A stretch of DNA of 64,000 nucleotides from Candidatus Eiseniibacteriota bacterium (GTDB taxonomy: Bacteria > Eisenbacteria > RBG-16-71-46 > CAZAMP01). The first letter of the stretch is position 1. Every line of letters starts with the position of its first letter. This document shows, one piece after another, positions 1-64,000 of this stretch. Made by a program: the position numbers and the translations under genes. The stretch lies in NCBI GenBank assembly GCA_965224245.1, contig OZ245046.1, forward strand, positions 2,016,001 to 2,080,000, read 5' to 3'. The notes below the pieces were generated by a model that searched no databases, was not told where the DNA came from, and worked only from the letters and a program-made list of their open reading frames with translations.

Positions 1-2600
1 ATCGGGCTCTGGAACTCCCCGCGCATCTTGTACCGGGTCACGTGCGTGTCCGAGCTGAGCCGGAAGACGGTGGCCTTGTTGTCGTAGATCTCGGGCTCGG
101 GGTAGTTGCCGAGCAGCGGGTCCAGCTGGCCCGTGGACTCGTCGACGGTGCCGGTGAGCGTGGCGTCGGGCCACGCATCGATCGTCACGTCCGGGACCCC
201 CAGGATGTTCCTCCGATACCTGATGTCGAACTCGTCCGGAGCGAACGGACGCAGCTGGGGGAAGTGCAACAGACCGGTGGACTCGTTCAGGAGGTCGACG
301 TCCACCTCGTTGTCGTGGCCGGGAAGGGGCTGGACCCCCTCCAGGCGCTGCACGTCGAGACCCAGCATCTGAAGGTAGGGTGTACCCTCGAAGTTCGGCG
401 TCGCCGCCACGCCGGTCTGCTGATCCCATACGATGTCGAGGTCCAGGTCGGAGATGTTCCGTCCGCGGATGTTGTAGATGTTCTTGCACTCGAGCACCTG
501 CGTGGGACCCCACGGTCCGTTCTGCAGGTTCTCGACCCGCAGGATGTCGATCGGGGTCCCGATCATCTTGTAGGTGGGAATCCCACACGGCGCATCCGCC
601 AGATTCGCACTTCCGATCTGCTCGTTGCCCACGCCGTCCCCATCGATGTCACCGTTCTCTTCCAGCGTCTTGAACGACGCGCAGAGCAGCTCGATGTCGC
701 CAAGCGGCTGGGTCAGCTCGATCACGAGTCCCCGGAAACGGAAGGTCCCGAGATCGGGGTGCACGACGAACTCGCGATCGCGAACAAGCTCGGAGACCTT
801 GTACACCTTGTAGTCCGACAGGTCGTCGAACGTGTCGTCGCACCGGGCCGGGGCACCGTCGCATGCGCACGGCGGCAATCCCGTCGGCGTGACGTATGCG
901 TCGATGGTGGCCTGTTCGGTGTCGGTCAGTCCCGACTGGTCGTCGCGGTACAGCCGGATGCTGCTGGGGTCGATGTTCACCGGGAACAGGAACTCGCCGG
1001 TGTACGTCTCCTGCATGCCCTGGCCGTTCACGTACGTGACCGACCCGTTGACCAGGCGGTTCGGATCGTCGAGGAAGTAGTAGCGGCGGCGGATGTAGTT
1101 CCCCGAGTCGATGTCGTCGATGCGCGTCGAGGACGACGTCGTGCTGGGGACGCTGCGCGTGGACGTCTCGCTCTCCTGCTTCGAGGCGATGGCCGAGACC
1201 TTCACCGGCCCCAGGCGTGCCTCGGAGCTGATCCCGAAGAGCCCCTCGTGACGCCCCCCGTACGAGACGTAACGAGTACCCGGCAGCGACAGGCTGGTGT
1301 TCCCCAGATTCACCCGCTGAATGATCTCGTCCTCGTAGCCCTCGTAGCGGATCTTGATGCGGTTCTCGAGGCTCGTCTCCGCCTCGGAGTTCTGGTCGAT
1401 GTCGATGAATACCTTGTCACCGATCGATCCCTGGAGCTTCAGGAACAGGTTCTGGCGCATGTCCAGGTCGGGGAACTTGGACTCGCTGGAGAGCGCGGTC
1501 GTCCGGTTGTACGGGCGCCACTCGCTGGTGCCCGAGATGGAGATGGTCTCGCTGCCCGAGACCGAGAGCGTGGACTGCTCGTCTCCGAAGATCGAGTGCA
1601 GGGCGCCCGGCATCGCCGGCAGCTTGATGTCGAAGATGCCGCCGGCCTGCGCCCCCTCCTCCCCGCGGCCGAGCATGCGCTTGCCGAGCCCATCCCACTG
1701 CGACTTGAATCCGGCGCGAAGCTGGAGCGCGGTGAAGTGCTCGGGCGACAGCACGCGCGCCTGCCCGAACGACTCCTCGCGGAGCCGCTGGACCCGCCGG
1801 ATCTCACCGGTGGCCGTGTCCACCTCCAGCACGAACCGCTTGTGCGTGCTGGACCCGGCCAGGCTCCAGCGGGGGGGCACGAAGTACGAGTACTGAAGCG
1901 TGTCGGAGACGGTGACCGCGGTGAAGCCGGCCGCGTAGTAGATCGAGTCCTGAAGGGCGGAGTTTGCGTACGCGTAGAGCACCGCGGCGTCGAGTCCCTC
2001 GCGGTCCCACCACTGCCAGAGGCCCATGCCCTGGCCCCGCGGCCCGGCGACCGGGGTCTCGGGACCGGGACCGGCGCCGTCGACTCCGTCCGTTTCCGGG
2101 GGAACGAGCGGCTCGCCGGCCTCCGTGCGGTCGTCGGGCCCCGGCGCGTCGCCGGATGGGGCGGCGGGGGGGGGCTCGGTGGGCTCGGCCCGCTCGAGCG
2201 TGGCGCCGTCCGCGTCGACGGCTGGATCGGATGAGAGCGCCTCCGCCGGCCCGTCGCCCGAGGGCGCCGGAGCGGCGGTCTCGTCATCGGCCCCCGAGCC
2301 CTCCACCGGGGCGTCCCGGCGGACCTCCCCCGCGCCGTTCGAATCGGGGACCGCCACGCCCGCGGCGATCGGGTCCAGGGAGTCGGCGGGCGCTGCCGCC
2401 GTATCGGCGTCGGCCCGTGAGCTCTCGTGGGGAGTGGTTCCGATCCCCGGTGGCGCGGGAGCCGCGACGTCGTCGGCGACCTCGTCGGCGGCGTGGGGCG
2501 CGGGCGGACTCGGTCCCCCCGCCACGAGAGCGGCCAGGGCGACGATGGCAACGCGCGTGAGCATCCGGGGCCGGAGGGCACGTTGGAAGGTCGGCGTCAT
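1..2600 (-). CDS. sprA: SprA-like T9SS outer-membrane translocon (N-terminal part; continues past the left edge)
   Basis: Absent from the ORF track because it has no stop in the window. Manual minus-strand translation from ATG 2600 gives a signal peptide, a long acidic/Pro-rich linker, then LKLQGSIGDKVFIDIDQNSE..LENRIKIRYEGYEDEIIQRVNLGNTSLSLP..GLFGI..ASKQ and later KNIYNI, YLQMLGLD, GLLHFPQLRPF, all typical of SprA. Start codon uncertain. Confidence 0.85.
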   Translation of the reverse strand, partial: MTPTFQRALRPRMLTRVAIVALAALVAGGPSPPAPHAADEVADDVAAPAPPGIGTTPHESSRADADTAAAPADSLDPIAAGVAVPDSNGAGEVRRDAPVEGSGADDETAAPAPSGDGPAEALSSDPAVDADGATLERAEPTEPPPAAPSGDAPGPDDRTEAGEPLVPPETDGVDGAGPGPETPVAGPRGQGMGLWQWWDREGLDAAVLYAYANSALQDSIYYAAGFTAVTVSDTLQYSYFVPPRWSLAGSSTHKRFVLEVDTATGEIRRVQRLREESFGQARVLSPEHFTALQLRAGFKSQWDGLGKRMLGRGEEGAQAGGIFDIKLPAMPGALHSIFGDEQSTLSVSGSETISISGTSEWRPYNRTTALSSESKFPDLDMRQNLFLKLQGSIGDKVFIDIDQNSEAETSLENRIKIRYEGYEDEIIQRVNLGNTSLSLPGTRYVSYGGRHEGLFGISSEARLGPVKVSAIASKQESETSTRSVPSTTSSSTRIDDIDSGNYIRRRYYFLDDPNRLVNGSVTYVNGQGMQETYTGEFLFPVNIDPSSIRLYRDDQSGLTDTEQATIDAYVTPTGLPPCACDGAPARCDDTFDDLSDYKVYKVSELVRDREFVVHPDLGTFRFRGLVIELTQPLGDIELLCASFKTLEENGDIDGDGVGNEQIGSANLADAPCGIPTYKMIGTPIDILRVENLQNGPWGPTQVLECKNIYNIRGRNISDLDLDIVWDQQTGVAATPNFEGTPYLQMLGLDVQRLEGVQPLPGHDNEVDVDLLNESTGLLHFPQLRPFAPDEFDIRYRRNILGVPDVTIDAWPDATLTGTVDESTGQLDPLLGNYPEPEIYDNKATVFRLSSDTHVTRYKMRGEFQSP

Positions 2601-2936
2601 CCTCACTCGACGGGGGTTGATGTGGTCGTGCCGACGGCGACGGCATCGATGTCGGCGGCGGCCTCGATGTCAGCGGCTGCACCGACCGCCGGGCCACCTG
2701 CGACGAGGGTGGCGGGCTGCTGTTCACCGACATCCTGCTCGTGTATAAACACACGACTCGTCGGATTGCTGCACCAAAATCGCGGGCTCACGCCGCCCAT
2801 GGGAACTCCCCCGCGTCCGAGCCGTGTCTTATCGGGTACGCCGAGCGCTTCCGGTGCTCGGTTGCGGGAGCAGCCCCGAGGGGGGCTCACCCATCCGGGC
2901 GACGTCCGTCGAGTCAAGTCCAACGGAGAAAACCAC

Positions 2937-4337
2937 TTGATCCTGCAAAGGTACACACTCCGCGAGATGATTTCCCCCTTTTTTCTGGGGTTCTCGTTCG
3001 TGACCTTTCTCCTGATGATGGAGCTGCTGCTGGACTACCTCGAGCTGATCCTCGACAAGGGCGTGCCCGTGTTCACGGTCGCGAAGCTCTTCGTCCTGGC
3101 GCTCGGCTGGATGCTGGCCCTCTCGATCCCGTGCGGCGTGCTCGTGGGCACGCTGATGACGTTCGGTCGCATGAGCCAGGACAACGAGATTCTGGCCATG
3201 CGGAGCTCGGGGGTCTCGGTCCTCACCCTGATGAAGCCGGCGTTCGCGTGGGGCCTCGGCTGGACCCTCTTCCTGATGCTCTTCAACAACATCGTCCTGC
3301 CCTGGAGCAATCACGAGTTCTCGCGGCTGCTCCTCGAGGTGAACCGCAAGCGGCCCACCGCCGAGCTCGACGAGGGGGTCTTCATCGAGGCGTTCGACGG
3401 GCACCGGATCCTGTTCGACCGCCTCAATCCCAAGACCGGCGAGATCCAGGGCATCAAGATCCTCGACTTCCAGAAGGGACGCCGCCCCACGACCACGGTC
3501 GCGGACGCCGGCCGGCTGTTCTACGACGGTGAGCGCGACATGCTGATCCTCGAGCTGGAGGACGGCGAGGTCTACACCGTGCCCTCCGACGCGGTCGAGG
3601 CGGCCTCGCTCCGGCGCACCGAGTTCGCCCAGCATCTCATCCGCATCGGCGGCGAGGGTCAGGGCCCGTTCCGGCCCCGCCTGCGGCGCGGGCAACGCGA
3701 GATGAGCGCGTTTCAGCTCCGTGACGAGATCGCCGCCACCCGGGCCAAGCGCGACACGCTCCTGGCCGAGCAGGACGAGAAGCTCCAGGTGCTCGGCTAC
3801 TCGGGATACGCCGAGCTGGCGGCGTTCGTGGAGACCCCCCAGCCCTGGTACGAGCGGCTGGCGGAGGCGTTCCGGGGCGGCGGGCGCCCGCATCCGCCAC
3901 CCGAGCGTCGCTTCGTCGGCCCGCCCGACGCCCGTCTGGTCGAGAGCTACAAGCTCACGAAGCTCCAGGTGGAGTCGTTCGACAAGCAGATCAACCAGCT
4001 CGAGGTCGAGCTCCACAAGAAGTTCTCGCTCTCGCTGGCCTGCCTCGTCTTCGTGCTCCTCGGTGCCCCGCTCGGGATCGTCGTGCGCCGCGGCGGCATG
4101 CGGGCGGGCGTCTGGAGCATCGGATTCCTGATCTTCTACTACATCTGCCTGATCGGCGGGGAGCAGCTCGCCGATCGTCGCCTCCTGCGGCCGGCCATCA
4201 GCATGTGGCTGGCCAACGCGGTCCTGGGCACGATCGGGCTGGTTCTGGTGGCCAACGTGCTCGGCCTCCGGCACCGCCGCTCGACCCCCCGTTCCGTCGG
4301 GCACCCGCGCCCGCACGAGGAGATCCTGGCCGGATGA
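2937..4337 (+). CDS. lptF: LPS export permease LptF
   Basis: TTG 2937 after GGAG. MILQRYTLREM..FGRMSQDNEILAMRSSGVS..ELHKKFSLSLACLVF..LG. ATGA overlap with lptG. Confidence 0.88.
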   Translation: MILQRYTLREMISPFFLGFSFVTFLLMMELLLDYLELILDKGVPVFTVAKLFVLALGWMLALSIPCGVLVGTLMTFGRMSQDNEILAMRSSGVSVLTLMKPAFAWGLGWTLFLMLFNNIVLPWSNHEFSRLLLEVNRKRPTAELDEGVFIEAFDGHRILFDRLNPKTGEIQGIKILDFQKGRRPTTTVADAGRLFYDGERDMLILELEDGEVYTVPSDAVEAASLRRTEFAQHLIRIGGEGQGPFRPRLRRGQREMSAFQLRDEIAATRAKRDTLLAEQDEKLQVLGYSGYAELAAFVETPQPWYERLAEAFRGGGRPHPPPERRFVGPPDARLVESYKLTKLQVESFDKQINQLEVELHKKFSLSLACLVFVLLGAPLGIVVRRGGMRAGVWSIGFLIFYYICLIGGEQLADRRLLRPAISMWLANAVLGTIGLVLVANVLGLRHRRSTPRSVGHPRPHEEILAG

Positions 4338-5416
4338 TCCGAACGCTGGACCGATACGTCATGGTCGAGTTCCTGAAGTACCTGACCCTGGCGATGTGCC
4401 TGTTCATCGGGCTGTTCATCATCGTGGATCTCTTCGAGAAGCTCTCCAAGTTCGTGGACAACACGGCCAGCATCACCGACATCGCGGCGTTCTACGCGTA
4501 CTCGATCCCGTACACGGTCGTGCTCACGATGCCGATGGCGATGCTCCTGGCCAGCCTCATGCTGATCGGTCAGCTCGGGCGCACCGGCGAGCTGGTCGCC
4601 ATGCTCTCGGCCGGCGTGAGCTTCCTCCGGATCCTGTCCCCGGTGCTGGTGTTGTCGGGGCTGTTGAGCGTGGGCAACTTCGCGCTGGCCGAGTGGGTCA
4701 TGCCCGATGCGCTGGAGAAGAAGGACGTCACGCTCAACGAGAAGATCCGCGGCAAGAGCGGCGACGCGGGGAGCCGCAAGCGCAACTTCACGTACATGGG
4801 ACGCGGCGATCGCCTCTACTGGATCTCGACCGTCGACCCGGCGCGCAAGATCCTGCGTGACGTCGTGGTGCAGACGTTCGACGAGGAGCGGCGTGTGACC
4901 GAACGCATCGACGCCCGCGAGGCCACGTTCGTGGACCCGGCGTGGGTGTTCCGCTCGGGCTACCTGCGCTCGGGCATGCCCGACGCCGAGCACGTGGTTC
5001 CGTTCAAGCGGCTCTGGGTCACCACCATCCCCGAGCGTCCGGAGGACTTCATGTCGAAGGAGCCCGACCCGATGAACATGGGGCGGGCGGCGCTCGGTCG
5101 GTACATCGATCGACTGAAGGAAGCGCGGGCGCGAACGCGCAAGCTCGAGGTGAACTATCACCTCAAGCTGGCTTACCCGCTGATCAACTTCATCATCGTG
5201 CTCCTGGGCGCGTCGCTCTCGGTGCGAATCCGACGAACCGGGTGGGCGCTCGGGCTGGGCCTGTCGATGTTCATCGGGTTCGCGTACTACGCGTTCATCC
5301 GCTTCGGACAGGCCATGGGATTCTCGGGTGCGATCCCGCCGCTTCTGGCCGCGTGGCTGGGGAACATCGTGTTCCTCGGCGTGGCGGTGACGTTTCAGGT
5401 GCGCGCGAACCGTTGA
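4334..5416 (+). CDS. lptG: LPS export permease LptG
   Basis: MIRTLDRYV..GELVAMLSAGVS..KLAYPL..PPLLAAWLGN; tandem with lptF. Confidence 0.88.
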   Translation: MIRTLDRYVMVEFLKYLTLAMCLFIGLFIIVDLFEKLSKFVDNTASITDIAAFYAYSIPYTVVLTMPMAMLLASLMLIGQLGRTGELVAMLSAGVSFLRILSPVLVLSGLLSVGNFALAEWVMPDALEKKDVTLNEKIRGKSGDAGSRKRNFTYMGRGDRLYWISTVDPARKILRDVVVQTFDEERRVTERIDAREATFVDPAWVFRSGYLRSGMPDAEHVVPFKRLWVTTIPERPEDFMSKEPDPMNMGRAALGRYIDRLKEARARTRKLEVNYHLKLAYPLINFIIVLLGASLSVRIRRTGWALGLGLSMFIGFAYYAFIRFGQAMGFSGAIPPLLAAWLGNIVFLGVAVTFQVRANR

Positions 5417-5506
5417 CGTGAGCGGAGCCCGGGGGGAGCGGAGCGGGACGGGGGATCGCACGGCGGCGACGAGCGGGCGCCGCCGCCGGCGAGATCCACG
5501 AGAGGC

Positions 5507-5725
5507 CTACAGATCCTGCGGACGAAGCGTCTTGCGCTTGTTCGCGGTGGCGCGACCCTCGGCGTTCTTGATCGCGTTGCGGACGTGGGCGTCCAGGGCC
5601 GCGTAGAACTCGCTCGAGACGTTGCACTTCTTGACTGCGGCCTTCGTGCGCGACTTCGAGATGATCAGTTCCATCGGCTTCCGCGCCGACGACTTGCGCG
5701 TGCTCTTCTTCTTGGCCTTCGCCAT
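5507..5725 (-). CDS. Bacterial histone-fold protein (72 aa, alpha3-truncated, Bd0055/face-to-face-like) with a basic N-terminal tail
   Basis: Last 72 aa of ORF 5507..6283. SD AAGGAG precedes ATG 5725. Core LIISKSRTKAAVKKCNVSSEFYAALDAHVRNAIKNAEGRATANKRKTLRPQDL carries the histone L2-alpha3 signature RKT-x-x-x-x-D. Confidence 0.88.
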   Translation of the reverse strand: MAKAKKKSTRKSSARKPMELIISKSRTKAAVKKCNVSSEFYAALDAHVRNAIKNAEGRATANKRKTLRPQDL

Positions 5726-5818
5726 GGAGTCTCTCTCCTTCGCTGGTGGGGACTCGGAGCGTTGACGCTCCTCGCGCGCCGCGGGCAGCGAACGCACGTG
5801 TTTACACGAACGGTCCGC

Positions 5819-5847
5819 AATATCGGTACCCGCCGGGGGGGTGTCAA
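5819..5847 (-). promoter_or_regulatory. Sigma70-type promoter of the histone gene
   Basis: TTGACA (5847-5842), 17 nt spacer, GATATT (5824-5819). Confidence 0.6.
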
Positions 5848-5946
5848 CGAAAAAGCGCGGGCCCGGAGCGCGATTCGGGGCCGATTCCGGCCTTCCCGGA
5901 GCGATTCCGCCCCGACGGCGCCGACCGGGGCGACCCCTCGCGGAGC

Positions 5947-7290
<1,344 letters not shown>

Positions 7291-7314
7291 GGGGACCTCG
7301 TGAACGTGCCTCGA

Positions 7315-8511
7315 TCAGAAGCGGGAGATGCCCTCCGGCGAATCCGGCTGGCGTGGCTTGTTCACTACCGCATCCGTTCCGGCTCCGTCCACCGGTTTTT
7401 CCTCGGACTCCGACTCGAACTTGCCCCAGCTGGCGTCGGACGCCGAGTGGATCCCCTCCACCCGCAGCTGGAACTCGGTCGGGTTCGACGCATGCCGGAT
7501 CGCCCCGTCCAGCGTGACCAGGTTCTTCCGGTAGAGCTGCATCAGCGACTGGTCGAACGTCTGCATCCCGTAGGTGTTGGATCCCTCCTGGATCGCCTGG
7601 GACAGCATGACCGTCTTGTCGGGATCGATGATCATCTCCTTGACCGCGTCGCTGATGATCATGACCTCCACCGCCGGCACGCGAGAGATCCCATCGGCGC
7701 GCGGAACCAGACGGAGGGTGATGATGGCCTTCAGGTTCGCGGCCAGGAGAAACCGGATCTCGGAGTGCTGGTGGGGCGGGTAGAACGACAGGATGCGGTT
7801 GATCGTCTGCGGGGCGTTCGCGGTGTGGAGCGTGCTCAGAACGAGGTGCCCCGTGTCGGCCGCCATCAGGGCCACCCGCATGGTCTCGGTGTCGCGGATC
7901 TCGCCCAGGAGGATCACGTCGGGATCCTGCCGCAGGATGTGCTTGAGACCGGCCACGTAGCTGTCGGTGTCGAGCCCCACCTCGCGCTGGGAGATGATGC
8001 TCTTCTGATCGCTGTGGAGGAACTCGACGGGGTCCTCGATCGTGATGACGTTCCGCGCCTCGCGCCGGTTGATGGCGTCGATCATCGAGGCCAGGGTCGT
8101 GGACTTTCCGCTTCCCACGGTGCCGGTGACCAGGATCAGGCCGCGCGGCCGCGTGGTGAGCTCCAGCACGATGTCCGGTAGATTGAGCTGCTCGAACCGG
8201 GGGATCTCCAGCGGCACGGTCCGGATCGCACCCGCGATCGTCCCGCGCTGGTAGTAGAGGTTCGCGCGGAAGCGGGCGACGCCCTGGAGCCCGAACGCGA
8301 AGTCGACCTCGCGGTTCGTGCGCAGCTCCTCGCTCTGCTCGGGGGTCATGATCTGCGCCGCCAGGGACTCCAGATCGGCCGGTCCCAGAGGCTGCAGGTC
8401 CAGGTAGTGGAGCTCACCGTCGACTCGAAACGCAGGCGGGCTCCCGTACTTGACGTGCAGGTCGGAGGCCCGTCGTTCGATCATCTCTTGCAGGATGCGC
8501 TGGATATCCAT
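7315..8511 (-). CDS. pilT: PilT/PilU-family type IV pilus retraction ATPase
   Basis: ASDLH, Walker A GTVGSGKST, TIEDPVE, LRQDPDVILLGEIRD, TGHLVLSTLH, GMQTFDQ. Confidence 0.88.
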   Translation of the reverse strand: MDIQRILQEMIERRASDLHVKYGSPPAFRVDGELHYLDLQPLGPADLESLAAQIMTPEQSEELRTNREVDFAFGLQGVARFRANLYYQRGTIAGAIRTVPLEIPRFEQLNLPDIVLELTTRPRGLILVTGTVGSGKSTTLASMIDAINRREARNVITIEDPVEFLHSDQKSIISQREVGLDTDSYVAGLKHILRQDPDVILLGEIRDTETMRVALMAADTGHLVLSTLHTANAPQTINRILSFYPPHQHSEIRFLLAANLKAIITLRLVPRADGISRVPAVEVMIISDAVKEMIIDPDKTVMLSQAIQEGSNTYGMQTFDQSLMQLYRKNLVTLDGAIRHASNPTEFQLRVEGIHSASDASWGKFESESEEKPVDGAGTDAVVNKPRQPDSPEGISRF

Positions 8512-8582
8512 GGAGCCACGTCCTCGCGGGTTCGTCGACCGAAGGGAAAGTCACCCTACGATGATCGGACGTGGCCCCCCGA

Positions 8583-9068
<486 letters not shown>

Positions 9069-9071
9069 CGC

Positions 9072-9521
9072 TCACGCCTCTCCCCCCGGCTCGCGGCGGC
9101 TGCCGGCGCGAGCGAACACGGCCAGAGCGGCCAGGTAGCTGTCCTCACCCAGTCCCGAGATCTGCCCGCGACACGCACCGGCGATCACCGAGCGTTGCCG
9201 GAACGGCTCGCGCGCGTGCAGGTTCGAGAGGTGAACCTCGATCGCCGGCGCCTCCGCCGCCTCGATCGCGTCGCGTAGAGCGACGCTCGAGTGCGTGTAT
9301 CCGCCGGGATTGATGACGATGCCATCCGCGTCGGTGCTCTGGATCCGGTCGACCAGAACGCCCTCGTGATTGGACTGCACGATCTCGAGATCGATCCCGA
9401 GCGCCCGTGCCTCGGCCCGGAGTGTCGCGTTCAGCTCGTCGAGGGTCGCGTGGCCGTACGTCGCCGGGTCGCGGACGCCGAGACGGTTCAGGTTCGGCCC
9501 GTGCAGGACGAGGACCTTCAT
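9072..9521 (-). CDS. aroQ: Type II 3-dehydroquinate dehydratase
   Basis: [38 protein letters not shown]. Confidence 0.97.
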
Positions 9522-10615
9522 CGATCTTCTTTCGCGAAGAACGCCGCAAGTGACTCAACGACAACACTTTGCGCGACACGGTGACCAAAGCTAGCAGAGC
9601 CGATCCGCTCCGTCAATACAAACCGCGGCTCCCCTCCGGCGCTCTTCTTGTCGCCCGCGAGCCGCGTCAGAATGGCCGGAGCGGGAGTGGACGGGTCGGC
9701 CGTCGGCAGACCGAGCGCCGCGAGACAGGACACGACCCGGCTCCGATCGGTCTCCGCGAGCCCCAGCACGCGGACCGACAGATCCAGCGAGACCGCCATG
9801 CCCACCGATATGGCCTCGCCGTGCGTCCAGCGTCCGAACGCGGTCGCCGACTCGAGGGCGTGACCCACCGTGTGGCCGAAGTTCAGGATTGCGCGGCGTC
9901 CGGATTCTCGCTCGTCGTCGGCGACCACGCCGGCCTTCACCGCGACCGCCCCTGCGATCGTGCCCGCGAGCACCTCCGAGCGGCAGTCCCGGACCCCGTC
10001 GGCATCGGCGGCGATGCGCTCGAAGAGCGCGCGATCGGCGATCACGGCCGACTTCACCGCCTCGGCGAGCCCGGACACGTGCTCGCGCGGAGGCAGGGTC
10101 ACCAGCACGTCGAGATCGCAGAGCACGCCGCGGGGCTGGTGGAACGACCCGATGAGGTTCTTTCCGCCGTCCAGGTTGACGCCGGTCTTGCCGCCGATCG
10201 CCGCATCGAGCATCGCGAGCACCGTCGTGGGTACGGCGATCCAGTCGATCCCGCGGTGGTAGACCGACGCGACGAAGCCGGTCACGTCGCACGTGACGCC
10301 TCCGCCCACGGCGGCCACCGCGTCCGACCGCTCGACGCGAGCCGCGACGAAGCGGCGGGCCAGCGAGTCCAGCGAGGCCAGCGACTTCGTCCCCTCGCCG
10401 GCGGGCAGCACCTCGACGACCGGGTCCGCCCCGTGTCGCGCGAACGCCGCCCGGAGTGCCGGCTCGTGCGCGGCCCAGACGTTCTGATCGACCACCACGA
10501 GACGGACGCGGTCGAGGAGGTCCCCATCCAGCGTGCCCAGGAGGTCCCCCAGGCCTCGCCCGACCCGCACGTCGTAGCCGCCGGACGCGAGTGCCACCGG
10601 GATGACGTCGATCAT
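9518..10615 (-). CDS. aroB: 3-dehydroquinate synthase
   Basis: [60 protein letters not shown] 10615 overlaps the upstream stop. Confidence 0.95.
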
Positions 10616-11661
10616 GGGGAGTCGGACTTCAGCGCGAACGTGGACGCCACCGCATCCAGCTGACGGAGGTAGGGGTTCTTGTCGAGCGACGGAAGAAAGA
10701 CGAGGTAGTCGACCACATACATCCGGTCGTGGCCGTCGTGGACCGCGTAGAGGCGGAACGGCCCCCCCACGACGAACGACGGTGTCTGCCACCGCCCGCG
10801 CAGCTCCAGCGCGGGCCGACCGGCGAACGTGGTGTCGGTCCATTCGAGCTCGACGATCTCCTCGTCTTCGTAGAGCCGCGGCTCGTCGCGCCGCAGGCGC
10901 TCGACCGCCTCGCGTCCGAACTCTTCCGGCGACAGCGTGACGTGCTGCACGAACAGCCACCGCTCGGGGGAGCTCGAGTGCGCCAGGACGAGGTTCCGCC
11001 CCGGATCCTGCTCGACCTCCCATCCGCGCGGCACACGGAGCGTCCACGCGCGCTGCGAGACGTAGTGCGCGAGGAGCGGATTGTCCCCGGTCAGGTACAT
11101 CGACTCGAGCAACCCTCGCCGGACGTGCACTTCGAGGCTGTCGACGAGCGCGTCGGCGTAGCGCTCGACGTTGCGCGCCAGCGCCTCACGGGTGGGCGCG
11201 AGGAGAATCATGAACGTCTGACCGAGCCCGTAGACGTCGTCGTAGATCGCGAAAGGCCGCGCGCCGCTCTCGAACTCCGCGAGCACCGCGTCTCCCGCCA
11301 CGCGACGGGCCAGGGCCACCGCGGCCGCGTCGGTCATGTCGGTGACGATCATGACGTTCTTGAAGTCGTTGCGATCCGAGAAGGCGGACGGAGGGACGAG
11401 CTCGACGTGGAAGGCCGACTCGGTGCGGGTCGTCATCACGTCGTGCTCGAAAGCCGCGACGAACGTCTCCATGACCGGATCGTCGCGCGTCAACGACGTG
11501 AAGACCGTGATGTCGGCGTTCGGCCCGACCGCCGGGATCAGCTGGTCGGGGTCGCACCCGGCGCCGGCGAGCGCCGCCGCCACGAGGAGCCCTCCGCACA
11601 TGCCGGTCGACGCGGCCGGGCGATGCGTCCGGCGCGCGAGCTGTCGACGGGTTGGTTCCAT
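10612..11661 (-). CDS. DUF4837-like lipoprotein
   Basis: Lipobox AGAGC. C-terminal LRGRW..GGPF..VFLPSLDKNPYLRQLDAVASTF resembles DUF4837. Confidence 0.7.
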   Translation of the reverse strand: MEPTRRQLARRTHRPAASTGMCGGLLVAAALAGAGCDPDQLIPAVGPNADITVFTSLTRDDPVMETFVAAFEHDVMTTRTESAFHVELVPPSAFSDRNDFKNVMIVTDMTDAAAVALARRVAGDAVLAEFESGARPFAIYDDVYGLGQTFMILLAPTREALARNVERYADALVDSLEVHVRRGLLESMYLTGDNPLLAHYVSQRAWTLRVPRGWEVEQDPGRNLVLAHSSSPERWLFVQHVTLSPEEFGREAVERLRRDEPRLYEDEEIVELEWTDTTFAGRPALELRGRWQTPSFVVGGPFRLYAVHDGHDRMYVVDYLVFLPSLDKNPYLRQLDAVASTFALKSDSP

Positions 11662-11679
11662 CCATGCCTCCCGGTGGCG

Positions 11680-11709
11680 ACGCTATCACCGGGTTTCTCG
11701 GAGGGTCAA
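11680..11709 (-). promoter_or_regulatory. Possible sigma70 promoter of the DUF4837-aroB-aroQ-accB unit
   Basis: TTGACC-N18-TAGCGT. Confidence 0.4.
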
Positions 11710-11745
11710 GCCGCGCGGGAAGGGGAACGCACGGGGTGATCGGTG

Positions 11746-13017
11746 TCAGTTGCCCGCGGTGTCGGGCATCAGCGAGCCCACGCGCTCCAGCTCGGCGTCC
11801 AGCACCGAGAGCTCGCGCGCCAGGCGCGCCCGCGCGCTGGCCAGGCTCGATTCGCGACCCGCCAAGAGACGCGCCCACACCACGCGCATGCGATAGTCGG
11901 CCGTGTAGTCGCCGAGGACCACCGGCGTGGTTCGCCGCGCCCCGCTGGTGGACGCCACCTCGACCCGAGCCGTCGTACCCGGCCCCCGCGAGGACAGGAT
12001 CGACCCCAGCAGATCGGGCGTGGGAACGGGCACGTCGTCCACCGCCACGATCAGATCGCCCCGGCGGAGCCCGGCCCGCGAGGCCGGGCTGTCGTTCACG
12101 ATGGCCTCGATGAACACTCCCGCCACGTCGCCGTTGCCGGACGCGCGGTCACTGACGCGGATGCCGAGGTAGCTCTTGGGCCCGCGCTTGCCGTCCATCG
12201 TCTCACGTGCGAGCCGGTCGACGTCGTCGGCCGGCAGCGCGAAGCTGATCCCATGCGGGGGATGTGCGGTCATGATGGCCTGCGTGATCGTGGCCTCTTC
12301 GCCGAACGCGGAGAGCACCACCGGGTCGAGGAAGCCGTCGGATCCGAGGCCGCCCAGGATCACCCCCACGAGCCGCCCCTCGGCGTCGACGACCGCCGCG
12401 CCCGAGTTTCCGGGGAACACGTTGGCCTCGAGCTGGAGCAGCTCGACGGTGTCGGTCGGCGAGTCGGTCAGGTTGATGATCGAGCGGCTCGAGAACCGCC
12501 CGGTGACCAGCGACGGCTCGGGCGAGCTGAGCGTGAACCCGACCAGGAAGACCCATGAGTCGGCGTGGAGCTGATCGGGCAGGCCCAGCTCCAGAGGCGT
12601 GCCACCGGGCATGTCCGGCCGGATCAGGACGAGCTCGCGGATGGGGTCGCAAGAGACGACCTCGGCCGGGCTGCGGCGATCGTCGGAGTAGCGGACCTCG
12701 ATCTCGTCACCCGGGCCCGCGACGCTCAGCGTGGTCGCGATCAGGCCACCCGAGAGAATGACGCCGGAGCCCGCGCACTTCCCCACGGGCCGATCGTACC
12801 CGGGAACCGCCCGGACCGAGTGCACCGCGACGACGCCGGGCTTCACGCGCATGTCGACGCTGCTCAGCTCGTCTTCGAGGGCCGTCGCACGCGCACCGGG
12901 CCCGAGAACCAGGGTCGCCGACGCGAGCGCGCACGCCGTCAGCACCGTACGCGCGCCGGTCGCGACCGCGGCGCGGCCTGCGGAAGCAGCCGCGGCGCGC
13001 CGTCGCCGGAACGTCAT
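11746..13017 (-). CDS. HtrA/DegS-like trypsin (S1C) + PDZ protein with a degenerate catalytic triad
   Basis: GSGVIL, ANVFPGNSGAAVVDAEGRLVGV, PDZ (YLGI..SPASRAGLRRGDLIVAVD), N-terminal signal peptide, C-terminal coiled coil. Confidence 0.85.
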   Translation of the reverse strand: MTFRRRRAAAASAGRAAVATGARTVLTACALASATLVLGPGARATALEDELSSVDMRVKPGVVAVHSVRAVPGYDRPVGKCAGSGVILSGGLIATTLSVAGPGDEIEVRYSDDRRSPAEVVSCDPIRELVLIRPDMPGGTPLELGLPDQLHADSWVFLVGFTLSSPEPSLVTGRFSSRSIINLTDSPTDTVELLQLEANVFPGNSGAAVVDAEGRLVGVILGGLGSDGFLDPVVLSAFGEEATITQAIMTAHPPHGISFALPADDVDRLARETMDGKRGPKSYLGIRVSDRASGNGDVAGVFIEAIVNDSPASRAGLRRGDLIVAVDDVPVPTPDLLGSILSSRGPGTTARVEVASTSGARRTTPVVLGDYTADYRMRVVWARLLAGRESSLASARARLARELSVLDAELERVGSLMPDTAGN

Positions 13018-13054
13018 CGGATCGTCTGCCTTTCGCCTCTCTCGTCGCCGCCCG

Positions 13055-13609
13055 TCAAAACACGATCGTCGGCTTCCGCGTCCCACTGTTCACCTGATGG
13101 ATCGGGAGCCGCTGGAACTCGAAGCTCGGCCGCGCGACGTCCATCGAGTCGGAGACCATGCCGGTCGCCGATGCGGCGAGAACGGGCTCACCCGATGTGT
13201 CCGAGCCGGTCGTGAGCGCGGGCGAGCTCGCGGTCGCCGCCGAGGGCGCCGCCGGCGCCTTCAAGACGTTGATGAAGATCGTCCCGGCCAGGAAGCCCAG
13301 GCAGAGCGTGGCGGCCAGCGCCATCGCCTGCGGCCACGCGACGCGCGGCACGAGCGTCAGGCGCCTCGGCGCGGGGCGGTCGTTCGCGCGGGCCAGCCGC
13401 ACCTGGGCCATGACCCGATCGGTGAACTCGGCGGAGACGTCTTCGCGTGGCAGCGATCGAACGAGATCCACCGTGGCCTCGAAGGCACGATACGCCTCGA
13501 GATCCTCGGGATGCGCGGAGAAGTGCGCGCGAAGCGCATCTTCTTCCTCGGCACTCAGCTCCCCCTCGAGGTACGCGGAGAAGAGCTTCTCTGCGTCCTT
13601 AGATTTCAT
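13055..13609 (-). CDS. Transmembrane anti-sigma factor
   Basis: LFSAYLEGELS.EE..LRAH anti-sigma domain plus one TM helix; directly downstream of the ECF sigma gene. Confidence 0.8.
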   Translation of the reverse strand: MKSKDAEKLFSAYLEGELSAEEEDALRAHFSAHPEDLEAYRAFEATVDLVRSLPREDVSAEFTDRVMAQVRLARANDRPAPRRLTLVPRVAWPQAMALAATLCLGFLAGTIFINVLKAPAAPSAATASSPALTTGSDTSGEPVLAASATGMVSDSMDVARPSFEFQRLPIHQVNSGTRKPTIVF

Positions 13610-14267
13610 ATCCGCTCCTGTTGATCAAGGGTGCCATCTTGTCTCTGAGGGCCAGTCGCGCGCGGTTGATGCGGCTTCGGACGGTGCCCCCCGGTATTCC
13701 CAGTATCTCGCCGATCTCGATGTACGAGAGATCCTGCAGGTCGCGCAGGATCAGGACCTCCCGGTACTTCGCCGGGAGCTTCTCGATCGCATCGCGGACG
13801 TTCTGCGAGACGTTCTTCGACTGTGTCTGCGCGTCGGCGATCGGTCCGACGTCCTTCAGCTGCAGCGTGCCCGCCTCGTTGGTCTCGGTCACGGTGTCGA
13901 CCGGGATGACCTTGTTCAGGCGCACCTTCCGTCGAATCTCGTTCTTGGCGAGGTTCACACCGATCGTGTAGATCCACGTGGAGAACTTCCCGCTGCGGCG
14001 GTACCGCCGCCGGTGAATGAACACGCGCATGAAGACCTCCTGCGTGAGGTCCTCGGCGCGATCCCGGTCCCCGATGTAGCGCGTGATGATGTTGAGAATG
14101 CGGGACTTGTAACGCTCGACGAGGACCTTGAACGCCAGCTCGGTGTCCTCGACGCACATCTCCATCAGATCCTCGTCACTCTGTAACTTGAGGTGGCTGA
14201 TGGTCTTGTCCCGACTCCCAGTCGCTTTCGAGTGACCGGTTTCGTGTCGGTCCGGGGTCATGGCCAT
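13599..14267 (-). CDS. ECF sigma-70 factor (RpoE/SigW-like)
   Basis: AEDLTQEVF, FSTWIYTIGVN, LSYIEIGEILGIPGGTVRSRINRAR. Confidence 0.93.
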   Translation of the reverse strand: MAMTPDRHETGHSKATGSRDKTISHLKLQSDEDLMEMCVEDTELAFKVLVERYKSRILNIITRYIGDRDRAEDLTQEVFMRVFIHRRRYRRSGKFSTWIYTIGVNLAKNEIRRKVRLNKVIPVDTVTETNEAGTLQLKDVGPIADAQTQSKNVSQNVRDAIEKLPAKYREVLILRDLQDLSYIEIGEILGIPGGTVRSRINRARLALRDKMAPLINRSGYEI

Positions 14268-14298
14268 GGTCTCCTTGCCCTCGGGTAACCCCGCTCGC

Positions 14299-16002
14299 CT
14301 AGTCCGGTTCCGACCGATCGCGGGCCTGGCGGAGCTTCTCCTCGATGGCGTCCGGCTCGGCTCCGGCCGACAGGGCGGCCTCGTACTGGCGGATCGCGTC
14401 GCGCGCGTCGCCCATGGCCAGGAGACAGTCTCCGAGATGCTCGCGGATGACGGGGTCCTCGGACAGCGAGGCGGCCCGGACGAGCTGCTCGCGGCCCTCG
14501 TCCAGCCGTCCCAGTCGGAAGAGCACCCAGCCCAGACTGTCCAGGAAGGCCGGGTTGTCCGGCTGGAGCTCGACCGCGCGCTCGATCAGGGAGAGGGCCT
14601 CCTCCAGGTTCTCGCCCCGGTCGGCGTACATGTATCCCAGGTAGTTGAGCGCCTCCCCGAACCGCGGCCGCTCGGCGATCACGGCCTCGAAGACCTCGAC
14701 GGCGTCCTCGAAGCGCCCCATCCGCTCGAGCGCGACCCCGCGCTGGAAGGCCACCGACGTGTCCGTCGGCGACTGCTCGGACAGGAGGTCGAGGTGAGCC
14801 AGGGACTCCTCGTACCGCTGGCGGCCGTTCAGGAGCAGGGCCAGCGCGAAGCGGGCGTCGCGGGCGTCGGGATCCTGCGTGAGCGCCTCCACGAGCTGGG
14901 ACTCCGCGTCGTCCCACTGCCCGTCGAGCATGTGGGCGCGGGCCAGCATGACTCGCGCCCGGACGTTTCGAGCCTCGAGCTCGAGCGCACGCCGGGCCGA
15001 GCCCGCGGCGGCGTCGGCATCGCCCAGGCGGAGCTGGATCTCGGCGCGCATGGTGTACAGCTCGGTGGTCATCGCCTCGAGGTCGCCCAGACGGTCCAGG
15101 GCCGCCAGCGACTCCTCGAACTCGCCGGCGCCGTACGCGATGGCCGCCAGGCGGCGCGTCACGTCGGGGTCGTCGGGGATCATGTAGCGCAACGTGCGGG
15201 CTTCCCGGAGCGCCTCGTCCGACCGGCCCGACACGAAGAGGGCATCGATGAGCTGCTTGCGCGTGGCGAAGTCGTTCGGGCTTCTCTCGATCGCCGCGCG
15301 ATAGGACTCGATCGCCTCGTCGAGTCGCCCGGCCATGTCGTACGCGGCCCCGAGTCGGGTCATGACGCCGGGGAACCCGGGATCGGCCTCGGCCGCGGCC
15401 TCGAGGTTCGCGATGGCGGCCTCCGCATCGCCACGCGCGATGTAGTACCCGCCCAGCTTCGTCAGTACCGACAGCTCGTACGGATTGGTGAGCTTGATCT
15501 CCTCCAGGACGTCGATCGCGTTCTCGACCATGCCCTCGGCCTCGAGCACCGATGCCAGCGTCTCGGCGTAGCGGACGTTCGACCGGTCGTGCTCCAGCGC
15601 GGCCGACATCCAGGCGATCGCCTCGTCGGACTCACCGAGGCGGTAGAGCGCGCTGCCTCCTAGGAAGTGCGCCTCGGCGTTCTCGGGATCCAGCTCCACC
15701 GCCCGCGACGCGTACAGCCGCGCCTTCTTGTAGTCGGGCACGTAGAACGACATGCGCGCCAGACGCAGAAACAGCGTCGGCGAGTCGTCCAGCACCTTCG
15801 CGGCCGCCTCGTAGGCCTTGAGCGCGCCCTTGACGTCGCCGAGGTCCTCGAGGATCTGGCCCTCCGCGAACGCGTCCAGCGCCGCCGACTCCGCCTCGGG
15901 CGGAGCGTCCGAGGCGCGCGCATCCATCGACCCGGCCCACGCCGCGGCGGCCAGAACCACCAGCCAGAACCGGAACTTCGACCCGAACGAACTGGTTGAC
16001 AT
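14299..16002 (-). CDS. Exported tetratricopeptide-repeat protein
   Basis: Signal peptide, many TPRs, ALNYLGYMYAD..AFLDSLGWV..IREHLGD. Confidence 0.88.
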   Translation of the reverse strand: MSTSSFGSKFRFWLVVLAAAAWAGSMDARASDAPPEAESAALDAFAEGQILEDLGDVKGALKAYEAAAKVLDDSPTLFLRLARMSFYVPDYKKARLYASRAVELDPENAEAHFLGGSALYRLGESDEAIAWMSAALEHDRSNVRYAETLASVLEAEGMVENAIDVLEEIKLTNPYELSVLTKLGGYYIARGDAEAAIANLEAAAEADPGFPGVMTRLGAAYDMAGRLDEAIESYRAAIERSPNDFATRKQLIDALFVSGRSDEALREARTLRYMIPDDPDVTRRLAAIAYGAGEFEESLAALDRLGDLEAMTTELYTMRAEIQLRLGDADAAAGSARRALELEARNVRARVMLARAHMLDGQWDDAESQLVEALTQDPDARDARFALALLLNGRQRYEESLAHLDLLSEQSPTDTSVAFQRGVALERMGRFEDAVEVFEAVIAERPRFGEALNYLGYMYADRGENLEEALSLIERAVELQPDNPAFLDSLGWVLFRLGRLDEGREQLVRAASLSEDPVIREHLGDCLLAMGDARDAIRQYEAALSAGAEPDAIEEKLRQARDRSEPD

Positions 16003-16105
16003 TTCAGTGGTCTCGGTCAGGGTGACGTCGTCACGACGAGGCGAAACGGCGCCCGCGCCGTGGCGCGTGAACGACGTTCGGCCCGTCGCCGGCGACGATG
16101 TCGCA

Positions 16106-16135
16106 TTGACGGCTTCGATCCGCGACGAATATACT
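16106..16135 (+). promoter_or_regulatory. Sigma70 promoter of the lipoprotein-OMP unit
   Basis: TTGACG-N18-TATACT. Confidence 0.6.
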
Positions 16136-16182
16136 CCGCGAAGTTGCTATGGGCCAACGGTTTCTGGAGGAGGCGATTGGAC

Positions 16183-16713
16183 ATGACGTTCTCATCGACC
16201 CCGCGCGCCGACACCACGAGAACCACCCCGGTCCGACCGGCACGCCGCCGAACGCTCGGCGCGCTGTCGCTCTGGACCCTGGTCATCCTCGCCGCGACCG
16301 GCTGCTACACACAGTTCCAGCACCCGAGCGACCCCTATCGCCGGGAGTACCCCGCGAACCCCAGCTCCGAGGTCGTCTACGGCTGGTACTACCCGAGCTA
16401 CGGCGCCTACTGTGACTACTACGTCGTGCCCTGGTGGCACGATCACCACTACTCCCACGGCTCGTACTACCCGCCGGTGGACACGGATTCTCCGAGCCTG
16501 CCTCGCGGAACCGCCTTCGGGCGTGGCGGTGGACGCGACGGGGTCGACGATCGCACGTCGGCGCCGCCGCCCGCCTCGGTCAGCGTCGATCCGCCCCCGG
16601 TCCGACCGTCCGATCCGCCTGCGAATCCACCCAACTCGAACGGCGCGAACACCGAGTCGTCCGAGACGACCTCCGAAACGTCAGGGTCCAGCGGCCGCGG
16701 GGGGCGCAAATGA
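16183..16713 (+). CDS. Hypothetical Tyr/Trp/Pro-rich lipoprotein
   Basis: SD GGAGGAGG; lipobox ATGC-YTQF; low-complexity C-terminus; ATGA overlap with the next gene. Confidence 0.75.
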   Translation: MTFSSTPRADTTRTTPVRPARRRTLGALSLWTLVILAATGCYTQFQHPSDPYRREYPANPSSEVVYGWYYPSYGAYCDYYVVPWWHDHHYSHGSYYPPVDTDSPSLPRGTAFGRGGGRDGVDDRTSAPPPASVSVDPPPVRPSDPPANPPNSNGANTESSETTSETSGSSGRGGRK

Positions 16714-17963
16714 GACCGTGCACGGTCCCCGGCGCGATCTCGGTGGCCGGCCTCGTCGCGTTCACCTCGCTGCTGGGGACGGTTGCCCGCGCGGACTACG
16801 TGCCCGAGATTCCCGGCCTCGGCGAGGTCCCGGTGGATGCCCGCACCGCCGCCCTCGGAGGAGCGGGGGTCGCCGTGTCCGAGGAGAGCGGCGCCATTCT
16901 CGCCAACCCGGCCGCGATCGCGCTGGTGCGGCGTACCGAGACCAGCGCCACGCTCTCGTACCAGCGGCGCGAGCTGACGAGCGACTACTTCGACGACGCC
17001 CGCATCGGGAAACGAAACTCCGGCCAGCTCTCGGCGGCCGGGTTCGTCTACCCGACGCCCGTGTACCGGGGCGCGTTCGCGTTCGGCGTCGCGTACAACC
17101 GCCACGCGGTGTTCGATCGTGACCTGCTCCGGGGAGGGACCCAGTCCGGCGGCGGCGTCGAGGACGAGCTGCTCGAGGAGTCGGGCAGCATGGATTTCTG
17201 GACGGTCGGGGCCGGGGTCCAGATCTCGCCCAGCGGCTTCGTGGGAGCCAGCGCCACGCTCGTGGCCGGCGAGCTTGCTCGCCGGAGCGAGCTCGCGTAC
17301 TCGGCGACCGGCGTCGCGTACGACTACGCGGGAACCGTCCGGACCGATCTCTCCGGCATCCGCGCCTCGCTCGGCGGCCTGTTCTTTCTGAGTCCTCGCA
17401 TGCGTCTGGGAATCCGCCTGGACCTGCCGCACACCGTCACGTACGACGGAACCGAGCGCAGCGACGCCGGTGACGATTTCGTGGTCGAGGACGAGGTCTC
17501 CTACCCGTTCTCGACGACCGCGGGCGTTGCGACCCGCACGGGGCAGCTGGTCATCACCGGGGAGGCCAGCTTCACCCCCTACTCCCTGCTCGAGCTAAAC
17601 GCCGAGCGCCTTCGGACCGAAGAACGGATCGAAGGCTACCGGGACGTGGTGGTGCTCCGGCTCGGAGCCGAGTACACGTTTCCGGTTTCGATGCGCGTCC
17701 GTGGAGGGTATCGTTTCGAGCCCGATCCCTACCGGCTGCTCGTGGCCGAGGTTCGGAACGACGCACCCGTCGAGGCCGTCATGGAAGAGGCCGAGTTCGA
17801 TGGTGAACGACACGTCGTCACCGGCGGCGTTGGCTTCCTTCTCGAGGACGCGCTCAATCTCGACCTGGCTGCCGAGTGGGCGACCACGACGAAACGAGGG
17901 ACCAACGTTGCTCAAACAGACGATCTCGTACGGTTCTTCGTCACGACATCGTACCGCTTCTGA
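16710..17963 (+). CDS. FadL/OmpP1-like outer-membrane beta-barrel
   Basis: DARTAALGGAGVA..NPAAIA, amphipathic strands, C-terminal SYRF. Confidence 0.8.
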   Translation: MRPCTVPGAISVAGLVAFTSLLGTVARADYVPEIPGLGEVPVDARTAALGGAGVAVSEESGAILANPAAIALVRRTETSATLSYQRRELTSDYFDDARIGKRNSGQLSAAGFVYPTPVYRGAFAFGVAYNRHAVFDRDLLRGGTQSGGGVEDELLEESGSMDFWTVGAGVQISPSGFVGASATLVAGELARRSELAYSATGVAYDYAGTVRTDLSGIRASLGGLFFLSPRMRLGIRLDLPHTVTYDGTERSDAGDDFVVEDEVSYPFSTTAGVATRTGQLVITGEASFTPYSLLELNAERLRTEERIEGYRDVVVLRLGAEYTFPVSMRVRGGYRFEPDPYRLLVAEVRNDAPVEAVMEEAEFDGERHVVTGGVGFLLEDALNLDLAAEWATTTKRGTNVAQTDDLVRFFVTTSYRF

Positions 17964-18033
17964 CCCGGCCTCCCCCTCGACCACCGTCCCCTCCTCGCCC
18001 AGAGCCCCGTTCTCGATCGCGACCGGCGCGGCG

Positions 18034-19086
18034 GTGGACGTGAGGGCCTGGTGGGCCGCCTGCGAGGGCGATCCCGCGGCCACGTTCTTCGGCACGCCGG
18101 ACTGGTGCCAGATCCTCGTCGAGGCGTTTCCGGCGTTCCGGCCCCAGCCGCATCTCTTCACGTTCGGCGACGGACGCCGGGTGGTGGTGCCCGCGATCGA
18201 GGTGAAGCGCGCGCTCGGGCGGCTCTCCGCCTTGCACTCGATGCCGTTCGGCACCTACGGCGGCCCGATCGGTCTTCCCTCCGAGGATCCGGCCGAGGTG
18301 TCGGCCATCCTCGAGCACGTGCACGTCGGGGGGTGGCCGCGCTTCCAGACCACCATGTTCCCCAATCCGCTGGGCCCCGATCGTCTCGGACAGGTGTCCA
18401 ACGGCGAGGACTTCGTCTACGCCCCCGACCTCACCGGTGGCTTCGAGGCCTGGTGGCAAGGGCTGGCGCCGCGGACCCGGTATCACGTCCGCAAGGCCGA
18501 GACCCGGGGCATCGTGGTCGAGAGCGTCATGGACGCCGAGGACTTCGAGGCGTTCTACCGGCTCTACCGGGCGTCCTCGCGGGCATGGTCATCGGCCCCC
18601 CACTATGGACGGCACTTCTTCCGCGCGGTCTGGAACGCCAACTCGCCGCGCATCCAGCTCTGGACGGCCCGGCTGGGCCCGCGCGTGGTCGCCGGCGTGC
18701 TGGTCTTCCGGTTCGGCCGTCACGTCACCCCGTTCCTGAGCGCGGTGGCACCCGACGCCCGGGTGCTGGCGCCGACCAATCTCATCTACACCCGTTTGAT
18801 CGCCGACGCCGCGGCCACGCGCGGGCGGCAGATCAGCTTCCTGGGCAGCGGGGGACGTCCCGGGGTCGAGCGCTTCAAACGCTCCATGGGCGGCGTGCGC
18901 CACGACTTCCGCTTCGTCAACCTGACCGGGCCCGCCTACGCGCTCGTCCGCAATCGCGTGGTCGCGTCGGTGCGGCGCTCCGTGGGGCGCTCGGTGCGCC
19001 GCTCCGTGCGGGGCATCGGCGCCCGGCTGACGCGGCGTGACGCCGACGCGGCCGACGTGGCGAACACCGACGGCGCGCTCGTGTGA
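18034..19086 (+). CDS. GNAT / FemAB-like acyltransferase (start uncertain)
   Basis: ATFFGTPDW, SMPFGTYGG, RYHVRKAE..GI, FYRLY, PTNLIY, GVERFKRSMGG. Confidence 0.75.
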   Translation: MDVRAWWAACEGDPAATFFGTPDWCQILVEAFPAFRPQPHLFTFGDGRRVVVPAIEVKRALGRLSALHSMPFGTYGGPIGLPSEDPAEVSAILEHVHVGGWPRFQTTMFPNPLGPDRLGQVSNGEDFVYAPDLTGGFEAWWQGLAPRTRYHVRKAETRGIVVESVMDAEDFEAFYRLYRASSRAWSSAPHYGRHFFRAVWNANSPRIQLWTARLGPRVVAGVLVFRFGRHVTPFLSAVAPDARVLAPTNLIYTRLIADAAATRGRQISFLGSGGRPGVERFKRSMGGVRHDFRFVNLTGPAYALVRNRVVASVRRSVGRSVRRSVRGIGARLTRRDADAADVANTDGALV

Positions 19087-19090
19087 GCGG

Positions 19091-19113
19091 CGTCTCACGC
19101 GCCGCGTGAGACG
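19091..19113. terminator. Perfect 10-bp hairpin after the GNAT stop
   Basis: CGTCTCACGC-GCC-GCGTGAGACG; no U-tract follows. Confidence 0.35.
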
Positions 19114-19357
19114 TCGGAGCGCTGCGCCGCGACCGCCCGGCGGCACCGATCCCGGGTCGCCGGCGGTCTCCGATCCGATCCGGCCCCGCGCCGCATCGCG
19201 GATCCTCCCACTTTACGTGCGAATCCATTTCTGATAAGGATACCGCCGCCTTTTCGGCGGTAGGTCTTCGCCGGAGCCTCGCAACGCCCCGGCGGAGTCA
19301 TCGCACACTCGTGGCGGATCGCCGACGCGCCCCGGGCTCGTCGGGAAGAGCAGTCCC

Positions 19358-19834
19358 GTGAGACACCTCGTCACCCTCTCGCTCGTGCTCTTCGTCGTGT
19401 GGGTTCTCTGGTCGGGCCATTACACGACGTTCCTGCTGTCGCTGGGTGGGGCGAGCTGCCTCGGTGTCGTGTGGCTGATCCGGAAGCTCGACGCGCTCGA
19501 CGACGAGAGCGTCCCCGCCGGGCTGTGGCTCCCCACGATGCTGTATCTCCCCTGGCTCGTGTGGGAGATCTGGAAAGCCAACGTCGACGTCGCGAGAATC
19601 ATCCTCTCGCCATCCATGCCGATCTCGCCGCGTCTGTTCACCGTCGAGGCCTCGGGAACCGACGAGATCACCCAGGTGATCTACGCCAACTCCATCACGT
19701 TGACCCCCGGCACGGTGTCCGTGCGGACGCACGGGAACGAGATCACCGTCCACGCGCTGACCGCCGCCGCGGCCGAGGGCGTCATGAGCGGCGAGATGGA
19801 CCGCCGCGTCGCGCGGCTGGAAGGGAAGCGCTGA
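19358..19834 (+). CDS. mrpE: Mrp Na+/H+ antiporter subunit E
   Basis: WEIWKANVDVA, ANSITLTPGT, VHAL. Confidence 0.93.
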   Translation: MRHLVTLSLVLFVVWVLWSGHYTTFLLSLGGASCLGVVWLIRKLDALDDESVPAGLWLPTMLYLPWLVWEIWKANVDVARIILSPSMPISPRLFTVEASGTDEITQVIYANSITLTPGTVSVRTHGNEITVHALTAAAAEGVMSGEMDRRVARLEGKR

Positions 19835-19837
19835 GTC

Positions 19838-20128
19838 ATGTTCGTCGTGGCGACGCTGGCCGTGCTGGTGACGATGGGGCTCGCGCTCTCACGCGCCGCC
19901 GCGGGACCGACCGTCTTCGACCGCATCCTGGCGCTGAACATGTTCGGCACCAAGACGGTGATCCTGATCGCGGTGATCGGGTTTCTCGGCGGACGGCCGG
20001 ACTTCCTCGACCTCGCGCTCCTGTACGCGCTGATGAACTTCATCGGCGTCATCGCCGTGCTCCGCTTCTCGACGTACGGCCATTTCGACGATCCCCCCGC
20101 CGACGAGCGGGACGGAGAGCCATCATGA
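19838..20128 (+). CDS. mrpF: Mrp subunit F
   Basis: GPTVFDRILA, LDLALLYALMNFIG. Confidence 0.93.
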   Translation: MFVVATLAVLVTMGLALSRAAAGPTVFDRILALNMFGTKTVILIAVIGFLGGRPDFLDLALLYALMNFIGVIAVLRFSTYGHFDDPPADERDGEPS

Positions 20129-20484
20129 CGATCGATCTGGTCTGCGACATCCTCAGCTGGATCCTGATCGTGACCGGATCGGCGTTCTCGCTGATCGGCG
20201 GCATCGGACTGGTTCGTCTACCCGATCTGTACTCGCGCATGCACGCCGGCGGCATCACCGACACCATGGGCGCCGGCCTCGTCGTGGCGGGCCTGGCGTT
20301 TCAGTCCGGCTTCTCGCTGGTCACGGTCAAGCTCGGGATGATCCTGTTCTTCCTGTGGATCACGAGCCCCACGTCGGGACACGCGCTGGCCCGCGCCGCG
20401 CTCGCCCACGGACTCCGGCCGTGGACGGCCGAGACCGACTCCCGTGGCCTCCGCACCAAGGAGGTTCCGCCATCGACGCCCTGA
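20125..20484 (+). CDS. mrpG: Mrp subunit G
   Basis: GLVRLPDLYSRMHA, TSPTSGHALARAA. Confidence 0.93.
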   Translation: MTIDLVCDILSWILIVTGSAFSLIGGIGLVRLPDLYSRMHAGGITDTMGAGLVVAGLAFQSGFSLVTVKLGMILFFLWITSPTSGHALARAALAHGLRPWTAETDSRGLRTKEVPPSTP

Positions 20485-21032
20485 TTCACGAGCGGCTGGA
20501 CGTCTTCATTCTCGTTCTGCTGTCCGCGACCGCCGTCATCATCGTCCGTACGCGCGAGCTCTTCACCGCCGTGATGCTGACGGGAATCTACAGTCTCCTC
20601 GGTGCCTCCTGGATGCTGACGCTCGACGCCCCGGACGTGGCCTTCACCGAGGCCGCGGTCGGAGCCGGGCTCTCCACGGTGCTGATGTTGAGCACGCTCG
20701 CGCTCGTGGGCGTACGGGCCAAGAAGCTCCGGCGACGCCCTCTGGCGGCGCTGGCCATCGTCACCGTGACCGGCGGCCTCCTGATCTTCGGCACCACGGA
20801 CATGCCGCAGATCGGAGATCCGAACGCCCCGGCCCAGACCCACCCCTCGCCGAGCTACGTCGAACGGGCCCACCACGAGTTCCACGTCCCCAACATCGTG
20901 ACCGCGGTCCTCGGGAGCTACCGCGGATACGACACGCTCGGCGAGACCACCGTCATCTTCACCGCCGGCATCGGGGTGATCTGTCTCCTGCGCGGCCTCG
21001 GGGCCCGACGCCGAGAGGAAGACCCTTCATGA
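20472..21032 (+). CDS. DUF4040 / MrpB N-terminal-type subunit (probably a non-canonical start)
   Basis: LDAPDVAFTEAAVGAG, NIVTAVLGSYRGYDTLGETTV. Confidence 0.85.
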   Translation: MDALIHERLDVFILVLLSATAVIIVRTRELFTAVMLTGIYSLLGASWMLTLDAPDVAFTEAAVGAGLSTVLMLSTLALVGVRAKKLRRRPLAALAIVTVTGGLLIFGTTDMPQIGDPNAPAQTHPSPSYVERAHHEFHVPNIVTAVLGSYRGYDTLGETTVIFTAGIGVICLLRGLGARRREEDPS

Positions 21033-21454
21033 CACGCTTCTCGATCCTCCGCGTCGTGACCAAGATGCTGCTCCCGTACATCCTGCTGTTCGGGCTGTAC
21101 ACGCAGTTTCACGGGGACTACGGACCGGGCGGCGGCTTTCAGGCCGGCGTCATCTTCGGCGCGGGACTCGTCCTGTACGGGCTCGTGTTCGGTCTGCGCG
21201 CGCTCCGGGGCGTGGTCAGGCCCCGCTTTCTCGAGGCCCTGATCGCGCTCGGGGTCCTCCTGTACGCCGGCGTCGGCATCGCCGCACTCCTGGCCGGCGG
21301 TCACTACCTCGAGTACGCCGCCTTCGACCCGCATCACCCCCAGCACGGACAGCACTGGGGGCTGTTCCTGATCGAGCTCGGTGTCGGGATGACCGTCAGC
21401 GCGGTGACGGTCACGATCTTCTTCAACTTCGCGGGAAGACGGACGGACCGATGA
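21029..21454 (+). CDS. mrpB: Mrp subunit B
   Basis: HGDYGPGGGFQAG, IELGVG. Confidence 0.92.
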   Translation: MTRFSILRVVTKMLLPYILLFGLYTQFHGDYGPGGGFQAGVIFGAGLVLYGLVFGLRALRGVVRPRFLEALIALGVLLYAGVGIAALLAGGHYLEYAAFDPHHPQHGQHWGLFLIELGVGMTVSAVTVTIFFNFAGRRTDR

Positions 21455-21828
21455 CGCTCGCACACTACGACTACTGGGTCGTGATCTTCCTGATGATGAC
21501 CGGGTTCTACGTGGTCATCTCGCGCGGCAATCTGGTCAAGAAGGTGATCGGCCTCAACATCTTTCAGACGTCGGTGTTCCTGCTCTACATCACGCAGGGC
21601 AAGGTGCGCCACGGGACGGCGCCGATCCTGATCGACGAGGACGTCGTCTACTCGAACCCGCTGCCGGGCGTCCTGATCCTGACCGCCATCGTCGTGGGCG
21701 TGGCCACGACGGCGCTGGCCTGTGCGCTGATCATCCGGATCAACGAGGCCTACGGGACGATCGAAGAGGCCGAGATCACCGCCATCGATCGGGCCGAGGA
21801 CGTCGGGGAGGCGCCGCCCGATGCTTGA
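21451..21828 (+). CDS. mrpC: Mrp subunit C
   Basis: NLVKKVIGL, NPLPGVLILTAIVVG. Confidence 0.93.
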   Translation: MTLAHYDYWVVIFLMMTGFYVVISRGNLVKKVIGLNIFQTSVFLLYITQGKVRHGTAPILIDEDVVYSNPLPGVLILTAIVVGVATTALACALIIRINEAYGTIEEAEITAIDRAEDVGEAPPDA

Positions 21829-23299
21829 GCACCTTCCGGCGCTCCAGATCGTGGTGCCGCTGATGGCGGCGCCGCTGGCCATCGTGCTCAGGCAGCGCCA
21901 CGTGGTCACCGCGTTCGCGCTCGCGATCACCTGGCTCACGCTCGCGATGTCGGTGACGCTCCTGGGTCGCGTGCTCGACGGCGGTCCCATCAGCTATGCG
22001 CTGGGCGGGTGGGTGGCTCCGTGGGGCATCGAGTACCGGATCGACGTCCTGAACGGGTTCGTGCTGTGCTTCGTGTCGGGGATCGGGGCGCTGGTTCTCT
22101 CCTTCGCACCCAGGAGTCTGACCAGGGAGATCCCGCTCGAGCGCCACTACCTCTTTCTGTCCGCCTATCTCCTGTGCCTGACCGGTCTTCTCGGCATCGC
22201 CATCACCGGCGACATGTTCAACGTGTTCGTGTTCCTCGAGGTCTCCTCGCTCTCGTCGTACATCATGATCAGCATGGGTTCGACGCGCCGCGCGTTGACC
22301 GCGTCGTTTCACTACCTGGTGATGGGAACGCTGGGGGCCACGTTCCTGCTCATCGGCATCGGCCTGACCTACTCGATGACGGGCACGCTCAACATGGCCG
22401 ACGCGGCCGCGCGCGTGCAGGACGCGCTCGACACGCGGACGATGCTGGTGGCGTTCGCGTTCGTGACGGTGGGCGTGGGGCTCAAGATGGCCCTGTTCCC
22501 GCTCCACTCGTGGCTGCCGAACGCCTACGCATTCGCACCCTCGGTGGTGACGGCGTTCCTGGCGGCCACCGCGACCAAGGTCTCGGTCTACGTGCTGCTC
22601 CGCTTCGCGTTCACGATCTTCGGCCGCTCGTTCGCATTCGAGACGCTGCCCCTGGGACACATCCTGCTGCCGCTGTCGATCATCGCGATCTTCGTCACGT
22701 CCACGGTCGCCATCTTCCAGCGGAACGTCAAGCGCATGCTGGCCTACTCGAGCGTGGCCCAGGTGGGCTACATGGCGCTCGGGATCAGCCTGGCCTCGGT
22801 CTCGGGGCTCACCGCGGGCATCGTGCACCTGTTCAACCACGCGCTGATGAAGGGCGGGCTGTTCCTGGCCATGGGCTGCGTGTTCTGGCGGCTCGACTCG
22901 GTCGAGCTGTCGGACATGCGCGGCGTCGGACGCACGATGCCGGTGACGATGCTCGCGTGGGTCATCGGCGGCCTGGGACTGATCGGGGTCCCCCTGACCT
23001 GCGGCTTCGTCAGCAAGTGGGCGCTGATCAGCGCGACCCTGGAGCGCGGGACGTGGCTGGTGGCGGCCCTGATCCTCCTGAGCTCGCTCCTGGCCCTCGT
23101 GTACGTGTGGCGCGTGGTCGAGGTGGCGTACTTCCAGGCGCCCCCCGACGGCCGGACCGAGACTCGCGAGGCTCCCTGGGCGATGTTGATCCCCACCTGG
23201 ATCCTGATCGGGCTCACGATCTACTTCGGCCTCTCCACGTCGATGTCGCTGGACGTCGCGCGACGCGCCGCGGAGGCGCTTCTGGGAAGTGCATCGTGA
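21821..23299 (+). CDS. mrpD: Mrp subunit D (copy 1)
   Basis: GDMFNVFVFLE, GTLNMAD, LKMALFPLHSWLP, KRMLAYSS. Confidence 0.92.
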   Translation: MLEHLPALQIVVPLMAAPLAIVLRQRHVVTAFALAITWLTLAMSVTLLGRVLDGGPISYALGGWVAPWGIEYRIDVLNGFVLCFVSGIGALVLSFAPRSLTREIPLERHYLFLSAYLLCLTGLLGIAITGDMFNVFVFLEVSSLSSYIMISMGSTRRALTASFHYLVMGTLGATFLLIGIGLTYSMTGTLNMADAAARVQDALDTRTMLVAFAFVTVGVGLKMALFPLHSWLPNAYAFAPSVVTAFLAATATKVSVYVLLRFAFTIFGRSFAFETLPLGHILLPLSIIAIFVTSTVAIFQRNVKRMLAYSSVAQVGYMALGISLASVSGLTAGIVHLFNHALMKGGLFLAMGCVFWRLDSVELSDMRGVGRTMPVTMLAWVIGGLGLIGVPLTCGFVSKWALISATLERGTWLVAALILLSSLLALVYVWRVVEVAYFQAPPDGRTETREAPWAMLIPTWILIGLTIYFGLSTSMSLDVARRAAEALLGSAS

Positions 23300-24756
23300 A
23301 CCCACAGGACGCCATGCTGGCGGCCCTCACGCTGCCGCTCGTGCTGACCGGCGTGATCGGCCTCGTGGGGCGCCACGCGAACCTCCGCGAGAGCGTGATC
23401 ATCCTGGTCGCGGTGGCGACCTTCGGGCTCGTGGTGAGCCTGGTTCCCGACGTGAGCGCCGGCGGGCGACCGTCGGTGACCCTGTTCACGGTGATCTCGG
23501 GCATCGATCTGGCGTTCTCGCTCGAGCCCCTCGGTCTCCTGTTCGCGCTCGTCGCATCGGGCCTCTGGATCGTGACGTCGCTCTACTCGATCGGTTACAT
23601 GCGCGCCCACCACGAGGAGAACCAGACCCGCTTCTACGCGTGCTTCGCGCTGGCCATCTTCGCCGCGCTCGGAGCCGCCATGGCGGCCAACCTCTTCACG
23701 CTGTTCGTGTTCTACGAGCTCCTGACGCTCTCCACGTACCCCCTGGTCACGCATCACGGCACCGAAGCAGCTCGCCGGGGCGGGCGGACGTACCTCGGCA
23801 TCCTGCTGACCACGTCGGTCTGCTTCCTCCTGTTCGCGGTCATCTGGACCTGGCGCATCGCGGGGACGCTGGACTTCCAGCCGAGCGGCATCCTGGCCGG
23901 CAGGGCGTCCACGGGCACGATCGGTGTCCTCCTGGCCCTGTTCGCGTTCGGTACGGGCAAGGCGGCGCTGATGCCGTTTCACCGGTGGCTGCCGGCGGCG
24001 ATGGTGGCCCCCACGCCAGTGAGCGCGCTCCTTCACGCGGTGGCCGTGGTCAAGGCAGGTGTGTTCACGATCACCAAGGTGATCGTGTACGTGTTCGGGA
24101 TCGACCTGCTCGGCGGCAACGGGGCCAGCACGTGGCTCATGTACGTGGCCGCGGCCACGATCCTCCTGGCCTCTCTGGTCGCGATGACCAAGGACAATCT
24201 CAAGGCCCGGCTCGCCTACTCGACGGTCAGCCAGCTCTCGTACATCGTCCTCGGGGCCGCGCTGGCCAATGCGTCGGGCATCCTGGGCGGAGGCATGCAC
24301 ATCGCGATGCACGCCTTCGGCAAGATCACGCTCTTCTTCTGCGCGGGCGCCATCTACGTCGCCACGCACAAGACCGAGATCAGCGACATGCGCGGGATCG
24401 GTCGCATGATGCCGGTGACCACGTTCGCGTTCCTGATCGGCGCGATCAGCGTGATCGGGCTGCCGCCCATGGGAGGCAGCTGGAGCAAGTGGTACCTGGC
24501 GCTCGGAGCCGCCGACGCCCACCAGACCCTGCTCGTGGCCGTGCTGATGATCAGCTCGCTCCTGAACATCGCGTACCTGATGCCGCTGGTCGCCCGGGGC
24601 TTCTTCCTGGCGCCGCCCGGAGACGGTCCCGTGAGAATCACCGAGGCGCCGATCTTCTGCCTCGTGCCGCTGTCCCTGACGGCCGCCGGGTGCGTCGTGC
24701 TGTTCTTCTACGCCGACCGCGTGGTCGCGCTCTTGAGCCCGATCGTGGGGCGATGA
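23296..24756 (+). CDS. mrpD: Mrp subunit D-family (copy 2)
   Basis: GTG 23296 overlaps the upstream stop. KAALMPFHRWLPAAMVAPTPVSALLHAVAVVKAG, LKARLAYST. Confidence 0.9.
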   Translation: MNPQDAMLAALTLPLVLTGVIGLVGRHANLRESVIILVAVATFGLVVSLVPDVSAGGRPSVTLFTVISGIDLAFSLEPLGLLFALVASGLWIVTSLYSIGYMRAHHEENQTRFYACFALAIFAALGAAMAANLFTLFVFYELLTLSTYPLVTHHGTEAARRGGRTYLGILLTTSVCFLLFAVIWTWRIAGTLDFQPSGILAGRASTGTIGVLLALFAFGTGKAALMPFHRWLPAAMVAPTPVSALLHAVAVVKAGVFTITKVIVYVFGIDLLGGNGASTWLMYVAAATILLASLVAMTKDNLKARLAYSTVSQLSYIVLGAALANASGILGGGMHIAMHAFGKITLFFCAGAIYVATHKTEISDMRGIGRMMPVTTFAFLIGAISVIGLPPMGGSWSKWYLALGAADAHQTLLVAVLMISSLLNIAYLMPLVARGFFLAPPGDGPVRITEAPIFCLVPLSLTAAGCVVLFFYADRVVALLSPIVGR

Positions 24757-24766
24757 GGAGAGTTCG

Positions 24767-25054
24767 ATGAGCGACGACACGACACCTCGCCAGCCGGACA
24801 CACCACCGGCTCGCGACGAGAAGCGCTACTGGCTCGACGAGCCTCGAAACGTGACCACCATCGTGCGCCTTCTGGTCGCCGTCTGCGTGGCACTGGTCGT
24901 CGCCGACTTCTTCTATCACAAGCACACGCACTACGGAGCCGAGAAGCTCCCGGGCTTCTTCGCGTTCTTCGGGTTCGTGAGCGCGGTGTTTCTCGTGCTC
25001 ACCGCCAAGCAGCTGAGACGCATCCTGATGCGCGACGAGGACTACTATGACTGA
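24767..25054 (+). CDS. Small two-TM Mrp-associated membrane protein
   Basis: PGFFAFFGF..MRDEDYYD; coupled to the downstream gene inside the operon. Confidence 0.75.
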   Translation: MSDDTTPRQPDTPPARDEKRYWLDEPRNVTTIVRLLVAVCVALVVADFFYHKHTHYGAEKLPGFFAFFGFVSAVFLVLTAKQLRRILMRDEDYYD

Positions 25055-26753
25055 GGCGATTGCCGCCATTCCGCCCGGCGCGATCCTGATCCTCGGGGGC
25101 CTCCTGACGCCGCTCTGGCGCGGGCGCACGCAGCCCGTCTACCTGGTCGCGGTCGCCCTGGCCTCGCTCTGGCATCTGACGACGCTTCACGGTCTCGACG
25201 GCGCCGTGCACACGCTGACGGTCTTCGGCTACGACCTCGTCCCGGTGCGCGTCGACGCCCTGAGCCTCGTGTTCGGCACGATCTTCCACATCGCCGTGCT
25301 CCTCGGCGTGGTGTACGCCCTTCACGTGCGCGACACGCTCCAGCACGTTGCCGCGCTCGTCTATGCGGGCTCCGCCGTCGGGGCCGTGTTCGCCGGCGAC
25401 GTGATCACGCTCTTCGTCTACTGGGAGCTGACCGCCATCGCCTCGGTGTTCCTGATCTGGGCGCGCCGCACCCCGCGCGCGTACCGCGCCGGCATGCGCT
25501 ACCTCATCGTCCAGGTGGGCTCGGGAGTCCTGCTCCTGTCGGGCGTGATCTTCCGGTACCGGGACACCGGCTCGCTGGACTTCTCGCACATCGGCCTCGG
25601 CACGCTCGGAAACGACCTCATCTTCCTGGCGTTCGGGATCAAGGCCGCGTTTCCGCTGCTCCACAACTGGCTCCAGGACGCGTACCCCGAGGCGACCCCG
25701 ACCGGGACCGTCTTCCTGAGCGCGTTCACCACCAAGCTCGCGATCTACGCGCTGGCCCGCTCGTTCGCGGGGACCGAGATCCTCGTGTACCTGGGTGCGA
25801 TCATGACCGCGTTCCCGATCTTCTACGCGGTGATCGAGAACGACCTCCGCCGGGTGCTCGCGTACAGCCTCAACAACCAGCTGGGTTTCATGGTGGTGGG
25901 CGTCGGCATCGGGACCGAGCTGGCCCTCAACGGGACCGCCTCGCACGCGTTCGCGCACATCCTGTACAAGGCGCTGCTGTTCATGTCGATGGGCGCCGTC
26001 CTGCACCGCACCGGCACCGCGCTGGGCTCCGAGCTCGGCGGGCTCTACAAGTCCATGCCATGGACCACCGCGTTCTGCATCGTGGGCGCAGCCTCGATCT
26101 CCGCGTTCCCGTTCACGAACGGGTTCATCTCCAAGTCGCTGATCGTCTCCGCCTCGGCCGAGGAGCACTTCACGGTCGTGTTCTTCGTGCTCCTGTTCGC
26201 GTCGGCGGGCGTGTTCCACCACTCCGGAATCAAGATCCCGTTCTTCGCGTTCTTCGCCCACGACTCGGGCATCCGGTGCAAGGAGGCTCCGCCCAACATG
26301 CTGATCGCGATGGGCGTGACGGCGCTCCTGTGCCTGGGGATCGGGATCTTCCCGGGGCCCCTGTACTCGATCCTGCCCTATCCGGTTCACTACGAGCCCT
26401 ACACGGTCACCCACGTCATCACGCAGTACCAGCTGCTGATCTGGTCGGCACTGGCGTTCACGTTCCTGAAGCTGACGAAGCTCTATCCGCCCGAGCTGCG
26501 CTCGACGGTGCTCGACTCCGACTGGTTCTACCGGCGGCTCTATCCCGCGGTGGCGCTCGGCCTCGGGCGCACGGTCGCCGCGGCCGATGGCGCGCTCCGC
26601 GGCGCGGTGCTCTCGGTGCTCGAGCGGGGTCGGGGGTGGCTTCGCGCCACGTACGGTCCGGCCAGCCCCGTGGCCCGCACGTCGGCCACCGGCAGCGAGG
26701 TCATGTGGCTGACGGTGATCCTGGGCGCGTTCCTGATCATCTATCTCCTGTGA
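25047..26753 (+). CDS. Mrp subunit D/A-family (copy 3)
   Basis: FPLLHNWLQDAYPEAT, FTTKLAIY, RRVLAYS, HAFAHILYKALLFM. Confidence 0.88.
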   Translation: MTEAIAAIPPGAILILGGLLTPLWRGRTQPVYLVAVALASLWHLTTLHGLDGAVHTLTVFGYDLVPVRVDALSLVFGTIFHIAVLLGVVYALHVRDTLQHVAALVYAGSAVGAVFAGDVITLFVYWELTAIASVFLIWARRTPRAYRAGMRYLIVQVGSGVLLLSGVIFRYRDTGSLDFSHIGLGTLGNDLIFLAFGIKAAFPLLHNWLQDAYPEATPTGTVFLSAFTTKLAIYALARSFAGTEILVYLGAIMTAFPIFYAVIENDLRRVLAYSLNNQLGFMVVGVGIGTELALNGTASHAFAHILYKALLFMSMGAVLHRTGTALGSELGGLYKSMPWTTAFCIVGAASISAFPFTNGFISKSLIVSASAEEHFTVVFFVLLFASAGVFHHSGIKIPFFAFFAHDSGIRCKEAPPNMLIAMGVTALLCLGIGIFPGPLYSILPYPVHYEPYTVTHVITQYQLLIWSALAFTFLKLTKLYPPELRSTVLDSDWFYRRLYPAVALGLGRTVAAADGALRGAVLSVLERGRGWLRATYGPASPVARTSATGSEVMWLTVILGAFLIIYLL

Positions 26754-26796
26754 CGCGACCGGACGCGTCCGCGGGTGCTCGCCACGGCGCCTCGGA

Positions 26797-29700
26797 TCAC
26801 GGCAGGAGTACGACCCTCACGACGTCTCGGACGCCCTGCGTTCGGGCCTCCAGGAAGTAGACGCCGGCCGCGAGTCGTCGCCCCGGCACCGGCCAGGTCA
26901 GCGTGTTGCTCCCCGTCGTGAGCATCGCCGTCGTCGGCGTGCCGAGCCGCCGTCCGGCGACGTCGTAGACGCAGAGCTGGACGCGCCCGGCACGAGGAAG
27001 GGTCACCTGGACGCGGGGCAACCCCCGACCGGGGTTCGGACTCACGCGAACGCGCGGACGAGCCGGCGGGGGCCCCGCCTCGGCGATCTCCAGCAGCGAC
27101 CCGTTGGCCGCACCGGGTGACGGAACGGCGAACGTCGACCACGACGACGCACAGTCCGGCAGGCGCCCCCGGGACACGTTCGACGACTGGGGACCGAACC
27201 GGACCGAGTCCACCAGCGCGAGGCCGAATGGTCCCGGCTGGAACAGCCCGATCTCCTCCCCAGCCGCCGAGAGCGCGAACGGGGCGTGAAGCGCTCCCTG
27301 TCCGACGTCTCCATCGGCCCAGATGACCAGGTAGGCGTCCGGCTCCAGGAGGACGGGCGGCACCGACCACGCGGCGGGCTCGCCCAGATCGTCGGTCAGC
27401 GTCAGCCCGGCGGTGGACACCGTGGATGCCCCGCAGTTCCGGATCTCGATCCAGTCGTCGGTCTCGCCCGCCTCGTCGGTGTGACCGCTCGTGTTGCTGG
27501 CCAGGAACTCGTTGATGCGGAGCGCGACCGGGGCGAACCCGACCCGATATCGATGGCGTCCCCCTCCGACCTCGGCCGCGTCGAGAGGATCGTGCCGCGT
27601 GGCACCCGCGTCGTCGATGGCTTCCAGGAAGTACGCGACGTCGGTGCCGTCCGCGAATCCGGGGATCACGCCGCCGTAGACCCCGTCTCCGACGTCGCCA
27701 TCGCCGGAGACGCCGTCGTCGAGCAGTGCGATCGCTCCCGCCGGAACCCCGTCCACCTCCACGTGAACCGTCACGTCGGAGACCTCGCCGTCGTCGGTGA
27801 CGTGCGCGGTGAGGGCGACGGGCTCGGTCGGGCCGGGGTGCGTCGGCTCCCGGGAGACGTGGGTCACGACGGGCGCGAGATTCCCGGCGACGCTGTTCGC
27901 CGCGCCGGGCGTTGCCGTGGCGAACGACGTGATGAACCCGCTCCCGTCGGGGAACCGCCCCCACGACACGTCGGGGGCCAGGGGGCCGAAGCGAACGTGG
28001 TCGATCCGGCGGGCGCCGGCCACGACGCGATCGAACAGGGCGACCTCCTCCCCTTCCGCCGACAGCTTGAACCCCGCGTGAAGCGGCCCCTCCTCCGGCT
28101 CGCCGTCCAGCCAGACCATCATCCACTCTCCGGGACCGAGGGTGACGTCGGGAAACACCCACTTGTGCGGCTGGGTGACGTCGTCGGTGAGACCGACCCC
28201 TGCGAGGCCGAACGAAACACCGGTGGGGTTGAAGATCTCGACCCAGTCGTCGTGATCACCGAACTCGTCGGTGAGGGTCGTATCGTTCCGTGCCATGAGC
28301 TCGTTGACCACGACGAACCCGCCGGGATCCGGCGCGAAGCCGGGTATCTCCGTTCCCAGATGGGCGATGCGATCGGTCACGAACGTCTTCAGCTCCATCG
28401 GGCGCGCCAGGAAGCCGGCGCTGGACTCGAAGTCGATCTTGTGGATGTCCCGGATGCCCTCCAGCTCGATCTCGGCGAACAGGGAGTCGACGCTGGCCCA
28501 CATCACGGTCTCCTCGAACGGACCCTCGAGCGCCCGCGAGAGGTGCTGCACGTACGCGTATCGAAAGAGGTCCACGTCGAGGAGCCGGGTGATCAGGACG
28601 TTGTGGCCGTGGGCGTCGGGGGAGCCCGGGGTCCCGTGATCGATCGCTCGCTGGGCATCACGAAACGTGGAATCGAGGTCCCACGGCACGATCGACCACC
28701 GGCCGGTCGACCCGTCCCGGTGGAGAAAGTAGTTCTCACCGGTGAAGTCGTTGTTGGCGATGAGGATGTTCAGTGCGTACTCGGTCAGCACCTCGTCCAG
28801 CGCCACGTTCGCACCCACCCACGCCGGGAAGTCGGCCTCGGAGACCGAGTTCAGCTCCTCGATGAACGCGATGAGCGTGGCCAGGTCGCCGGGATCGCCG
28901 AGCTGGTTCTCGTACTGGGCACGATAGGCCGCGGCGCTTCCCAGCGGCACGAGCGTGTCGGAGCACTTGTAGAGATCCCCCGCCGGATCGAGGCCGACGC
29001 GTTCCAGGAAGCGCTCGTCCACGTCCTCCACCGCACCGAACACGCCGCGGTCGGTGTCGTTCAGGAACAGCCGACACGGACGGTTCGTCGGCGCGGGGAC
29101 GTCGAGTCGCGCCGCCAGGAGCAGCCCCAGTCGATTTCGAAGAAGGGAGTTGTCGCCGAAATCGCCGTTCAGGTTCAGCCGCGACTGCCCTTCGAACAGG
29201 ACGCCCTCGCCGAAATCCAGCTTGTAGGACTTCTTGTGGAGCTCTCTGGCGCTGTTGCCCCGGTAGCGGACCGCGGAGTACGGAAGCCCGTACCCGCCGT
29301 ACGCGAAGCGGCACGGAACCAGCTCGTCGGACCATACGTCGCGGTTCAGGTCCGTCAGCGCGTCGTCGGTCAGCGTGAGCGTGTACACCGGCAGCAACGT
29401 CGCGGTGCGCGGCAGCGCAGTGGCCTGGCCGACGGCGGACGCTGGGCCTTCGTTTCCGTACACGTCGCGCGCCGCGACGCGGTACGTGTACGGGACTCCG
29501 ACGTCCGCCGTCGCGTCGACGTGACGGCGCGGGAAGTCGTCGGTGACGGCGATCGGATCGAACTGGGTCCCGTCGGTGGAGCGGTAGATGACGTACCCGG
29601 CGATGTCGGCCGCCGTGGCCACGCCCCAGGTCAGGAGCGTCGCCTCGTAGAGATCGACCGCCGCGAAGGCGCCCGGAGCAGGCGGCGGCTCCGCGTCAGG

Positions 29701-30285
29701 GACCGCGGGCTCGACCTCGATGGCACCGACGAGCGGGGCTCCGGCGCCGGCGACGCCGCGAACCTCGAGCCGCCCGTCGTCGACGTCGACGAGCACCCGG
29801 CGCCGAAACGCGTAGTCCTTCTCGACGCGCGAGAATACGTCGAGCTCGTCCACGACGATCTCGTCCTCGGCTCGGATGTCGAACCGCCGAAAGCCCGGTC
29901 CGTGCTGGTCGATCTCCATCAGGTGCAGCGTCAGGACGTACGCGCCCGGAGCCAGGTCGAAGCGATACTCCCAGATCCCTTCCCGCCCGACCAGGTAGAG
30001 CTCTTTGTCCTGCGTGCCGCCGAGGAACCATCGACTGGTCAACGCGGACGCGAGAACCGAGCCCCCCACGTAGCCGTACCCGACGCCCGTGCTGTAGGCG
30101 CGATCGGCGACGAACGTCAGCCCGGCGACGGATTCGTATCCCTCGGTGGTGTCACCGCACTGAAGTCGCACGGTCTGTGCCGGACACGAGGTGGGACGAG
30201 CGCCCCAGAGTGCGATCGACGCGAGGACCGCCCCGAGCCACGAGGTCCGGGACACGCGTGGGAGTGCCGTCACGATCACCACCAT
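26797..30285 (-). CDS. Secreted malectin-FN3-CotH kinase-lamin tail (x2) protein with a T9SS/FlgD-type CTD
   Basis: Malectin-like N-terminus (ADRAY..YRFDLAPGAY..LHLMEI..RRFDI). CotH (RGNS..KKSYKLDF..GDLYK..NDF..NY..PWDLD). Two LTDs (NELMARN..DWVEIFN; INEFLASN..DWIEIRN). CTD (SPNP..YDVAGRR..AGVYF). Confidence 0.85.
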   Translation of the reverse strand: MVVIVTALPRVSRTSWLGAVLASIALWGARPTSCPAQTVRLQCGDTTEGYESVAGLTFVADRAYSTGVGYGYVGGSVLASALTSRWFLGGTQDKELYLVGREGIWEYRFDLAPGAYVLTLHLMEIDQHGPGFRRFDIRAEDEIVVDELDVFSRVEKDYAFRRRVLVDVDDGRLEVRGVAGAGAPLVGAIEVEPAVPDAEPPPAPGAFAAVDLYEATLLTWGVATAADIAGYVIYRSTDGTQFDPIAVTDDFPRRHVDATADVGVPYTYRVAARDVYGNEGPASAVGQATALPRTATLLPVYTLTLTDDALTDLNRDVWSDELVPCRFAYGGYGLPYSAVRYRGNSARELHKKSYKLDFGEGVLFEGQSRLNLNGDFGDNSLLRNRLGLLLAARLDVPAPTNRPCRLFLNDTDRGVFGAVEDVDERFLERVGLDPAGDLYKCSDTLVPLGSAAAYRAQYENQLGDPGDLATLIAFIEELNSVSEADFPAWVGANVALDEVLTEYALNILIANNDFTGENYFLHRDGSTGRWSIVPWDLDSTFRDAQRAIDHGTPGSPDAHGHNVLITRLLDVDLFRYAYVQHLSRALEGPFEETVMWASVDSLFAEIELEGIRDIHKIDFESSAGFLARPMELKTFVTDRIAHLGTEIPGFAPDPGGFVVVNELMARNDTTLTDEFGDHDDWVEIFNPTGVSFGLAGVGLTDDVTQPHKWVFPDVTLGPGEWMMVWLDGEPEEGPLHAGFKLSAEGEEVALFDRVVAGARRIDHVRFGPLAPDVSWGRFPDGSGFITSFATATPGAANSVAGNLAPVVTHVSREPTHPGPTEPVALTAHVTDDGEVSDVTVHVEVDGVPAGAIALLDDGVSGDGDVGDGVYGGVIPGFADGTDVAYFLEAIDDAGATRHDPLDAAEVGGGRHRYRVGFAPVALRINEFLASNTSGHTDEAGETDDWIEIRNCGASTVSTAGLTLTDDLGEPAAWSVPPVLLEPDAYLVIWADGDVGQGALHAPFALSAAGEEIGLFQPGPFGLALVDSVRFGPQSSNVSRGRLPDCASSWSTFAVPSPGAANGSLLEIAEAGPPPARPRVRVSPNPGRGLPRVQVTLPRAGRVQLCVYDVAGRRLGTPTTAMLTTGSNTLTWPVPGRRLAAGVYFLEARTQGVRDVVRVVLLP

Positions 30286-30408
30286 GTCAGGGAAGACGTT
30301 CGTCCGGTCGGGATCAGAATGCCGTCATGATACCGCGGATCGCCGCTCCTCGGGACTCCGGGACCGGGGACCGGGGACGAGACTCACCCGGTGCCGGGGC
30401 GCTCGGCG

Positions 30409-31251
30409 TCAATCGAGGGGCCGATCGGCCGGACCGGTCTCCGCGGTCCCGCCCGGATGGTCGTCCAGCTCCTCGAGGCGGATGAGCGCGTCGCGCGCCG
30501 CGAACTGCTCGGCCTCCTTCTTGTTCCGGCCGACACCGCTCCCGAGAACGGTGCCCCGGACCGCCACGTCCACGATGAACGTCTTGGCGTGGTCCGGGCC
30601 GTTCTCCTCGCGCACCCGGTACCGGGGCTGGCTGTGGGACGTGCTCTGCACGTGCTCCTGGAGCAGGCTCTTGAAGTTGAGATGGGTTCGGTCGGACAGG
30701 ATCCGCTCGGCGTCGGCCAGGAGCGAGCGCTCGATGAACAGGCGGGCGGCCGTCATGCCCTGATCGAGGTAGATGGCGCCCACGACGGCCTCGTAGCTGT
30801 CCGAGAGGATCGAGTCGCGATCACGTCCACCCGACTCGTGCTCGGCGTCGCTCAGCAGGAGGAAGCGCCCCAGCCCCAGCTCGCGCGACTTGCGGGCCAG
30901 TATCGCCCGGGAGACCAGAAGCGAGCGGTGCTTGGTCAGCTCGCCCTCGCGGCTCTCGGGGAACCGCCGGTACAGGAACTCGTTCACCACGAGTTCCAGG
31001 ACCGAGTCGCCCAGGAACTCCATGCGCTCGTTGGAGGAGATGTCGAGCGCCTGCTCGCCGACGTACGAGCGGTGCGTCAGCGCCTGGGACAGCAGCCGTC
31101 CGTCACCGAACCCGATGCCGAGCGCACGCTCGAACCCGGCCACGGCGGCCGCCGACGCCGACGCGTGCGCGATGCCGGGGTCGGGCCGGACGGGCGCCGG
31201 AGTCTGGGCCGGGCGCCACCGGCGTGTCAGTGCGCTAAGGAACCGCCTCAC
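30409..31251 (-). CDS. rnc: Ribonuclease III
   Basis: ALTHRSY, NERMEFLGDSVL, dsRBD (NFKSLLQE..GPDHAKTF..KKEAEQFAA). Confidence 0.96.
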   Translation of the reverse strand: MRRFLSALTRRWRPAQTPAPVRPDPGIAHASASAAAVAGFERALGIGFGDGRLLSQALTHRSYVGEQALDISSNERMEFLGDSVLELVVNEFLYRRFPESREGELTKHRSLLVSRAILARKSRELGLGRFLLLSDAEHESGGRDRDSILSDSYEAVVGAIYLDQGMTAARLFIERSLLADAERILSDRTHLNFKSLLQEHVQSTSHSQPRYRVREENGPDHAKTFIVDVAVRGTVLGSGVGRNKKEAEQFAARDALIRLEELDDHPGGTAETGPADRPLD

Positions 31252-31395
31252 GAGCCGATCTCCGACGGTGAACCGAGCGGTGCGAAGCCGACGCGATGGG
31301 CGCGAACGCGATCGGGCACGCCGAACGATCCGCCGCGCGCGGGCGGCCGCGCGGGCGGGTCGTCAGTCGAGTCGGGCGGCGCACGCCTCGACGTG

Positions 31396-32637
31396 TCAGG
31401 GAACGTACGCCTTGACGGCCAGCGTCGCGTTGTGACCTCCGAACCCCAGCGAGTTCGAGATCGCGACGCCGACGCGTTGCTCGCGAGCCTGGTTCGGCAC
31501 GTAGTCCAGATCGCACTCCGGATCGGGCTCGGTGTAGTTGATCGTGGGCGGGATGACGCCCGTACGAACCACCTGAGCCGCGACCAGGAACTCCAGGGCA
31601 CCCGCCGCCCCGAGAAGGTGGCCGGTCATCGATTTCGTGCTGCTGACCGCAAGCCGCCGCGCATGCTCACCGAACACGGTGTGGACGGCCAACGTCTCGA
31701 ACTTGTCATTGAGCGGCGTCGACGTCCCGTGCGCGTTCAGGTAGTCCACCCCGGCCGGCTCGAGGCCGGCGTCGTCGATTGCCGCCTTCATCGCGCGGGC
31801 GGCGCCATCGCCGCCCGGCGACGGTGCGGTGATGTGATACGCGTCCCCGGTGGCGCCGTAACCGGCGAACTCGGCGATGATCGTGGCGTCTCGCCCGAGC
31901 GCATGATCGAGGCTCTCGAGCACCACGAGCGCGGAGCCCTCCCCCAGGACGAACCCATCGCGCCCCTTGTCGAACGGGCGACTCGCCGCCTCCGGCGGAT
32001 CGTTGCTCTCCGACAGCGCCTTCGCCGAGCAGAAGCCCGCCACCGAGAGCGGCGTGACGCTGGCCTCGCTGCCGCCGGCGATCATGACGTCGGCGGAGCC
32101 GTACTGCACGGCGCGGAACGCCTCGCCGATCGCGTGTGCCCCCGACGTGCAGGCGGAGGTCGTGCAGTAGTTCGGTCCCTTCGCGTTGTGGCGAATGGAG
32201 ACCATGCCGGCCGCCATGTTCGTGATCATCATGGGGACGAAGAACGGACTGACCCGCCCCGGCCCCTTCGTGAGGAGGATCTCGTGCTGCGCCTCCCACG
32301 TCGTGACGCCACCGGTACCCGACCCGATGATCACGCCGAAGCGAGCAGGATCCACACCCCCGTCGGCCAGCCCGGCCTCGCCGAGGGCCTCGGCGGCCGC
32401 GGCGAGCGCGTACCACACGAATGGGTCGTTACGCTTGATCTCTTTTCGGTCTAGGTAGTTGGCCGGATCGAAATCGGTCAGCTCCCCCGCGATGCGGGTG
32501 GGCATCTGGGATGCATCGAACCGCGTGATGGGTCCGATGCCCGATCTCCCGTTGATCAGCGCGTCCCAGGTGGACGACACGCTCAGCCCGACCGGACTCA
32601 GCGCACCGAGCCCGGTCACGACGACTCGCCTCTTCAT
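31396..32637 (-). CDS. fabF: Beta-ketoacyl-ACP synthase II
   Basis: RRVVVTGLG, TSACTSG, NAHGTST, KSMTGHLLGAAG, SNSLGFGGHN. Confidence 0.97.
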   Translation of the reverse strand: MKRRVVVTGLGALSPVGLSVSSTWDALINGRSGIGPITRFDASQMPTRIAGELTDFDPANYLDRKEIKRNDPFVWYALAAAAEALGEAGLADGGVDPARFGVIIGSGTGGVTTWEAQHEILLTKGPGRVSPFFVPMMITNMAAGMVSIRHNAKGPNYCTTSACTSGAHAIGEAFRAVQYGSADVMIAGGSEASVTPLSVAGFCSAKALSESNDPPEAASRPFDKGRDGFVLGEGSALVVLESLDHALGRDATIIAEFAGYGATGDAYHITAPSPGGDGAARAMKAAIDDAGLEPAGVDYLNAHGTSTPLNDKFETLAVHTVFGEHARRLAVSSTKSMTGHLLGAAGALEFLVAAQVVRTGVIPPTINYTEPDPECDLDYVPNQAREQRVGVAISNSLGFGGHNATLAVKAYVP

Positions 32638-32712
32638 GACAGCTCGATCGCCTCCGTCAGGCAGGCCGCGTCCGCGCCAGCGACGTTGCTGACGCGGCCG
32701 TCGCGGCGCGGT

Positions 32713-32955
32713 TTACGCCGGCAAGTGCTCCTTGAGGTAGTTGATCGCATCCCCGACGGTCCGGAGCTTCTCGGCGTCCTCGTCGGGAATCTCGATCTTG
32801 TACTCTTCCTCGAGAGCCATGATCAGCTCGACCGTATCCAGCGAGTCCGCGCCGAGGTCTTCGATGAAGGCCGCCTCCGGCTTCACCTGGTCCTGATCGA
32901 CGCCGAGCTGCTCGGCGATGATCTCCTTGACGCGACCGTCGTTGATGTCTGCCAT
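32713..32955 (-). CDS. acpP: Acyl carrier protein
   Basis: [14 protein letters not shown]. Confidence 0.97.
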
Positions 32956-33064
32956 TGGACTCGTCGTCCTCCTCTCGAGAGTTGAGCCGCGGCGAGTCCG
33001 CGTCTCGTTTGGACCTCAACCCGACCCGCCGGGCGCGGTTCCGCGCGCGGCCGGTCGACCGGGG

Positions 33065-33814
33065 TCAGAAACTCATGCACCCGTCGACGGCGAGCACCTG
33101 CCCCGTGACGTAGGACGCCTCGGGAGAAACCAGGAAGTGTACCGCGGCGGCCACGTCGTCGACACGCCCCAAACGCCCCACCGGAATCTGGCTCAGCAGG
33201 CGCTCGCGCACGCGCTCGTCGAGCGCGTCGGTCATGGGCGTCTCGATGAAGCCCGGCGCAACTGCATTCGCCGTAATCCCCCGCGGCCCAAGCTCTTTCG
33301 CCACGGACTTCGTAAAGCCGATGAGACCTGCCTTCGAGGCCGCGTAGTTGGCCTGCCCGGCGTTGCCGTGGAGACCGACCACCGATGTGATGTTGACGAT
33401 GCGCCCCCAGCGGGCCTTGACCATCTGGCTCGAGATGGCCTTCGTGAAGGTATATACCGACTTGAGATTGGTGTCGAGCACCGCGTCCCAATCGTCCTCC
33501 TTCATCCGCATCAGGAGCCCGTCGCGGGTGATGCCCGCGTTGTTCACGAGGATCCCGGCTCCGCCGAAGTCGGACTTGACGCGGTCGGCCAGGGCGGCGA
33601 CCTCCTCGGCGCTCGACACGTCGCAGGCCGCGAACACGACGTCGGCGCTGGCCACCTCGCGGACCGACCGCTCGACCGCGGCGCCGCGCTCCGCGTTGCG
33701 CCCCACGAGCACGCACGCGGCACCCGCCTCCGCCAGCCGGCGGGCGATCCCGACCCCGATTCCGCTGGTCGCGCCGGTGACGATCGCGACGCGCTCGGAC
33801 AACGACCCGTACAT
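33065..33814 (-). CDS. fabG: 3-oxoacyl-ACP reductase
   Basis: TGATSGIG, NNAGITRD, GQANYAASK. Confidence 0.96.
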   Translation of the reverse strand: MYGSLSERVAIVTGATSGIGVGIARRLAEAGAACVLVGRNAERGAAVERSVREVASADVVFAACDVSSAEEVAALADRVKSDFGGAGILVNNAGITRDGLLMRMKEDDWDAVLDTNLKSVYTFTKAISSQMVKARWGRIVNITSVVGLHGNAGQANYAASKAGLIGFTKSVAKELGPRGITANAVAPGFIETPMTDALDERVRERLLSQIPVGRLGRVDDVAAAVHFLVSPEASYVTGQVLAVDGCMSF

Positions 33815-33847
33815 GAGACCCCTCTCCCGCGGTGCGCCCGTCGGACG

Positions 33848-34857
33848 CTAGGCTCCGAGCCCGTCGGCCTGAGCGCCGGACACGCCGCCGATGGGGCGTG
33901 TCCCGCCCGGATCGCCCGGCGACCCCGGGGCCCTCGACGTGAGAGCCGTGATCGCGTCGGGATCCCCGACGGCGACCGATTCGAGGCTCGGATCGATCTT
34001 CTTCAGCGTACCGTGCAGCACGGCGCCCGGTCCCGTCTCGACGAATGGACCGTATCCGTCGTCGCGCAGGCGCTCGATGGACTCGACCCAGCGGACGCGC
34101 GCGGTGAGCTGCGCGATCAGCGCGTTGCGTACGTCGTCCGCGGCCACGAGCGGGGTGGCCGAGACGTTCGCGACGATGGGAATCGAGGCGTCCACGATGC
34201 TCGTGGACTCGAGCGCACGACGCAGCCCATCGGCTGCGGGCGCCATCAACGGGGAGTGGAACGCGCCAGACACCGGCAAGAGGATCGCACGGCGTGCGCC
34301 GGCCGTCTGCAGCGCGGGCACCGCGGCCTCCACCGCGGCGGCGTCTCCGGAGATCACGATCTGGGTCGGGGTGTTGACGTTGGCGGCGACGACGGTTCCG
34401 TCGATCCCCGAGATCGCGGCGTCGACCTCGGCCTCGGTCAGGCCGAGGACGGCCGCCATCTTTCCCGGCCGCGACAGGCCGGCCTCGTACATCAGCTCAC
34501 CGCGCAGCCGCGTGAGCCGGAGGCCGTCCACGTACGAGATCGCGCCCGCGAGCACGCAGGCGGCGTACTCGCCGAGGCTGTGACCCGCGGTCGCCGCCGG
34601 CGTGACCCCGTGCTGAACGAGCAGCGTCCCCACCACGACGTCCACCACGAAGAGCGCCGGCTGCGTGTTGAGCGTCTTGGTGAGCGCGTCCTCGGGCCCC
34701 TCGAACAGGATCGTGCGCAGGTCGAACCCGAGGACGTCGTTCGCCTGGTCGACCAGCTCGCGTGCCGCCGGATACGTGTCGTAGAGCGCCTTGCCCATGC
34801 CCACGCGCTGTGATCCCTGTCCGGGACACAGAAAGACCCATCGTGCGTTCATCGTGC

Positions 34858-34861
<4 letters not shown>
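33848..34861 (-). CDS. fabD: Malonyl-CoA:ACP transacylase
   Basis: PGQGSQ, GHSLGEY, VSGAFHS. Start is GTG 34861 (overlapping the fabH stop) or ATG 34852. Confidence 0.95.
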
Positions 34862-35848
<987 letters not shown>

Positions 35849-35856
<8 letters not shown>

Positions 35857-36877
35857 GGGCCTGCCCCTTTTGCAGCATTTCGACGACCTTGTGATGCAGG
35901 TCGACCTCCACGAACTCAGCCGCCACGCGAATGGCGTTGCGAACGGCCCGGGCCGGAGAGCTTCCGTGACAGATGATGCATCCGCCCTTCACGCCGAGCA
36001 GCGGCGCCCCGCCGTACTCGGCGTAGTCGAAGCGCGAGAGCGTGCGTTTGAACGCCGGACGCGCCAGTCCTGCGCCGACTCGAGCGACGACGTTGCGCTG
36101 GAGCTCGGCCTTGAAGAAGTGCGCCAGCGTCTCCACGAAGCTCTCGGCGAACTTCAGGACCACGTTGCCCACGAAGCCGTCACAGACGACCACGTCGGCG
36201 GTCCCCCGCATCACGTCACGCCCCTCGACGTTGCCCACGAAATTCACCGGGATCGTCTCTAGCACATCGTAGGCGGCCTTGGCCAGACAATCGCCCTTGC
36301 CGCGCTCCTCGCCGATGTTCAGAAGCCCCACCCGGGGTGAGTCGATCCCGAGCGTGATCTCGGCGTACAGCGACCCCAGGACCGCGTACTGGCCGAGATA
36401 CTCGGGCTTGGCGTCGGGGGTCGCTCCGACGTCCAGGACCACGCAGTTCCCGGACTGGGTGGGCACCACCGACGCGATCGCCGGGCGCTTGATCCCGGGG
36501 ATTCGCCCCAGTCCCTGGAGGGCCGTGGAGACGACCGCCCCCGTGTTGCCGGCGCTGACCAGGGCGTCGGCCTCCCCCGCCTTCATCATGGCCGCGGCCA
36601 CCGCCAGCGACGAGTCGCGCTTGCGCCGGACCGCGGACGCCGCCTTCTCGTCCATGCCGACGACCTCGGCCGCGTGGCGTACACGCAGCGCGTCGGACGG
36701 AGCCCCCAGTCGATCGAGCTCGGCCGCGATCGCCTGCTCGTCGCCGACCAGCACCACGTCGAAGACGTCGGAGTGCATCCGGCAGGCGTCGAGCGCCCCC
36801 TCGACGATGCGCGCGGGCGCGAAGTCGCCTCCCATGGCGTCGACACAGACCATCGTTCTTCTGCCGGGTGACGACAT
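35849..36877 (-). CDS. plsX: Phosphate acyltransferase PlsX
   Basis: DAMGGDFAP, SAGNTGA, LLNIGEE..KG, CDGFVGN, GGAPLLG. Confidence 0.96.
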
Positions 36878-36922
36878 CGATACTCCGTGTGAATCGACCG
36901 GGCGCAGGGTGCGACGGTTGGC

Positions 36923-37114
36923 CTAGGAGCCGCCTTCCATGTCGACCTCGACGACGCGCATGCGGCCGTAGTGCCCGCACGACGGACAGACGCGGTGCGG
37001 GAGCTTCCTGGCTCCGCACTGCGAGCAGGTCGCCATCGACGGCGCCGCGAGCTTCCAATGGGTTCGCCGCTTGTCGCGTCGCGTGCGCGAGTGGCGTCGT
37101 TTCGGCAGGGCCAT
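36923..37114 (-). CDS. rpmF: 50S ribosomal protein L32
   Basis: [29 protein letters not shown]. Confidence 0.97.
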
Positions 37115-37131
37115 CGCCTACCTCCTCCGGT

Positions 37132-37734
37132 TCAGGTGTCCACCCCGGGCTTCCGGGGGGTGTCGTCGACGTCTACGGGCTCGGGCGTCCGATCGGATCG
37201 GTCGTCCTCTCCCAGGAGCGCCGTGAGCGTGCTCCAGCGCGGGTCACTCGACTCACGGCGGCACGAGCAGGAGCTCTCGTTCAGATTTGTACCACACTCG
37301 GGGCAGAGCCCCGCACAGTCCGGTCTACACGAGACGGCCATCGGCACGGTCAACAGGACGTGCTGGCGAACGAGATCGCCGAGCTCGATCCTCCCGCCCT
37401 CGTATACGAGGACGTCGTCGTCGTCGGAGCCGTCCGCCATCTCGTCGTGCGCTTCGACGGCCAGGCAGACGAACGACGTGTCGAACGCCTCGCGTACGTC
37501 TTCGGCGCAGCGGCCGCACGCGTGCGTGGCCGCCCCGTGGATCCGACCCTGGATCTGGACCTGGTGGTCGGTGCGGTAGAGACGCAGCTCCACCGTCACC
37601 GGCCCCGAGAGACGCAGATCCTCGGAATCGATACCCAGCTCGGCGCCGGTCAGGCTCCACTCGACGTGACTCTCGCCGTCGTCGAGCCGGCGAAGATCCA
37701 GTGCCGCGGGGCTCGGGCGCGCGTCGTCGTTCAC
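37132..37734 (-). CDS. yceD: YceD / DUF177 protein
   Basis: CGRC, CRPDCAGLCPECGTNLN, DPRW; upstream of rpmF. Confidence 0.92.
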   Translation of the reverse strand: MNDDARPSPAALDLRRLDDGESHVEWSLTGAELGIDSEDLRLSGPVTVELRLYRTDHQVQIQGRIHGAATHACGRCAEDVREAFDTSFVCLAVEAHDEMADGSDDDDVLVYEGGRIELGDLVRQHVLLTVPMAVSCRPDCAGLCPECGTNLNESSCSCRRESSDPRWSTLTALLGEDDRSDRTPEPVDVDDTPRKPGVDT

Positions 37735-37737
37735 AGG

Positions 37738-38154
37738 TCAGTCGAGCGTCAGGCCGAGCCCGAAGAACTCGATCTCGATCTTCGCGTTCTCGTGCGAGTC
37801 CGAGCCGTGCACGGCGTTCTCTCCGACCGACTGCGCATACAGCGCGCGAATGGTGCCGGGCGCCGCGTCCGCCGGATTGGTCGCCCCCATCGTGTCGCGC
37901 CAGCGCTTCACGGCATTCTGCCCCGTGAGCACGGCGGCCACGATGGGCGAGCGAGACATGAACGTCGTCAGCTCCTCGTAGAAGGGCCGTCCGGCGTGCA
38001 CCTCGTAGAAGCGCTCGGCCTGCGTCTTGGTCAGATGAACCATGCGAAGCGCCGCGATCGACAGTCCGGCTTCCTCGGCGTGGGCCAGGATCTTGCCCAC
38101 GAGGTTGCGCTCGACCGCGTCGGGCTTGATCATCATCAGCGTCTCTTCAGCCAT
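37738..38154 (-). CDS. ndk: Nucleoside diphosphate kinase
   Basis: IKPDAV, GATNP..APGTIR, NAVHGSDS. Confidence 0.97.
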   Translation of the reverse strand: MAEETLMMIKPDAVERNLVGKILAHAEEAGLSIAALRMVHLTKTQAERFYEVHAGRPFYEELTTFMSRSPIVAAVLTGQNAVKRWRDTMGATNPADAAPGTIRALYAQSVGENAVHGSDSHENAKIEIEFFGLGLTLD

Positions 38155-38205
38155 CGATTCTCGACCTCGTCGTCCTTCGAGTGGTCGTCGTCTGCCCGGG
38201 CCGCG

Positions 38206-39081
38206 TCACGCGACGCCGAGCGTTTCGGCGATCGCCGGCCCCACCATCGAGGGAATGGCCACGACGCGAACGCCGGCCCCCTCGAGCGCGCGAACCTTGT
38301 CCTCCGCTCGGCCGCTGCCGCCGGAGATGATCGCGCCGGCGTGGCCCATGCGCTTCCCGGGCGGGGCCGTCTGACCCGCGATGAACGAGACCACCGGCTT
38401 GGTCACGTTCGACGCGATGAACTCGGCCGCGAGTTCCTCGTCCGAGCCGCCGATCTCGCCGATCATCGCGATGGCATGGGTATCCGCGTCGTTCTGGAAG
38501 AGCTCCAGCACGTCCACGAAGCGCGTGCCGATCACGGGATCACCGCCGATGCCGATGCAGGTGGACTGGCCGACCCCCTCGGCGGTGAGCGAGGCGATGA
38601 CCTCGTAGGTGAGCGTACCGCTGCGCGATACGACCCCCACGTGGCCGGGCGCGCAGATCCGTCCGGGCAGAATCCCCACCTTGGACTGGCCGGGCGAGAT
38701 CAGGCCGGGGCAGTTCGGGCCCACCAGGCGCGCCCCGTACGACCCGATCGCGGCCATGATCGGCACCATGTCGAGCACGGGCAGGCCCTCGGTGATGCAG
38801 ACGACGAGCCGGATGCCCGAATCGAGGGCCTCCCAGATGGCGTCGGCAGCGAAGGCCGGCGGTACGTAGATCACCGACGTGTTCGCGCCGGTCTCGGCCA
38901 CGGACTGCTTGACGGTGTCGAACACGGGGATGCCGTCGACGGACTGTCCGCCCTTGCCGGGCGTGACGCCGGCGACCACGGCGGTGCCGTAGTCCTTCAT
39001 CGACCGGGCGTGGAAGGACCCGTCGCGGCCGGTTATTCCCTGCACGACGAGCTTGGTCGTGCGGTCGATTAGAACGCTCAT
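38206..39081 (-). CDS. sucD: Succinyl-CoA ligase alpha subunit
   Basis: [27 protein letters not shown]. Confidence 0.97.
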
Positions 39082-39091
39082 GACTCGCTCC

Positions 39092-40225
39092 TCAGGACGC
39101 CAGCGCGACGGCGCGCTGCACCGCCTCGTCCATCGTCGTCGCCGTGGCCACATCCGGCAGCGCCTCGGACAGGATGCGGCGCCCCTCTTCCTCGTTCGTG
39201 CCGGTCAGGCGGATCACCATCGGCTGGGACGCGGGACGCTCCGCGAGCGCCTCCACGAGCCCGCGGGCCACGTCGTCGCACCGGGTGATCCCACCGAAGA
39301 TGTTGATGAGGATCGACTTGACGTTCGAGTCGCGCCCCAGGATCTCCATCGCCGCGGTCACCTTCTCGGGACGCGACGAGCCGCCGATGTCCAGGAAGTT
39401 CGCGGGCGTGCCCCCGAAGTGCTGGATCACGTCCATGGTGGCCATCGCCAGACCCGCGCCGTTCACCAGACACCCGATCGCGCCGTCGAGCCCGATGTAG
39501 GAGAGATCGTTGCGCCGCGCGAAGTCCTCCTCGTGTCCCTCCTCGTCGACGTCGCGGTACGCCTCGATCTGCGGCTGACGAAAAAGCGCGTTGTCGTCGC
39601 ACGTGAACTTCGCGTCCAGCGCCAGGACGTCCCCGCCGGCGGTGACGGCGAGCGGATTGATCTCGACCAGCGACGCGTCTCGCTCGGTCGACATGCGCAC
39701 GAGGCGTTCGAGCACACCGGCGATCCGGAGCGCCGTCTTGCCGTGCGACTCCACCTCGAACGCGATCTCCCGGGCCACGTACGGGGCGATCGCGAGATCG
39801 GGCAGGGCGCGCTTGATGATCCGCTCGGGCCGGGTGCGCGCCACCTCCTCGATGTCCATGCCGCCCTCAGCGCTGACCATGAGCACCGGACAGGCGCGTG
39901 TCCGATCGAAGACGATGCCCGCGTAGAACTCGCGCGCGATGTCCACGGCGGGGACGATCAGGAGCTTGCGGACCACGTGGCCCTTGATGTCGAGACCGAG
40001 GATCGCCTCGGCGTGCGCGCGGACGTCGGCAGCGGTCTCGGCGACCTTGACGCCACCCGCCTTCCCCCGGCCGCCGGAGTGAACCTGCGCCTTCACGACG
40101 ACCGGGTAGCCGAACTCGTCGGCGGCGGTGACGGCATCGTCCACCGAGGTGACCATGTGCTGCCCTTGCACCGGGATTCCCGCGGCCGCGAACAGCTCTT
40201 TCGCTTGAAACTCGTGCACGTTCAT
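39092..40225 (-). CDS. sucC: Succinyl-CoA ligase beta subunit
   Basis: [39 protein letters not shown]. Confidence 0.97.
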
Positions 40226-40440
40226 CGCTGGTCGTGCGCTCCCCTGGCTCTGCGCTCACGCCGAGGCGTGAGCGGCGCGCCGATCGGAACCCGCTCTCGG
40301 GTCCGCAAACAAAAAAAGCGGCCCTCGAGCCGACGTATCGGCAGCGGGCCCGATGCACGGGTCGATCGACGGCCCCGGCCGACCCGAGCTCCGTCCGACC
40401 GCAACGGGCGGAAAGTCCCCATAAGAAACTGCGGCGGCGA

Positions 40441-40469
40441 AGGTTATCAGCGCGATCGGGAGGTGTCAA
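40441..40469 (-). promoter_or_regulatory. Sigma70 promoter upstream of sucC
   Basis: TTGACA-N17-TAACCT, overlapping the end of rfaE2. Confidence 0.6.
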
Positions 40470-40992
40470 GGCCTTCCCCACCGCCCGACAGCCGATCCAC
40501 GACGGCCGTGGTGGATCGACCGGGCACCACCGGCACCCGGACCACGCTCCCCCCCCAGCCCTCGACCAGGTCCGCTCCCACGATCTGCCCCTGGGCCCAG
40601 TCGGCGCCCTTGACGAGCACGTCCGGACGGAGCGCCTCGATCAGCTCCAGCGGCGTGTCCTCGTCGAACACGACGACCAGATCGACCGGACGGAGCGCGG
40701 CCAGGACGAGACCGCGGTCCTCGGCCGGGTTCACGGGCCGGCCCGAGCCCTTGAGGCGCCGGACCGAGGCGTCGCCGTTGAGCCCGACCACGAGCCGATC
40801 CCCCAGGGCACGGGCTTCGGTCAACAGGGCCACGTGCCCGACGTGGAGGATGTCGAAGCACCCGTTCGTGAACACGACCCGCCGGCCCTCCTCTCGCCAC
40901 CGCGCGCACCGGGCCGCGCCGTCCTCGCGCGAGCCGGCGACTCGCCCCGCGCCGGCCGGGCGCCCCCCGGCCCTGGGCGCGTCCCCGGTCAC
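40447..40992 (-). CDS. rfaE2: Heptose 1-phosphate adenylyltransferase (RfaE domain II)
   Basis: [33 protein letters not shown]. Confidence 0.93.
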
Positions 40993-41972
40993 GGGCGCTC
41001 CCCGAACGACGCCACCAGGGTCTCGGGCGCCACGCGCACGGTGCCGACGTCGCGGATCACCAGGCTGGCGGCGTGGTTGGCGATCTCGGTGGCCTCCTCG
41101 AGGCTCCCTCCGGCCGCGTGCGCCAGGCAGAAGACGCTCACGACGGTGTCCCCGGCGCCGGTGACGTCGTAGACCTCGGTGGCGACCGTGGGCACGTGAA
41201 GCGTGGATCCGGGCCGGAACAGTGACATGCCGTGCTCACCGCGGGTGATCAGGACCGATTCGGCCGAGAGCCGCGCCAGGAGCTCGGCGCCGGCCTGCGC
41301 CACGTCCTCGTCCGTCTTCAGGCGGCGGCCGACGGCGGCGCCGGCCTCGGCCAGGTTCGGCGTGATGACGGTGACGCCCACGTAGCGATCCACGTGATCC
41401 TCCTTCGGGTCGACGCAGACCGGGATCCCGCGGTGCCGGGCCCGCTCGAGCACGGCTTCGATCAGCGCCCGGGACACCACGCCCTTGCCGTAGTCGGAGA
41501 TGATGACCGCATCGCTGGCCTCGGTGGCCATGGCCGCGCGCGCGCGAAGCTCGGCGGCGAGATCGTCGGCCAGCGGCGAGTCGTCCTCGACGTCGAGGCG
41601 GATCATCTGCTGATTCTGGGAGATCACGCGGGTCTTGCGGGTGGTCGGTCGTGATCGGTCGGTGACGATCGCCTCGACGTCGGCGCCGGTGCTGATCAGC
41701 AGCTCGCGCAGTGCCCGGCCCTCGATGTCGTCTCCGACCAGCCCCACCGGCACCGCCACCGCACCGAGCCCCAGCACGTTGGCCGCGACGTTGGCCGAGC
41801 CGCCCAGCCGCTCGGTCGTGCGCGTGGCCTCCACGATCGGAACCGGGGCCTCGGCCGAGATGCGTCTGACGTTGCCCCAGACGTACCGGTCCAGCATGAG
41901 GTCGCCGACGATGGCCACATGCTTGCCGCGCACGCCGGCCAGGATCTCGGTCACGCGAGCGGCTTTGATCAT
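40989..41972 (-). CDS. rfaE1: Heptose 7-phosphate kinase (RfaE domain I)
   Basis: [41 protein letters not shown] precedes ATG 41972. Confidence 0.93.
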
Positions 41973-42082
41973 CTCTCCTCCCCTATGTCGTCGGGACGCC
42001 GCGGCTCGGCCGCCCCGTCCAGGGCCGCCGACCGGAGAGAATAGCGCCTGGCGAGCCCCCGGAAAAAGTCTGTGCATTCGAC

Positions 42083-42111
42083 TTGACGCATGTTGATCCT
42101 GACGCTAGATT
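42083..42111 (+). promoter_or_regulatory. Orphan sigma70 promoter
   Basis: TTGACG-N17-TAGATT in a locally AT-richer patch, with no credible downstream + strand CDS. Confidence 0.65.
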
Positions 42112-42117
42112 TCATGA

Positions 42118-42232
42118 CGTCATAGAAGGTTCAGTTTAGCCCTGTCCTTCGCGTCATCCGGCTGTTGCCGCTAGCTGAAGTGCCTGGAAGCCTCCGGGGT
42201 GGAGTTGGAAGGACGTTTGGATGGGGCTTTTT
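42118..42232 (+). ncRNA. Candidate structured small RNA (unknown family)
   Basis: Nested stems with G-U pairs, closed by 42138-42147/42219-42228 and followed by a T run; lies downstream of a consensus promoter. Confidence 0.45.
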
Positions 42233-42384
42233 CGTGGCCGTCACTCGGGGGCCTCCGTGAGTCGCCGGACGTGCCGTCACGCACCGTGGATTGCGGCCCG
42301 CCCCCGCCCGCGATCCGCACGTCACCGCGCGATTCGACATCGTCGTGAGCCGGAAGTCACCTCGCCGTTCTCCGGCCCCCCTGC

Positions 42385-43140
42385 TCATGTCATCAGTCCG
42401 TCCCGCTCGAGGCTCCGGAATCCCGATCGCGACACGATCACGTGATCGAGCACGCGCACACCCAGGAGCTCGCCCGCGCGAACCAGCCGCCGCGTGATCG
42501 CGACGTCGTCCCGGCTCGGCGTGGGATCGCCGGACGGGTGATTGTGCGCGACGATGATCGCGCTCGCCGAGACCGCGACGGCCCGGCGAAACACCTCGCG
42601 CGGATGCACGATCGAGGCGTCCACCGATCCGATGGAGATCGTCTCGCGTCTGAGATAGCGGTGGCGTGCGTCCAGCAGGATCGCGACCACGTGCTCACGG
42701 GGCTCGTTCACGAGATCGCGAACGTGCGCGAACACGAGCTCGGGCGTCGTGAAGCTGGCCCGGGCCTCGACGTCCACGCGGAGTCGCCGCGCCAGCTCGC
42801 ACGCGGCGCGCAGCCGGTGTGCGGCCCGCGGATCCGGGGCGGCGCCGAAGTCCACCGTCAGGGGGTCCTCACCCCACGCCGCGAGCCCGCGACCACGGCC
42901 GACCAGACGGCACGCGGCGTCCAGCGCGGGTGGAGACAGCGCCGGATCGACGATCGACGCGACGAGCTCGACGTCGGAGAGATCACCGACCGGCGCACCG
43001 GATGGCTCGGCCGGTGCATCGAACCCGGCGTCGGACCCGACGGGCTCGGGGGGCGTCGCGTCGCATCCGGCGGATGCGTCGAGACGGGTAACGGGCGCGT
43101 CGTGGTCGAGGCTCGGGGTGGGCACTCGGGAGTGCGTCAC
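42385..43140 (-). CDS. radC: RadC / JAB-domain protein
   Basis: ISIGSVDASIVHPREVF, AHNHPSGDPTPSRDD, LDHVIV. Confidence 0.9.
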   Translation of the reverse strand: MTHSRVPTPSLDHDAPVTRLDASAGCDATPPEPVGSDAGFDAPAEPSGAPVGDLSDVELVASIVDPALSPPALDAACRLVGRGRGLAAWGEDPLTVDFGAAPDPRAAHRLRAACELARRLRVDVEARASFTTPELVFAHVRDLVNEPREHVVAILLDARHRYLRRETISIGSVDASIVHPREVFRRAVAVSASAIIVAHNHPSGDPTPSRDDVAITRRLVRAGELLGVRVLDHVIVSRSGFRSLERDGLMT

Positions 43141-43210
43141 GTGCGGCTCCTCGGCTGCCGCGCCGGCGACCGTGAAGGTCCAGGGTACCGGCGCGCGTCG
43201 ACCGGGGCCA

Positions 43211-43243
43211 CGAACGCTACCAGCGTTCGAAAAGCACCGTCAA
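43211..43243 (-). promoter_or_regulatory. radC promoter with an overlapping inverted repeat
   Basis: TTGACG (43243-43238)-N18-TAGCGT. Inverted repeat CGAACGCT-ACC-AGCGTTCG at 43211-43229. Confidence 0.5.
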
Positions 43244-43303
43244 GCCGGCGGTACACGACGCGTCGCGGCGCGGGCACCGGCCGGCCGTCTCGGGCCACGC
43301 GGT

Positions 43304-43332
43304 TTGACGGCGCCCGGCCACCCCTCTAGAAT
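43304..43332 (+). promoter_or_regulatory. Sigma70 promoter of lon
   Basis: TTGACG-N17-TAGAAT. Confidence 0.7.
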
Positions 43333-43388
43333 GCGTAACTCGCTTTTTGCGCGACGCCCTCATCCAACCGTGCAGGCTCGGAGGATCC

Positions 43389-45959
<2,571 letters not shown>

Positions 45960-45995
45960 CGTCCCGCGGACCGGCCCGTCGGCGCCAGCCGGGTC

Positions 45996-46931
45996 TCAGC
46001 GCGGTGCCGGCTCCGCCGCGAGGAGCGCGTCGGCGAAGTCCCCGGCATCGAACGGGAGCAGGTCGTCCACCCCCTCTCCGACCCCCACGTACCGCACCGG
46101 GAGCCCGAGCGTGTCGGCGATCGACACGACCACACCGCCCTTGGCCGTCCCGTCCAGCTTCGTCAAAACGAGGCCGGTGAGCGGAAACGCGTTCTGGAAC
46201 TCGCGGGCCTGCTGGATGGCATTTTGACCGGTCGTCCCGTCGAGGACCAGCCACGTGTCGTGCGGGGCGCCCGGGAGCGCTTTCCCGATGACCCGGTGGA
46301 TCTTCCTCGCCTCGTCCATGAGGCCGACCTTCGAGTGGAGCCGGCCGGCGGTGTCGACGAGCACGATGTCCATCTCGCGGGCTCGCCCGGCGCTGACGCC
46401 ATCGAACGCCACCGCCGCGGGGTCGGAGCCGGATCGGCTCTGAACGATCTCCACGCCGGCCCGGGACGCCCACAGCGAGAGCTGCTCGTTGGCCGCCGCG
46501 CGGAACGTGTCGGCCGCGACGACGAGAACCCGCCTCCCGTCCGTGCGGAGCCGATGCGCCAGCTTGCCGATCGTGGTCGTCTTTCCCGTGCCGTTGACGC
46601 CGACGATCATCACGACGCGGGTCGGGACGTCCTCGGTGGGCTCGTCGCCGGCACCAGAGGTGGAGCGCTCGAGGATCGCGCGGATCTCGCGGGTCAGGAC
46701 GACCCGGGCCCAGTCGTCCGACTCGACGTCGTGGCCCGAGGCGCGGCGCAGCGCGTCGAGGAGCTTCTCGGTCGTCTCGAACGCCACGTCCGCGCGCAGG
46801 AGCGCTTCCTCCAGCGCGTCGGCGTCGTCCTCGGAGAGCCGGCGCGCCCCGCCCAGGCGATCGAGCGTGCCGGCGAGGCCATCGCGTGTCTTCTGAAGCC
46901 CGTCGCGTAAGCGGCGAAAGAGCCCCTTCAT
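45996..46931 (-). CDS. ftsY: SRP receptor FtsY
   Basis: GVNGTGKTTTIGKLA, DTFRAAA, DTAGR, TKLDGTAKGG. Confidence 0.97.
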   Translation of the reverse strand: MKGLFRRLRDGLQKTRDGLAGTLDRLGGARRLSEDDADALEEALLRADVAFETTEKLLDALRRASGHDVESDDWARVVLTREIRAILERSTSGAGDEPTEDVPTRVVMIVGVNGTGKTTTIGKLAHRLRTDGRRVLVVAADTFRAAANEQLSLWASRAGVEIVQSRSGSDPAAVAFDGVSAGRAREMDIVLVDTAGRLHSKVGLMDEARKIHRVIGKALPGAPHDTWLVLDGTTGQNAIQQAREFQNAFPLTGLVLTKLDGTAKGGVVVSIADTLGLPVRYVGVGEGVDDLLPFDAGDFADALLAAEPAPR

Positions 46932-46958
46932 GCATCCCCCCGGTTCGTGCGGGCGCGC

Positions 46959-46987
46959 AGGCTAGCACGCGGGCTCCGGGGGGTCAA
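46959..46987 (-). promoter_or_regulatory. Sigma70 promoter of ftsY
   Basis: TTGACC-N17-TAGCCT. Confidence 0.5.
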
Positions 46988-47051
46988 ACGCCGGGATCCG
47001 ACGCGTACGGGCATCGGCACCGACACCCGGCACGGGCCGGGCTCCGCGCGC

Positions 47052-47080
47052 TTGAGCGCCCACGCCGCGCCGGCTAGAGT
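47052..47080 (+). promoter_or_regulatory. Promoter of the GIY-YIG gene (probably leaderless)
   Basis: TTGAGC-N17-TAGAGT, followed by 7 nt and then ATG 47088. Confidence 0.5.
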
Positions 47081-47087
47081 CCGCCGC

Positions 47088-48494
47088 ATGACGCTCCCCG
47101 ACGGCTCCGAGCGCGCCGAGACGCTCCTGGATCGCATTCACGCGCGGCTCGCGGAGTCCGGCCCTCTCCACTCCGAGGACCTCGCCACCGAGTTCCTGCG
47201 CCTGACGAGTGGCGTCGGTGGCGGACGCCTGATCGACCGGATGCTCACCGGTCAGCGTGACTTCGCCCGAACGCCCGACGCGCGGTGGGCCGCGCGGCCG
47301 AAGCCGCCGCGGGAGCTGACCGAGACGTCGTTCGTGTGCGTGGCGGTGGACGTCGCGCCCGGTGGCGCGATCCATCGAGGCGCCGCGCTCGCCATGCGCG
47401 GCTCGGACACCGAGATGCGATGGCGCGCCGAGACACCCTCTGATGTGGACCCGCGCGCGCTCCTGGACGCGCTCCGCGGAGGCGTCATCGTGGCCGAGCA
47501 CGCCCCGTCGCTCTGGCGCTGGGTCCGCGCGAACACCGATGCCGAGATCGCCGACTACCCCGCGCTCTCGCTCGGCCGGCTCGCCACGGGGCTGTTTCCC
47601 GACGCCGGTATCTCGGCGCTGGACGATCTCGCCGAGCGGCTCGGGATCGCCACACCCCGGTCCGACGAGCTCGCGATGCGCGCGGCGCGCGTGGCCGACA
47701 TCCTCACGGCCGCGATCGAGACCGCGGCGCTGGCGGGGGCACGATCGCTGCACGACCTGATCGCGCTTCAGTACACCGGAGCGAACGCGGTGGATTTCTC
47801 GCGGTTCGCATTCGACGAGTCCGCCATCCGAGCGCTCCCGGACACCCCGGGCGTCTACGTGATGCGCGACCACGAGGGCGAGTGTCTCTACGTGGGAAAG
47901 GCGCGCGCGCTCCGGACCCGCGTGCGCTCGTACTTCTATCCGGTCACCGCGCGCGATGCGAAGCTCGAGCGCCTCCTCGGCGCGCTGTACGACCTGGAGA
48001 CCCACGACGCGGACTCCGAGCTGGCGGCGCTCCTCCTCGAGCACGAGATGATCGAGCGATTGCGTCCGGAGGTGAACACGCAGCGCGACGTGCACGGAGG
48101 CGACGTGGCCGTCGTGCCGGCGGTCATCGTCGAATCCGCGTCCGAGGCGGGCTCGGTGTCGCTGATCGGCGTGACGCGGGTGCGCCTTCACCGGTGTGTC
48201 GTGGCCGTCGAGGCGCTCGATGCCGTCGAGATCGAGGCGTGGCTCGGCGATGTGCTGGCCGACCTCGACTCCGGCGCCGATCGCACCGAGTCGCGGCACT
48301 CGCAGCCGACCGCCGAGGGGATCGCACCCGCCCCGGACGACGTCGTGATCGCGGCCCGCTACCTCGCCCGACACCGCGATGCCCTCACGTGGCTCGATCT
48401 CAGGCAGGTCCCCGAGCCGGGTCTCGGAGCCGATCGGCTGGCCACGCTGATCGCGTCGCGGCTGGCCGGTCCCGCGCCCGTCCGGGCCGTCTGA
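47088..48494 (+). CDS. Degenerate DnaQ-like domain fused to a UvrC/Cho-type GIY-YIG endonuclease
   Basis: LPDTPGVYVMRD..LYVGKARALRTRVRSYF..ELAALLLEHEMI..PEVN. Confidence 0.8.
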   Translation: MTLPDGSERAETLLDRIHARLAESGPLHSEDLATEFLRLTSGVGGGRLIDRMLTGQRDFARTPDARWAARPKPPRELTETSFVCVAVDVAPGGAIHRGAALAMRGSDTEMRWRAETPSDVDPRALLDALRGGVIVAEHAPSLWRWVRANTDAEIADYPALSLGRLATGLFPDAGISALDDLAERLGIATPRSDELAMRAARVADILTAAIETAALAGARSLHDLIALQYTGANAVDFSRFAFDESAIRALPDTPGVYVMRDHEGECLYVGKARALRTRVRSYFYPVTARDAKLERLLGALYDLETHDADSELAALLLEHEMIERLRPEVNTQRDVHGGDVAVVPAVIVESASEAGSVSLIGVTRVRLHRCVVAVEALDAVEIEAWLGDVLADLDSGADRTESRHSQPTAEGIAPAPDDVVIAARYLARHRDALTWLDLRQVPEPGLGADRLATLIASRLAGPAPVRAV

Positions 48495-48603
48495 TCACCT
48501 GATCACCCGGTCGCCGGTCCGCACGAGCGAGCCCCGACGTCGACCCCCGGGGCCACCGAGACCCTCGACGCTGTGCGCGCGATCGCCTCGCGCCCGGACG
48601 ACG

Positions 48604-48639
48604 AAAAACGGGCACGGCCGTCGAGACGACCATGCCCGC
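48604..48639 (-). terminator. Intrinsic terminator after tRNA-Leu
   Basis: Minus strand CGGGCATGGTCGTC-TC-GACGGCCGTGCCCG-TTTTT. Confidence 0.8.
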
Positions 48640-48646
48640 TCACGAT

Positions 48647-48731
48647 TGGTGCCGGGGGCGGGACTTGAACCCGCACGGCTTGCGCCACACGCCCCTTAAA
48701 CGTGCGTGTCTACCAATTCCACCACCCCGGC
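48647..48731 (-). tRNA. tRNA-Leu, anticodon AAG
   Basis: GCCGGGGTGGTGGAATTGGTAGACACG-CACGT-TTAAGGG-GCGTG-TGGCGCAAGCCGT-GCGGGTTCAAGTCCCGC-CCCCGGC-ACCA. 85 nt, long variable arm, A73, encoded CCA. Confidence 0.93.
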
Positions 48732-48751
48732 GACACTGGCGTCGCGTTCGA

Positions 48752-49261
48752 TCAGTTGCCCGGTGTGTCGCTCCCGGCGGCGCCGCCTTCGGCGGGAGGC
48801 GTCTCGGCCGGCGCCGACTCGGCCGGCGACGACTCGCCCCCGATGGGCGGAAGCGTGAGCGTGCCTTCGCCGGCGCCGGTCGGTGTCTCACCGGCGGGCG
48901 GAAGGTCGGCCTCGGGCAGGCCCTCGAGCGGCGGCAGGCCGAGCTCGGTGCCCCCGGCTGCGGGCGCCATGGGCCGGAACTGGTCGATGATCTCCTGATC
49001 TCGCGACGAGCCGGAGCCGCCGAGCACGCCGCTGAGCAGGAACAGGCTCAGCGAGGTGGCCATGAACGTCGCGCCCAGCACCTGGGTCGTGCGGGTCAGG
49101 AAGTCGCCCGCGCCCCGGCCGCCGAACATCGCCTGGGATGCGCCCGCCCCCCCGAAGGCGCCGGCCAGACCGCCACCCTTGCCCGACTGGAGGAGCACGA
49201 CGATCAGGAGGCAGATGGCGACCATCACGTGGATCGTCATCAGCAACCAGTAGAGAATCAT
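48752..49261 (-). CDS. secG: Preprotein translocase SecG (with an acidic C-terminal tail)
   Basis: VLLQSGKGGGLAGAFGG..LTRTT; tpiA-secG-tRNA-Leu synteny. Confidence 0.93.
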   Translation of the reverse strand: MILYWLLMTIHVMVAICLLIVVLLQSGKGGGLAGAFGGAGASQAMFGGRGAGDFLTRTTQVLGATFMATSLSLFLLSGVLGGSGSSRDQEIIDQFRPMAPAAGGTELGLPPLEGLPEADLPPAGETPTGAGEGTLTLPPIGGESSPAESAPAETPPAEGGAAGSDTPGN

Positions 49262-49308
49262 ACAGTTACCTCGGATTGCGAACCGTCGGTCCGTTCAAAG
49301 CGAGGGGA

Positions 49309-49337
49309 ACAGTATCACCTGCCCCCTCCGGGGTCAA
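49309..49337 (-). promoter_or_regulatory. Sigma70 promoter of secG-tRNA-Leu
   Basis: TTGACC-N17-TACTGT. Confidence 0.55.
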
Positions 49338-50095
49338 CGCCGACGGGGGACCGCCTCCACGATCGCGGCGAAGGCCGCGGCGTCCAGGCTTGCCCCGCCG
49401 ACGAGCGCGCCGTCGACCCCGTCCGCGGCCAGGAGCTCCGCCGCATTCCTCGCGTTCACGCTCCCGCCATAGAGGATCCGGACGTGGCGCGCCCACTCGG
49501 CGGTCTGGGCACGCGCGGCGACCCGGCGCAGGATGCCGTGCGCATCGGCCGCGATCTCGGGGGTCGCGGTGCGACCGGTGCCGATCGCCCACACCGGCTC
49601 GTAGGCGATCTCGAGCGCCCGGCCGTCCAGATCGAGCCCGTCCAGGGCGGAGACGAGCTGGTGCTCCAGCACCGCCTCGGTGAAGCCGTCCTCGCGCTCG
49701 GCCTCGGTCTCCCCCACGCACACGATGGGCGTGAGACCGGCCGCCAGAGCGGCCTCCGTCGTCCGGCGCACGACCGTGTCGGTCGCCCCGAAGAACTGGC
49801 GCCGCTCGGAGTGTCCGACCAGCACGTACCGGGCACCCAGCTCGGCAATCATGCCCATCGAGACCTCACCGGTGAAGGCGCCCTCCGTCTCGAAGTGGGC
49901 GTGCTGTGCCCCCGGCGCCACCGGTGACCCACGGAGCACGCCGGCGACCGCGCCGAGGTGCGGGAACGGGGGGCAGACCAGAACGTCGGCACGCGCGCCG
50001 TCCGAGACGGACGCGGCCACGGCACGGGCCAGCTCGGACGCGGTGTCCAGCGTTCCGTGCATCTTCCAGTTGCCCGCGATCAGCGGGCGCGTCAC
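49334..50095 (-). CDS. tpiA: Triosephosphate isomerase
   Basis: AGNWKM, GHSERR, AYEPVWAIGTG, LVGGASL. GTG overlaps the pgk stop. Confidence 0.97.
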   Translation of the reverse strand: MTRPLIAGNWKMHGTLDTASELARAVAASVSDGARADVLVCPPFPHLGAVAGVLRGSPVAPGAQHAHFETEGAFTGEVSMGMIAELGARYVLVGHSERRQFFGATDTVVRRTTEAALAAGLTPIVCVGETEAEREDGFTEAVLEHQLVSALDGLDLDGRALEIAYEPVWAIGTGRTATPEIAADAHGILRRVAARAQTAEWARHVRILYGGSVNARNAAELLAADGVDGALVGGASLDAAAFAAIVEAVPRRR

Positions 50096-51294
50096 GGCCG
50101 CCACTCCGAGAGCGCGGCAACCCCGGGAAGCGTCTTGCCCTCGAGGAGCTCGAGCGCGGCCCCGCCACCGGTGGAGACGTGGCTCATCTCGGCGGAGAGC
50201 CCCGACTGAGCCACCGCGGCCGCGGAGTCGCCCCCGCCGATCACCGTGGTCGCGCCGGCCCGCGTTCGGGCGGCCAGGAGGCGCGCCACGGACATCGTGC
50301 CCTCGGCATAGGCCGGAACCTCGAATACGCCCATCGGCCCGTTCCACACGATCGTCTCGGCCGGGCAGAGCGCCTCCTCGATCGCGGCGATGGTCTTCGG
50401 CCCGATGTCGACGCCCAACACGTCGTCGCCGATCGCGGTCACCGGGACCACCCGGCCCGGATCGCGGCCGTCGATGCCGGACGCCACGCGGCAGTCCTCG
50501 GGGAGCACCACGCGGACGCCGCGCTCGCCGGCGTCGGCGAGCACGCGACTGGCCGTCTCGACGAGATCGTTCTCCACGAGCGATCGCCCCACGCGCACAC
50601 CCTTCGCCACGAGAAACGTGAACATCATGGCGCCCCCCAGGACGAGCGTGTCCACGCGCGACAGGAGCGACTCGATCACCTCGAGCTTCCCGCTGACCTT
50701 CGCGCCGCCCAGGACGGCGGCGTAGGGGCGCGCCGGGGACGCCATGAGCTGAAGCAAGTAGTCCAGCTCCTTCTCCATCAGGAGGCCGGCCAGTGAGCGG
50801 TCGACGTGGGCGGTCACGCCGACGGTGGACGCGTGCGCGCGGTGCGCGGTTCCGAAGGCGTCGTTGATGAAGCTCCGATCGGTCAGCGCGGCGAGCCCGC
50901 GCGCGAACACGGAGTCGTTGTCGGTCTCCTCGGCGTGGAACCGCAGGTTCTCGATGAGGAGCACGTCGCCGGCCCCGAGCGCACGGGCACGGCTCTCGAC
51001 GACCTCGCCCACGCAGTCGGTGACGAAGCCGACCGGCCGGCCGAGCAGCTCCGCGAGTCGCACCGACACCGGAGCCAGGCTCAGCTCGGGAACGTGCCGT
51101 CCCTTGGGACGTCCCAGGTGGCTCATCAGGACGACGGCGTTGTCCTGCTCCACGAGCCGCCGGATGGTGGGCAGCGCGGCCTGGAGCCGCGTGTCGTCGG
51201 CCACGACACCATCTCGAAGGGGAACGTTGAAGTCGACGCGCACGAGCACCCGCTCGCCGCGGACGGGCGTGTTCTGAAGCGTTTGTCTGGCCAA
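50092..51294 (-). CDS. pgk: Phosphoglycerate kinase
   Basis: RVDFNVP, SHLGRP, NDAFGTAHRAHAS, WNGPMGVFE, STGGGA. Confidence 0.97.
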   Translation of the reverse strand: MARQTLQNTPVRGERVLVRVDFNVPLRDGVVADDTRLQAALPTIRRLVEQDNAVVLMSHLGRPKGRHVPELSLAPVSVRLAELLGRPVGFVTDCVGEVVESRARALGAGDVLLIENLRFHAEETDNDSVFARGLAALTDRSFINDAFGTAHRAHASTVGVTAHVDRSLAGLLMEKELDYLLQLMASPARPYAAVLGGAKVSGKLEVIESLLSRVDTLVLGGAMMFTFLVAKGVRVGRSLVENDLVETASRVLADAGERGVRVVLPEDCRVASGIDGRDPGRVVPVTAIGDDVLGVDIGPKTIAAIEEALCPAETIVWNGPMGVFEVPAYAEGTMSVARLLAARTRAGATTVIGGGDSAAAVAQSGLSAEMSHVSTGGGAALELLEGKTLPGVAALSEWRP

Positions 51295-51435
51295 CGTGCG
51301 TCACTCCGGCGGCGACCGCCGCATCGCGGATCCGCCGAGCGGATCCCAGCCGACCCTGGCGCGGGGCCAGGCGACTCGGAGACGACCCGAGACGATCGCC
51401 CCCACACGACCGAAGCAGCCGCGGCGCGGGCGTCC

Positions 51436-53022
51436 TCAGAGGATGCCGACCACCGAGCTGTAGGCGAGACGATAGATCCCCACGCCGTTCTCGTCCACCA
51501 GGATGAAGGCCATTCCGGTGCCGGGGGGATCCAGGCCGGGCATCAGCACGCCATTCGCGCTGTAGTACTTCCAGATCTCGAAGGCAGGGTTCGCGTTGAT
51601 GTATTTGCGATAGAGCTGCTCGAGTCGTGGGTCGTTCAGATCGACCAGGCCCGACAGCCCGCCCTCGATCTCGTCGCGGAACACGTCCGAGAAGGAATCG
51701 TCGCGACTCGGGATCCGCACCTTCACGATCTCGTCGGGCTCGCCGAAGCGGATCAGCAGTCGTCCACGATCGCTGAGCTTGCCGCCGTCCAGTCCCCTGA
51801 AGTCCCGCTCCGCCTGGCGCAGCCTCGCCTCGAACTCGGCTCGGGCCTCGTTCTCCGGCGTGCCCGGTGATGGATCCAGCGACTCCCAGAGCGCAGCCAT
51901 GTAGGCCGCCCGCTCACCGGGGGCCTTCGCCTCGAAGACCTCGAAGTCCCCCGGAGACAGGAGCACGCGCGCATCGTTCAGGACGGTCTCCTCGTCCTCC
52001 GCCCAGGCGTGGGCGTTCCACAGCACGTGGAAGTCCCCGTACGTCACGTCCAGCTCGCGGCCGTCGTCGTCGAGAAGCTCGATCGCAAGCGTGTAGGTCC
52101 CGGTGGGGTACTCGGAGACGTCGAAGCGCTGGATGCGGCCCGCGCGACCACCGTGCGACCGCTGCGTCTCCTCGGCCCGCATGACCTCGGTCCCCCGCGT
52201 GTCCAGGATGCGATACCGCACGCGGTTGGCCAGTGAGTCGCTCCGAAACCCCGAGTCGGGCGAGCGCCGGTAGATCTCGTAGTAGATCGGAAAGACGGAT
52301 CGCTCGGCTCCGTAGAAGCGCGAGGGCGCCGGCCGCACACCGACGCCGGCATGGACGCTCAGCGTCGAGAGCTCGACATCCGGACCGTCGAGATCCACGA
52401 CCGACGCGCCGAACAGGATCCCGCTCAGATCCGCTTCGGGTGACACGGCGCGATCCCTCGGAAGGAGGCCTCTGGCCTCGCCCGAGCGATGGGACTTCTT
52501 GAGGAGGCCGACCAGCGTCTTCTTCTGCGAGCGAGCGTCCTCGACGCGCACGTGGATCTCCGAGGGCGTGAAGTTGACGCGGCCTCGCATAACCCAGAGG
52601 CCCTTGGCGTCCGCCCGCCGCGTGGCCTGGAAGGAGCTCGCGAAGAGCCGGGGCTCGGCCGTGAACGTCCGCTCGGTCTTCCTCCGGTCGTCGCGCACGG
52701 TGACCTCGACGATCAGCTCGGCCCGGTAGCGTTGACCGGCGCGGACCCACTCGAGATCCACGTGCGGAACCGCCACCGCAACGTCGACGACTCGCTCGTC
52801 GTCCGCATCGCGGAACACCGCCGCGTCCGCGACGACGTGAAGGTCACCGGAGGCATGCACGGGCAGGACCGAGACGTCTCGCTCGAACGCTTCCTGCGCG
52901 TCCCACGCGCGCGCCGAGTCCACCGGCACCGCCGTGAACACCGTGGGCTCGGTCACCCCCGGCGCGGTCGCGGCCGCCAGCCAGGCGATCGCGCCGAGCC
53001 CCCGGAGTAGATGCCACCTCAT
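51436..53022 (-). CDS. Exported GWxTD-domain-like protein
   Basis: W..LDPSPGTPENE..EF..R...A...F..GKLSDRGRLLIRFGEPDEI..EIWKY; signal peptide. Confidence 0.8.
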   Translation of the reverse strand: MRWHLLRGLGAIAWLAAATAPGVTEPTVFTAVPVDSARAWDAQEAFERDVSVLPVHASGDLHVVADAAVFRDADDERVVDVAVAVPHVDLEWVRAGQRYRAELIVEVTVRDDRRKTERTFTAEPRLFASSFQATRRADAKGLWVMRGRVNFTPSEIHVRVEDARSQKKTLVGLLKKSHRSGEARGLLPRDRAVSPEADLSGILFGASVVDLDGPDVELSTLSVHAGVGVRPAPSRFYGAERSVFPIYYEIYRRSPDSGFRSDSLANRVRYRILDTRGTEVMRAEETQRSHGGRAGRIQRFDVSEYPTGTYTLAIELLDDDGRELDVTYGDFHVLWNAHAWAEDEETVLNDARVLLSPGDFEVFEAKAPGERAAYMAALWESLDPSPGTPENEARAEFEARLRQAERDFRGLDGGKLSDRGRLLIRFGEPDEIVKVRIPSRDDSFSDVFRDEIEGGLSGLVDLNDPRLEQLYRKYINANPAFEIWKYYSANGVLMPGLDPPGTGMAFILVDENGVGIYRLAYSSVVGIL

Positions 53023-53176
53023 CGGTCACCTCCCCTCGACGCGGGTCCCGCGCCACCGGCGCACCTCGCGTCGACTCGACGTGCCCCGAGGGGGAGAGTC
53101 GTCGTCGACGAAAACGGGGACGACGCCGTCGTCGCGGCACCGTCCCCGGGATGCGTCGTGCGTGTCCGCCTCGTTC

Positions 53177-54115
53177 CTAGAAGCTCAGCTCCAGGGAGAA
53201 TCGGTGCGCCTGACCGAGATCCTCCATGTCGGTGTACGCGTAGTCGACGCGCGCGTTCGAGGACACGCTGGCCGGGAACTCCACGCCGACGCCGGCCGCT
53301 ACGCCCTCGGAGTCGTAGCGGTAGTTGTAGCCGCCCCGTACGTGGAAGAAGCTCCGGAACGAGTACTCGGCGCCGAAGTTGCCGCGCTCCTGGTTGTCCG
53401 GCGGATGACTGAACTCCGCCGACGCGAGCAGCGCGTGCGAGTCGTCGCGGTACAGGTTCATCGACATGCCGACGCGGAAGGTCGTCGGGATCTTCACGTT
53501 GCGCTCCAGGAACTTCATGTCCGACCCGATGTTCGCGATCGTCATGCCGATCTTGAGCGAGCGGAAGCCGGTGTTGTACAGCGTGCCGAAGTCGAACGTG
53601 TACGCGGTCGCGGAGTAGTCGGCGAGCCCCTCGCGCACGTAGTACCCGCTCACGCCGGCCGAGAACTTGTCGGTCAGCGAGCGCGAGTAGGTCAGGCCGA
53701 ACGCCACGCTCCCGGCGTCGAAGAACTCCCCGGACTCGCCGACGTCGTCGAGCACCGTGCGCACGGGCTGCTCGTCCATGTAGAGCGAGCGTGCGCTCAG
53801 CGCCAGGGTGCCCGGCAACCAGTCGAACTGAAACGCGTACGCCGCCTGCGTCAGCGACACCTCGGCCGGCCACGCGACGTGATTGAACGACAGTGCATTG
53901 TCGGTGAGGCGAGCGACGCCGGCCGGATTCCAGAACACGGCGCTGGCGTCGTCGGCGACCGCCGTGTACGCCCCACCCATGCCGGCCGCGCGCGCGCCAT
54001 AGCCGATCTTCAGAAACTGAGCGCCGACGGTTCCGACCTTCTGGAACTCCTGGGCACTCGCGATCCCCGGCAGAACCAGGCCTGCGACGAGGATGATCCT
54101 CGAGACCCGTTTCAT
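53177..54115 (-). CDS. PorV/PorQ-family beta-barrel
   Basis: SD AAGGAGG. KVGTVGAQFLKIGYGARAAGMGGAY..FWNPAG; C-terminal HRFSLELSF. Confidence 0.85.
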   Translation of the reverse strand: MKRVSRIILVAGLVLPGIASAQEFQKVGTVGAQFLKIGYGARAAGMGGAYTAVADDASAVFWNPAGVARLTDNALSFNHVAWPAEVSLTQAAYAFQFDWLPGTLALSARSLYMDEQPVRTVLDDVGESGEFFDAGSVAFGLTYSRSLTDKFSAGVSGYYVREGLADYSATAYTFDFGTLYNTGFRSLKIGMTIANIGSDMKFLERNVKIPTTFRVGMSMNLYRDDSHALLASAEFSHPPDNQERGNFGAEYSFRSFFHVRGGYNYRYDSEGVAAGVGVEFPASVSSNARVDYAYTDMEDLGQAHRFSLELSF

Positions 54116-54218
54116 CCGTCCTCCTTGCCACCCCTCAGGTGTCCACCGCCGCTCGAGGCGGCAAACCAATCCCCGAGCGCGCGCCGGCGCGCCCCCGCCA
54201 TCGCCCCTGCGCGGGGAA

Positions 54219-56909
54219 TCAGCGAATGACGACAAATCGTCCCACCTTCGTACCCTGCGACTCGGTCACCACGGTGTACAGGTAGACCCCGGCCACGATG
54301 TCCTGGCCGTTCCGGCTCACGAGGTTCCAGAAGGCGGTACCTCCGATGCCGTCGACCTCCTGGTCGATCGTCTGCACGAGATCGCCCGCGAGCGTGTAGA
54401 CCTTGATGATGTTCCGACCCTCGGGGAGGTTCGCAAACGCGATTCGCGTCCCCGTCGGATCGCTGTCGGAGGGGATGAGGTCCCAGCCCCACGGCAGGAC
54501 GGTGCGATCGCCCTGGATGTAGGGGTTGGGCACGACGTAGATCTCGTTCTTCGTGTCCTGCTTCGGCCAGGCCGGCGTCACCGCCTGGGATTCGCGTGCG
54601 GCCGGACGCCCGGAGAGCTCGAAGTGCCGGATCAGGGTGTCCCCTTCGCTCGAGACGTTGATGTCGTCCCAGGCGCTGAACGCGGTGACGTCGTAGAAAT
54701 ACAACATCCCGTTCTTGATGCCCTCCCGATCCTCGTAGCGATAGCGCCCGATCGGATACAGGTCGGCGAACTCCTGTCCCGCGGTGGTGTCGCCGGTGGC
54801 GATGCCGGTCTCCTCGGGCACCAGCGACGTGTTCAACAGGAAGTTGCGCTGCGGCCAGCAGAACTGCGGACACGCCTCGCACGGGTCGTCCGGGAGCACG
54901 CCATCGGGATCCTCGGGCTCCCAGTTGCCGAGATAGTCGCCGATGTTGAACTCGAACGGGATGAACTCCCCGGCCACCTTCGGCGCGGGCACCAGGCAGG
55001 TGTCCGGAGGCGAGTCCGGGTGCAGCACGTACTGCGAGATCAGCTGCCACTCTTCCGGCGCGGGCCCGGTGGAGCCCACCGGTCGCCGCCAGCCCTCGAC
55101 GCGCCAGATCCGGTAGCCCTCGAACAGGATGCGCCGCTGAATGGGATCGGCCTTCAGCTCCGAGAGGTTGTTCCACTCCAGAACGACCTTGCGGTCGCCA
55201 CCGGGCGCGGCCACCGCGATCCCCTCGGCCTCGGGGTCGGTGTTCATGATCGGTGGCGGCGGCGCGACGGTCCCGACCCAGTTGACGAGCGTCTCCGGAC
55301 CGGGGTCGCTCGAGGTGGAGAGCGGCGTGCAGTCGTCGCAGTCGTTGTTGACGTAGACGCTCGGTGCGCAGTAGCCCTCCCACGAGAACGCCTGGAAGTC
55401 ACCCGGGATCGAGTCGCACGGGTCGTCCCACAGCACGACACCGGAGTCCCCGGCCCCCGACGGACGTAGGCACAGCTCGCGTCCGGCGACGCCGGTGTTC
55501 TCGTTCTCGTCGGCGTCTCGCCAGGCGCCATCGAAGATCACCTGCGCCTGCACGGCGTTGTCCAGCATGCCGGCCTTGCCGTCCCCGATCACGAAGGCCG
55601 TCTGGAAGGTCAGGAACGTGTCGGCGGGCAGGGTCTTGAACGGTCCGGCCGAGATCACGTAGCGGTAGTCGGCCGGCTTCGGCGTGTCACGGGCCGGCAG
55701 ACCGCTGCCGGAGATCAGGTCGTAGCGCTCGACGTCGTTGCGCGGGTCGCCCTCGGGATACGGCTCGGAGCCCGAGAAGAAGGCCGCCCGGCGGATCGAC
55801 ACCTCCGCGGGTGCCTCGATGCCGGCCGGGTCGATCGTGTGCCCGAGGAACATGCCGCCGAAGTAGCCCGGCACGTCCCCGCCGCGTACCCCACCCTGCT
55901 CCTCGTTGATCTCCGAATCGGGCGTGTCGAAGATGTACGCGATGTCCACCGCCAGATTGCGCTCGCGGCACGCCTCGCCGATCGGCACGGTGTCGTCGAT
56001 CACGGTGGTGTCGATCGCGACGTAGCCACCCTTGTCGTCCACCCAGTAGCTCTGCTTGTCCTTCGGACCGGCGTCGCCATCCACGAAGAACGCAATGTAG
56101 ACGTCGTTCAGGGTCTCGTTTCCGATGTTCCACACCCTGAAGTCGAACCCGACGAACTCGTTGGCGCCGGTCGTGGCCCATGCGAACGAGCGCTGCTGCA
56201 CGAGCAGATCGAGGGGCACGTGGTCGGGCTCGGACTCCTGCGTAAACTCGGAGAGATCCCAGTACTGACACGAGAACATCTGCTGGCCGATGGCCTCGAA
56301 GTCCTCGTCGATGAACCCGTCGCCGTCGTCGTCGAATCCGTTCAGGAAGTCCTCGTCGATCGAGAGGTCCACGCCGCCGTTCCAGTCGTCGTTGGCTCCC
56401 GAGGTGCGGATGTCACCGATGTCCTCGCCGATGAAGTCCTGGGGTCCGGACGAGAACCCGATCCGGTTACCGCCGCTGATGCCCTCGAAGGCCTCGTAGA
56501 CGGTCCACTCCGGCTCGGCGGGGGGCAGGAACTCGAGGTCGTACACCGCCGTCGTGACGTGCGGAATGCCGTCCGAGCGCTTCGCCCCCACCCACAGCCC
56601 GGCCGCGTAGAGGTACTCGCCTCCGCGCCAGCCGGCCGAGAACGCATCGATGAAGAAGTTTCCGATCATACCCACGTTGGTGATCTGCAGCTGCAGAAGT
56701 CCCACGTTGTGGGTGAACACGTTCGGCGGTCGGATCGCGAACAGCGGCGCCGGTCCGCGATCGGCGAGCTCGTCCATGAGAGCGGGGAGATCGGTGAGCT
56801 CCCCTTTCGCCAGGGCTCCGGACGCGATCACGGCGCCCGACAGCGTGCCCAGCACGCCGAGCCGCAGCGCGCGGACGCCTCGCCCCGAACGAGACACGGT
56901 CTGTTTCAT
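54219..56909 (-). CDS. Large acidic secreted protein with a T9SS-like C-terminal domain
   Basis: HNVGLLQLQITNVG..EYLYAAGLWVGA; FEGYRIWR; CTD IYVVPNPY..IAFANLP..IKVYTLAGDLV..WNL..AGVYLY..GRFVVIR. Confidence 0.8.
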   Translation of the reverse strand: MKQTVSRSGRGVRALRLGVLGTLSGAVIASGALAKGELTDLPALMDELADRGPAPLFAIRPPNVFTHNVGLLQLQITNVGMIGNFFIDAFSAGWRGGEYLYAAGLWVGAKRSDGIPHVTTAVYDLEFLPPAEPEWTVYEAFEGISGGNRIGFSSGPQDFIGEDIGDIRTSGANDDWNGGVDLSIDEDFLNGFDDDGDGFIDEDFEAIGQQMFSCQYWDLSEFTQESEPDHVPLDLLVQQRSFAWATTGANEFVGFDFRVWNIGNETLNDVYIAFFVDGDAGPKDKQSYWVDDKGGYVAIDTTVIDDTVPIGEACRERNLAVDIAYIFDTPDSEINEEQGGVRGGDVPGYFGGMFLGHTIDPAGIEAPAEVSIRRAAFFSGSEPYPEGDPRNDVERYDLISGSGLPARDTPKPADYRYVISAGPFKTLPADTFLTFQTAFVIGDGKAGMLDNAVQAQVIFDGAWRDADENENTGVAGRELCLRPSGAGDSGVVLWDDPCDSIPGDFQAFSWEGYCAPSVYVNNDCDDCTPLSTSSDPGPETLVNWVGTVAPPPPIMNTDPEAEGIAVAAPGGDRKVVLEWNNLSELKADPIQRRILFEGYRIWRVEGWRRPVGSTGPAPEEWQLISQYVLHPDSPPDTCLVPAPKVAGEFIPFEFNIGDYLGNWEPEDPDGVLPDDPCEACPQFCWPQRNFLLNTSLVPEETGIATGDTTAGQEFADLYPIGRYRYEDREGIKNGMLYFYDVTAFSAWDDINVSSEGDTLIRHFELSGRPAARESQAVTPAWPKQDTKNEIYVVPNPYIQGDRTVLPWGWDLIPSDSDPTGTRIAFANLPEGRNIIKVYTLAGDLVQTIDQEVDGIGGTAFWNLVSRNGQDIVAGVYLYTVVTESQGTKVGRFVVIR

Positions 56910-56977
56910 ATCCACCTCACCGGACGTTGGAGACCCCTGCCGACGACTCGTGATGCGACGCGCTCCGGCCCGCCGCC

Positions 56978-59701
56978 TCAGAACGCGAGCGCCACGCCCA
57001 TGCGGACGTTGCGCCCATCCGCGAAGACGCGCGGATCGTTGAGGGGAACCCAGTCCTCGCTCCCGTCCCCGTCGATGTCCTCACCGAGATACGCGCCACC
57101 CGCGTTACCGGTCTCGGTGTAGTAGACGATGTACTCGAACCCATCCAGCCCCGGTGCCAGCGGCCAGTTCGTCGGTGTCGGATTCACGACGTTTCGCGAG
57201 TCCAGCACGTTGTTGGCCTGGACGAACACGCGGAAGGGCTGGTTCCAGACGTCGTAGTGCCGCTCGAACTGGAGATTCAGCCGGGCATCCGCCGGGAGGC
57301 GCCGCGAGTTGACGGTCTCCGGCTCGATGTCGCGCGTGTCACGCTCGCGCGGCGTGTACGGGAAGCCCGTGCCGAACGACCACACCCCACCGAGGCTCCA
57401 GTTTCCGGTCGGGTCCTGCACCGTGAACGACGCGTTGAAGCTGTGTCGCTGATCCCACGACAGCGGCTGCTCGGAGATCGGAAGGTAGCGGAACTCGAGC
57501 TCGTTGGCCGCGTTGGGATCCGACGCCACCCCCGACGCCACACCAAACGTGTACGAGAGCTCTCCGGTCAGGCCACCGGCGAACGCACGGCTGAGGCTGA
57601 CCTCGAAGCCGCGGGAGGACGCGTAGTCGCGGTTGATGTACTGATCCACGAGGCTCGCCGAGTTGGTCGCGCGCACGCTCTCGACCGACAGGAGGCCGAA
57701 GATGTCCTTGTAGTAGACCGAGAACTGCCCCTTCACCGACTCGGAGAACAGGTGCTGGATCGCCGCCTGGTAGGCGACCGTGTTCTCGTTTCCGAGGTTC
57801 GGGTTGCCACGCACGCGGTTGTCGGTGACGGTGCGGTTGTTGTAGAGATACTGCCGGTCGGGGAACTGGTAGTAGCGACCGTAGTGGAAGCTGAACACGT
57901 CGCGGTCCGAGATCGGGTAGGCGATGCCGATGCGCGGACTGATCTGCTGGGTGATCGTCTGGTCCACCTCGGACGGATCCACCTGATTGCCCACCGAGAA
58001 CGCGTCGTACCGGAACCCGATGTTGAGCACCATGCCCTCGTGCTCCCAGCGGTCCTGCACGTACAGGGCACCCTCGGGCTGATAGTAGTGGTAGCGATCC
58101 GTCACCCCGATCAGCCCCGAGCCCGAGTCCCGGAACAGGTACATCTGGGTGACCTGATGGAAGAAGAGGTCGTTGTACCGGAAGTCGAAGCCGGTCTCGA
58201 ACGTGTGATTCCGCCACCGGTGGGTCAGGTCGCTCTTGAACGAGTAGACCTTCGTCTTGCGGTCGGACCAGAGCGGGTAGTCGCCACCCCGGGCGAAGAA
58301 CGACGACTGCTCGCTGTTCTCGTAGTCGAAGTAGAGATCGCGTAGCGCATCGCCCTGGTACTCCCAGGGGTTCTGCCCGTTCACGCGCCGCGTGTCGTTG
58401 AAGGACTGACGCGCGGCCTTGAGCGAGTAGAAGGTGTTCCCGTCCCCGATGGTGTGGGTGAACGAGAGCTTCACCTGGTTGTACAGGTTCTGGTCGTTCG
58501 GCGTCCGCTCGAACGCGTTGTAGTACTCGTAGGAGTCATCCACGCGGAACGGCGACCACGGGCCGCGCCGCAGCCGGATCTGCGGGGGGCCGCCCCCACC
58601 GGTCTCGAGCGTGTCGAAGAACGTCTTGACGTAACCTTCCCAGCTCCAGTTGTGGTAGTAGTTGTCGCTGCGCGTGCGGTTGTTGATGATCTCCATGTTG
58701 AGCTTGTACGGGATGCCCGGACGCCACGTGAACTTCGACTGGAGTCGGATGTCGTTCACCTTCCGGTCGCCGACGGAGATGAAGTCGAGCACACGCGTGT
58801 GGTTGCGACGTTCCCGGGTGGCCGGATAGGCGTCCGACCACGACCCCTGCGCCGACACGAAGTAGTTCGCGTTGTCGATCGGAAGCGGCCCGCCCAGGCT
58901 GAACTGCACGCGGTCGTAGTTGTTGAACGTCTTGTCGGGGGCGCCGAAGTCGTCGGTCTCGTATCGGAGCTGACCGGCGACGTGGTCACCACCCTCCTTG
59001 GTCGTGTAGTTGATGACACCGGACTGGGCGTTGCCGTACTTCGCGTCCATGCCGCCCAGGATCACCTCGGCGTCCTCGACCGCGAACGTGCCGAGGCTCA
59101 CGCTGCCGCCCGAGAGCGGGTTGCGCACCGGCACGCCGTCGACCATGACCGCGACCTCGCCCGAACGACCGCCCCGGAAGAACAGCTCGCCGCCCTTGGC
59201 GACGACGCCGGCCTTCAACGCGATGGCGTCGGTGATCTCTTCGACGGGGAGCGACTGGATGTCGTCGGAGCTGACGCCGGTCTTGACCTGGGTGTCCTTC
59301 AGATCGATCAGCTCGGCCTTCTTGCCCTCGACGACGACCTCACCCAGCGTGCTCACGATGGACGGAACCATCACGAACCCGACGGTGGTCTCGCCGGACT
59401 CGTCGATGGTCACGCCGTCCTTCGTCATGGCCTCGTAGCCGATGTAGGTGGCCTTGACGCTGTAGGTGCCGCTCGGAACGCCGGCGATCGAGAACCGACC
59501 CTGGTCGTCGGTGATGCCGCCTCGTTCGGTTCCGATGACGCTGACGTTCGTGAAAGCGAGGGGCTGGCCCGTCTCCTTGTCGGTGACCGTGCCGACCAGG
59601 GTGCCGGCAAGCGCGGAGGTCACGACGCCGAGACCGAGAATGCACGAGGTCAGAACGAACAGCCAGAAGCCCGACCGCCCCCGATCAGGGTGGTCCAACA
59701 T
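56978..59701 (-). CDS. TonB-dependent receptor with an N-terminal carboxypeptidase-like regulatory domain
   Basis: GTVTDKETGQPL..YIGY; plug FRGGRSGE..VDGV..GGMDAKYGNAQSGVIN; SPRIGIAYPI; C-terminal Phe. Confidence 0.9.
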   Translation of the reverse strand: MLDHPDRGRSGFWLFVLTSCILGLGVVTSALAGTLVGTVTDKETGQPLAFTNVSVIGTERGGITDDQGRFSIAGVPSGTYSVKATYIGYEAMTKDGVTIDESGETTVGFVMVPSIVSTLGEVVVEGKKAELIDLKDTQVKTGVSSDDIQSLPVEEITDAIALKAGVVAKGGELFFRGGRSGEVAVMVDGVPVRNPLSGGSVSLGTFAVEDAEVILGGMDAKYGNAQSGVINYTTKEGGDHVAGQLRYETDDFGAPDKTFNNYDRVQFSLGGPLPIDNANYFVSAQGSWSDAYPATRERRNHTRVLDFISVGDRKVNDIRLQSKFTWRPGIPYKLNMEIINNRTRSDNYYHNWSWEGYVKTFFDTLETGGGGPPQIRLRRGPWSPFRVDDSYEYYNAFERTPNDQNLYNQVKLSFTHTIGDGNTFYSLKAARQSFNDTRRVNGQNPWEYQGDALRDLYFDYENSEQSSFFARGGDYPLWSDRKTKVYSFKSDLTHRWRNHTFETGFDFRYNDLFFHQVTQMYLFRDSGSGLIGVTDRYHYYQPEGALYVQDRWEHEGMVLNIGFRYDAFSVGNQVDPSEVDQTITQQISPRIGIAYPISDRDVFSFHYGRYYQFPDRQYLYNNRTVTDNRVRGNPNLGNENTVAYQAAIQHLFSESVKGQFSVYYKDIFGLLSVESVRATNSASLVDQYINRDYASSRGFEVSLSRAFAGGLTGELSYTFGVASGVASDPNAANELEFRYLPISEQPLSWDQRHSFNASFTVQDPTGNWSLGGVWSFGTGFPYTPRERDTRDIEPETVNSRRLPADARLNLQFERHYDVWNQPFRVFVQANNVLDSRNVVNPTPTNWPLAPGLDGFEYIVYYTETGNAGGAYLGEDIDGDGSEDWVPLNDPRVFADGRNVRMGVALAF

Positions 59702-59747
59702 CGGAACACGGTCCTTTCTCCCAGCCCCCGGAGTCTTGACGCTTCTC

Positions 59748-59777
59748 AAAGTACAGTCTCCTCCCCCGCGGTGTCAA
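59748..59777 (-). promoter_or_regulatory. Sigma70 promoter of the TonB receptor unit
   Basis: TTGACA-N18-TACTTT. Confidence 0.55.
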
Positions 59778-59870
59778 CGGCACGATCCCCACCGGCGCTC
59801 CGGTTGTTCGTCGGCAAATCGTGTCGTTTCTTTCGCTTAGCCGCTCGGCGCTCGGTATTGTGCATACCGG

Positions 59871-61367
59871 TCAGCGGAAGAGCGTCCGGCCGGCGAGCGT
59901 GAAGCTGGCCCCGTCCGTCTCGTCGAGCGGATCGGAGGGCACGGTCGTCTCTCCGTTGGTGATCCCGAACGCCAGGTCGATCATGAAGACGCCGCCGCGC
60001 GGCGCCCAGCCGAGGCCTGCCGAGTAACGGCGGCGCTCGGTCTCGATGTTGGTTGCACTGATGCGGTCGGCCTGGTCCCGCTTTGCCTGAGTCAGGACGA
60101 ACCCGCCGCGCACGATCAGATCGGAGACCCAGAAGTACTCGACGCCCGTTCGCAGCGTCGTGATCTCGTCGGTGGTGGTCGCGACGTTCTCGAAGGCCTC
60201 GGACGTGAGATCGCCGTTGGTGACGTTGAGCTCTCCGGTGACGAGCAGTCTGGCGTGTGGGTGCAGGCCGGCCCCGACCTTGAACGTCGTCGCGTCGAAC
60301 TCGTCGTTGGTGGTTCGCACGAAGCGTGACCAGGTCGGGTGCCCCGTCGCCTCGTACGTGCCCTTCTCGTAGAGGACCGACGCCCCGACCTCGACCCGCC
60401 GGCCCGCGCTCAGGAGCCAGCGCGTTCCGACCGTGGTCTGCTTGCGCTCCTCGGTCAGGATCGGGATGCGGAGGTTCAGATCGACTCCGGACGGGTTCAG
60501 GAAGAACTCGCGCGCCCACGAGATGCGCAGGATCTCTCCACCGTCGAGGAGGGAGCGGCTGACGAACGCGCCGCCCTGCAAGGCACCATCCCGCCCGTAG
60601 TACGTGGCCTGGGCTCCGAACTCGGTGATCGGACGATCCCAGGTGTATCGGTCGCGGTGCAGGCCGCTCGAGGAGACGCCGCTGACGCTGTTGCTCGAGA
60701 GCGACAGCGTGGCGCCCAGGTCGAGCTGGTCGTTCAGGAAGTAGACGACCCCGAACTTGTAGTCGAGCCGATCGGTCGCGTGCGCGATGGCCAGGGCGTC
60801 GCGTGCGGTGACGTCGTCGTCCTCGTTGAACGCGGACAGCGACACCCCCAGGACGGCCCTCTCGCCCAGCGCTTGATTGCCCACGACGCTGAACGTGGGG
60901 CCGCTGAACTTGTGGCGCTCGAAGTCGGTTCCCGAGCCACCCTCGACCGTGCCGCGGGTGAGGCCCCCTTCGACGCCGAGGGCCCGCTCGTAGCTGCGAA
61001 ACGAGATCTGGACCCCGCCCTCGGCGTTGGACCCGGACGACGGGATCGCGTTCGCGCGACGATTGACACTGCTGTTGGCCGCCCAGAAGTCGCCCGTCCA
61101 GGCGTCGCGGTCGACCAGAAAGCCGGCCACGTTGCGCCCGTAGTCCCACATGTTGATCTCGTCGGCCTCGTCCTGCACCGCCACCGAGACACCGCCCATC
61201 GCGTCCAGCCGGGCCGACGTATGGCTGAAGCGGTACGCGAGCTGCCAGTCGTCCAGAAAGCTCTCGGAGATCTGCGCGGCGGCGCGACCGGTCCACGCGA
61301 CCAGCATCGCCGCGCAAACGACGCTCCCCAAGGCCGCCGGCTTCCACACACCCATCCCTGTCGTCAC
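59871..61367 (-). CDS. Hypothetical outer-membrane beta-barrel
   Basis: Signal peptide, SARLDAMGGVSVA (FadL/PorV-like start), alternating beta-strand pattern. Confidence 0.7.
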   Translation of the reverse strand: MTTGMGVWKPAALGSVVCAAMLVAWTGRAAAQISESFLDDWQLAYRFSHTSARLDAMGGVSVAVQDEADEINMWDYGRNVAGFLVDRDAWTGDFWAANSSVNRRANAIPSSGSNAEGGVQISFRSYERALGVEGGLTRGTVEGGSGTDFERHKFSGPTFSVVGNQALGERAVLGVSLSAFNEDDDVTARDALAIAHATDRLDYKFGVVYFLNDQLDLGATLSLSSNSVSGVSSSGLHRDRYTWDRPITEFGAQATYYGRDGALQGGAFVSRSLLDGGEILRISWAREFFLNPSGVDLNLRIPILTEERKQTTVGTRWLLSAGRRVEVGASVLYEKGTYEATGHPTWSRFVRTTNDEFDATTFKVGAGLHPHARLLVTGELNVTNGDLTSEAFENVATTTDEITTLRTGVEYFWVSDLIVRGGFVLTQAKRDQADRISATNIETERRRYSAGLGWAPRGGVFMIDLAFGITNGETTVPSDPLDETDGASFTLAGRTLFR

Positions 61368-61370
61368 CTC

Positions 61371-62987
61371 TCACTCCTCCCGCGGCGGCGGCGGCTCGAC
61401 TCGGACCCGGACCGGGAGTGATCCCCAGCGCGGACCGCTCTCGGTCTGGTTGTCCCACAGCGCGATCGCGAACACGAAGTCGATCGCGCGATCCAGCGTC
61501 AGCTCGAAGTCGAAGTCCTGGATGTCGTTCCCGACCTCGTTCCCCTGGCCCCAGTCGGTGTAGAAGGACCGGGCCAGCTCGAGCGTCCACTTCCGCGTGA
61601 CGGGGTCGTACCCGCCGAACGCGCGGACGTCCAGTGCGTTGGTCAGGTGTGGCGGCGCTCCGTACTCGCCGCCGGCGCAGTTGCGCGGATCGTCGTCCTC
61701 GATCGGGAGCGGGCAGGCCGGCAGACAGAACGTGAACCGCTCGGGATCGGTGCCGTCCGCGTAGTCGTGGCCGAGCAGGTAGCCGGTCACGAAGTCGCCG
61801 GGCTGCCACAGGCGCCGCTGCTCGGGCTCCTTCGTCTCCCACAGGAACGGCACGTGATTCAGGATCTTGGGATCGGCGGGATTGGGCTCGAGGTACGCTC
61901 CCCGGACCGAGCCGCGGTGCAGCCACGGAAACGACATTCCCATGTTGACCTGCGTACAGGCCGAGTTGCCCGAGGTACCCGCGTTGGGATCGCTCGCGGG
62001 GTTCCAGCCGCGAAGCGGAATGCGATCCTCGGGATCGAGCGCGGTGTCGAAGTTCGGAATGTACAGCGCCGGGCCGTCGTCCAGCGTCATGGGCCCCGTG
62101 GTCGAGATGTACATGTCGTCGGCGTAGCCCGCGAAACCCTCCTGGGGATCGGCGTCACCCCCGATGTCGTTGATGTTGAACGTCTCGTGGAGCGGGTTGG
62201 TCCGGGACGCGCTCCAGAGCCACGCATCCAGGAAGCCCGAGGCCAGCGGACCGTATCCGGAGCCGTTCTTGATCGTCTCCATGCCGAACGCCCGGAACGA
62301 CCGGCCCTGAGCGTCCTCCGCGTCCCCGTCGCCGTGCACGAACAGGAGGAGGTCGTCGCCTCCGCGCTGCTCCCAGTCTTCGGGGTCGAGACGGTCGTTC
62401 TCACCGTAGAGCAGGACCTTGAGCGAGTCCTCGACCAGATCGGCGATCTCCGACTCGCTCGCATCGGGATAGAGCCCGCGGAAGTACGACTCGACGCGCG
62501 GCTCCGCGTTGGTGAGGTTGGGCCCGCGGTAGATCATCGCATCGCGGTATTGAGACGGCTCGACGTCGGACCACTGGAGAAGGAAGTACATGTTGCGCAG
62601 CGAGTACACCTCGTCGGCCGCGTTCCACTGCGCGGTGTAGGCCGCCTTCACCGCCACGAACTTCGAGGAGCCCGGATCGCCGAAACCGCTCTGCGGCGTG
62701 ACCTGGATGTAGGTGTACGGTCGAGCCTCGTCGTCGGGCGATCCCCACTCGAGGTTGTTGGCCTGACCGTCGAGGATGGGTATGCGTTGCTCCTCGACAG
62801 CCAGCTCGGAGTACTCCACGAAAGAGGCACGGACGACGAGGTCTTCCTCGATGACCTCGTCGATGTCGGACTGGCACGCGAGGGCACCCAGCGCGCCGAC
62901 GAGCGCGGCGGCTCGTGCCGCGCCGGCCGCCAGGTCGATGGATTGGTGACGCGTCGTGCCGGCGCGACCCCGAAAGGCGTTGTCCAT
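61371..62987 (-). CDS. Lipoprotein with an ethylbenzene-dehydrogenase-gamma-like (EB_dh/DOMON) domain
   Basis: Lipobox ALAC. PILDG..EW, VKAAY..MYFLLQWSD, DAWLWSASRTNP, GYADD, DVRAFG..WTLELAR, FAIALWDN. Confidence 0.65.
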   Translation of the reverse strand: MDNAFRGRAGTTRHQSIDLAAGAARAAALVGALGALACQSDIDEVIEEDLVVRASFVEYSELAVEEQRIPILDGQANNLEWGSPDDEARPYTYIQVTPQSGFGDPGSSKFVAVKAAYTAQWNAADEVYSLRNMYFLLQWSDVEPSQYRDAMIYRGPNLTNAEPRVESYFRGLYPDASESEIADLVEDSLKVLLYGENDRLDPEDWEQRGGDDLLLFVHGDGDAEDAQGRSFRAFGMETIKNGSGYGPLASGFLDAWLWSASRTNPLHETFNINDIGGDADPQEGFAGYADDMYISTTGPMTLDDGPALYIPNFDTALDPEDRIPLRGWNPASDPNAGTSGNSACTQVNMGMSFPWLHRGSVRGAYLEPNPADPKILNHVPFLWETKEPEQRRLWQPGDFVTGYLLGHDYADGTDPERFTFCLPACPLPIEDDDPRNCAGGEYGAPPHLTNALDVRAFGGYDPVTRKWTLELARSFYTDWGQGNEVGNDIQDFDFELTLDRAIDFVFAIALWDNQTESGPRWGSLPVRVRVEPPPPREE

Positions 62988-63075
62988 TGTGTTTCGCCGC
63001 TCCCCTAACCCCTGACCCTGACCCCTCGCGCCACTCGGGCGAGCGTCGCGTAGCACCCCGGTTTTCCAGCCCGTC

Positions 63076-63104
63076 ACGGTATCCGACGCGTTGATCGGTG
63101 TCAA
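63076..63104 (-). promoter_or_regulatory. Sigma70 promoter of the EB_dh-like/OMP pair
   Basis: TTGACA-N17-TACCGT. Confidence 0.55.
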
Positions 63105-63172
63105 GGCGACCGGAAGCGGCAACTCCTCGCCGGGAAAGGCTTTGAGGCTCACGAGACCGCTTCGGGGTCGAC

Positions 63173-64000
63173 TCAGGTCCGGTCGGGCGCCCGTTGATCG
63201 AACCGCAGGAACGCGTCGATGAACCCGTCGATGTCGCCGTCCATGACCGCCTGAACGTTACCCGTCTCGTGGGAGGTTCGGTGGTCCTTGACCAGCAGGT
63301 AGGGCTGGAACACGTAGGACCGGATCTGGTTGGACCACTCGATCTTCTTCTTCTCACCCGCCAGCGACGCGCGCTTCTCCTGCTCCTCCTCCAGCCGGCG
63401 CATCGCCAGACGCGCGGACAGGATCCGCATCGCGCTGTCCCGATTGCGATGCTGGCTCCGCTCGGACTGGCAGGTCACGACGATCCCGGTCGGCAGGTGC
63501 GTGATCCGGATCGCCGACTCGGTCTTGTTCACGTGCTGGCCGCCCGCCCCGGACGCCCGGTACGTGTCGACCTTCAGGTCGTCGGGTGAGATCTCGACCT
63601 CGCCGTCGGACTCCATGGCCGGGAGCACCATCACCGAGGCGAACGACGTATGGCGTCGTTTCTGGGCATCGAACGGGGAGATCCGGACCAGCCGGTGCAC
63701 CCCGATCTCGGACTTCAAGTAGCCGTACACGAAGTCGCCCTCGATCTCGGCGGTCACACCCTTGATCCCGGCCTCCTGGCCCTCCTGCAGGTCGATGACC
63801 TCCATCGCGTAGCCGCTTCGCTCCGCCCAGCGGGTGTACATGCGAAGGAGCATCTTCGCCCAGTCCTGGCTCTCGGTGCCGCCGGCTCCGGCGTTGATCT
63901 CCAGGATGGCGCCGTGAGAGTCGTACTCACCCGAGAGCAGGCTCCTGAGCTCGAAGGCATCCAGCTTCGCGTCCAGGGCGCGCGTCGCCTCGGCGGCCTC
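63173..64000 (-). CDS. prfB: Peptide chain release factor 2 (N-terminus beyond the right edge)
   Basis: [14 protein letters not shown] tripeptide in [23 protein letters not shown]. The frame is open to 64000. Confidence 0.96.

Follow-up and report, generated by a model that had tools for sequence, protein, structure and literature searches.

Does a short, basic gene on the minus strand of the window (the whole 64,000-nucleotide stretch of DNA analyzed here) encode a chromatin protein, of what type, and is its N-terminal tail exceptional? A first-pass annotation had proposed a bacterial histone with its own promoter and an unusual tail recalling modification sites of eukaryotic H3. Face-to-face (FtF) histones are a recently recognized bacterial mode of DNA packaging. 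To our knowledge, HLp is the only bacterial FtF histone that has been characterized biochemically.

Gene structure and expression signals

The histone coding sequence lies at 5507..5725 (minus strand), with a TAG stop at 5507–5509, as given by translation of the window. Its 72-aa product consists of residues 1–17, MAKAKKKSTRKSSARKP (5675..5725, minus strand), and a 55-residue domain, codons 18–72 (5510..5674, minus strand), with the C-terminal sequence RKTLRPQDL. The frame is the 3′ end of a mechanically called 258-aa GTG ORF at 5507..6283 (minus strand). This longer ORF overlaps accC (5947..7290, minus strand) in a different frame and was rejected as spurious; translation and the frame overlap confirm the earlier description of a 72-aa gene hidden at its end.

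The annotated Shine-Dalgarno sequence AAGGAG was found at 5735..5740 (minus strand), 9 nt 5′ of the ATG, and (A)GGAG occurs at the equivalent place in most of 10 same-class loci, as judged by eye with no tool count. Scanning 5300..6100 for promoters returned a single sigma-70-type site at 5819..5847 (minus strand), TTGACA (5847..5842) and GATATT (5824..5819) separated by 17 nt, with a match of 10/12. Fifty shuffles gave a mean of 0.0 sites, and the promoter proposed earlier is the only site in this region. Its position implies a 5′ UTR of ~85–90 nt. A perfect TTGACA box lies 5′ of the histone gene in 7 of 10 same-class loci (window counted), which supports a conserved dedicated promoter.

The window leader also contains a perfect 6-bp hairpin, GGAGCG-TCAA-CGCTCC, ~30 nt 5′ of the ATG. 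In four same-class loci of family f7 (L083, L085, L086, and L088), the leader after the −10 box is near-identical, roughly 'TTCGCCGGAAATCAAGG'. This shared stretch points to a conserved leader element; the leader in the window has a different sequence. No Rfam match was found in 5380..5960 at E ≤ 1.

The histone gene is convergent with lptG, which ends at 5416, and has the same direction as accB-accC upstream. The minus strand upstream carries accB (8583..9068), a gene for a PilT-type twitching ATPase (7315..8511), and accC; it is unusual for a pilT to lie between accB and accC (7315..9068, minus strand). On the plus strand, the mechanical ORFs for lptF (2427..4337) and lptG (4205..5416) start far 5′ of their likely true starts, and the LptG protein in the database, of 360 aa, aligns from around position 4331 or 4334.

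A terminator scan returned no sites, either between accC and the histone gene or 3′ of the histone gene. Folding gave a G+C-rich candidate hairpin (5456..5492, minus strand) in the interval that separates the histone stop codon from the convergent lptG. It folds no better than shuffles (z −1.0; 31 of 200 shuffles equal), has no T run, and is no evidence of a terminator. The proposal that the gene is monocistronic is thus borne out in part: the gene has its own promoter and converges on lptG, but it shares its direction with accB-accC and no terminator was found by the scan. GC3 of the histone gene (0.917) equals that of lptG, accC, pilT, and accB, and its codon use is native to the genome. Of three sequencing runs found for 5400–5900, two cover the stretch and none is recorded as RNA.

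Homologs and conservation

In a search of a 5.8-billion-protein collection, 881 of 883 scored candidates had E ≤ 0.01. Homologs among the matches listed (n = 120) are 59–85% identical to the query, and their source labels are 'histone H3/H4,' 'DUF1931 domain-containing,' or hypothetical. A profile search of 50%-identity representatives gave 672 clusters at E ≤ 0.001, 104 of them at E ≤ 1e-10. At least 509 stretches in a one-genome-per-species collection encode a relative, and the genome that holds the window has a single histone copy. The 72-aa ORF is a real, conserved gene.

No Pfam or NCBIfam family matched the protein at E ≤ 10, and its assignment to a family is therefore based on PDB relatives, motifs, and models. 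A DUF1931 pseudodimer (Aq_328/TTHA1568 type) was ruled out by the single 55-residue fold and the empty Pfam result at that threshold. The 'DUF1931 domain-containing' label on homologs appears to be a loose name.

The fold domain is 65–85% identical across MAGs labeled Planctomycetota, Myxococcota, Methylomirabilota, Latescibacterota, and Eisenbacteria, and four sets of identical core sequences span differently labeled groups. Such cross-phylum identity could reflect very strong constraint, transfer, or mislabeled bins.

Domain architecture varies among the representatives. Many of 114–130 aa contain two tandem FtF-type folds (P0281, P0284, P0285, P0289, P0292, P0309, P0316, P0319, and others). 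Each of these folds has its own R-x3-N-x-R-x-T-x4-D pattern, which points to single-chain FtF-type pseudodimers, unlike DUF1931 pseudodimers. A few relatives have long extra segments, including P0277 (160 aa), P0315 (123 aa), and P0335 (260 aa). In one extended relative, a tailed histone is followed by an acidic, coiled-coil-looking C-terminal extension of ~80 residues, and P0335 has two folds at its C-terminus after a long N-terminal region.

Histone fold

The best match in a PDB sequence search was 9f2c_A (HTkC; E 4.7e-4), followed by 9qt0 (HLp; E 0.58). Entry 9F2C is the archaeal face-to-face histone HTkC (bioRxiv 10.64898/2025.12.06.692711), and entries 9QT0-2 are the Leptospira perolatii histone HLp (PMC12701072), as given in the available text of these sources. 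An AF2 model built from a 50-sequence alignment has a mean pLDDT of 79.9, with values of 83–95 over residues 21–72 and 50–57 over residues 1–20. Its predicted helices are alpha1 (24–30), alpha2 (38–61; 24 residues), and a 3-residue helical turn at 69–71 that corresponds to alpha3. Alpha3 histones are defined by a shortened alpha2 and a truncated alpha3 (Schwab et al. 2024, PMC11390915, available text), and the model has the short alpha2 and, at three residues, an alpha3 within the 3–4 that mark the alpha3-truncated type.

Foldseek ranks 1–8 are all HTkC, HLp, and HBb/Bd0055 chains (including 9f2c, 9qt1, and 9ezz) at probability 1.00, with target-normalized TM-scores (TMt) of 0.77–0.87 and rmsd of 1.2–2.2 Å. 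Given so short a domain, their E-values (2.7e-3 to 4.9e-2) exceed the 0.001 mark of the tool. HTkC aligns with TMt 0.84, rmsd 1.2, and 38% identity; HLp with TMt 0.86–0.87, rmsd 1.2–1.3, and 30% identity; and HBb with TMt 0.77–0.81 and 24% identity. Eukaryotic histone-fold proteins appear beyond rank 8. The R-x-T-x4-D motif is present as R64, T66, and D71 and is invariant in 50 sequences. This motif, the RD clamp, is described as structuring loop 2 and contacting DNA in alpha3-truncated histones (Schwab et al. 2024, PMC11390915, in part).

Judged by sequence and modeled structure, the protein is an alpha3-truncated prokaryotic histone of the FtF type. The comparison with known histones that had been suggested thus returned histone folds at its top ranks, in agreement with the alpha3-truncated fold read from the sequence.

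Face-to-face tetramer and dimer types

The first reading had matched the protein to both the Bd0055/HBb and the FtF (HLp) patterns. FtF histones are predicted to form a torus-shaped tetramer (Schwab et al. 2024, PMC11390915). In the available text of that source, the most conserved residues of the FtF profile are R48, N52, R54, T56, and D61, and R48 and N52 make dimer-dimer contacts and are missing in bacterial dimers. The spacing of R58, N62, R64, T66, and D71 in the window protein is that of FtF HMM positions 48, 52, 54, 56, and 61. The signature R58-x3-N62-x-R64-x-T66-x4-D71 is complete and invariant in 50 aligned homologs, as is K65, and the pattern R-x3-N-x-R-x-T-x4-D occurs in most of 150 listed representatives.

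R58 aligns with HTkC R45 in a HMMER alignment to the PDB sequence, and change of R45 to alanine is reported to abolish the HTkC tetramer (bioRxiv 10.64898/2025.12.06.692711, in part). In a HMMER pairwise alignment at E 0.58, R58, N62, and R64 align with HLp R49, N53, and R55, which are named as tetramer-interface residues in the available text of PMC12701072.

A four-copy model of residues 17–72 gave an ipSAE of 0.90 in three of three runs and 0.00 for the best of three controls, with partner pLDDT ≥ 93 and ≥ 98% of contacts common to the runs. When the tool was calibrated, with two copies and not four, 20 of 30 proteins solved as pairs passed the mark, as did 1 of 23 solved as single chains. 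Like complexes (the HTkC and HLp tetramers) have been solved, so the four-copy score may be memory. In this model, the scored chain contacts its handshake partner over residues 19–72, in line with the handshake dimer expected earlier, and a chain of the second dimer at residues 57–58, 61–62, 64, and 68–71. As contacts are reported for one chain, we infer a closed ring rather than an open tetramer. Both the dimer and the tetramer are predictions of the models.

These results bear on whether the protein is instead a 'bacterial dimer' histone of the Bd0055/HBb type, which would stay a dimer and bend or coat DNA with no tetramer wrapping. HBb chains are within the top eight fold matches (TMt as above), and the full RKT motif is present (R64, K65, and T66). 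This motif is described for bacterial dimers and nucleosomal histones, and the FtF profile is described as having no strongly conserved basic residue at its middle position (PMC11390915, available text). The dimer reading nevertheless conflicts with the invariant R58 and N62, the counterparts of residues that bacterial dimers are said to lack, and with the confident dimer-dimer contact in the four-copy model. Identity is also higher to HTkC (38%) and HLp (30%) than to HBb (24%), and HBb is not among the PDB sequence matches at E ≤ 10. We regard the dimer reading as very improbable. Given that the R-x3-N residues are present and invariant, the histone is, by sequence and model, of the face-to-face tetramer type; the FtF half of the earlier match stands, and the Bd0055/HBb half was dropped.

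The N-terminal tail

The tail contains 6 K, 2 R, and 4 S/T in 17 residues, exactly as counted earlier, has a net charge of +8, and is predicted to be disordered from pLDDT. The gene has an in-frame ATG at codon 18, and translation from Met18 would give a tail-less 55-aa histone and make the 'tail' an untranslated leader. Tail-less FtF histones of 52–58 aa are common among distant relatives. The homologs shown have A, V, or G in place of Met18, which therefore cannot be where translation starts in the family, and the MA(A/K)KKK start is conserved. The AAGGAG sequence precedes Met1 by 9 nt, and an open, basic, acid-free N-terminal extension is found in all 120 listed homologs. A start at Met18 is therefore highly improbable, and the tail, as read from sequence, is part of the protein, as had been proposed.

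The survey of tail conservation suggested earlier was run on the listed homologs. A basic segment precedes the fold in all 120; 117 were measured with the motif, and the other three are visibly tailed. Up to the LIISK motif, the median length is 17 residues (range 12–50), and some of the longest tails are over-extended gene calls. In 119 trimmed tails, no acidic residue was found among 2013 residues, the median charge is +7, and 109 tails start with MAA or MAK. Untrimmed tails are composed of K (31%), A (26%), R (9%), T (6%), and S (3.5%), among others. The listed homologs were ranked with a tail-containing query, which favors tailed proteins; distant representatives include many tail-less forms of 52–58 aa. 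Ser/Thr make up 24% of the window tail, vs a clade median of 8%.

Bacterial FtF histones are described as commonly bearing tails, most of them positively charged (Schwab et al. 2024, PMC11390915, available text). Together with the basic tail in all listed homologs, this makes the tail a family trait and not a peculiarity of this gene, and the claim that it is unusual was given up.

The likeness to H3 did not hold either. The H3 motif ARKS is found in 0 of 119 tails and is missing from the window tail too. RKS occurs in 2 of 119 tails and ARK in 44 of 119, mostly within MAARKK, and shuffles of the tail's own residues yield RKS and ARK together in 4% of cases. A search for SET-domain genes (PF00856) gave no match in the genome that holds the window; PF00856 is present in 3 of 41 relatives, none of which is a histone carrier. 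An H3-type tail with ARKS-type motifs and a SET writer was rejected on these counts, and the tail is not H3-like.

Host lineage and distribution

Named relatives of the adjacent LptG are from Candidatus Eisenbacteria (~40% identity) and Calditrichaeota, and several same-class genomes have histone rows identical to Candidatus Eisenbacteria rows. Both observations place the host in an FCB-type lineage, as the first-pass annotation had suggested.

The histone gene is present in 12 of 41 genomes in the sample of relatives (own genome counted). In the phylum sample, 18 of 201 genomes have a match, 15 strong (E ≤ 1e-29) and 3 weak; on these numbers, the lineage taken together can do without the protein. 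The histone was found in families f1, f2, f5, f7, f12, and f14 and was not found in f9 (0 of 87) or f8 (0 of 41) of this sample. HU/IHF-family genes (PF00216) occur in each of the 41 relatives; the histone is therefore no replacement for HU. The genome that holds the window has three PF00216 genes, and the histone thus need not be the main nucleoid protein.

LptG, LptF, AccC, AccB, and PilT were compared with 82 loci by tblastn. Of the 80 foreign loci, one (L054) has AccC close to the histone, as the window does; the gene neighborhood is thus not conserved.

A histone tree of 89 rows and 53 columns was poorly resolved, with 2 of 78 inner branches starred; locus L071, which has no motif-bearing ORF, was left out. 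The tree puts the window row among Planctomycetota-labeled rows, apart from nine other same-class rows. An AU test did not reject a single clade of 15 Eisenbacteria/same-class rows (p 0.096); this clade was defined once the tree was known. A tree joining the window row with a same-family relative was better than the free tree (p 0.739). A single origin of the histone within the lineage is not rejected by AU tests, and no horizontal transfer is claimed.

Predicted DNA binding and proposed mechanism

HLp residues S14, K15, K17, K21, and R59 are reported to carry 52% of the binding energy (PMC12701072, available text). They align with S25, R26, K28, K32, and R68 of the window protein in the pairwise alignment at E 0.58, and S25, R26, and K28 are invariant or nearly so in the 50-sequence alignment. 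The protein has a pI of 10.9; the tail carries a net charge of +8 and the fold one of +7. Wrapping of DNA, abundance, and tail function are extrapolated here from relatives.

We propose that two chains would form a histone handshake dimer and that two such dimers would associate into a closed tetramer, with contacts made by the last part of alpha2, by loop 2, and by the alpha3 stub (R58, N62, R64, and the C-terminus). On the pattern of HLp and HTkC, this tetramer would bind DNA with no sequence preference and wrap ~60 bp on its rim. With one disordered, +8 tail of 17 residues per chain, four tails would project from each tetramer. They would most likely add a non-specific electrostatic grip on wrapped or neighboring DNA, as AKK-type segments do in H1 or HU tails, and are unlikely to be a platform for an H3-like code. 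The histone would be expressed from its own strong promoter and ribosome-binding site and would work beside the three HU/IHF-family genes without replacing them. This explanation as a whole, an FtF histone that forms a tetramer on DNA with non-specific tails, its own promoter, and a place beside HU/IHF, is very probably right.

The histone fold might instead serve a non-packaging role: the protein could be a specific regulator, a small basic protein associated with RNA or ribosomes, or a factor needed only under certain conditions such as stress or stationary phase. The three HU/IHF-family genes kept in the genome and the small share of sampled phylum genomes with a match (18 of 201, 15 strong) would fit such a role, and not all histone-fold proteins need be global organizers (Schwab et al., PMC11390915, in part). 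The residues that HLp and HTkC use for DNA contact and for tetramer formation are conserved here, however, and the gene is present in one copy per genome with a consensus-like promoter. The unconserved neighborhood (accC near the gene in 1 of 80 loci) argues against a dedicated partner pathway. A non-packaging role has, in our estimate, little chance of being correct, and packaging by an FtF tetramer is preferred.

A further idea concerns what the tails might do in the FtF tetramer. The acid-free Lys/Ala tail could be a tunable arm of ~10 to 45 residues, and the four arms of a tetramer could reach linker or neighboring DNA for an H1-like bridging or condensing that is missing in tail-less archaeal FtF histones. 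Lys acetylation, or Ser/Thr phosphorylation in Ser-rich versions like that of the window, might then switch compaction; bacteria would in that case have evolved, on their own, an equivalent of histone-tail regulation. We consider this idea speculative and rather unlikely.

Significance

The locus encodes a chromatin protein of an already described FtF type, and its tail is typical of bacterial relatives. The current picture of bacterial histones is unchanged by it. It adds an FtF histone from a phylum not paired with histones in the searched literature, in which no paper pairing 'histone' and 'Eisenbacteria' was found. The locus extends one highly conserved tailed FtF clade into an FCB-type lineage labeled Candidatus Eisenbacteria, and in this Eisenbacteria-type lineage the histone coexists with HU/IHF. 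The 72-aa protein offers a compact test case for the role of bacterial histone tails.

Comparison with known systems

The tail composition of the clade resembles AKK/PAKK-type DNA-binding segments, such as the C-terminal domain of H1 and the tail of mycobacterial HupB/MDP1. Unlike those tails, the window segment is short and sits at the N-terminus of a histone fold, and it has no Pfam match.

HBb/Bd0055 of Bdellovibrio bacteriovorus (PDB 8FVX, 8CMP, and 9EZZ) is like the window protein in its alpha3-truncated fold, RKT motif, bacterial origin, and highly basic character. In the available text of PMC11390915, HBb is described as having no R-x3-N dimer-dimer residues and no assembly beyond dimers, whereas the window protein has these residues and models as a tetramer.

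HTkC of Thermococcus kodakarensis (PDB 9F2C) is the top PDB match by both sequence and fold. Both proteins have the RKT-x4 C-terminal motif, and HTkC R45 corresponds to R58 of the window protein. In contrast, HTkC is tail-less (59 aa), has a loop 1 longer by four residues, and has E49 at the place of N62 in the window protein; its host is an archaeon that also has nucleosomal histones.

HLp (PDB 9QT0, 9QT1, and 9QT2) has a weak sequence match to the window histone (E 0.58). Leptospira is reported to be without HU and Dps (PMC12701072, available text), whereas the window genome has three HU/IHF genes. The hlp gene has SMC and MAP as neighbors, and the window histone gene has lptG and accC. By alignment, HLp has ~10 residues before the fold, the first six of which are described as invisible in crystals (PMC12701072, in part), while the window tail has 17 residues and a charge of +8 and those of close homologs reach ~45. 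HLp and the window histone are alike in being bacterial, in having a single alpha3-truncated fold preceded by an N-terminal extension, which is short in HLp, and in the RD clamp, where HLp R55-D62 corresponds to R64-D71 of the window protein.
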